From a virus, in the IMG/VR virus record IMGVR_UViG_3300012211_000009: a DNA stretch of 28,184 bases; one strand, given 5' to 3'. The notes beneath the pieces were generated by a model, which made no database searches, was not told the DNA's origin, and saw only the letters and a list, made by a program, of their open reading frames with translations. Of the stretch, positions 1-28,184 are shown in pieces. Each line of letters opens with the position of its first letter. Positions within the stretch are counted from its first letter, which is position 1. Both the position numbers and the translations under genes were made by a program.

Positions 1-47
1 CTATAAGTAAACGTCATTCCTGGTCTTCCAGAATTTGCTCTATACAC
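1..47 (-). CDS. 5' end of a leftward gene running off the window (MYRANSGRPGMTFTY...), unknown product
   Basis: AGGAG RBS (minus strand, 55-59) 7 nt before a GTG at 47; frame open to the window edge. Only 15 codons visible. Confidence 0.4.
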   Translation of the reverse strand, partial: MYRANSGRPGMTFTY

Positions 48-60
48 TTTGATTCTCCTG

Positions 61-89
61 TTGACTAAATGGATATATACACATATAAT
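61..89 (+). promoter_or_regulatory. Sigma70-type promoter for the parA operon
   Basis: TTGACT (61-66), 17-nt spacer, TATAAT (84-89); 25 nt upstream of the ATG at 114. Confidence 0.8.
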
Positions 90-113
90 AATATTTTTAT
101 ATGTAGATATATT

Positions 114-752
114 ATGCCAAAGTTTATCTCAGTTTTAAATGATAAGGGTGGGGTTGGTAAGACTACCATCTCTACTAATCTTGCACATGGGTTGGTTTTA
201 AGGGGTTATAAGACGCTTTTAGCCGATTCCGATCCAAGACGTTCTGCTAGAGATTGGCATGCATTAAATAATGCCACCATCGTGGATTGTATTGGTGTAG
301 ATACAGATACATTAGCAGCTGATGTGACAGCTATTGGCCGCATGTATGATGTGGTTGTGATTGATGGGCCGGCTAATATATCGAAACTATCTGCTGCGGC
401 TATTAGGGTAAGTGATGCGATTTTAATACCGGTTCAGCCTAGTCCTTATGATGTCTTTGCTACGGCCGACATCGTAGAGCTTATAAGGGCTAGGCAGTCT
501 GTAGCAGAAGGAAAACCGCAAGCTTGTTTTATATTGAGCAGGGTGATTAAGAATACGCTGCTAAGTCGAGAGGTTCACGATCCTTTGAAGGAGTATGGGT
601 TTCCTGTCCTGCATGGTAAGACGAGCCAGAGCGTTTTATATCCCACTTCTGCCTCTAAGGGGGAGAGTATATTTAGTCATGGCGAAAATGCTGTTGCGCA
701 TGAGTTTAATACTCTGATTGAAGAGATTGTGACCAAATATATAAATAGGTAG
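114..752 (+). CDS. parA: ParA-family partition ATPase (short type Ib-like, no N-terminal HTH), 212 aa
   Basis: Deviant Walker A KGGVGKTT, DSDPRRS and VVIDGP (Walker B) motifs, ILIPVQPSPYD. The start at 114 (MPKFISVLN) is preferred because ATG 69 lies inside the promoter. Confidence 0.9.
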   Translation: MPKFISVLNDKGGVGKTTISTNLAHGLVLRGYKTLLADSDPRRSARDWHALNNATIVDCIGVDTDTLAADVTAIGRMYDVVVIDGPANISKLSAAAIRVSDAILIPVQPSPYDVFATADIVELIRARQSVAEGKPQACFILSRVIKNTLLSREVHDPLKEYGFPVLHGKTSQSVLYPTSASKGESIFSHGENAVAHEFNTLIEEIVTKYINR

Positions 753-756
753 ATAT

Positions 757-999
757 ATGGATATTAAAGATGTTCCTCAAGAGTTTATTGATGAAGTGAA
801 TAAGATGACAGCTGAGATTATTGATAAATATTTTGTAGGTAATAGCATCCAGATTGCCTCTTCTGTTGCCAGCAGTCTTTTGTTGAATAGCCTTTTTCAG
901 CTTTCTCTGGAGGATAGGGTTGTTTCTGCTCAAGATGTGGTGAACATCTTTACTAAAGCTTTAAGTGGCTGGAGAGAAGAGTTAGATGCTAAAGAGTAA
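757..999 (+). CDS. Hypothetical protein, 80 aa
   Basis: ORF directly after parA in the same operon; helical, natural-looking composition. Confidence 0.6.
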   Translation: MDIKDVPQEFIDEVNKMTAEIIDKYFVGNSIQIASSVASSLLLNSLFQLSLEDRVVSAQDVVNIFTKALSGWREELDAKE

Positions 1000-1010
1000 A
1001 AGAGATAACA

Positions 1011-1454
1011 ATGCAAAGTAGGAAGAAGTTTGTAAAAAGTAAAAAGCGTTTTTTATCCAGCGGTTCTGGGACTTTAAGTATTAGGTTCGATCCAAAATTA
1101 AGATATCAAGTTGAACTTGCTGCTAGGGTTGAATACCAAAACTTATCAAGCTTTATTGAAGATGCTATTAGAGAAAGACTCAAAAAAGTAAAAATTAATC
1201 CTTTTGATGAAAGTAATGATACGGTTTTTAATTGTATAGAGCAGCTATGGGATGTGGATATTCCTGATCGCATTATTAAGTTAGCAAATTTATTTCCTCA
1301 TCTATTAGATCATGAGGAGCAAAAGATTTGGAAATATATTAGAGAAAACTTTTTATATTCAACCGGGGATAAAATAAAGATTGACTTGATAAGAAAGGAC
1401 TGGAAGGAAATAATTAAAAGAACGGTCGGAGCAGAGACAGGGGGGGAAAGATAA
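1011..1454 (+). CDS. Probable DNA-binding protein with an N-terminal ribbon-helix-helix domain, 147 aa
   Basis: TLSIRFDPKLRYQVELAARVEYQNLSSFIEDAIRERL fits the RHH strand-helix-turn-helix pattern. Confidence 0.6.
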   Translation: MQSRKKFVKSKKRFLSSGSGTLSIRFDPKLRYQVELAARVEYQNLSSFIEDAIRERLKKVKINPFDESNDTVFNCIEQLWDVDIPDRIIKLANLFPHLLDHEEQKIWKYIRENFLYSTGDKIKIDLIRKDWKEIIKRTVGAETGGER

Positions 1455-1639
1455 TGCTAAAGACTAAGAAGGGCAATATAGCAGCCTCTGCAAAGAAAGA
1501 AGTATTAAAAGAAAATGAATTTAAAGGGTTCTATGTAAAGCTTCCTGCTGAGAGTTATTGGAGGCTGCAAAAGCATTTGAACGATCTTAGGATTAGCAAG
1601 CTTGATTGGTTGATGGCGGTTGTGAGGGAAATAGAATGA
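1454..1639 (+). CDS. Small RHH protein with flexible basic N-terminal tail (ParG/Omega-like partition adaptor candidate), 61 aa
   Basis: Basic N-tail followed by FYVKLPAESYWRLQKHLNDLRISKLDWLMAVVREI; TAATG coupling to the previous gene; in the parA operon. Confidence 0.55.
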   Translation: MLKTKKGNIAASAKKEVLKENEFKGFYVKLPAESYWRLQKHLNDLRISKLDWLMAVVREIE

Positions 1640-1884
1640 AAATAGACTTTACTCCAACAATAAAAGATGCTTTAGAGCAAGCTTTGAATAAGATAAGTAA
1701 ACAGAATAAGACAGTAAATTATTATCCGATTGCACATTGGCCCCATCCTTGGCCGCCTGCAGGAGGGTTTCGCCATTTAATTTTCAATGCAAAAAAGAAT
1801 GGGTTTGATAAGGTAATAAAGAGAGTTGGTCGAAGAATCCTTATTGATGAAGCAGCATTTTTTGAATGGGTAAAAAACAGGTAA
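1636..1884 (+). CDS. Excisionase/AlpA-like winged-HTH DNA-binding protein, 82 aa
   Basis: C-terminal WPPAGGFRHLIFNAKKNGFDKVIKRVGRRILIDEAAFFEWV resembles the Xis/MerR-like wing motif (R-x-G-R-R-hydrophobic-D); ATGA overlap supports the start at 1636. Confidence 0.65.
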   Translation: MKIDFTPTIKDALEQALNKISKQNKTVNYYPIAHWPHPWPPAGGFRHLIFNAKKNGFDKVIKRVGRRILIDEAAFFEWVKNR

Positions 1885-1887
1885 CAA

Positions 1888-2340
1888 CTAGTCCTTCCAT
1901 GCCTCACACATATATCCATAATCAGCTTTCCCTATAGCCATCATCATTCTATTATGATATTTATCAAAGATTATTCCCATTCTATCGTGAAAATATGAAA
2001 GCTGATCATCATTACCAATTCCAAACTGATTCAGTATCTCTTGAATGATGTCTCCACGCTTTTTAAATACATCTCGCATAACTGACATTAGCTCTTTTTT
2101 TACGTTATCTGTTTTAAGAAGCCCTTCAAATGCTCTGTCTTTCATATATCTTAAGACTTGCGGCTGAAGATGTTCTGCATATTTAGAAAGCTCTTCAACA
2201 ACAAATCTTTCATCTAGCTTGATTGTGTTCTGAATCTCAGATAAGGACTTTAATATAAACCCTGATATCGTTCTGTGGACAACCTCCGAGTAAGTCCTAT
2301 CCAACATGAAGTCAACAACTTTCTTTTCCGTCTTGTCCAT
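1888..2340 (-). CDS. Hypothetical helical protein, 150 aa (MDKTEKK...)
   Basis: GGAG RBS and TGATG overlap with the upstream gene favour ATG 2340 over the track start at 2382. Confidence 0.65.
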   Translation of the reverse strand: MDKTEKKVVDFMLDRTYSEVVHRTISGFILKSLSEIQNTIKLDERFVVEELSKYAEHLQPQVLRYMKDRAFEGLLKTDNVKKELMSVMRDVFKKRGDIIQEILNQFGIGNDDQLSYFHDRMGIIFDKYHNRMMMAIGKADYGYMCEAWKD

Positions 2341-2525
2341 CAACTGTTCTCCATATGAAACACCCTGTGTATCATCAGCCACGCAACAAAAATTATATTA
2401 ATAGACAAAATAATAGAAAACCATTCTGGGAAAATTTGCACAGATAATCTAATAAGAAAAAGTGATATATCTATAATTACAAGAATAAGAAGAGGCTTTT
2501 TAATGCCTGTAAATATCTTCATCAT
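2340..2525 (-). CDS. Small membrane protein with two hydrophobic segments, 61 aa
   Basis: LLILVIIDISLFLIRL and WFSIILSINIIFVAWLMI; ATGA overlap with the upstream gene. Confidence 0.6.
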   Translation of the reverse strand: MMKIFTGIKKPLLILVIIDISLFLIRLSVQIFPEWFSIILSINIIFVAWLMIHRVFHMENS

Positions 2526-2764
2526 TTTATTGCCTCATATTTCCTGTCAGACTCTTGTCGTTTATAACCATCCATAGCCTTGTCCCAAAGCTCCTCTTCA
2601 TCACAGAAAAAAATCGCTTGAGATCCACAATCTATTGCGTGCTCTTCCAAGAATTCTTTATTCTTATAATTATTCCATATTTCCCCATGATGCTCCATCT
2701 TCTCATAAAGAGGATATGCAGCAATCTTTTTACACCACTTACAACATAAATAAAACTTAGTCAT
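2522..2764 (-). CDS. Hypothetical Cys-containing protein, 80 aa
   Basis: CCKWC ... H-x-x-x-C pattern suggests possible Zn binding; ATGA overlaps at both ends. Confidence 0.6.
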   Translation of the reverse strand: MTKFYLCCKWCKKIAAYPLYEKMEHHGEIWNNYKNKEFLEEHAIDCGSQAIFFCDEEELWDKAMDGYKRQESDRKYEAIK

Positions 2765-3039
2765 ATATCTCTATTGTCTAAATTATCTAATATGTGCTCA
2801 ATAGTATCCAGCTTGTCATGGATAAGTTTAAGGCTACTTTCTAAAACCTTTAATCTTTTTTCTATATCCATAGATTCCAAAGCCCTTAATCTTCCTTCTG
2901 CCCACAGCTCAGATATAACAGGATTATGGCTTGTATATTCTATAAAATCTAATTTATCCGATTTAACCATACCCTCTAAGCTTTCAAGCTTATCAAATAT
3001 CTTTTCAAAGTTAGCTATCGTCTGATAATCATCACTCAT
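2761..3039 (-). CDS. Hypothetical coiled-coil protein, 92 aa
   Basis: Heptad-like L/I repeats (LRALESMDIEKRLKVLESSLKLIHDKLDTIEHIL); ATGA overlaps at both ends. Confidence 0.6.
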   Translation of the reverse strand: MSDDYQTIANFEKIFDKLESLEGMVKSDKLDFIEYTSHNPVISELWAEGRLRALESMDIEKRLKVLESSLKLIHDKLDTIEHILDNLDNRDI

Positions 3040-3179
3040 TTTGATATCTCCTCTAATGCTAATCTCCTCATAAGAGCGCTTACACTAATGTCTTTACTAA
3101 AAGCATGTTTCTTAAGCCTCTCATATTCTCTCTTTGTCATCAAACATGTAACGGGCCTGTTTCTAACATCTTTATTCAT
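3036..3179 (-). CDS. CopG/Arc-like ribbon-helix-helix repressor, 47 aa (not in the ORF track)
   Basis: MNKDVRNRPVTCLMTKREYERLKKHAFSKDISVSALMRRLALEEISK; AGGA RBS; its stop overlaps the next ATG (ATGA at 3036-3039); first gene of the leftward operon. Confidence 0.75.
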   Translation of the reverse strand: MNKDVRNRPVTCLMTKREYERLKKHAFSKDISVSALMRRLALEEISK

Positions 3180-3190
3180 TTATTATGTCC

Positions 3191-3241
3191 TTGACAAATC
3201 TATTAGGTTTTAATATTATATTAACTTATATTATAAGTCAA
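3191..3241. promoter_or_regulatory. Overlapping divergent sigma70-type promoters sharing their -10 region
   Basis: Plus strand: TTGACA (3191-3196)-N17-TATTAT (3214-3219). Minus strand: TTGACT (3241-3236)-N17-TAATAT (3218-3213). Confidence 0.7.
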
Positions 3242-3250
3242 TGGTGGTGT

Positions 3251-3844
3251 ATGAATAAGTCAGATGATATTTCTCAGCTTGCTTTAGCTCTGTCAAAGCT
3301 ACAGGGTGAAATTAAAGATGCTTACAAAGATAGAAAAGGTTATGGCTATCAATATGCTGATTTATCTAGCGTATTGGATATAATAAGGCCACTATCTAGC
3401 AAGTATAGATTGTCGATCACTCAACTTCCTGGCGCAGTTGGAGAAAAGGTTTCGCTTGAGACAGTGTTAATGCATGAGTCTGGGCAGTGGATTAGTTCTA
3501 TAATTGAAATGCCAGTACAGGTTGGCAAGGGAATGAGTATGGCTCAAGCCACGGGCGCCGTATTAACCTATGCCAGGAGATATGCTCTAGCCGCTATTTT
3601 TGGAATAGCCCAGACGGATAATGATGCTGCCATATCTGAACCTTCTGTTTCGATTGTGAAGTCCAATCTTTTCCAATCTTTTACATCTCTTATAAAAGAG
3701 ATGAACGTTCCTGATGATGTGGTTTGCAAATGGCTGGATAAAGCTGGCGTATCTTCTGCAGAAGAACTGCCAGAGAATGTTTTAGAAAAGCTTATATCTA
3801 TCATGAATACTAAAAAATCATTAGAGGGTAAAGATAATGTTTGA
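3251..3844 (+). CDS. erf: ERF-family single-strand annealing protein (recombinase), 197 aa
   Basis: YQYADLSSVLDIIRP, ITQLP, LETVLMHESGQWISS and GAVLTYARRYALAAIFGIAQTDNDA are characteristic ERF motifs; start MNKSDDI at 3251, downstream of the promoter. Confidence 0.85.
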   Translation: MNKSDDISQLALALSKLQGEIKDAYKDRKGYGYQYADLSSVLDIIRPLSSKYRLSITQLPGAVGEKVSLETVLMHESGQWISSIIEMPVQVGKGMSMAQATGAVLTYARRYALAAIFGIAQTDNDAAISEPSVSIVKSNLFQSFTSLIKEMNVPDDVVCKWLDKAGVSSAEELPENVLEKLISIMNTKKSLEGKDNV

Positions 3845-4283
3845 TTTTGATACCACATCCGAAGAACCGAACAAAAAGGCGCCCTTAAGAGAAGGGGTTG
3901 CATCCTTTAAAGTTTTATCTGCAGATGACAAAGACAAGTCTGGCCATACTTTGGTTTCTAGAGCAGGTAATCAGATGATGAAAGTATTGTTCTCTGTTAC
4001 CGACTCTCTTGATAATAATGGATTGGTATCTGACTATTTCCTGGCTCATCAGGGATGGAAAGTGGCCAAGCTTTTGTCTGCTGTTGGAAGAGGCGACTGG
4101 TTTAAGTCAGGAAGGTTAATTCCGTCTAATTTGAAGGGATTGACTGGGCAATGTATTCTTAAGAAAGAAACGGCTCCTGAATATCCGGATACTATTAAGA
4201 TAGCTTCTTACATTGAGATGGAGCAGGCTGTACAAGAATCTAGTCCGGAGCCATTTTTTGGTGATGATGATATTCCTTTTTAG
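3837..4283 (+). CDS. Phage single-stranded DNA-binding-like protein (DUF669-like), 148 aa
   Basis: Follows ERF; SRAGNQMMKVLFSV core and acidic C-terminal tail ending DDDIPF, the SSB-type interaction tip. Confidence 0.7.
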   Translation: MFDFDTTSEEPNKKAPLREGVASFKVLSADDKDKSGHTLVSRAGNQMMKVLFSVTDSLDNNGLVSDYFLAHQGWKVAKLLSAVGRGDWFKSGRLIPSNLKGLTGQCILKKETAPEYPDTIKIASYIEMEQAVQESSPEPFFGDDDIPF

Positions 4284-4291
4284 GAGAAATT

Positions 4292-4468
4292 ATGATTGAG
4301 TCGCAACAGGAATTGGTTGATTGGTTGGATGATATCGCCAAGGAGCTTGAGAAAAAGCAAGAATGGAACGTTGCTAAGAGGGTTGAGGTTATCAAAAATC
4401 TTTTTGAGTTTGAGGATAATTTAGAGTTTGAAATGGAGGTCAAAGATGCTAAAGTGCAGCGAGAATGA
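4292..4468 (+). CDS. Small acidic hypothetical protein, 58 aa (not in the ORF track)
   Basis: AGGAG RBS before ATG 4292; MIESQQELVDWLDDIAKELEKKQEW...KVQRE. Confidence 0.65.
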   Translation: MIESQQELVDWLDDIAKELEKKQEWNVAKRVEVIKNLFEFEDNLEFEMEVKDAKVQRE

Positions 4469-4625
4469 TTATCATAAGATAACGCCCATTTATTGGGATA
4501 AGAGCGAAAGAAAGGATGTTGCTAAAAATTTCTTATGCCAGTATTGTTTTAGGATCTTCTCATTAGAGGAAATATCTGACAGGCATTCTAGGATGTGTCA
4601 ACTTGAAAAGGAAATGGCAGATTAG
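4446..4625 (+). CDS. Small Zn-finger-like hypothetical protein, 59 aa
   Basis: GGAGG RBS before ATG 4446 (MLKCSEND); CQYC ... H-x-x-x-C; converges on the terminase stop. Confidence 0.55.
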   Translation: MLKCSENDYHKITPIYWDKSERKDVAKNFLCQYCFRIFSLEEISDRHSRMCQLEKEMAD

Positions 4626-5947
4626 AACCCTGATTGATATTTTACTGGTTGTGAGATGTCAGGGCGGGTGAATTCTTGTCTCCACACAACCGCTAAATAT
4701 CTTAGACAATCTGAAGCATGTGAGCACCAATTATGAAGGGGTTTAGATTTGAATACTTTGTTTTCCTCATCGTACTCTCTGCGATATTCTCGGAGGGCAT
4801 CTATTAATGGCTGACAATAAGAACCGTGTATCCGAATTGATGGAAACAATGCTCGGACTGCTTGAATGCCATTGTCGATACCAACGTCGGGCACTCGAAG
4901 GAAGTGAATCCCTACTTCGTGTGCTAAGGACAACGATGAACGAGCTGAAGAGCCCCACTCCCGCTTTGATATATCGTGAGGAGCAAAGTGATGTTTGTAA
5001 CGAAACCCAAACCTTTGAGCCACCTCATCTAATTGGTGTTTAAAATAATCAACCCCTTTATCGGTTTTCTCAATAAAATAAACGATGTTTATATAATCCC
5101 CTTCCTGTTGAAAGAATATTATACATGTAGGATCGCTTACTCCAAGGTCCCAACTGGTAAATACGGGCAAGCGATTGTTTATTTCAAATGGATTCAGGCG
5201 ACCTTCATATTCCGCCTGCTCTATCTCTGCTGTAAAATAAGCCCCCTGTACTCCCACATTGAAATCCAAATACCATTCTTGCCTTATTATTTCCTCAGAC
5301 ATGCCCTTTTTTCGCTCTATATCTATCTGAGCCTCTGTTATTACAGGTGTTCCATCAAGTTTTTTAGTATCCTTTATGGTATGCTTACGAACAAACCAAG
5401 AAGGATCGTTTAATGCATTTAGATAAAGATGATACGCATGATTCTTGCCGCGAGGCGTGGATTGCGCGATTAGAAAGCCTCCATTCTCTACCAGGATTGG
5501 GGATAGATATTGAAACGCTAAGGGACTGTGCAGCGCGAACTCTGACATCACTATCCCTATTGGATTCGTTCCCATTAACGCATTGTAATTATTGCTGCCG
5601 CCCAATTGAATTATCGAACCATTCATCAGCTGAATAGACATCTCAGTATTATTAACTTTATAAATTATTTCTTTTGGGATCATCTCTATAAAAGGGGTGC
5701 CATCTCCTATTATCCCCCGCCATATAACCTTACGAGCCTGCGTATGTAGAGGTAGAAGATATAGATAAGTGCCCACACGCTCACAGGCTGCCCCCCATAA
5801 AACATTCCAACATAACAAGTCTTTTCCAGCTCTTCTGTGACAAAAGAAAAGAAAGTTCTTAATCTTCTTTTCAAAGAATGCATGAAGAAACTCGGTCTGA
5901 TAATGCCGAGGTGAAAAAGTAGGATATTTTAATATCTGTATATTTAT
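4622..5947 (-). CDS. terL: Terminase large subunit, about 441 aa (inferred non-canonical ATA start at 5947)
   Basis: The frame is open upstream of the track's TTG (5818) and encodes FSPRHYQ (adenine-binding/Q motif) and CHRRAGKD (Walker A). Downstream: IVMSEFA (Walker B variant), QSTPRGKN, nuclease motifs SWDLGVSD and HASDCLRY. Identity is confident; the start codon is uncertain. Confidence 0.9.
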   Translation of the reverse strand: MNIQILKYPTFSPRHYQTEFLHAFFEKKIKNFLFFCHRRAGKDLLCWNVLWGAACERVGTYLYLLPLHTQARKVIWRGIIGDGTPFIEMIPKEIIYKVNNTEMSIQLMNGSIIQLGGSNNYNALMGTNPIGIVMSEFALHSPLAFQYLSPILVENGGFLIAQSTPRGKNHAYHLYLNALNDPSWFVRKHTIKDTKKLDGTPVITEAQIDIERKKGMSEEIIRQEWYLDFNVGVQGAYFTAEIEQAEYEGRLNPFEINNRLPVFTSWDLGVSDPTCIIFFQQEGDYINIVYFIEKTDKGVDYFKHQLDEVAQRFGFRYKHHFAPHDISKREWGSSARSSLSLAHEVGIHFLRVPDVGIDNGIQAVRALFPSIRIHGSYCQPLIDALREYRREYDEENKVFKSKPLHNWCSHASDCLRYLAVVWRQEFTRPDISQPVKYQSGF

Positions 5948-6180
5948 ATATCCTTTTTCTGGGCGTCACCCTCTTCAGCCTCTATCTCATCGATAATTTT
6001 ATCCACTGAACCGGACGGTAAGTGAAGTTCTTGCTCAATAACCGATTCAGCTATATTCTCGATGACATTGTTTTTGCCATAAGCAACGATAGAGATAACA
6101 CCCACTATAATAGCTACTATGATTATAGCGATGGTATATACCCACTTGTATGCCATTAAGGCCAGAAAGATTCTTTTCAT
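5944..6180 (-). CDS. Holin-like single-pass membrane protein, 78 aa
   Basis: One long hydrophobic helix (YTIAIIIVAIIVGVISIVAY) and a charged C-terminus, located just downstream of the endolysin. Confidence 0.5.
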   Translation of the reverse strand: MKRIFLALMAYKWVYTIAIIIVAIIVGVISIVAYGKNNVIENIAESVIEQELHLPSGSVDKIIDEIEAEEGDAQKKDI

Positions 6181-6281
6181 TTTTTCTTATTTTTTTCTTT
6201 CATTTCAGCTTTCTTTTTTAACATTTCCTTTCCTTCATCGATTTCTTTCTTATACTTTTCTTTTTTGCTTGGTGCTTTCAT
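6177..6281 (-). CDS. Tiny lysine-rich protein, 34 aa (not in the ORF track)
   Basis: MKAPSKKEKYKKEIDEGKEMLKKKAEMKEKNKKK (15 Lys); AAGGAG RBS 7 nt upstream; its TGA overlaps the next ATG (ATGA at 6177-6180). Confidence 0.65.
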   Translation of the reverse strand: MKAPSKKEKYKKEIDEGKEMLKKKAEMKEKNKKK

Positions 6282-6759
6282 CTTTTGTCTCCTTGTTTAA
6301 AAACCTAAAATAATTCCTAATGAAATCTTCCTTTACGGCTCTACCTTTTTCAGTATTCCAAAACTTCTTGTAATACTCCCATAAGGCATCAATATCAGAC
6401 GTTGATGGCAACGCAGCTGTTGCTCTCAAATAAAATATTCTAGCCATTGCTGTTGAATAGAATAAATTAAATACTAGCATGCTTGATAGTGGTTTTGTGC
6501 TCATCTGACAGGTTGTCATCAATCGATGGGTAACTTCTGAATGATTGGGCATAAACTTGGTCCAGATATCATCATGGGTAACGGGCTCCATTTGATAAAT
6601 ACCTAAAGCGGGTCCATGATCTTCTTTTAAATAAGTTCCGCCTAAACTCTCATGAGCTGCGGTTGCTATTAGAAGCTCTTCTGCAACGGGCGAATCTAGT
6701 TTAAGACCCACAAGAACCGGTCTTATTATACATTCCCTTAATTGCTGATGGTCTATCAT
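6250..6759 (-). CDS. Endolysin, lysozyme/lytic-transglycosylase-like fold, 169 aa
   Basis: LLIATAAHES (catalytic Glu) ... GPALGIYQMEP ... YYKKFWNT motifs; GAGG RBS before ATG 6759 (MIDHQQL). The track's 71-aa N-terminal extension overlaps VRR-NUC. Confidence 0.7.
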   Translation of the reverse strand: MIDHQQLRECIIRPVLVGLKLDSPVAEELLIATAAHESLGGTYLKEDHGPALGIYQMEPVTHDDIWTKFMPNHSEVTHRLMTTCQMSTKPLSSMLVFNLFYSTAMARIFYLRATAALPSTSDIDALWEYYKKFWNTEKGRAVKEDFIRNYFRFLNKETKDESTKQKRKV

Positions 6760-7114
6760 ACTTCGTGCCTCTAATATATTCCGATAAAATAATCCGTGCT
6801 TCAAACCAATCATACACCACTTCAACTCTGTATCCAGCATCTTTGAGTTTGTCATGCATATTTTTTTGGATTTGTGTAACCACGCCACCCTTAGATTTAA
6901 ACTCAATAAAGAGACCGTGGCATCCATTAGATGGAATAGCAACCTGAATATCAGGAACCCCGCTCTTAACACCCATTCGCTTAAAGGCTATAGCTTCCCG
7001 AATATTACGCTTTCCGCCATTAGGCGTATGCCAAACCAGACTCGATATGTTCGGGTTTAGATTTACCCAGTTCATAAAAGCCTCTTGATGTGAGGCTTCT
7101 AATCTTTTTGCCAT
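6701..7114 (-). CDS. VRR-NUC domain nuclease (PD-(D/E)xK), 137 aa
   Basis: EASHQ ... HTPNGGKR ... MGVKSGVPDI ... GLFIEFK ... Q ... L ... GY.V.V pattern. Confidence 0.9.
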   Translation of the reverse strand: MAKRLEASHQEAFMNWVNLNPNISSLVWHTPNGGKRNIREAIAFKRMGVKSGVPDIQVAIPSNGCHGLFIEFKSKGGVVTQIQKNMHDKLKDAGYRVEVVYDWFEARIILSEYIRGTKYDRPSAIKGMYNKTGSCGS

Positions 7115-7416
7115 TAAATTAAATTAACGGTGGTTACGTTACCGCCAGCATTCGTGGCTACATAAATAAGATGATAGCCTGGGTCATTACTGACTACCCA
7201 GATTAAATCACCAACTTTTAAGTATCCGCTAGCACCATTGAAATAGTTAGCGGCAACCGTTTGAGCTGTAGAATTATTGGCAGCTGCAGCACTTGCATTA
7301 AATGTCCACATTTCAATGGCTATGCCTGAAGCTGAACCCGTTGCTGCATTATAAGTTCTTTCAAATTGATTCTGAGATAATTCGATTTTTGCTAAATAAT
7401 CTAATGAAAACGCCAT
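7114..7416 (-). CDS. Virion structural protein, stand-alone putative head-decoration domain, 100 aa
   Basis: MAF...AANYFN...LKVGDLIWV; paralogous to the N-termini of the proteins at 19918-20610 and 22083-23558. Confidence 0.6.
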   Translation of the reverse strand: MAFSLDYLAKIELSQNQFERTYNAATGSASGIAIEMWTFNASAAAANNSTAQTVAANYFNGASGYLKVGDLIWVVSNDPGYHLIYVATNAGGNVTTVNLI

Positions 7417-7418
7417 GA

Positions 7419-7784
7419 CTAATGTCCTCCTTTGTGTTCGCCTTTTGGATATGCCTTCCTTGGTTGAGCCGGAACTTCTTTCCTAGGATTCTTTCCTTCA
7501 GGAAATTTAAAGTTTAACTTATGATTACTATCTCCTATAACCCCTTTTGCTTCTCTAGGGTTAACGGATGAGCCAACATAATCATTAAACTCAGTTCTCA
7601 TGGTATGCTCAATCAATCTATCTTTTGCATGAGTGCTCTGATGCATTCTGGCACCCGTTCCTGGCATGACAGAACTCCCTTTGTTCATATCTATTGCAAA
7701 TTCACTGGTATATTGCATATCTTTAGCGAACTGAGGCTCTTGACAGTCATGATATGAATTTGCACCCTTGTTCTTTAAAGCCAT
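7419..7784 (-). CDS. Hypothetical low-complexity protein with basic C-terminus, 121 aa
   Basis: GGAGG RBS 5 nt before ATG 7784 (MALKNKG) is preferred over the track start at 7841. Confidence 0.6.
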   Translation of the reverse strand: MALKNKGANSYHDCQEPQFAKDMQYTSEFAIDMNKGSSVMPGTGARMHQSTHAKDRLIEHTMRTEFNDYVGSSVNPREAKGVIGDSNHKLNFKFPEGKNPRKEVPAQPRKAYPKGEHKGGH

Positions 7785-7785
7785 A

Positions 7786-7965
7786 TTATCCTCCGATATG
7801 ACCGCTATTGGGTCTTTGCCTATGAAGCTTAATATGCTCATCGCCTAAGTTATTAGGTTGAGCAGTCATATAAGATTTAGGAAATCTTACGAAGTCCTTC
7901 GTCTTATATTTTTGTTCAAGCATGTTGTCATAAGCTTCTACAATGCTATGTCCTTCTTTTCTCAT
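7786..7965 (-). CDS. Small hypothetical protein, 59 aa (not in the ORF track)
   Basis: AGGAG RBS, then MRKEGHSIVEAYDNMLEQKY...SGHIGG; fills the gap between its neighbours exactly. Confidence 0.6.
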   Translation of the reverse strand: MRKEGHSIVEAYDNMLEQKYKTKDFVRFPKSYMTAQPNNLGDEHIKLHRQRPNSGHIGG

Positions 7966-8211
7966 TTAAATCTCCTTTTTGGGGTGTCCAGCCCAGTAGA
8001 ATGGATTTTCTTTATGTGCGCCCGCTCTATCTAAGGCTTTGCTATAGATGTTAAGAGTGGGGGGCGCATGGTTTTTAGCATTATTTCCTACTTCCATATC
8101 TGAACCAAGACTCTTTCTGAGCATTGGACTATCAGACATGCTACTAGGATGAACCATATGATTTTTCACTTCACCAAATGGTTGCTTTTGGTTAACCAAA
8201 TCTGATTTCAT
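7966..8211 (-). CDS. Small hypothetical protein, 81 aa
   Basis: AGGAG RBS; ATGA coupling with the upstream 51-aa gene. Confidence 0.6.
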   Translation of the reverse strand: MKSDLVNQKQPFGEVKNHMVHPSSMSDSPMLRKSLGSDMEVGNNAKNHAPPTLNIYSKALDRAGAHKENPFYWAGHPKKEI

Positions 8212-8363
8212 TTCTTGTCTCCTTTCTTTGGAATTTTAGCTCCAGAACGGCGAGCCTCACTTAAGGCGATTGCTACACTCTGTTTTTGCGATTTTCCATG
8301 TTCCATCTCGGTCTTTATATTGGATGAAATGGTTTTTTTTGAACTACCTTTTTTCAGCGGCAT
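8208..8363 (-). CDS. Small basic phage protein, 51 aa (not in the ORF track)
   Basis: MPLKKGSSKKTISSNIKTEMEHGKSQKQSVAIALSEARRSGAKIPKKGDKK; AAGGAG RBS. The MPLKKG...TIS.NI.....G..QKQ.VAIAL pattern is one I recognise from small phage hypothetical proteins. Confidence 0.75.
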   Translation of the reverse strand: MPLKKGSSKKTISSNIKTEMEHGKSQKQSVAIALSEARRSGAKIPKKGDKK

Positions 8364-8372
8364 ATAATCTCC

Positions 8373-10076
8373 TTAAGTTAAATCAATATCTGCTGCCCAA
8401 TGAATACCCATTCTAGAACCGACAACTGTCCCCGCATTTCCAGTATAAGACATTGCAAACTGTTTCTCATTTGCATTTATAACGGTTGTAACTGTTACAT
8501 CTCCGGGCGCCGTCTCATCTCTGATCTGAGCATTTGCAGCTGCAGGATTGTAGGTAGTAACAGCGGGGGTTGCTCTCATAGATCGCGGAAAGCTAATGCT
8601 GGGAGCAGTGCTTGGATTTGCACCCGCCGTTCCTGCTAAAAATATTGTTTCACCGCTCAGCGCCCCTACGTTCTGGGCAGGAGCCGTTCCATAGCCAAAT
8701 GTTTTAAAATAAAAGTATTGGCATTCAATTAATTCTTGAGCAAATGGCTTTCTTTCATATGGCGTTTGATTTGGGCTTATCTCTAATTGAACATCTGTAA
8801 CATCAAAGTAATCATTAGCACCCGCAACCCCTACTGGAGTGTAGTTAAATGCAACCGCTAACTGAGTAATGTTGGCAGCTAATGGAGCGCTTGTTACCCT
8901 AAATTCAGTTAAAGCTGCCGTCAAGGTTACTACTGGACCTGCTACAATTGCAGATCCGGTAAATCCCGTTGTAAAAGCAGATACATCATTTACTCCGGTC
9001 CCGGTATAGACTTGAGCTGTTAACGCGCTTCCCGCAGATGAAAAATTAGCGCCTGCCCTGGCCTTAAATGATAAGGTGACCCTATTTCCTGCTGCTCCTA
9101 TACACATGTTTCGAGTAAGAGTTGTTCCGCAACCTGTTGCATTAACCCCAGCATTGGCTGCATCTCTTTGATACCTTAAAAGATAAGAACCGCTTGTAGC
9201 ACCCGCTACTTGAGTTACAGTAATTGAAACCCCAGCCCCTGATATTGCTTGCCATCTATCCGCTGTATATCCATTACCTATCCCAATAGCAAAAACAGCA
9301 GATCCACCTGCACCACGCTGACAAATCTGAAAATCACCATTAATAATTCGATTTTTACCAGGTATAGTGGCTACTCTTTGCTGACCTGCACCATCTGTAG
9401 TAATGGCATCACCAAGACTACCATCAACCGTTGGGGTGCTATAAATAGAGCTCGCTAAGTTTCCTGCGGTATTGGTAAAATATGCAATCTTGTTGGCTAC
9501 TGTAGGCAACGTTATGGTACCGCCTCCTCCAGTAAAACTCGTCACTGCTACAATGGCTGTATTGGCATTATTCTTCATCCAAACGCAGTTAGGTGGCAAC
9601 ACAGGCAAATAAGTATCTACCCCTGCACTTAAGGGACCTATATTCTGATTAATAGCATCATTGGTATTATAATGAGGAGCTATAACCCTCTCAAACATAG
9701 TATTTGTTTGAGCCATCATTACGGTTCTGTCAAAATCTGTATTAAATTGGGTTGCCGACCATTGACCGCCATCTAGATAATTCACTAGTCTATTTTCGGG
9801 CATATTTCTAATAATGGTAATAATATCGCCTGCTGTCGCTCCCACATTAAGGGTTATGGTTCCTCCAACTGCTGGTGCTACATTGTTGGTTACCGTATAA
9901 TTCGCTACATAAATGAGTAATTGTGTTGAATCATTAGCTATAGTGGTTGCAGCTCTTTGAAATACTATTAAATCTGTATTGGCATAAATAGGAAAAGGAT
10001 AGGGAAAGACAGTTTGTCCGCCTGCTGCTACTAGTTGTATCCTTGGGTTTATATCTTGTAAGACAATATCTGCCAT
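8373..10076 (-). CDS. Tail fibre / receptor-binding protein, 567 aa
   Basis: N-terminal T7 gp17-like tail-attachment segment (GGQTVFPYPFPIYANTDLIVF ... GDIITIIR); C-terminal GKNRIINGDFQICQRG ... YTADRW ... DVQLE ... QELIECQYFY domain typical of fibre tips; follows the internal proteins. Confidence 0.8.
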   Translation of the reverse strand: MADIVLQDINPRIQLVAAGGQTVFPYPFPIYANTDLIVFQRAATTIANDSTQLLIYVANYTVTNNVAPAVGGTITLNVGATAGDIITIIRNMPENRLVNYLDGGQWSATQFNTDFDRTVMMAQTNTMFERVIAPHYNTNDAINQNIGPLSAGVDTYLPVLPPNCVWMKNNANTAIVAVTSFTGGGGTITLPTVANKIAYFTNTAGNLASSIYSTPTVDGSLGDAITTDGAGQQRVATIPGKNRIINGDFQICQRGAGGSAVFAIGIGNGYTADRWQAISGAGVSITVTQVAGATSGSYLLRYQRDAANAGVNATGCGTTLTRNMCIGAAGNRVTLSFKARAGANFSSAGSALTAQVYTGTGVNDVSAFTTGFTGSAIVAGPVVTLTAALTEFRVTSAPLAANITQLAVAFNYTPVGVAGANDYFDVTDVQLEISPNQTPYERKPFAQELIECQYFYFKTFGYGTAPAQNVGALSGETIFLAGTAGANPSTAPSISFPRSMRATPAVTTYNPAAANAQIRDETAPGDVTVTTVINANEKQFAMSYTGNAGTVVGSRMGIHWAADIDLT

Positions 10077-10108
10077 TTTGCTCTCCTTTGCATAATTAGT
10101 TTAGCATC

Positions 10109-13100
10109 TTATTCGGAAACTGTTCCTCTTTTTTGCGGCAAACTTAAGGTATCTACCCACTGATTTGTTAATTTCCTTAGATAAAAAGCATTCATAAAGG
10201 GAATCAGCCTAATCAGTTTCTTAACATCACTCTCTGTCATTTGTCCAGAGATGGCTGAGTTTACTAAATCCATGCCCATTTGCCCCAGCCCACCGAGCGG
10301 TCCTAATACCATCTCTGAAAAGCTTTTCTTTTTGTATCTATGTGGAGCAAAAGGCAAGTCGAATGCAGCTAATAATCTGGCTGGTACATCACCATATATT
10401 CCAAGCACACCAGAGTTGAAGAAAGCTTCTTTGAACAAAGTGTCTGGGTTCATGTCTACTTCTTGACCAGCTGCCAATTGCCTCATTGGCCCAACCATGG
10501 ATGCTGCAGACATCATTAGCAGCATACTCACTACCTTTTCAGCATCTGGCCTTTGCAGTAGAGGTAGAAGATAATTAGATGTTGCCCCAAAACTCCAGGA
10601 CATAAATTGAGTCATGGAAGCTATGACTGGGTTTCTCATTGAGAATGGTAAGTCAAGCATATTTGGCTTGCTAATTACCATGTCTACTTCTTTACTCAAA
10701 GCAGATCTAAATGCTTGGGATGCGTCAAAATCTTTCCATTTTCTGAAGTTGTTAGTATATGAGCCATCTATTCTCTCACCAATTCCAGGTGTGTTAAACT
10801 CATTCATTATTCTTTTGCCCCACTTATCAGGGTCAAGTCTTATCTCTCCTAGATATTCTATTTCTTTTTGAGTAAGTTTCTTTCCGGCAGTATATTTTTC
10901 CATTAATCTAAGTATTTTAGCCTGAGCAATATTCGCCGCCACACTCTTATTAAAATCCGTTAATTGATTGACCAAAAACAAGTTTCCAGATATCTTTGCA
11001 GCATTAGATAATACCTTTTCAGGAACAGTTTTATCAGGATAATAACCGCCATCTCCCCATATTCTATCCATATGATTGCCAAGGGCGGTTTCAACTGCAA
11101 TACCCGCATCTGCGAAGTCTTGCTTTCTTAAGGTTTTATTGTTTATTAAATACTTTAAGGTCGGAATTAGTCCATCTTTAACATATGTCCATGGACCTGC
11201 CTTGAATATAGGCGCAAAAGTTTCCGGGAGGGCTACCAATAACACAGCCCCCCTCATTGTTGATGCCGCTAAATCTCTTTGAGACTTCAATACTCTAGAT
11301 AAAGTTGTGCTTCTGTCCGTGTAATTACCCCAAAACACACTATTTGAATCATTTATATCAGACAATGTTTTCTCAAAACTTTTATCTATTTTTCTAATTG
11401 CATCATCCCTTTCCTTTGTTTTTGGCGTATCTACAAGTCTTTCTGTTGGTGTATATTCTGGTAAAGCAGCTTGCTCTGGAGACATTCCTTTTTTTACATT
11501 TTCATCTATTGCTTTAGCTCTTTCAGCTTCTGGAATAACTTCTATTCTTTTTAAGACTGACTGTCTTTTAGCTTCTTTTTCAGAGATTAATTTTGCAATA
11601 AATTCTTCTTTACCATTTTCAGCACTTATTCCATATTTAGAAAAGAAGTCATGAAGCCCAAGTTTTCTTGAAGAGAACCCTGTGTAAACAGAAAGCACCT
11701 TTTCTAAGTCATTAACTAAGAACTTCTCAAAACCAAACCCAACATCTGGAAGCATCACAGTTCTTTCTTTTAATGGGTTAACTCCTCCCCTTTCATATGC
11801 TCCAAATGCTTCAGCCATTACTTGCTCATCTTTCTGAAGCATAAGGCTTGTATGATAACTTTTGGCTACCTTATACCACTCAGTTTCTGGAATATGAGTA
11901 GATAGCCATGGCTTTTTTTCTTGGTCTATTAGATGATATTTTATTTCTCCAGGCTTATTGGAGGGATAGGTTGTATAAAACAAACCTTCATTAACCTCTC
12001 CTCTAGCCATCTTATCGTTTAACGCTTGTTTTTCTCTCTTTATGGCTTCTTTCGCGGCTCTCTTTTCAGAAGATGTTTTAGCTGACTTTAGCGCTTCCTC
12101 TGCCTCTCTTAAAGGTTTAACCAACTCTTTGTATTGCACTTCTTGAGCCAAGTCTAGGTTTGATCTTCCTTCTGTATATAAAGGTTTTATCTCACCACTA
12201 TCTATCTTGGATTGAATGTCGCCTCTTATAGACTCTTCTTGCGAGGTAAGCTCTTTCAGTCTGGATTCTAAAGATTTTAGTGTCTCTGGATTAGACTTAG
12301 AAGCTTTAATATCTTCCTTAAGACTATTGATAGAAGCTTGATGTATTTTTAACGGAGCTTCTAGGTTGAACAGCTCTTCATTTCTATGCTTAAGAAAACT
12401 TGTTACACAGTCAATGAACTCATTTTCATTAACGGATAGAGTATCTCTATCCCATATTCTTGTGAAATAACTTTCGGCTGTCTTAGGTTTTATTCCAGGC
12501 TTTAGGATGTTTCTATCCGTAAATTGATTATAAATTTTATCCATTAACTCAACGCGTGTATGTAATGCTATTTGTTGAGCAAGTGGATTGTCGGACTTTT
12601 CTCCAGAGCGTAATGCATTACAAGCCTCTTCGGATACTTTATCCCATGGGTTTGTTTTCTCAAAGTGGCTTCTTATGTCTTTTAGTGGGCCTTTCATGTC
12701 TAAACTGTCGTAATACATGTTCCTAGCATCATTGAGAACGCTATCTTTTAATGACATCCACGTTATAAGCTTTCTTTCAGCGGATGTTTCTGGAATAATT
12801 CCCTGTTTAATTCCGTTTGTAATATAAGAGTTATCGAATACTCCTAGTGCCCACTCACGAGCCGCTTGATAATCGGAAGTTAAAAGTCTTGAGTTAGGAG
12901 AAAATTTAGTAGCTAATTTAAAGAATGCATTTTCTCCAAAATCTGCTATTCCTTCATTGACTACATGTTGTAAATCTTTTACAGCAGCTGCACCGACACT
13001 AGAGCCTGGATTTGCTTCAGCCTTATAATCTTTGAATGTTCCATCTGGATTTAAATCAGCCTTGAAGCTTATATCTTCATCTATTGCATTCAATATCTTG

Positions 13101-13762
13101 GTTTGCTTAGATATAGTGCGCGCATCTCCTAAAGATTTTATTCCACCAGATAAAACAGAGCCGACAACAGCGCCTGTTAAAGTGTTCCAGATCCAATCCT
13201 GTTTGTCTTTGGTTTCTTGAGATGCAACTATTACAGCCTCTGATAATCCTGTCGCTAAAGCCATTTGAGGAGCCGCTTTTATAGTATTCTTTATGAACCC
13301 AGCTCCAAGCTTTGCATATTTTAACTGTCCATATACGGGAAGCAAATTAATTGGATCTATAGCGCCCGCCACAAGACTGCCTGCTAATCGTCCAACAAAG
13401 CCACCTCTACCTATTCTTTGGTCTAAATCTATCTGCTCACCTATCCTAGTTTGAATAATCTGTAGCTCTTTTGGAGTATTAGCTTTTGCTAATTCTGGCC
13501 AATATTGTTTTGGGATCCCAACAATGGATTGCTCATTTAAAGCTTTCCAGTCGTCTGGGACATCTTCGTCTCCGGGAGCAGGAGCCGCCAAATTCTTGTC
13601 ATTGATATAATTTATTGCTGTATATACACTATTTTCTCGTTTAAATATATTTTTTACTGTTTCTGTAAATCCTATAGATGGTTTTTCTTCAAAGATAGGT
13701 TGGACTTGCTGGAATCCAATTGGAGTTTCATCTGGGAGTACAACATGATCTAACCTGGCCAT
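10109..13762 (-). CDS. Large internal virion (DNA ejection) protein, T7 gp16 positional analogue, 1217 aa
   Basis: Size, helical composition and position as the last of three genes between tail tube B and the fibre. Confidence 0.7.
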   Translation of the reverse strand: MARLDHVVLPDETPIGFQQVQPIFEEKPSIGFTETVKNIFKRENSVYTAINYINDKNLAAPAPGDEDVPDDWKALNEQSIVGIPKQYWPELAKANTPKELQIIQTRIGEQIDLDQRIGRGGFVGRLAGSLVAGAIDPINLLPVYGQLKYAKLGAGFIKNTIKAAPQMALATGLSEAVIVASQETKDKQDWIWNTLTGAVVGSVLSGGIKSLGDARTISKQTKILNAIDEDISFKADLNPDGTFKDYKAEANPGSSVGAAAVKDLQHVVNEGIADFGENAFFKLATKFSPNSRLLTSDYQAAREWALGVFDNSYITNGIKQGIIPETSAERKLITWMSLKDSVLNDARNMYYDSLDMKGPLKDIRSHFEKTNPWDKVSEEACNALRSGEKSDNPLAQQIALHTRVELMDKIYNQFTDRNILKPGIKPKTAESYFTRIWDRDTLSVNENEFIDCVTSFLKHRNEELFNLEAPLKIHQASINSLKEDIKASKSNPETLKSLESRLKELTSQEESIRGDIQSKIDSGEIKPLYTEGRSNLDLAQEVQYKELVKPLREAEEALKSAKTSSEKRAAKEAIKREKQALNDKMARGEVNEGLFYTTYPSNKPGEIKYHLIDQEKKPWLSTHIPETEWYKVAKSYHTSLMLQKDEQVMAEAFGAYERGGVNPLKERTVMLPDVGFGFEKFLVNDLEKVLSVYTGFSSRKLGLHDFFSKYGISAENGKEEFIAKLISEKEAKRQSVLKRIEVIPEAERAKAIDENVKKGMSPEQAALPEYTPTERLVDTPKTKERDDAIRKIDKSFEKTLSDINDSNSVFWGNYTDRSTTLSRVLKSQRDLAASTMRGAVLLVALPETFAPIFKAGPWTYVKDGLIPTLKYLINNKTLRKQDFADAGIAVETALGNHMDRIWGDGGYYPDKTVPEKVLSNAAKISGNLFLVNQLTDFNKSVAANIAQAKILRLMEKYTAGKKLTQKEIEYLGEIRLDPDKWGKRIMNEFNTPGIGERIDGSYTNNFRKWKDFDASQAFRSALSKEVDMVISKPNMLDLPFSMRNPVIASMTQFMSWSFGATSNYLLPLLQRPDAEKVVSMLLMMSAASMVGPMRQLAAGQEVDMNPDTLFKEAFFNSGVLGIYGDVPARLLAAFDLPFAPHRYKKKSFSEMVLGPLGGLGQMGMDLVNSAISGQMTESDVKKLIRLIPFMNAFYLRKLTNQWVDTLSLPQKRGTVSE

Positions 13763-16188
13763 TTAAACCTTCCTTGCTCATCAACAAACCCAGATAACAC
13801 GCCATATTTATAAAAATGATTCATTCTTACTCTTCTTTTAGTTTCGTCTATTTTACCAAGAGCCGCCTCCTCATTAATTCTATCTATTTCTTTCTTTATC
13901 TGTTCAGGCGTCATATTTGCTGTATTATTAATAGCTTCAACATTAGGCTGGAACCTTAATGCAACTCTAGGGTTAGTTGGATCTGAAAGCATGGTTCTAT
14001 TATCACCAATTTGCATTTCTAAGAAATAATTAGGTGTAATTCCTCCATCCTCTGGGAGACCTGATTTCTGATCTGAAGACATCATCAAATACCCTTTGTC
14101 GGTATCTGTTACTTTTCCATTAGCACCGGAATGTCTAGTTATTCCAACTCTCTTCTCAGAGTATATAGGAAACAGCAATCTATCTTTCTCGGTTACCTCG
14201 CCTTTCTGAACATTAACAATTCCACGATAAAAAGCTTTCATTAGATCATCTTGATTTTCTATCAAAGATTCTTTGTCGATTGTGTAATAAACAGAAGATA
14301 ATCCTTGATCGAAGGCTTCTTTTCCCTGCTGGAAGTCATATGCAGCTTTTTCAATCATTTGGTTTCTAATAAAGGGTGTTCCGTCGCTACCATAAATATT
14401 AAACAAATCAGGAGCTAAATACATAACCTCTTTAAAGCCATTTATATCAGTTTCTTTATATGTTCTTCTTATGTTTCTAGAGGTTAGTTCATTTGCTGTA
14501 TTCCAGTCACCTGTTGACATGAAGTTAGCTTGATGCTGCGCCTTAAAAACTTCACCAAAGCCAGGGGGAAGTCTTGAGCCAGAGCTGAAATCACATAAGT
14601 TAGTAGCGAAATTAGTAAGATTTTTAAAGTCTTTAAGATTATTACTTCCTGCTTGAGCACCAGTTAACTTGTCATAGCGATTAGATCTCTCAATCATCTT
14701 GTTATCATCAAGCTCTAGTATAGCTTGTTGAGCCTGCAAATTAGCTTCTAACTCTTGTGTGCCACCTTGTTTCAAATTCTTAGCTAACACTGCTATTTTG
14801 TCAGCATCATTATCTATCTTAGCCATTGACACAGGATTGTTTTCAGATAGCTTGTTATAAGAAGCTATTGCTTCTGATGCGACTCTTGGATCTTTAGATT
14901 TAATACCAGATGATAACTTATCACTCAAAGAAGTAATCGGAGCTTTAATGCCTTCTGCTAATTGAGCTTGTGCTGTTAATGGCATGGCATTAACATCTAT
15001 GCCTAGATTTTTTGCACCTACACCCAATATTTTTTGGAATACTGTATTTACTTGATCATTAGAATATTTAGACATCTGAACTGCATCATCAAGAACCGGG
15101 GTCATTTCAGCTGATAATGCAGCTTCTTTATTTATTTTTGTTTGTTGAGTTGCAATACTACTATTTAATTTTGCAGCATAACGAGGACCCATTGTTTCAG
15201 CAGCATTGTTAACATCTTCTGGCGATAATGTTCCGAGCGTTCTCTTTGCTTCAGCATTGGTATAATTTATGTATCTTTGACCCTCTAGCGCGCCCTGATA
15301 GTTAGAATTAAAATTTTGTAGGTTTCCAATAACCCTATCTTGTTGAACCCTATTTAATCCTTTTAAAAAGACATGATTATCAGGATTCTTTCTGATATCG
15401 GCCATTAATTCTGGCTTTTCACCTTCTGGAGTATTTAAGTATTGATACTGACCCATACTCTCTTGATAGAGCTCTGTTTCGCTTTTAATTGCGTTCTCTA
15501 GAGTCTGAGAATCCCATCCTTTGTCAGCAGCTACCATTGAGATTTGTTTTATTCTTTGATCAAAGAATTCTTTTCCGGCATCAAATTTTCCATCTCTATT
15601 AGCTGATATCATGTTCTCGCTAGTAGAAACTGCCTGAGATGCCATTTGTTTATCAAGATATCTTCTATTAGCTTCTTCTACTTTATGACTTAATTTAGAA
15701 AATCCATCTTCGTAAACGTCTTCTAGGTAACGCTTAAGAACTGTTTTATTCGACACATCAGAATTAGAAATAATGTCATTAATAGTATCTTTTGAACTTT
15801 TTTCATATTTATCTAGAGATAAACCTGTTGGGTTCGGATCCTTTGCGACTTCATCAAACATCTTCCTTATGGCTTGAGTTCCTCTATACTGAAGAACCTG
15901 GCCTTCTTCTTCTTTATAAGCCTTGTTGAATTCTTGATCTGCTTTAGTAAAAGAAGGCCATAAACTTCTTCCTGGATTTTGAGCAGCATCTATACCTCTT
16001 TCCTGAGCAGCTTGATTAGAAGCATTCTGTGCCAACTGAGAACCGAAATTTGCTAACGCTTCATATGCTCCTCCTATAGCTGCAAATGGTGCTGCTATTG
16101 ATGGCAAATGTGGAGGCTGAATAGAACTTTGCTCTGTCGCCGGCTTAATTACTTCTTTTTTTTCATACTCAGGAAAATCTCTAGCCAT
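13750..16188 (-). CDS. Internal virion protein, T7 gp15 positional analogue, 812 aa
   Basis: Helical, Ala/Gln/Lys-rich; synteny. Confidence 0.65.
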   Translation of the reverse strand: MARDFPEYEKKEVIKPATEQSSIQPPHLPSIAAPFAAIGGAYEALANFGSQLAQNASNQAAQERGIDAAQNPGRSLWPSFTKADQEFNKAYKEEEGQVLQYRGTQAIRKMFDEVAKDPNPTGLSLDKYEKSSKDTINDIISNSDVSNKTVLKRYLEDVYEDGFSKLSHKVEEANRRYLDKQMASQAVSTSENMISANRDGKFDAGKEFFDQRIKQISMVAADKGWDSQTLENAIKSETELYQESMGQYQYLNTPEGEKPELMADIRKNPDNHVFLKGLNRVQQDRVIGNLQNFNSNYQGALEGQRYINYTNAEAKRTLGTLSPEDVNNAAETMGPRYAAKLNSSIATQQTKINKEAALSAEMTPVLDDAVQMSKYSNDQVNTVFQKILGVGAKNLGIDVNAMPLTAQAQLAEGIKAPITSLSDKLSSGIKSKDPRVASEAIASYNKLSENNPVSMAKIDNDADKIAVLAKNLKQGGTQELEANLQAQQAILELDDNKMIERSNRYDKLTGAQAGSNNLKDFKNLTNFATNLCDFSSGSRLPPGFGEVFKAQHQANFMSTGDWNTANELTSRNIRRTYKETDINGFKEVMYLAPDLFNIYGSDGTPFIRNQMIEKAAYDFQQGKEAFDQGLSSVYYTIDKESLIENQDDLMKAFYRGIVNVQKGEVTEKDRLLFPIYSEKRVGITRHSGANGKVTDTDKGYLMMSSDQKSGLPEDGGITPNYFLEMQIGDNRTMLSDPTNPRVALRFQPNVEAINNTANMTPEQIKKEIDRINEEAALGKIDETKRRVRMNHFYKYGVLSGFVDEQGRFKWPG

Positions 16189-16190
16189 GT

Positions 16191-16769
16191 TTAAGCTCCC
16201 CCAAATGGATTCTCACCAAAGGCGTTAAAGCTAAACATATTCATGCCCTTCATCATGAGGTTAGCTCCACTTTGAGCCTTTCTGGCAGTTCGACCCATCT
16301 TAATACCCGACATCTTGCTAATCGATTCTAAATTAAAATTACTTTGTTGAAGCTTTAATAGAGACTTTCCGCTCTTAATCTTATTTTCCGCAAAGAGTTT
16401 AGATAGGTTTCTTGCCCTTTCATCTGCGCCAAATGCATTTAAGCTCTTATTCGTAATAGCGCCCGCAGAACCAACCCCTGGCATCTGGCCTCTAGCTGAG
16501 AAGATAGCCCGTTGGGTTGCCATCACCTCCCTTAATCTTTCCGTATCAAACAGAGCTTGCTGAGAGAACGCTAATTGCTCTTCTTGCATTCTGGTATCCA
16601 GCTGTCTCTGAGCATTCTCGAATTGTAAATTTGCTGATTGCATTTGATGCTGAACCCCTAAGATATCCAGCTTTTCACCAATGCGAGCAAATTTCTCAGC
16701 CCTTCTTTCGGCATACATGCTCATGCCGATCCCAGCAGCTTGTGCAGCTAAAAGCATAAATGGCAGCAT
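16191..16769 (-). CDS. Internal virion protein, T7 gp14 positional analogue, 192 aa
   Basis: Hydrophobic Gly/Ala N-terminus, Gln-rich coiled coil, RAIFSARGQMPGVGSA; immediately after tail tube B. Confidence 0.65.
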   Translation of the reverse strand: MLPFMLLAAQAAGIGMSMYAERRAEKFARIGEKLDILGVQHQMQSANLQFENAQRQLDTRMQEEQLAFSQQALFDTERLREVMATQRAIFSARGQMPGVGSAGAITNKSLNAFGADERARNLSKLFAENKIKSGKSLLKLQQSNFNLESISKMSGIKMGRTARKAQSGANLMMKGMNMFSFNAFGENPFGGA

Positions 16770-19294
16770 TAAATCTCCAAGATATATGATACAGCCATAA
16801 TCGTCATAGGAAGCGGTAACGATTGCTGTATGCTTAAATCAAACTCAAATCCATTCCATCCTTCCATCAAAGGTACCTCAAATACACCTGTTTGGGGAAT
16901 TGGAACCTGACCAAAGATAATATTTTGTATCTCAAGCTCAGGAACCGTTATACCCTGACAAGTAATGCCAAGCGTGTTATATACGTGTAAGTATAGATTA
17001 CGTATATGCTTGGGCTTATAAAGCAACCCAAATGTCTGCGGAACCGTTACAGGCAAAGGCGTGAGTGTAGATACAAATTGTATCCCAACAGTTGCTGTAG
17101 TTACATTTCTCTCTAATGTAAGCTGCCCACCCACCACAACTTGATTCTGCAATATAAAGTCATCACCAATTATCCAGACATATTGACCATTCAGATGAGC
17201 TAGCCCTGTTAAAGTATTGGTTGGTGCAGAAAATGTAAACTTAGTGGCTGAATCCAACGGAACGGTAAAGTCTAATTCTTCAATAAATAGTTGTGGTTGT
17301 ATCAACCATCTGACCACATTTGAATTAACGCCAGCATTCACAATGGCTATTCGATTAACATCATTTGTAGCGTCAGATTGGGTTAAATATACTCTAAAGT
17401 TATTGGCATCCGTTGCAACCGCCCAGAAATAAGCCGTTGTGGTTATCTGAGGAACAGTGGTTGGCAGTACACCTGTCGTGGTAAAGGTAACCATCGTGGG
17501 TGTTCCCACAACCATTAAATGAGCAACCGATTGCAAGGTGGCATTCGCTGCATTAAACCCAGAGATGGCTGTTGGCGCTTGATTAACGGGCATTTGTCTT
17601 TGTACCGTAAACCAGCACCTATTGTTGCCTGTTTGGACTCTGTAGATTAATCCATCTGTTTGATTGAAAGTAACGCCATTCCATTGTTGCTGAACGGTAT
17701 TGGAAAGTGTTATAGCGGATACTTCTTGCTCTAATAGGGTCTGTAAGATTGCTAAAGTTCCATCACGATTCACAAATAGGGCGTAGAATCCATCGGTAAA
17801 GTCTGGAACAGCAAGTGCTGCCATATCGACAGGGTGGTCTATTAAGATGCTTGAAGGTACACTCTTGTTATTGGTTACATAGCTACTTTGAGTGATTTCC
17901 CATAACATAACGATAACATTATTGCCTGATATGTCTGTAAAAAGTATTTGATTATCTATATAAACGGGCTGAATAATGGATGATCCGAACTTATTTTGCT
18001 CAGTTAGAGTAAAGTTTTTAGGAGTTAATGGTATTTCATTGGTAACAGGTGTGGAAAAGGTTCCTGTATTGGTGTGGAATATTAGAGAGCGACAGGAGGT
18101 TATAGATCTAATAAAGCTGATGCTACCTGCTGCAGGATACCAAGATATAGCATTATCATCGAATTGTTCCGAGTCGTCGAAGTTATAAACATCATTAACA
18201 ACAGATAACCATATTCCATTAGGAAGCGAAGCATTTCCGGCAAATACAAGCCTATTCTGGAACATACTAACAGTTCTAGGCCACCCTCTATTATTAGACC
18301 AAGCAGGCTCTCCAAGGAAAGATAAGTCTCCTCTAATGGGGTTCAGATTCGGAAAATCAGCTATCGTAAAGCCCGTCATCTGAACGTTGCTGGTAAATCC
18401 CGTCAAGCGCATTATTCCGCCATGACCAGAATATAAACCTCCTACCATAGCAGGCGTAAAGATGGCACCGCTTGCCGTTAAAGTTATATTTCCACTAACA
18501 GCACTGGGCGTAAAAGTAAATCCAGCAGCAAAATACCCACCATCATAATCATAGGCAGGCTGGAACTTAAATGCGATATTAGTAATTGCCCAAGTATTCT
18601 GAACAATCACATTACTAACACCAACTCCTGCACCCGTTACCAAATAGAAATTAACATCCGCTAATGCATCGGCTGATGTAGAATATACGCGTATAGAATT
18701 AGCTGTAATCGGTCTAATAAAATAAGTTCTATTCACATAAATCTGAGGATTTGTTACGGGCAAATTACCAGCGGTTGTAAAGGTTGCTGGATATACTGTA
18801 CCTACCGTTAGTGCATTTGTGATATTAATTCTATTATTAACTAAGTCTACACCTGTAATAATATTGGCTGCATTTGCACTTCGAACAAGTTGTTGCGGAT
18901 TAAAGTTTGAGCTAACAATAATGACTCTATTTTCTACTTGAGCAAACCTTAATAATGGTATGTCTTCTTGATTATATTGTGTGACAACGGTTGCGAGCTT
19001 AATGTTCTCTAAATAAATATCAATACTGGTTGCTGTCCAGGACAAAAGATAAACGGAATTATCGTCGTATAAAAGCGTGGATAATTCGCTAAAGGCCGGA
19101 TTGGCAGGATTTCCTGTAACTGTATCAACATAGTTAAGCCCAAACCTTCGTTGAACTCCTCCTTGAGGAATGACCAAACAGTTTCGGATTTGTTTAGCAG
19201 ATTTATAATATTGCTGCCAATCGGCTCGAGCTTGAGTTCTTGGATCGAGCTCTCCTTGAGAGAAACACATTTGGTCATAATATGCTTCAGGCAT
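16769..19294 (-). CDS. Tail tubular protein B (nozzle, T7 gp12-like), 841 aa, with two inserted paralogous domains
   Basis: FSQGELDP ... RNCLVIPQGGVQRRFG N-terminus, GWPRTVSMFQNRLVFAG, and C-terminal QSLPLPMTIMAV. Confidence 0.85.
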   Translation of the reverse strand: MPEAYYDQMCFSQGELDPRTQARADWQQYYKSAKQIRNCLVIPQGGVQRRFGLNYVDTVTGNPANPAFSELSTLLYDDNSVYLLSWTATSIDIYLENIKLATVVTQYNQEDIPLLRFAQVENRVIIVSSNFNPQQLVRSANAANIITGVDLVNNRINITNALTVGTVYPATFTTAGNLPVTNPQIYVNRTYFIRPITANSIRVYSTSADALADVNFYLVTGAGVGVSNVIVQNTWAITNIAFKFQPAYDYDGGYFAAGFTFTPSAVSGNITLTASGAIFTPAMVGGLYSGHGGIMRLTGFTSNVQMTGFTIADFPNLNPIRGDLSFLGEPAWSNNRGWPRTVSMFQNRLVFAGNASLPNGIWLSVVNDVYNFDDSEQFDDNAISWYPAAGSISFIRSITSCRSLIFHTNTGTFSTPVTNEIPLTPKNFTLTEQNKFGSSIIQPVYIDNQILFTDISGNNVIVMLWEITQSSYVTNNKSVPSSILIDHPVDMAALAVPDFTDGFYALFVNRDGTLAILQTLLEQEVSAITLSNTVQQQWNGVTFNQTDGLIYRVQTGNNRCWFTVQRQMPVNQAPTAISGFNAANATLQSVAHLMVVGTPTMVTFTTTGVLPTTVPQITTTAYFWAVATDANNFRVYLTQSDATNDVNRIAIVNAGVNSNVVRWLIQPQLFIEELDFTVPLDSATKFTFSAPTNTLTGLAHLNGQYVWIIGDDFILQNQVVVGGQLTLERNVTTATVGIQFVSTLTPLPVTVPQTFGLLYKPKHIRNLYLHVYNTLGITCQGITVPELEIQNIIFGQVPIPQTGVFEVPLMEGWNGFEFDLSIQQSLPLPMTIMAVSYILEI

Positions 19295-19890
19295 TAACCG
19301 CTCGCAAACGTGCTGATATAGCGACGTGATAGGATTGGTTGAGATTGTAATGGCGTTTGCGGTCTATTCTGTGCATCTGCAGCCAAGGCTATACCTAATT
19401 GCCCCATTCTCTTAGGCTCTAGTATTTGATAATATCCAATGTTTTGCGCGCTTGATAAAGATAAATAACACGCCAATTCATAGATAAAATAAAGAGTAAA
19501 GTAGGATGGTAGAGTCTGAACCAATGGTGCAAAGATGTACTCAATAAATAATGGGCTGAACTGATTATTAAAGTTTGAATACATAAGATGGTTCTCATAC
19601 ATCTCATAATCATAATTATGAGGCCACAAATGTACCAACTTTAAATAATCTGGAGGTAATTGATAAGCAAAGGTCCAATATCCACCAATTGGCGCTGGTA
19701 ATACTTGCGATAACATTTGAATGCGTGTCGCAAACCGCCAAAATCCAGTTGATAGGACGCTAGGGAGAAGCATGTCAAATGCTTGATCTGCAGCCGTCAC
19801 AATATCGCTCTGATTCAAAAGATTCTGAATCGGCTTCTTGCCCATGAGCGTTAACGACTGAGAGATTATTTGAACCTTCGTTAAAGGCAT
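19294..19890 (-). CDS. Tail tubular protein A (adaptor, T7 gp11-like), 198 aa
   Basis: TKVQIISQSLTLMG ... WRFATR ... YQLPPDYLKL pattern; directly precedes tube B. Confidence 0.85.
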   Translation of the reverse strand: MPLTKVQIISQSLTLMGKKPIQNLLNQSDIVTAADQAFDMLLPSVLSTGFWRFATRIQMLSQVLPAPIGGYWTFAYQLPPDYLKLVHLWPHNYDYEMYENHLMYSNFNNQFSPLFIEYIFAPLVQTLPSYFTLYFIYELACYLSLSSAQNIGYYQILEPKRMGQLGIALAADAQNRPQTPLQSQPILSRRYISTFASG

Positions 19891-19917
19891 ATCCTCTCCT
19901 TGCGCCCTAAGTCATGA

Positions 19918-20610
19918 CTATGCTGTTGCTACAATTCTGGCTCTTGTAGAAACAAGAAGAGTTGCATTCGTTCCAGCTGTGAAAGCCGCAGTATCATTTG
20001 ACAAAAATAACCCCTGGTTTGCCATTAACGCAACAGCAACAGGCGCTATGGTTACCGGAACCAAAGTAAATGTGCTTGAAGCTGTTAAACCGTCAAAGGT
20101 TGCTCCAGCAAGTGTAGCTGTAGCAAGAGTACCACCACCATGAACAGTATTAGAATACTGAACAGCGATTGCGCCACCGCCAGCAAATTGAACACCAGCA
20201 TAAACCAAAGAGAATCCTACTTGGTCTATAACGTACATCTTATTAGCGCCCGGTGCTGGCAAAAGCTGGAAAGGAGCGCCATACATTGCATCTACTTGTA
20301 CGGCAGTCATTGTCAAGGTATTTTGAACTGCACCACCAACGGCTGTAAGTGTAATAACGCCCGCTGTGTTGGTTACTCTATAAACCACAGCAAACGCATC
20401 AGCTGTAGAATACACATTAATATAATCACCCGTGGTTAAGTCAAAAGCAACCGTATTAAAATAACCAGAAACCCCAACAACGGCTTGTGTGTCAGCGGTT
20501 ACATAATTGTATTGTCTAAAACAACCAGCTAAAGCACCACTTGCAAGTGTTTCGAAAGGTTCATTTGCTGAAGTAGAAGCTCTACACCAGGTTTGAATTG
20601 TAAATGCCAT
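19918..20610 (-). CDS. Virion structural protein: putative head-decoration domain plus C-terminal beta domain, 230 aa
   Basis: N-terminus MAF...SGYFN...LTTGDYINV; Ala/Thr/Val-rich with few charges. Confidence 0.6.
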   Translation of the reverse strand: MAFTIQTWCRASTSANEPFETLASGALAGCFRQYNYVTADTQAVVGVSGYFNTVAFDLTTGDYINVYSTADAFAVVYRVTNTAGVITLTAVGGAVQNTLTMTAVQVDAMYGAPFQLLPAPGANKMYVIDQVGFSLVYAGVQFAGGGAIAVQYSNTVHGGGTLATATLAGATFDGLTASSTFTLVPVTIAPVAVALMANQGLFLSNDTAAFTAGTNATLLVSTRARIVATA

Positions 20611-20643
20611 TTAAATTTCTCCTTTAAATTACGCGCGTAAAAT

Positions 20644-21549
20644 CTAAGTAAATTCCCAAACAATGATTAATCCTGAACCACCATTACCGCCAGCAACGTT
20701 AACAGCATTTCCAGTTTCGGAACCACCGCTTCCTCCGCCACCCGAATTAGCGGTAGCATTAGTTCCGGCTCCGTTGCCAATAACTTGATTAGCGCCTCCA
20801 CCATATACTGAATTGCCGCCGGCACCACCTATGGTATAAGAAGGGCCCGATAACCCAACTGCCATTACGCCGGGGCCACCTGAAAAATTTATATCTCCAC
20901 CTGAAGAGGTGCCTCCAGTACCTCCGGCAGCAAGCGCTCCAGTTGTGGTTCCAGCATTGTTATTGCCACCACCACCACCACCTGCCGACATAGTTCCACC
21001 GCTAAAGGTGGTTGCAGTTCCAGCGCTGCCAGGATTGCTACCTGCAGCTCCGCCTGCTCCAGCAGCACCAACAGTATAAGTATAACTAGCTGCAGCACTG
21101 GTTATCCATCTTCGGCAATACCCACCGGCGCCACCACCACCACCGCCAGTAAAAGTAGTTGCGCCTCCGGCAACTCCAGCACCGCCGCCGCCACCACCCA
21201 CGCACTCAACAAGCAAGTTGGTTACTCCAGCTGGAGTGGTATATGTAGCTCCCGTCCCTGTTGTTAACACTTGAAAACTTTTCAAAAACCCAGTGGTTGC
21301 TGTAGTGGCTAAAGTTCCTGAGGTAGGTAAAGTAACGTTTGTTATGCCTGTGGTTGTCAAGGTAAGCGCATTTGCGGGAGTAGTAGTCAAATTTGCCCCG
21401 AGAGTAATAGTACTTCCAGTATTTGCGACACCTGTCCCTCCCAACGCACCCGTAACTACCGTAAACCCAGCCGCTAATGAGCCAACGGTTAAAGCTCCCA
21501 CTGTAGTTTGCGTAGTGCTTCCGATATCATTTGCGCTATTTGTAGTCAT
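20644..21549 (-). CDS. Glycine-rich virion structural / fibre protein, 301 aa
   Basis: TYTTPAGVTNLLVECVGGGGGG ... GGGGGAGGY ... GGNGGSGLIIVWEF, the glycine-rich domain common in phage structural proteins. Confidence 0.75.
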   Translation of the reverse strand: MTTNSANDIGSTTQTTVGALTVGSLAAGFTVVTGALGGTGVANTGSTITLGANLTTTPANALTLTTTGITNVTLPTSGTLATTATTGFLKSFQVLTTGTGATYTTPAGVTNLLVECVGGGGGGAGVAGGATTFTGGGGGGAGGYCRRWITSAAASYTYTVGAAGAGGAAGSNPGSAGTATTFSGGTMSAGGGGGGNNNAGTTTGALAAGGTGGTSSGGDINFSGGPGVMAVGLSGPSYTIGGAGGNSVYGGGANQVIGNGAGTNATANSGGGGSGGSETGNAVNVAGGNGGSGLIIVWEFT

Positions 21550-21558
21550 TATTTACTC

Positions 21559-22083
21559 CTAAGTCTTTGAGCTCTCAGTCCACACCACATAAGCAATAAC
21601 GCTCAACCCACCCGGTAAAGCGGCTCCTTTAAAATTCCAAGCCAATACTTCAGATGCGCTTAAAAGAGCGATAGGTTGTCCATATGCGGTTACAAAGTCT
21701 ACCTCTATCCCTATTAAACCAGCGCTCACTGTCGTTATAACAGGAGAGCTTACCCATCCTCCCCACGCATAACCCACTAAAACGCCTGCTCCTGTTGGGT
21801 TTACCGTATATTGTAAAACTGAAGCTGTAGCGACTGGATTATTGGAATCGTAAGTTACAATCCCAGGAGCAGCTGATGTTCCTCCGGTATTAGCGCTTGA
21901 ACGCTTTGCGATGAAGAAAGCATTCACACCATCTGCACCTTGGGTAGTACTGATTCCCATTTTCTGCACATACACATTTGAAGTTGCAGAACCTGTGATA
22001 CTAAATATATCGACAGGAGTAGCGCCTGGTGTGAACGCAGTTGAAACTGCAGAATAAGTAAACTGTTGCTGTTGTATATTCAT
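21559..22083 (-). CDS. Virion structural protein (beta-rich), 174 aa
   Basis: TAATG overlap at 22081-22085 favours the start MNIQQQQF; Thr/Ala/Ser/Gly-rich; inside the structural block. Confidence 0.6.
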   Translation of the reverse strand: MNIQQQQFTYSAVSTAFTPGATPVDIFSITGSATSNVYVQKMGISTTQGADGVNAFFIAKRSSANTGGTSAAPGIVTYDSNNPVATASVLQYTVNPTGAGVLVGYAWGGWVSSPVITTVSAGLIGIEVDFVTAYGQPIALLSASEVLAWNFKGAALPGGLSVIAYVVWTESSKT

Positions 22084-23558
22084 TAAGCCACCGTTATTAC
22101 GCCAGAACTCGATAGTACTGTAAATGTTGTATTTGCAACCGTGCAAACAAGTTTAATAGTATTGTATCGATTCGTTGAAGCTAAAGAACCTGCCACCGTA
22201 GTTGGCGTTCCATTAAGATTAGCAGTTTGTCCTGCATTCATGCGAACCAACCAACCTCCAGCACCCTGTCCTGCAACTTCAAATAAATCACCAAAAGCAG
22301 CGGTCGCTGGCATATTTAATGTTGTAAGGCCGGCATTATTGGCACTATAGGAAGTATTAGCAGCGAGTGTAACGGGAGTTGATGTTTGATCAATCCATGT
22401 ACCAACTGCATTATTTACCCAAGATTGAACACCAGCTGTCGTAGAGCTTAAGACTTGCCCGTTAGCCGTAGGTAATGCCAATGGAGTCGTATATGTCTGA
22501 CTTGATACGACAGCGGCAGATTGCCATGCTGTATAAAAAGTGCCAGCACCATTCCAAAGCTTTATCGAACCTGCAGCTCCAGTAGTTGAAGGAAGCACCG
22601 CAAAACCGCCAGTCGCACCTTTTCCAACTATCGCGACATCAATAACAGCATCGGTACCTTTAGCTTGTAAAGAAGGTTGTAAGGCAGCATTTGCAGCATT
22701 CGTTGCGCTACTAATGACCGATAGATAGTCAACAGCAACAGCAGGCGATGTATCTACTTGAAATCCACGAAGGGCACCAGCTGAGAAGTCTAAAACTCCG
22801 CCAGCAGATGACCACATTCCTGTACCAAGTGTTCCGGTAAAGCTATAAGAGGGTGTAGCGGCAGCGCCTACATTATTAATAACTGCGCCCGTAGACTTTG
22901 GAACTAACCTTATTCCGATTACAGGATCTGTTCCAGCGGCTGTAATAGTCGGACCATTACCAGTTGCCGAAGCGGCTATTGCTAAATAGTTAACCGATAA
23001 AGCCGGAGAGGCTGAAACCTGAAGGCCTCTAAAAGCATTAGTTGAGAAATCTAAAGTATTAGCTCCAGATCTCCACATACCAACATCGGTATCGTTTGTA
23101 AATGTGTAACTTGGTAAAGCAATCGTTCCGTCAGCATTAGCAATAGAATTAACAAGTGTTAAATCACCCGTATCGCTTTCAAGAATCACACCATTCTGAA
23201 TGAGCTTTCCAGTTGCTCCATCAAATCTTACCAATGCATTATCAGTCGCTGCGGCAGGACCTGTCACATCTCCAAGTCCAACATTCTGTCCAATGGTGAC
23301 TGTCGCTGCATTCTTATCAACCGTTAATACTTCCCACCACTCAGATAAATCTGAAGCTGAAATCCATATTAAATCATTAACTGATAACCTATCTGAGACA
23401 GGCGCAAAGTAATTAGCTGCCGAAATAGTGGCAGCTGTTTCTGTAGCAGATTGATATGAATAAATGGCAGGGGCACCTATTACGGTGCCATCCTGTAATG
23501 TTATCTGGTTATTACCTGAAGATGTCAGGTTACTCCAGTTCGATGCATTAAAAGGCAT
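22083..23558 (-). CDS. Putative head fibre: N-terminal decoration-like domain plus a shaft with a tandem 87-aa repeat, 491 aa
   Basis: Immediately after the capsid gene; N-terminal AANYF...LSVNDLIW; GDVTGPAAATDNALVRFDGATGKLIQN fibre-type motif; duplicated PSY.FT....GMW.S....LDFS unit. Confidence 0.65.
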   Translation of the reverse strand: MPFNASNWSNLTSSGNNQITLQDGTVIGAPAIYSYQSATETAATISAANYFAPVSDRLSVNDLIWISASDLSEWWEVLTVDKNAATVTIGQNVGLGDVTGPAAATDNALVRFDGATGKLIQNGVILESDTGDLTLVNSIANADGTIALPSYTFTNDTDVGMWRSGANTLDFSTNAFRGLQVSASPALSVNYLAIAASATGNGPTITAAGTDPVIGIRLVPKSTGAVINNVGAAATPSYSFTGTLGTGMWSSAGGVLDFSAGALRGFQVDTSPAVAVDYLSVISSATNAANAALQPSLQAKGTDAVIDVAIVGKGATGGFAVLPSTTGAAGSIKLWNGAGTFYTAWQSAAVVSSQTYTTPLALPTANGQVLSSTTAGVQSWVNNAVGTWIDQTSTPVTLAANTSYSANNAGLTTLNMPATAAFGDLFEVAGQGAGGWLVRMNAGQTANLNGTPTTVAGSLASTNRYNTIKLVCTVANTTFTVLSSSGVITVA

Positions 23559-23578
23559 GCCAAATCCTCCGTTTTAAA

Positions 23579-24683
23579 TTAAGGATTTACGGATTCATCA
23601 GCTTGTACAAGGATAATACCTCGTGGATCCACAGCAACCGCACCTGCAAAGAATAATCCATTAACAAACCAGGAGGTTTCTCTTGGTAAATAGTTAATTT
23701 CAGTTCTCATATCTTGCCCAATACCCATACCCATAGACATATAATGCCAAGCAAAACAGTTACGGATATTAGCGAGGATTGGAAGACCGCCTTCAGTCAT
23801 ATCTGGAATGATACGAACATTGACGCTTAATAGGTCTTTATACTGCAATGTTCCATCTACAACGGTATCATTGCTGGTATAGAAACGATTAGTGATGTGA
23901 TCATCTGCCAATAAAGCTCTTAAGTTATTACCAGACATTGCCATGAAACGTTCTGATAAAGGCACAGCATTTTGTTCAAATACTTGCACCACGTTTCTGA
24001 GCTTGGCGTAAGTCATATTGGTACCAGCTGGAAGAATGGTCGTACCACCAGCAGCTACAGCACCCAAGCCCAGAGCATCAATAATGATTTGGTCACTTCG
24101 ACGACCGATCGCCATGGCTACAACCATAGCTAACTCCCTCTTGGAGTCAAAGTTAACAGTTAAATCTTGGATTTCATCGACCGCAGTACCAGCAGCGTAC
24201 TTAAGTAACGTAGCAGTAAGAGCTACGAAACCTGGATCTTGAATTGCGATAGTATTTGAATAAGCAACTTGGTTAGCAATAACCTGCCCTACTCGTCTGA
24301 ATTGGACACTAGCGCCGATAACATCAGTACGAATACGAATAGTATCTCGTAATATGAATCCTCTTGAACGATATTCTGCCTTGCAATATGTTCAAATAAG
24401 TTCGCTACTCTTATCCCGTCTTTCGACAGCTTGTAGTTACCTACAAGTTCAGACTATATCTTAATCCCTGTGGGATCCTGTGCGCTTCCACTCGCTTGAG
24501 TGTACGGCTTTCGCCTAGTCGTTGAACCTTCCCTTTCGGGCTTGGCTGCTGATTGTCCTTCATTTTTGAGTGGGATGTCCCAGCAATTCACACAGTTTTC
24601 TAATATCAATTACTTGATATAGTGGCCTAGTTAACCAATGCATCGAATTCTGTTTGTTGAACATTAGTGAGTGATAAAGCCAT
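23579..24683 (-). CDS. Major capsid protein, 284 aa after splicing (exon 1 = 24634-24683, exon 2 = 23579-24383)
   Basis: AGGAG RBS before ATG 24683. Exon 1 MALSLTNVQQTEFDAL-GT joins C-AAG to give VKAEYRSRGFILRDTIRIRTDVIGASVQFRRVG..., in frame with the track's 182-aa ORF (50 + 805 = 855 nt). Located between the scaffold and the structural block. Confidence 0.9.
24384..24633 (-). ncRNA. Group I self-splicing intron (IA-like, ORF-less, 250 nt)
   Basis: 5' exon ends in U and the intron ends in G. P GAAUUGCUGGG, Q AAUCAGCAG, R GUUCAACGACUA, S AAGAUAUAGUC. P3 CUGUGUG/CGCACAG, P7 GACUA/UAGUC, plus GNRA-capped P2, P6, P7.1, P9 and P9.1 hairpins. Removal restores the capsid frame exactly. Confidence 0.93.
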
Positions 24684-24741
24684 GTCGGGCCTCCTGAAAA
24701 CATAAAAACTAATCCGTTAATTTCAATGTTCTTGCCTTTCC

Positions 24742-24789
24742 GGGCCAGGAGACTCGGGTAGCCGTTAGGGGCCGAGGCTAGTGGGTAGC
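24742..24789 (-). repeat. Tandem GC-rich motif GCTACCC-N9-GGCCC (two copies, 27-nt period) in the capsid 5' leader
   Basis: Plus strand: GGGCC (24742-46) N9 GGGTAGC (24756-62) and GGGCC (24769-73) N9 GGGTAGC (24783-89). Confidence 0.7.
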
Positions 24790-24811
24790 AGTAAGTCTTG
24801 AACTTGCTATC

Positions 24812-24840
24812 AGATTAGCAGCGCTTGTGACTTAACGCAA
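24812..24840 (-). promoter_or_regulatory. Putative sigma70-type promoter for the capsid gene
   Basis: TTGCGT (24840-24835)-N17-TAATCT (24817-24812) on the minus strand within the intergenic gap. Confidence 0.4.
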
Positions 24841-24855
24841 GTTCCATGTGGAACA
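24840..24855. promoter_or_regulatory. parS-like palindrome AGTTCCATGTGGAACA
   Basis: 14/16 match to the chromosomal parS consensus TGTTCCACGTGGAACA; intergenic. Confidence 0.6.
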
Positions 24856-24998
24856 TTAAGGCCATATGATTTGTGCAATCTTATAAGAAACATATATCCA
24901 GCCTAAAAATGTATCCAAGCATATATTAAAAAATCCATTATCTAAGTGCCACGAAAGCCCTAGAGCAAAAAGAGATCCTGTGCTGGATGCGGCCAACA

Positions 24999-25202
24999 CT
25001 AATCTTTCCATTCGGGCCAAAGACTATCCAGACCATTAGATAACATTTCATTTGTTCCGTACAAATAAGCTAGATAATCGGCATCTATATTGGTTCTTTC
25101 TAAAATTGGTATATTTAAAATGCCGCTTATAGTATCAGAATTTCTTTTATATATTTTTTTGGCTAATTTAAAAAAATCTAATCGCTCTTTTTCATCCATC
25201 AT
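24999..25202 (-). CDS. Hypothetical protein, 67 aa
   Basis: ATGA overlap with the scaffold stop; AT-rich. Confidence 0.55.
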   Translation of the reverse strand: MMDEKERLDFFKLAKKIYKRNSDTISGILNIPILERTNIDADYLAYLYGTNEMLSNGLDSLWPEWKD

Positions 25203-25876
25203 CCAACCGCCTGCTCAAACTTACTAGAAATCTCAGCTCTATACCTAGCATCTTTCTTATACTTGTCATAGTTCTGAATCATTTCTGCTTCTACATCACC
25301 TTTTGTCAAGGGCTTAAATGCAGCAGCTGCATCATCACTGGTTGGTAGAACTGTAGATTGATGATGCTGATATTGTCTAAGCTCATCCAAGAATTCTATT
25401 ACGTCAGCTCTAGTTCCAATCTTTCCAATTGTTTCAAGAGACTTGTCTGAGAGATTGTTAGACGCCCAGTTCTGTATAGTTTCGATACGCTTAGCACCAT
25501 CTGGTCCAAGCTTTGCGATCTCTTCATCGAGATTAGGTAATCGAGAACGATCGTATTCCACGAATGTTTTGATTGTTCTTGAAAAAGCATCCTGAGAAAG
25601 TCTATTTTCTCTTGCATAGTTTAAGAAATCCTTAAGATGATCGTTATTTAAATCTAATATATCTTTGTATTCACCAAAATCATAAGATTCTGGTGCTCCT
25701 GTTTGAGCGCCTAAGGCCTTGCGAACCTCTTTATAAGCTTTAGCTTGCTCAGCTAGATTGGAAAACTTGTCATCTAAATAATCAGGGCGAGAGCCTTGTC
25801 CAGGTATTCCTTCTGCTAGATACCAAGATGGAGTATCTTTTGCGTGATCTGAAGCTCTGTCTATTTGATCTGTCAT
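25199..25876 (-). CDS. Capsid assembly scaffolding protein, 225 aa
   Basis: Acidic helical protein between portal and capsid; RPDYLDDKF ... QAKAYKEVRKALG ... APESYDF and a C-terminal basic/aromatic helix, as in podovirus scaffolds. Confidence 0.75.
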   Translation of the reverse strand: MTDQIDRASDHAKDTPSWYLAEGIPGQGSRPDYLDDKFSNLAEQAKAYKEVRKALGAQTGAPESYDFGEYKDILDLNNDHLKDFLNYARENRLSQDAFSRTIKTFVEYDRSRLPNLDEEIAKLGPDGAKRIETIQNWASNNLSDKSLETIGKIGTRADVIEFLDELRQYQHHQSTVLPTSDDAAAAFKPLTKGDVEAEMIQNYDKYKKDARYRAEISSKFEQAVG

Positions 25877-25885
25877 GCTGCATCC

Positions 25886-26209
25886 TTATCCTAATTCACC
25901 ATTAATCCTACGCCTGTGTATATCACCCTGTGTCCAAAGCCCCCTAAAGGCTTCTTTAAATCCCTCATAATAAAGCGCCAATTCGTTCGCATTCTTATCA
26001 GCTGGAGAGAATAAGGCTCTTAAGAGATATCTCTCTTTTATCAGATCGTATAAGTTTTTACCATCCTTAAACATGTGAAAAGTCTCAAAGCATAATCTTT
26101 GAAACTCTATCATTTCATCTTTAACTTGTTGCTGTTGTTTCCTTTGATTCTCGAAAGGATCTAAAACTCTTAAAAATGGATTATCGGATATATCATGATG
26201 GCTGCTCAC
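25886..26209 (-). CDS. Conserved small phage protein between portal and scaffold (Bbp19-like position), 107 aa
   Basis: TF...DGK.LYDLIKERY ... YYEGFKEAFR pattern and synteny. Confidence 0.55.
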   Translation of the reverse strand: MSSHHDISDNPFLRVLDPFENQRKQQQQVKDEMIEFQRLCFETFHMFKDGKNLYDLIKERYLLRALFSPADKNANELALYYEGFKEAFRGLWTQGDIHRRRINGELG

Positions 26210-27776
26210 CCATGGCTCCTTGCTCTAACAACATCTGATCTAACTGCATATTCTCCGCCTGCTCAGAATAGAACTTCTGCATCTCAGCTTGAGTATTCAG
26301 CGCCGTCACATCTACCGCCATCTTAGAAGCTAACCATGCAGGAAACTTGACAGGATTTAAGTTTACAAGCGCAGCTTCTGGTCCTTGGGTATTCTGCAAC
26401 ACAGAATAGAATTGCATAAAGTTCTCAACATCCTGCATACCTTGAGCTGCCACAAGAGGAGATTTATAATTAATCTGAATCTCTTTGCCATTGATAACAA
26501 GCTTACCAATAAGCCCTTTCTTTTGAAGAATATAAATAACGCGATTAATCAATCTAGATAAGAACTCTTGTTGTAGGCGAGTAAATGCAGGCCCAATTTG
26601 TTCCGAAAGATTCCTTTGCCTTAAGGCAAGCTCTGTTGCAGTCTTTTGTGGTCCCTCGATGGGCCCAAGGGGGTCAGCATATAATAACTTGTTAATCTGC
26701 ATTCGTAAATCATTGGCTGTCAACTGCATGAAATTAGGATTAGCTGAGTCAGGGAATGGCTGAATAGGCCATTGTCCATTACTATTCGGGCTTACAGGTA
26801 TAACCGTGTTGGGCTCTATCTTAAAGGTCCATGGATTAAATACGCCATCAGAATAAGCCATAAAAGGCTTGGATACATTAAAGTTAGCAGCAGCGAGCTC
26901 GAGACGAGCAAGCTCATTAAGAGAAAGAATGCTAGGGAGAGCATTAATGACAGGACCGCGCCCATAAACTTCATTATTCACCTTTGACCATCTAAAAGTA
27001 ATCCAAGGGCTAGAGTCTAACCTCTCTTCAATTAAAAGCTCATCTTCATACATTAATATATAAATATATGGCTTCTTTTCATTACGAACATAAATCGTTC
27101 CTTCAACCAGATTCTTAACAGAAGCATTTGGATCTTCTCTCAGAAGCTGCTTCATAATGGGAGTCAGAACTGCTCTTGGCCAAAGCTGTTGGATATCTGA
27201 GATTCTGATTTCATCCCACCAGCGATAACAGCTGTCTAGAAGTCCCGTATGATTTTCTTCAATAGCCAATCGAGCAGAAGGCACACTGTAAAACAGGAGT
27301 GGGCTGTCATCATCGCCTTCATTGCAAATGAGAGCTGCGGTTCCAATAGCCAAATCGTAATAACACTCGTTAATAGCCAAATCGAAATTAGAATGGCGGA
27401 TGTAATTGAAAATAGTATTCGTAACTTGCTGTAAAAAGTGTTGTGCATTCTCTTTCTCTTCTTCTGGGATATCCGTTCCGGGCTCCAATATGGCCCATGT
27501 CTGCTGAGGCGGCGTTAACGAACCCTGTAATTTAGATACAAAGTTATCAACGGCAGCAACAGCTGTTGTATCATAAACTCTTGCGTTCTTTTGCGCACCC
27601 TGATATTGAGATGTCCAATAGAAAAGATTTCGATTAGGAACCGTATAGTGGTAACAAGCTTCCAATAATGATATCCAGAGATCGGCTTTTACTCTTGCAT
27701 GCTTATAGCGGCGCCTATAATACTCCATCCCAATAAGCCTGCTATCCTTAGGCTGAAGAGTTCCTTTTCTATTCAT
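26193..27776 (-). CDS. Portal (head-tail connector) protein, 527 aa
   Basis: YDTTAVAAVDNFVSKLQGSLTP, CYYDLAIGTAAL, WSKVNNEVYGRGP, KTATELALR and ERL-like QEFLSRLINRV motifs of T7/BPP-1-type portals. Confidence 0.92.
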   Translation of the reverse strand: MNRKGTLQPKDSRLIGMEYYRRRYKHARVKADLWISLLEACYHYTVPNRNLFYWTSQYQGAQKNARVYDTTAVAAVDNFVSKLQGSLTPPQQTWAILEPGTDIPEEEKENAQHFLQQVTNTIFNYIRHSNFDLAINECYYDLAIGTAALICNEGDDDSPLLFYSVPSARLAIEENHTGLLDSCYRWWDEIRISDIQQLWPRAVLTPIMKQLLREDPNASVKNLVEGTIYVRNEKKPYIYILMYEDELLIEERLDSSPWITFRWSKVNNEVYGRGPVINALPSILSLNELARLELAAANFNVSKPFMAYSDGVFNPWTFKIEPNTVIPVSPNSNGQWPIQPFPDSANPNFMQLTANDLRMQINKLLYADPLGPIEGPQKTATELALRQRNLSEQIGPAFTRLQQEFLSRLINRVIYILQKKGLIGKLVINGKEIQINYKSPLVAAQGMQDVENFMQFYSVLQNTQGPEAALVNLNPVKFPAWLASKMAVDVTALNTQAEMQKFYSEQAENMQLDQMLLEQGAMGEQPS

Positions 27777-28129
27777 TATCCTAACCTCGGGTTCAACACT
27801 CCACCACCTTGCTGAACATCTGCATCACCAAAAATTCCACCCCTTATTCTTCTTCTATTACTTCTAGCAATTCCTTCATTAATCTTGGCTTGAGCACCCT
27901 GCAGTTGTTTGTTGGTTCTTTCTTGCTCTGCTCTGACAAGCTTTTGTTGGTTCTCATACATTTGACGATTAGCAGCCCCTTCTTGCTGCTGAACTGCTTG
28001 GTTTTGTCTCATTAATTCTGCTTGCTGATTGGCAGCTTGCTTGGCTTGTTTTTCTGCTTTTTTTTGCTGCTTCCTACCAGAACCAAATAATCCTGCGCCT
28101 ACACCTAGGGCTGCTGATGCCACTCCCAT
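27776..28129 (-). CDS. Small virion protein preceding the portal (Gly-rich N-terminus, Gln/Ala coiled coil), 117 aa
   Basis: AAGGAG RBS; TAATG coupling to the portal gene; T7 gp7.3-like position. Confidence 0.6.
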   Translation of the reverse strand: MGVASAALGVGAGLFGSGRKQQKKAEKQAKQAANQQAELMRQNQAVQQQEGAANRQMYENQQKLVRAEQERTNKQLQGAQAKINEGIARSNRRRIRGGIFGDADVQQGGGVLNPRLG

Positions 28130-28184
28130 AATTTCACTCCTTGAATTCCTTTCTCTTTAAGCCATTCAGCTGAGCATGTGGTTA

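Follow-up and report, generated by a model that had tools for sequence, protein, structure and literature searches.

The question raised by this locus is what interrupts the major capsid gene of a phage, and how the separated parts of that gene could still give one protein. The window analysed here is a stretch of 28,184 nt, IMG/VR virus record IMGVR_UViG_3300012211_000009, and all the features described below lie on its minus strand. As read directly from the letters, the capsid gene starts with an ATG at 24683, and the Shine-Dalgarno sequence AGGAGG (24690..24695) stands 7 bases upstream. The frame runs for 16 codons (MALSLTNVQQTEFDAL) and continues into GT/T AAC TAG, stopping after 18 codons; past a TGA at 24394-24392 the capsid frame reopens and continues to 23579. 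An earlier note, made from the sequence alone, had proposed that a group I intron without an ORF, at 24633-24384, splits the capsid gene, and every coordinate of that proposal holds. On the evidence set out below, the segment 24633..24384 is very probably a group I intron of IA type, self-splicing and without an ORF, inserted after the second base of capsid codon 17 and carried as a recently gained selfish passenger.

The two flanking segments belong to the same gene. Exon 2 (23579..24383) comprises the third base of Val17, 267 codons and the stop, and its protein (P0001, 267 aa, translated from 24382) matched the Pfam family PF19821, Phage_capsid_2, with 135.9 bits and an E value of 2e-39 (the gathering score of this family being 25 bits), as well as PHROG 3437, a major head protein. 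The match covers profile positions 16-293 of 293, and the roughly 14 N-terminal profile positions that are absent correspond to what exon 1 would supply. By Pfam and PHROG, a portal gene (PF12236) and a scaffold gene of T7 type come before the capsid gene and the tail genes after it; also identified in the neighbourhood are tail tube genes and a gene each for an internal virion protein and a tail fibre. These profile matches mark the region as the structural module of a T7-like podophage. In the ORF listing, the longest ATG-started ORF at the capsid locus is a C-terminal fragment of 182 aa, in keeping with the earlier expectation that automated annotation would truncate the capsid. Since a gene caller would return only an 18-codon stub and this 182-aa fragment, a capsid-based classification of the phage lineage would fail.

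The ends of the insertion were defined by comparison with uninterrupted capsid genes. A search with exon 2 retrieved 1223 homologues, mostly of 280-289 aa, the closest of which (P0002, 284 aa) is intronless and 97% identical to exon 2. Exon 1 (24634..24683) consists of the ATG, 15 further codons and GT, and its first 16 residues are those of P0002, whose N-terminus, MALSLTNVQQTEFDALVKAEYRSRG, equals exon 1 plus a valine (GT + C) plus exon 2 exactly, in 25/25 residues. Joining the GT at 24635-24634 to the C at 24383 gives Val17 and a spliced protein of 16+1+267 = 284 aa; the junction, the valine and the capsid length that had been predicted from the sequence thus match an intronless homologue, and the alignment that the earlier note had proposed as a check agrees across the junction. 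At the DNA level, two intronless loci (L001 and L002) differ from the window by a single clean insertion of 250 bases with both flanks aligned, and BLAST homology to the intronless loci breaks at 24631 and at 24382-24383. The two exons align with the intronless homologues without any other gap, so that no additional, core-less mini-intron is present in the gene. The 3' splice site has G24384 as its terminal G (omega G), the sole G in that role that restores the capsid frame; this G lies within an intron end, GAACAUAUUG, that is kept in the relatives of this intron. The exact spliced-junction string, sought as a sign of an intronless version of the same phage, and the 5'-junction string, sought as a sign of more copies of the intron, were both absent from IMG/VR. 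The synonymous differences at the junction (TTG GT-C AAG in the window, TTA GTA AAA in the intronless gene) were considered as possible adaptations to P1 pairing. The idea was dropped because such differences are uninformative between two phages whose overall DNA identity is only about 75%, even though the protein is 97% identical.

The 250 nt between the exons match the Rfam group I intron model RF00028 with 94.4 bits and an E value of 2.3e-23, the curated gathering score being 50 bits. The match, reported at 24670..24430, is untruncated and spans the model from end to end (1-253 of 253), which is the outcome that the earlier note had expected of a covariance-model search. It is the only one in the window: no other Rfam family and no second group I intron was detected there, even at E<=1. 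Moreover, the minimum-energy fold of the intron has a z-score of -4.45 and recovers P1, P2, P3, P4, P6a, P7.1, P7.2, P8, P9, P9.1 and P9.2.

Read from its 5' end, the intron begins with P1, in which the end of exon 1, UGGU (24634..24637), pairs with the complementary internal guide sequence GCCA (24623..24626) and U24634 takes part in a U.G pair at the 5' splice site. P2 follows as the hairpin CUA-UAUCAA-GUAA-UUGAUA-U-UAG (24600..24622), and P3 is formed by CUGUGUG (24589..24595) and CGCACAG (24478..24484). Rfam alignment and complementarity define the P4-P5-P5a domain at 24547..24585 (P4 UGCUGG/UCAGCA, P5 UCC/GGA, P5a UCA-AAAA-UGA) and P6/P6a at 24526..24546 (GC..CCC-GAAA-GGG..GU). P7, the guanosine-binding helix, pairs GACUA (24516..24520) with UAGUC (24452..24456), and within it lie P7.1 (GGC-GAAA-GCC, 24515-24506) and P7.2 (CACUC-AAGC-GAGUG, 24502-24489), which together occupy 24489..24515, and P8 (GAUCCC-ACA-GGGAUU, 24463..24477). 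The remainder, 24395..24447, is taken up by P9 (CUUGUAG-GUAA-CUACAAG), P9.1 (CUGUC-GAAA-GACGG) and P9.2 (GAUAAG...CUUAUU). All strands of the conserved core from P3 to P8, including the P3/P7 pseudoknot, could be located and are complementary. The conserved elements P, Q, R and S lie where the earlier note had placed them (about 24590-24579, 24554-24546, 24527-24515 and 24462-24452, respectively), and P1, P2, P3, P6, P7, P7.1, P7.2, P8, P9 and P9.1 are complementary as it had listed them, with the terminal G at 24384. Its P4 is the same helix, sharing five pairs with ours, but was given in a different register (UUGCUG/CAGCAG against the Rfam-aligned UGCUGG/UCAGCA), and its list of helices, correct in what it named, had omitted P5, P5a and P9.2. 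Two irregularities were noted: P5 of the window copy contains a C.A mismatch, and only scattered pairs were found where P10 would join the intron to the 3' exon, so that this helix was not evident.

Comparison with related introns supports this fold. In an alignment of eight members of the intron family (A4), onto all of which the structure of the window intron was projected, 92.6% of the cells form standard pairs in the eight relatives, as opposed to 35-43% when the 3' partners were slid by 1-3 columns, and changes on both sides were seen in 35/74 pairs as opposed to 4-11 in the slid controls; a structure taken from one aligned sequence tends to favour the unslid version in the count of paired cells, the both-sides counts being less affected. 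None of 500 shuffles attained the observed pairing values. The covarying helices are P2, P3 (where 5/7 pairs change on both sides), P5, P5a, P8, P9, P9.1 and P9.2, while P4, P6, P7, P7.1 and P7.2 are invariant in all the relatives, the 5' strand of P7 being identical in 8/8. P1 covaries as well: its exon and guide strands read UCGU/GCGA, GACU/GGUC and AGCGGU/GCCGCU in relatives, with the U.G pair kept and the other pairs changed on both sides.

As to the subgroup, P7.1 and P7.2 stand between the P7 5' strand and the P3 3' strand of the window intron, a position in which they are the mark of subgroup IA (PMC3984707), and the assignment made on these hairpins in the earlier note was upheld. In a BLAST comparison, the 3' half of the intron (positions 104-247) was 69.8% identical over 144 nt to the intron of the T4 nrdB gene (E 3e-6). 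The T4 nrdB intron, which carries the defective endonuclease gene I-TevIII, belongs by established classification to subgroup IA2. On this similarity the window intron may be called IA2-like. Subgroup IA2 accounts for more than half of the group I introns of viruses (PMC11835236).

The same intron was found at the same capsid site in an independent metagenome contig (L046, Ga0137371_10022127), which is 96.5% identical in DNA to the window over 22719-24703 and whose intron scores 95.9 bits against RF00028. With this second copy, an artefact of assembly can be dismissed. Exon 2 shows six differences between the two copies, all of them (6/6) at third codon positions and synonymous. The intron likewise shows six, which are confined to the P2 loop and the P5 region and include a compensatory change from A-U to C-G in P5a and a change from C.A to U-A in P5. 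Third-position changes in the exon together with compensatory changes in the intron suggest that the capsid protein and the RNA fold are both constrained and under selection.

We then considered how such an intron may have reached this site. Its 250 nt consist almost wholly of ribozyme helices, and the only frames that overlap them are of 36-51 aa, so that the claim that it encodes no endonuclease stands. Pfam and PHROG scans of the window ORFs, either adjoining the capsid gene or elsewhere, revealed no HNH, GIY-YIG or LAGLIDADG domain; the window is part of a genome, and the scan took in the ORFs of at least 90 aa, except a few that overlap larger genes, together with a 67-aa ORF that lies upstream of the capsid gene, in a spacer of 516 bases. 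None of the 38 loci fetched by capsid similarity (0/38) contains a group I intron, although in several of them the capsid protein has 89-97% identity to that of the window. Since all 38 related loci are intronless and L046 is closely paired with the window, a recent gain of the intron in the lineage of these two is the simplest reading and appears likely.

Relatives of the intron are found in many other genes. Eleven other contigs, with introns that score 82-112 bits, contain an identical copy of the 36-base string that extends from P7 across P7.1 and P7.2; a search of the species-representative genomes of bacteria and archaea for this string gave no match. Specifically, members of the family lie in a family B DNA polymerase gene at motif B (L039), with an ORF bearing the endonuclease-associated NUMOD3 motif upstream; in a radical SAM gene at its CxxxCxxC motif (L040), with a GIY-YIG ORF upstream; immediately upstream of an ORF for a gp19-like tail tube protein, which scores under the Pfam cut-off (L041), with an adjoining GIY-YIG ORF; in a large terminase gene (L042), with an HNH ORF that is probably within the intron, the contig beginning inside that intron; and in an HK97-type capsid gene (PF05065) broken into at least three pieces (L045), with an HNH/NUMOD3 ORF in the first intervening segment.

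The textbook picture is that phage group I introns reside in genes of DNA metabolism. For a wider view of the family we took a 19-base core string spanning P7 and P7.1, which occurs in 81 IMG/VR contigs, and scanned the same-strand frames on either side of it with Pfam, the tally resting on 77 downstream frames. DNA metabolism is represented by family B polymerase (12), family A polymerase (4) and ribonucleotide reductase (3-4), and other genes besides those of capsids by several terminase families, portal (3), tail sheath (1) and tail tube (1). About 11/77 downstream frames are major capsid genes, including the T7 gp10 type, with the caveat that, for a family matched on the downstream side only, the intron could in principle adjoin the gene at its 5' side instead of splitting it. 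The capsid families are SU10_MCP (3), Gp10A-like (2), P22 coat (2), Phage_capsid_3 (1), Mu gpT (1) and PF05065 (L045), plus Phage_capsid_2 and Phage_capsid_4, with one match each counted as a single locus. A split gene was verified for the SU10 cases, which give matches on both sides, and by reading the sequence for L045, L108 and L117; one of the P22-coat genes (L070) is without about the first 20 profile positions. Within the scope of this survey, one sequence-defined intron family from IMG/VR, capsid introns prove common in uncultured phages, and since major capsid genes account for about one context in seven, to which terminase, portal, sheath and tube genes are added, the textbook picture under-describes these phages.

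Three of the interrupted capsid genes, in L117, L108 and L045, share with the window the 19-base core string of P7 and P7.1. In L117 the interrupted gene is a capsid gene of the T7 gp10 type, and the intron, ORF-less and about 250 nt long, lies at the conserved motif ISSG/SSAQFP. L108, in which an intron with a LAGLIDADG ORF (PF14528) follows codon 20 of a distant Phage_capsid_2 gene, resembles the window in the N-terminal position of its intron and has the same P3 sequence, CUGUGUG/CGCACAG. The interrupted genes are nevertheless unrelated or only distantly related to the capsid gene of the window, and both the L108 intron and the first segment of L045 hold endonuclease ORFs, unlike the window intron. 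We also asked whether the L108 intron occupies the same homing site as ours. The two insertion points fall within a residue or two of each other on the Pfam profile; homology of the sites is unprovable, because the capsids are 22% identical and give no significant BLASTP match, and the idea was not retained. An HMM built from the close capsid homologues found no match among the ORFs that adjoin introns of the family. The only Phage_capsid_2 case among those ORFs is the distant member in L108, an indication that endonuclease-bearing relatives of the intron exist in this capsid family.

Two routes of arrival may be envisaged. The upstream exon ends in UNGU in three introns of the family, UGGU in the window and UCGU in both L039 and L040, and the guide sequence follows the exon end, being GCCA in the former and GCGA in the latter two. 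The intron could have entered by reverse splicing into a short matching, UNGU-like site; equally it could have arrived by endonuclease-driven homing and lost its endonuclease gene afterwards.

How would the capsid be made from the interrupted gene? In the established group I pathway, free guanosine attacks at the 5' splice site and the freed 5' exon then attacks at the 3' splice site. Applied to the window, the ribozyme would fold in the late transcript, with the guide GCCA paired to the exon UGGU; free guanosine would attack after U24634, the freed exon 1 would then attack after G24384, and the exons would be joined as ...GCAUUGGU-CAAGGCAGAA..., from which the 284-aa capsid protein would be translated. 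Ribosomes that enter the unspliced intron from exon 1 would stop at the in-frame UAG at 24629-24627 (24627..24629), two codons into the intron and just ahead of the guide sequence. In-frame stops of this kind are common in phage group I introns and are thought to aid intron folding (PMC3984707). The anatomy of the gene implies, as had been suggested, that capsid synthesis depends on splicing, and we infer that the intron splices in vivo. It would do so as a selfish passenger, and its large family is also represented in genes for polymerase, ribonucleotide reductase, terminase, portal and tail proteins and in further capsid genes.

The earlier note had gone further and regarded the intron as a metabolic or timing gate, that is, an intron that splices and, in doing so, gates capsid synthesis by the level of guanosine nucleotides, by magnesium or by the translational state of the host. 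Two features speak for this: its place in the late gene with the highest expression, 50 bases from the start and with a stop two codons past the splice site, and its persistence in two diverged phage genomes. If the proposal were true, the stop would park ribosomes over the guide sequence, capsid output would be set by the speed of folding against that of translation and by the supply of guanosine nucleotides, and the intron would act as a checkpoint coupling head assembly to the physiological state of the host. However, 38/38 loci fetched by capsid similarity do without the intron, the nearest of them encoding a capsid that is 97% identical, and the relatives of the intron are spread over many genes that are unrelated to each other, with homing endonuclease genes frequently beside or inside these introns, which is the signature of a selfish element. 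Moreover, it has no added sensor domain, all of its helices being standard core or IA-type peripheral elements. Nothing in the sequence sets it apart from an ordinary selfish intron, and we regard a gating role as very improbable.

Even less credible, and in our estimate close to negligible, is that the insert is the decayed remnant of an intron that no longer splices, in which case the phage or prophage would be defective and its capsid gene a pseudogene. The C.A mismatch in P5 and the lack of an evident P10 would fit such decay; against it stand the full-length covariance-model match, well above the cut-off, and the identity of P4, P6, P7, P7.1 and P7.2 with those of all the relatives. The comparison with L046 points the same way, since exon 2 has changed at synonymous positions only (6/6) and the intron by compensatory changes. 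The reading that we prefer is an ordinary selfish intron that probably splices.

Compared with a close known counterpart, the T4 nrdB intron, the window intron is of the same ribozyme type, with P7.1 and P7.2, and likewise interrupts a protein-coding gene of a phage; the T4 intron differs in lying in a gene of nucleotide metabolism and in having an endonuclease ORF, whereas that of the window is in a capsid gene and has none. A further parallel is collaborative homing, in which an ORF-less intron is served by a free-standing endonuclease for the same site (PMC3984707). L039, L040 and L041 recall this arrangement, each having a GIY-YIG or NUMOD3-motif ORF immediately upstream of an ORF-less intron; the window is unlike these systems in that its scanned ORFs include no endonuclease gene of any family.

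Similar in location are introns already described in the virion genes of cultured phages. The capsid-gene intron of the lactococcal phage Tuc2009 is listed as group I, that of the mycobacteriophage LittleE carries an endonuclease and is most likely group I (Pope et al. 2013, PMC3706429), and the splicing of the latter was demonstrated by RT-PCR and N-terminal sequencing (PMC3706429). In the mycobacteriophage BAKA, a 265-bp tail-gene intron without an endonuclease was shown to splice, and the introns of LittleE and BAKA both splice efficiently during late expression (PMC3706429). These introns resemble ours in lying within virion structural genes, including that of the major capsid subunit, and the BAKA intron in addition in its similar size and in having no endonuclease gene. 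In contrast to the phage of the window, LittleE, Tuc2009 and BAKA are siphoviruses of Gram-positive hosts with unrelated capsid families, and the LittleE capsid intron, whose splicing was demonstrated, has an endonuclease gene, whereas the window intron, whose splicing is predicted, does not. Small group I introns in essential genes are also known from jumbo gut phages, at a mean of 18.5 per genome and with some confirmed by metatranscriptomes (PMC12880540). The capsid location, which the earlier note had presented as out of the ordinary, is therefore not unusual: with the published capsid-gene cases of Tuc2009 and LittleE (PMC3706429) and about 11/77 contexts of the family in capsid genes, introns of this kind were already known. 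What is new is the host gene family and the phage lineage in which this known kind of intron is found, and the window locus offers a clean example of it, an ORF-less intron in a structural gene of a T7-like podophage of small size, where the predicted spliced product agrees exactly with intronless homologues.

When the window intron and capsid gene were compared with those of L046, an independent metagenome contig carrying the same intron at the same capsid site, the differences proved to be very unevenly distributed. From the 3' two-thirds of the intron through exon 2 we counted only 7 differences in roughly 1160 bases, while the stretch that spans exon 1 and the intron up to and including the P5 region (within window 24560-24703) had 12 in about 110 bases. 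In this pairwise comparison divergence rises abruptly inside the intron itself, and the pattern looks like an intron-internal recombination boundary.

Upstream of the capsid gene, the untranslated leader (window 24700-24825) is conserved with intronless relatives. BLAST aligned window 24825-24631 to L001, a locus with an intronless homologue of the capsid gene, at 80% identity over a span that includes exon 1; identity across the capsid gene and its neighbours was about 75%. The leader contains G+C-rich hairpin-like strings, for example CCCGGAAAGG, and it may correspond to a late promoter, a processing site or a terminator hairpin.

Elsewhere in the window, the left end carries genes for a ParA/MinD-type ATPase (69-752) and an ERF recombinase (3185-3844) on the plus strand, and a VRR-NUC nuclease is encoded on the minus strand (6701-7114). 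Such genes are unusual companions of a T7-like structural module; the one of ParA type is a hint of plasmid-like maintenance. The minus strand also has a terminase-like frame (4622-5965), open from 5965, in which the first ATG, GTG or TTG is the TTG at 5818. A Pfam scan of its portion 4625-5818 returned no match, and the search for group I introns across 4622-5965 revealed none detectable.

Introns of the same family were also seen next to or within virion genes of other uncultured contigs. In L117 (166-600) an ORF-less intron about 250 bases long splits a T7 gp10-type capsid gene at the conserved motif ISSG|SSAQFP, with AGCGGU/GCCGCU as its P1. L045 (163-2944) carries an HK97-type capsid gene (PF05065) in at least three pieces, with two intervening segments whose 3' ends look similar: one contains an HNH/NUMOD3 ORF, and the other, an ORF-less segment of about 267 bases, is a group I intron belonging to this family, with a score of 111.6 bits. 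On the 543-kb contig L041 (2218-2560) a family intron immediately precedes a gp19-like tail tube ORF and is adjoined by a GIY-YIG gene on the opposite strand; exon 1 possibly comprises four or five codons only, read from a GTG start preceded by AAGGAGG.

A further related group I intron follows a 20-codon exon 1 in the distant Phage_capsid_2 gene of L108 (7145-7960), and this one harbours a LAGLIDADG ORF (PF14528). The window and L108 introns occupy similar N-terminal locations in their respective capsid genes, although homology of the two sites is unproven, and the P3 sequence of the L108 intron is the same as that of the window intron.
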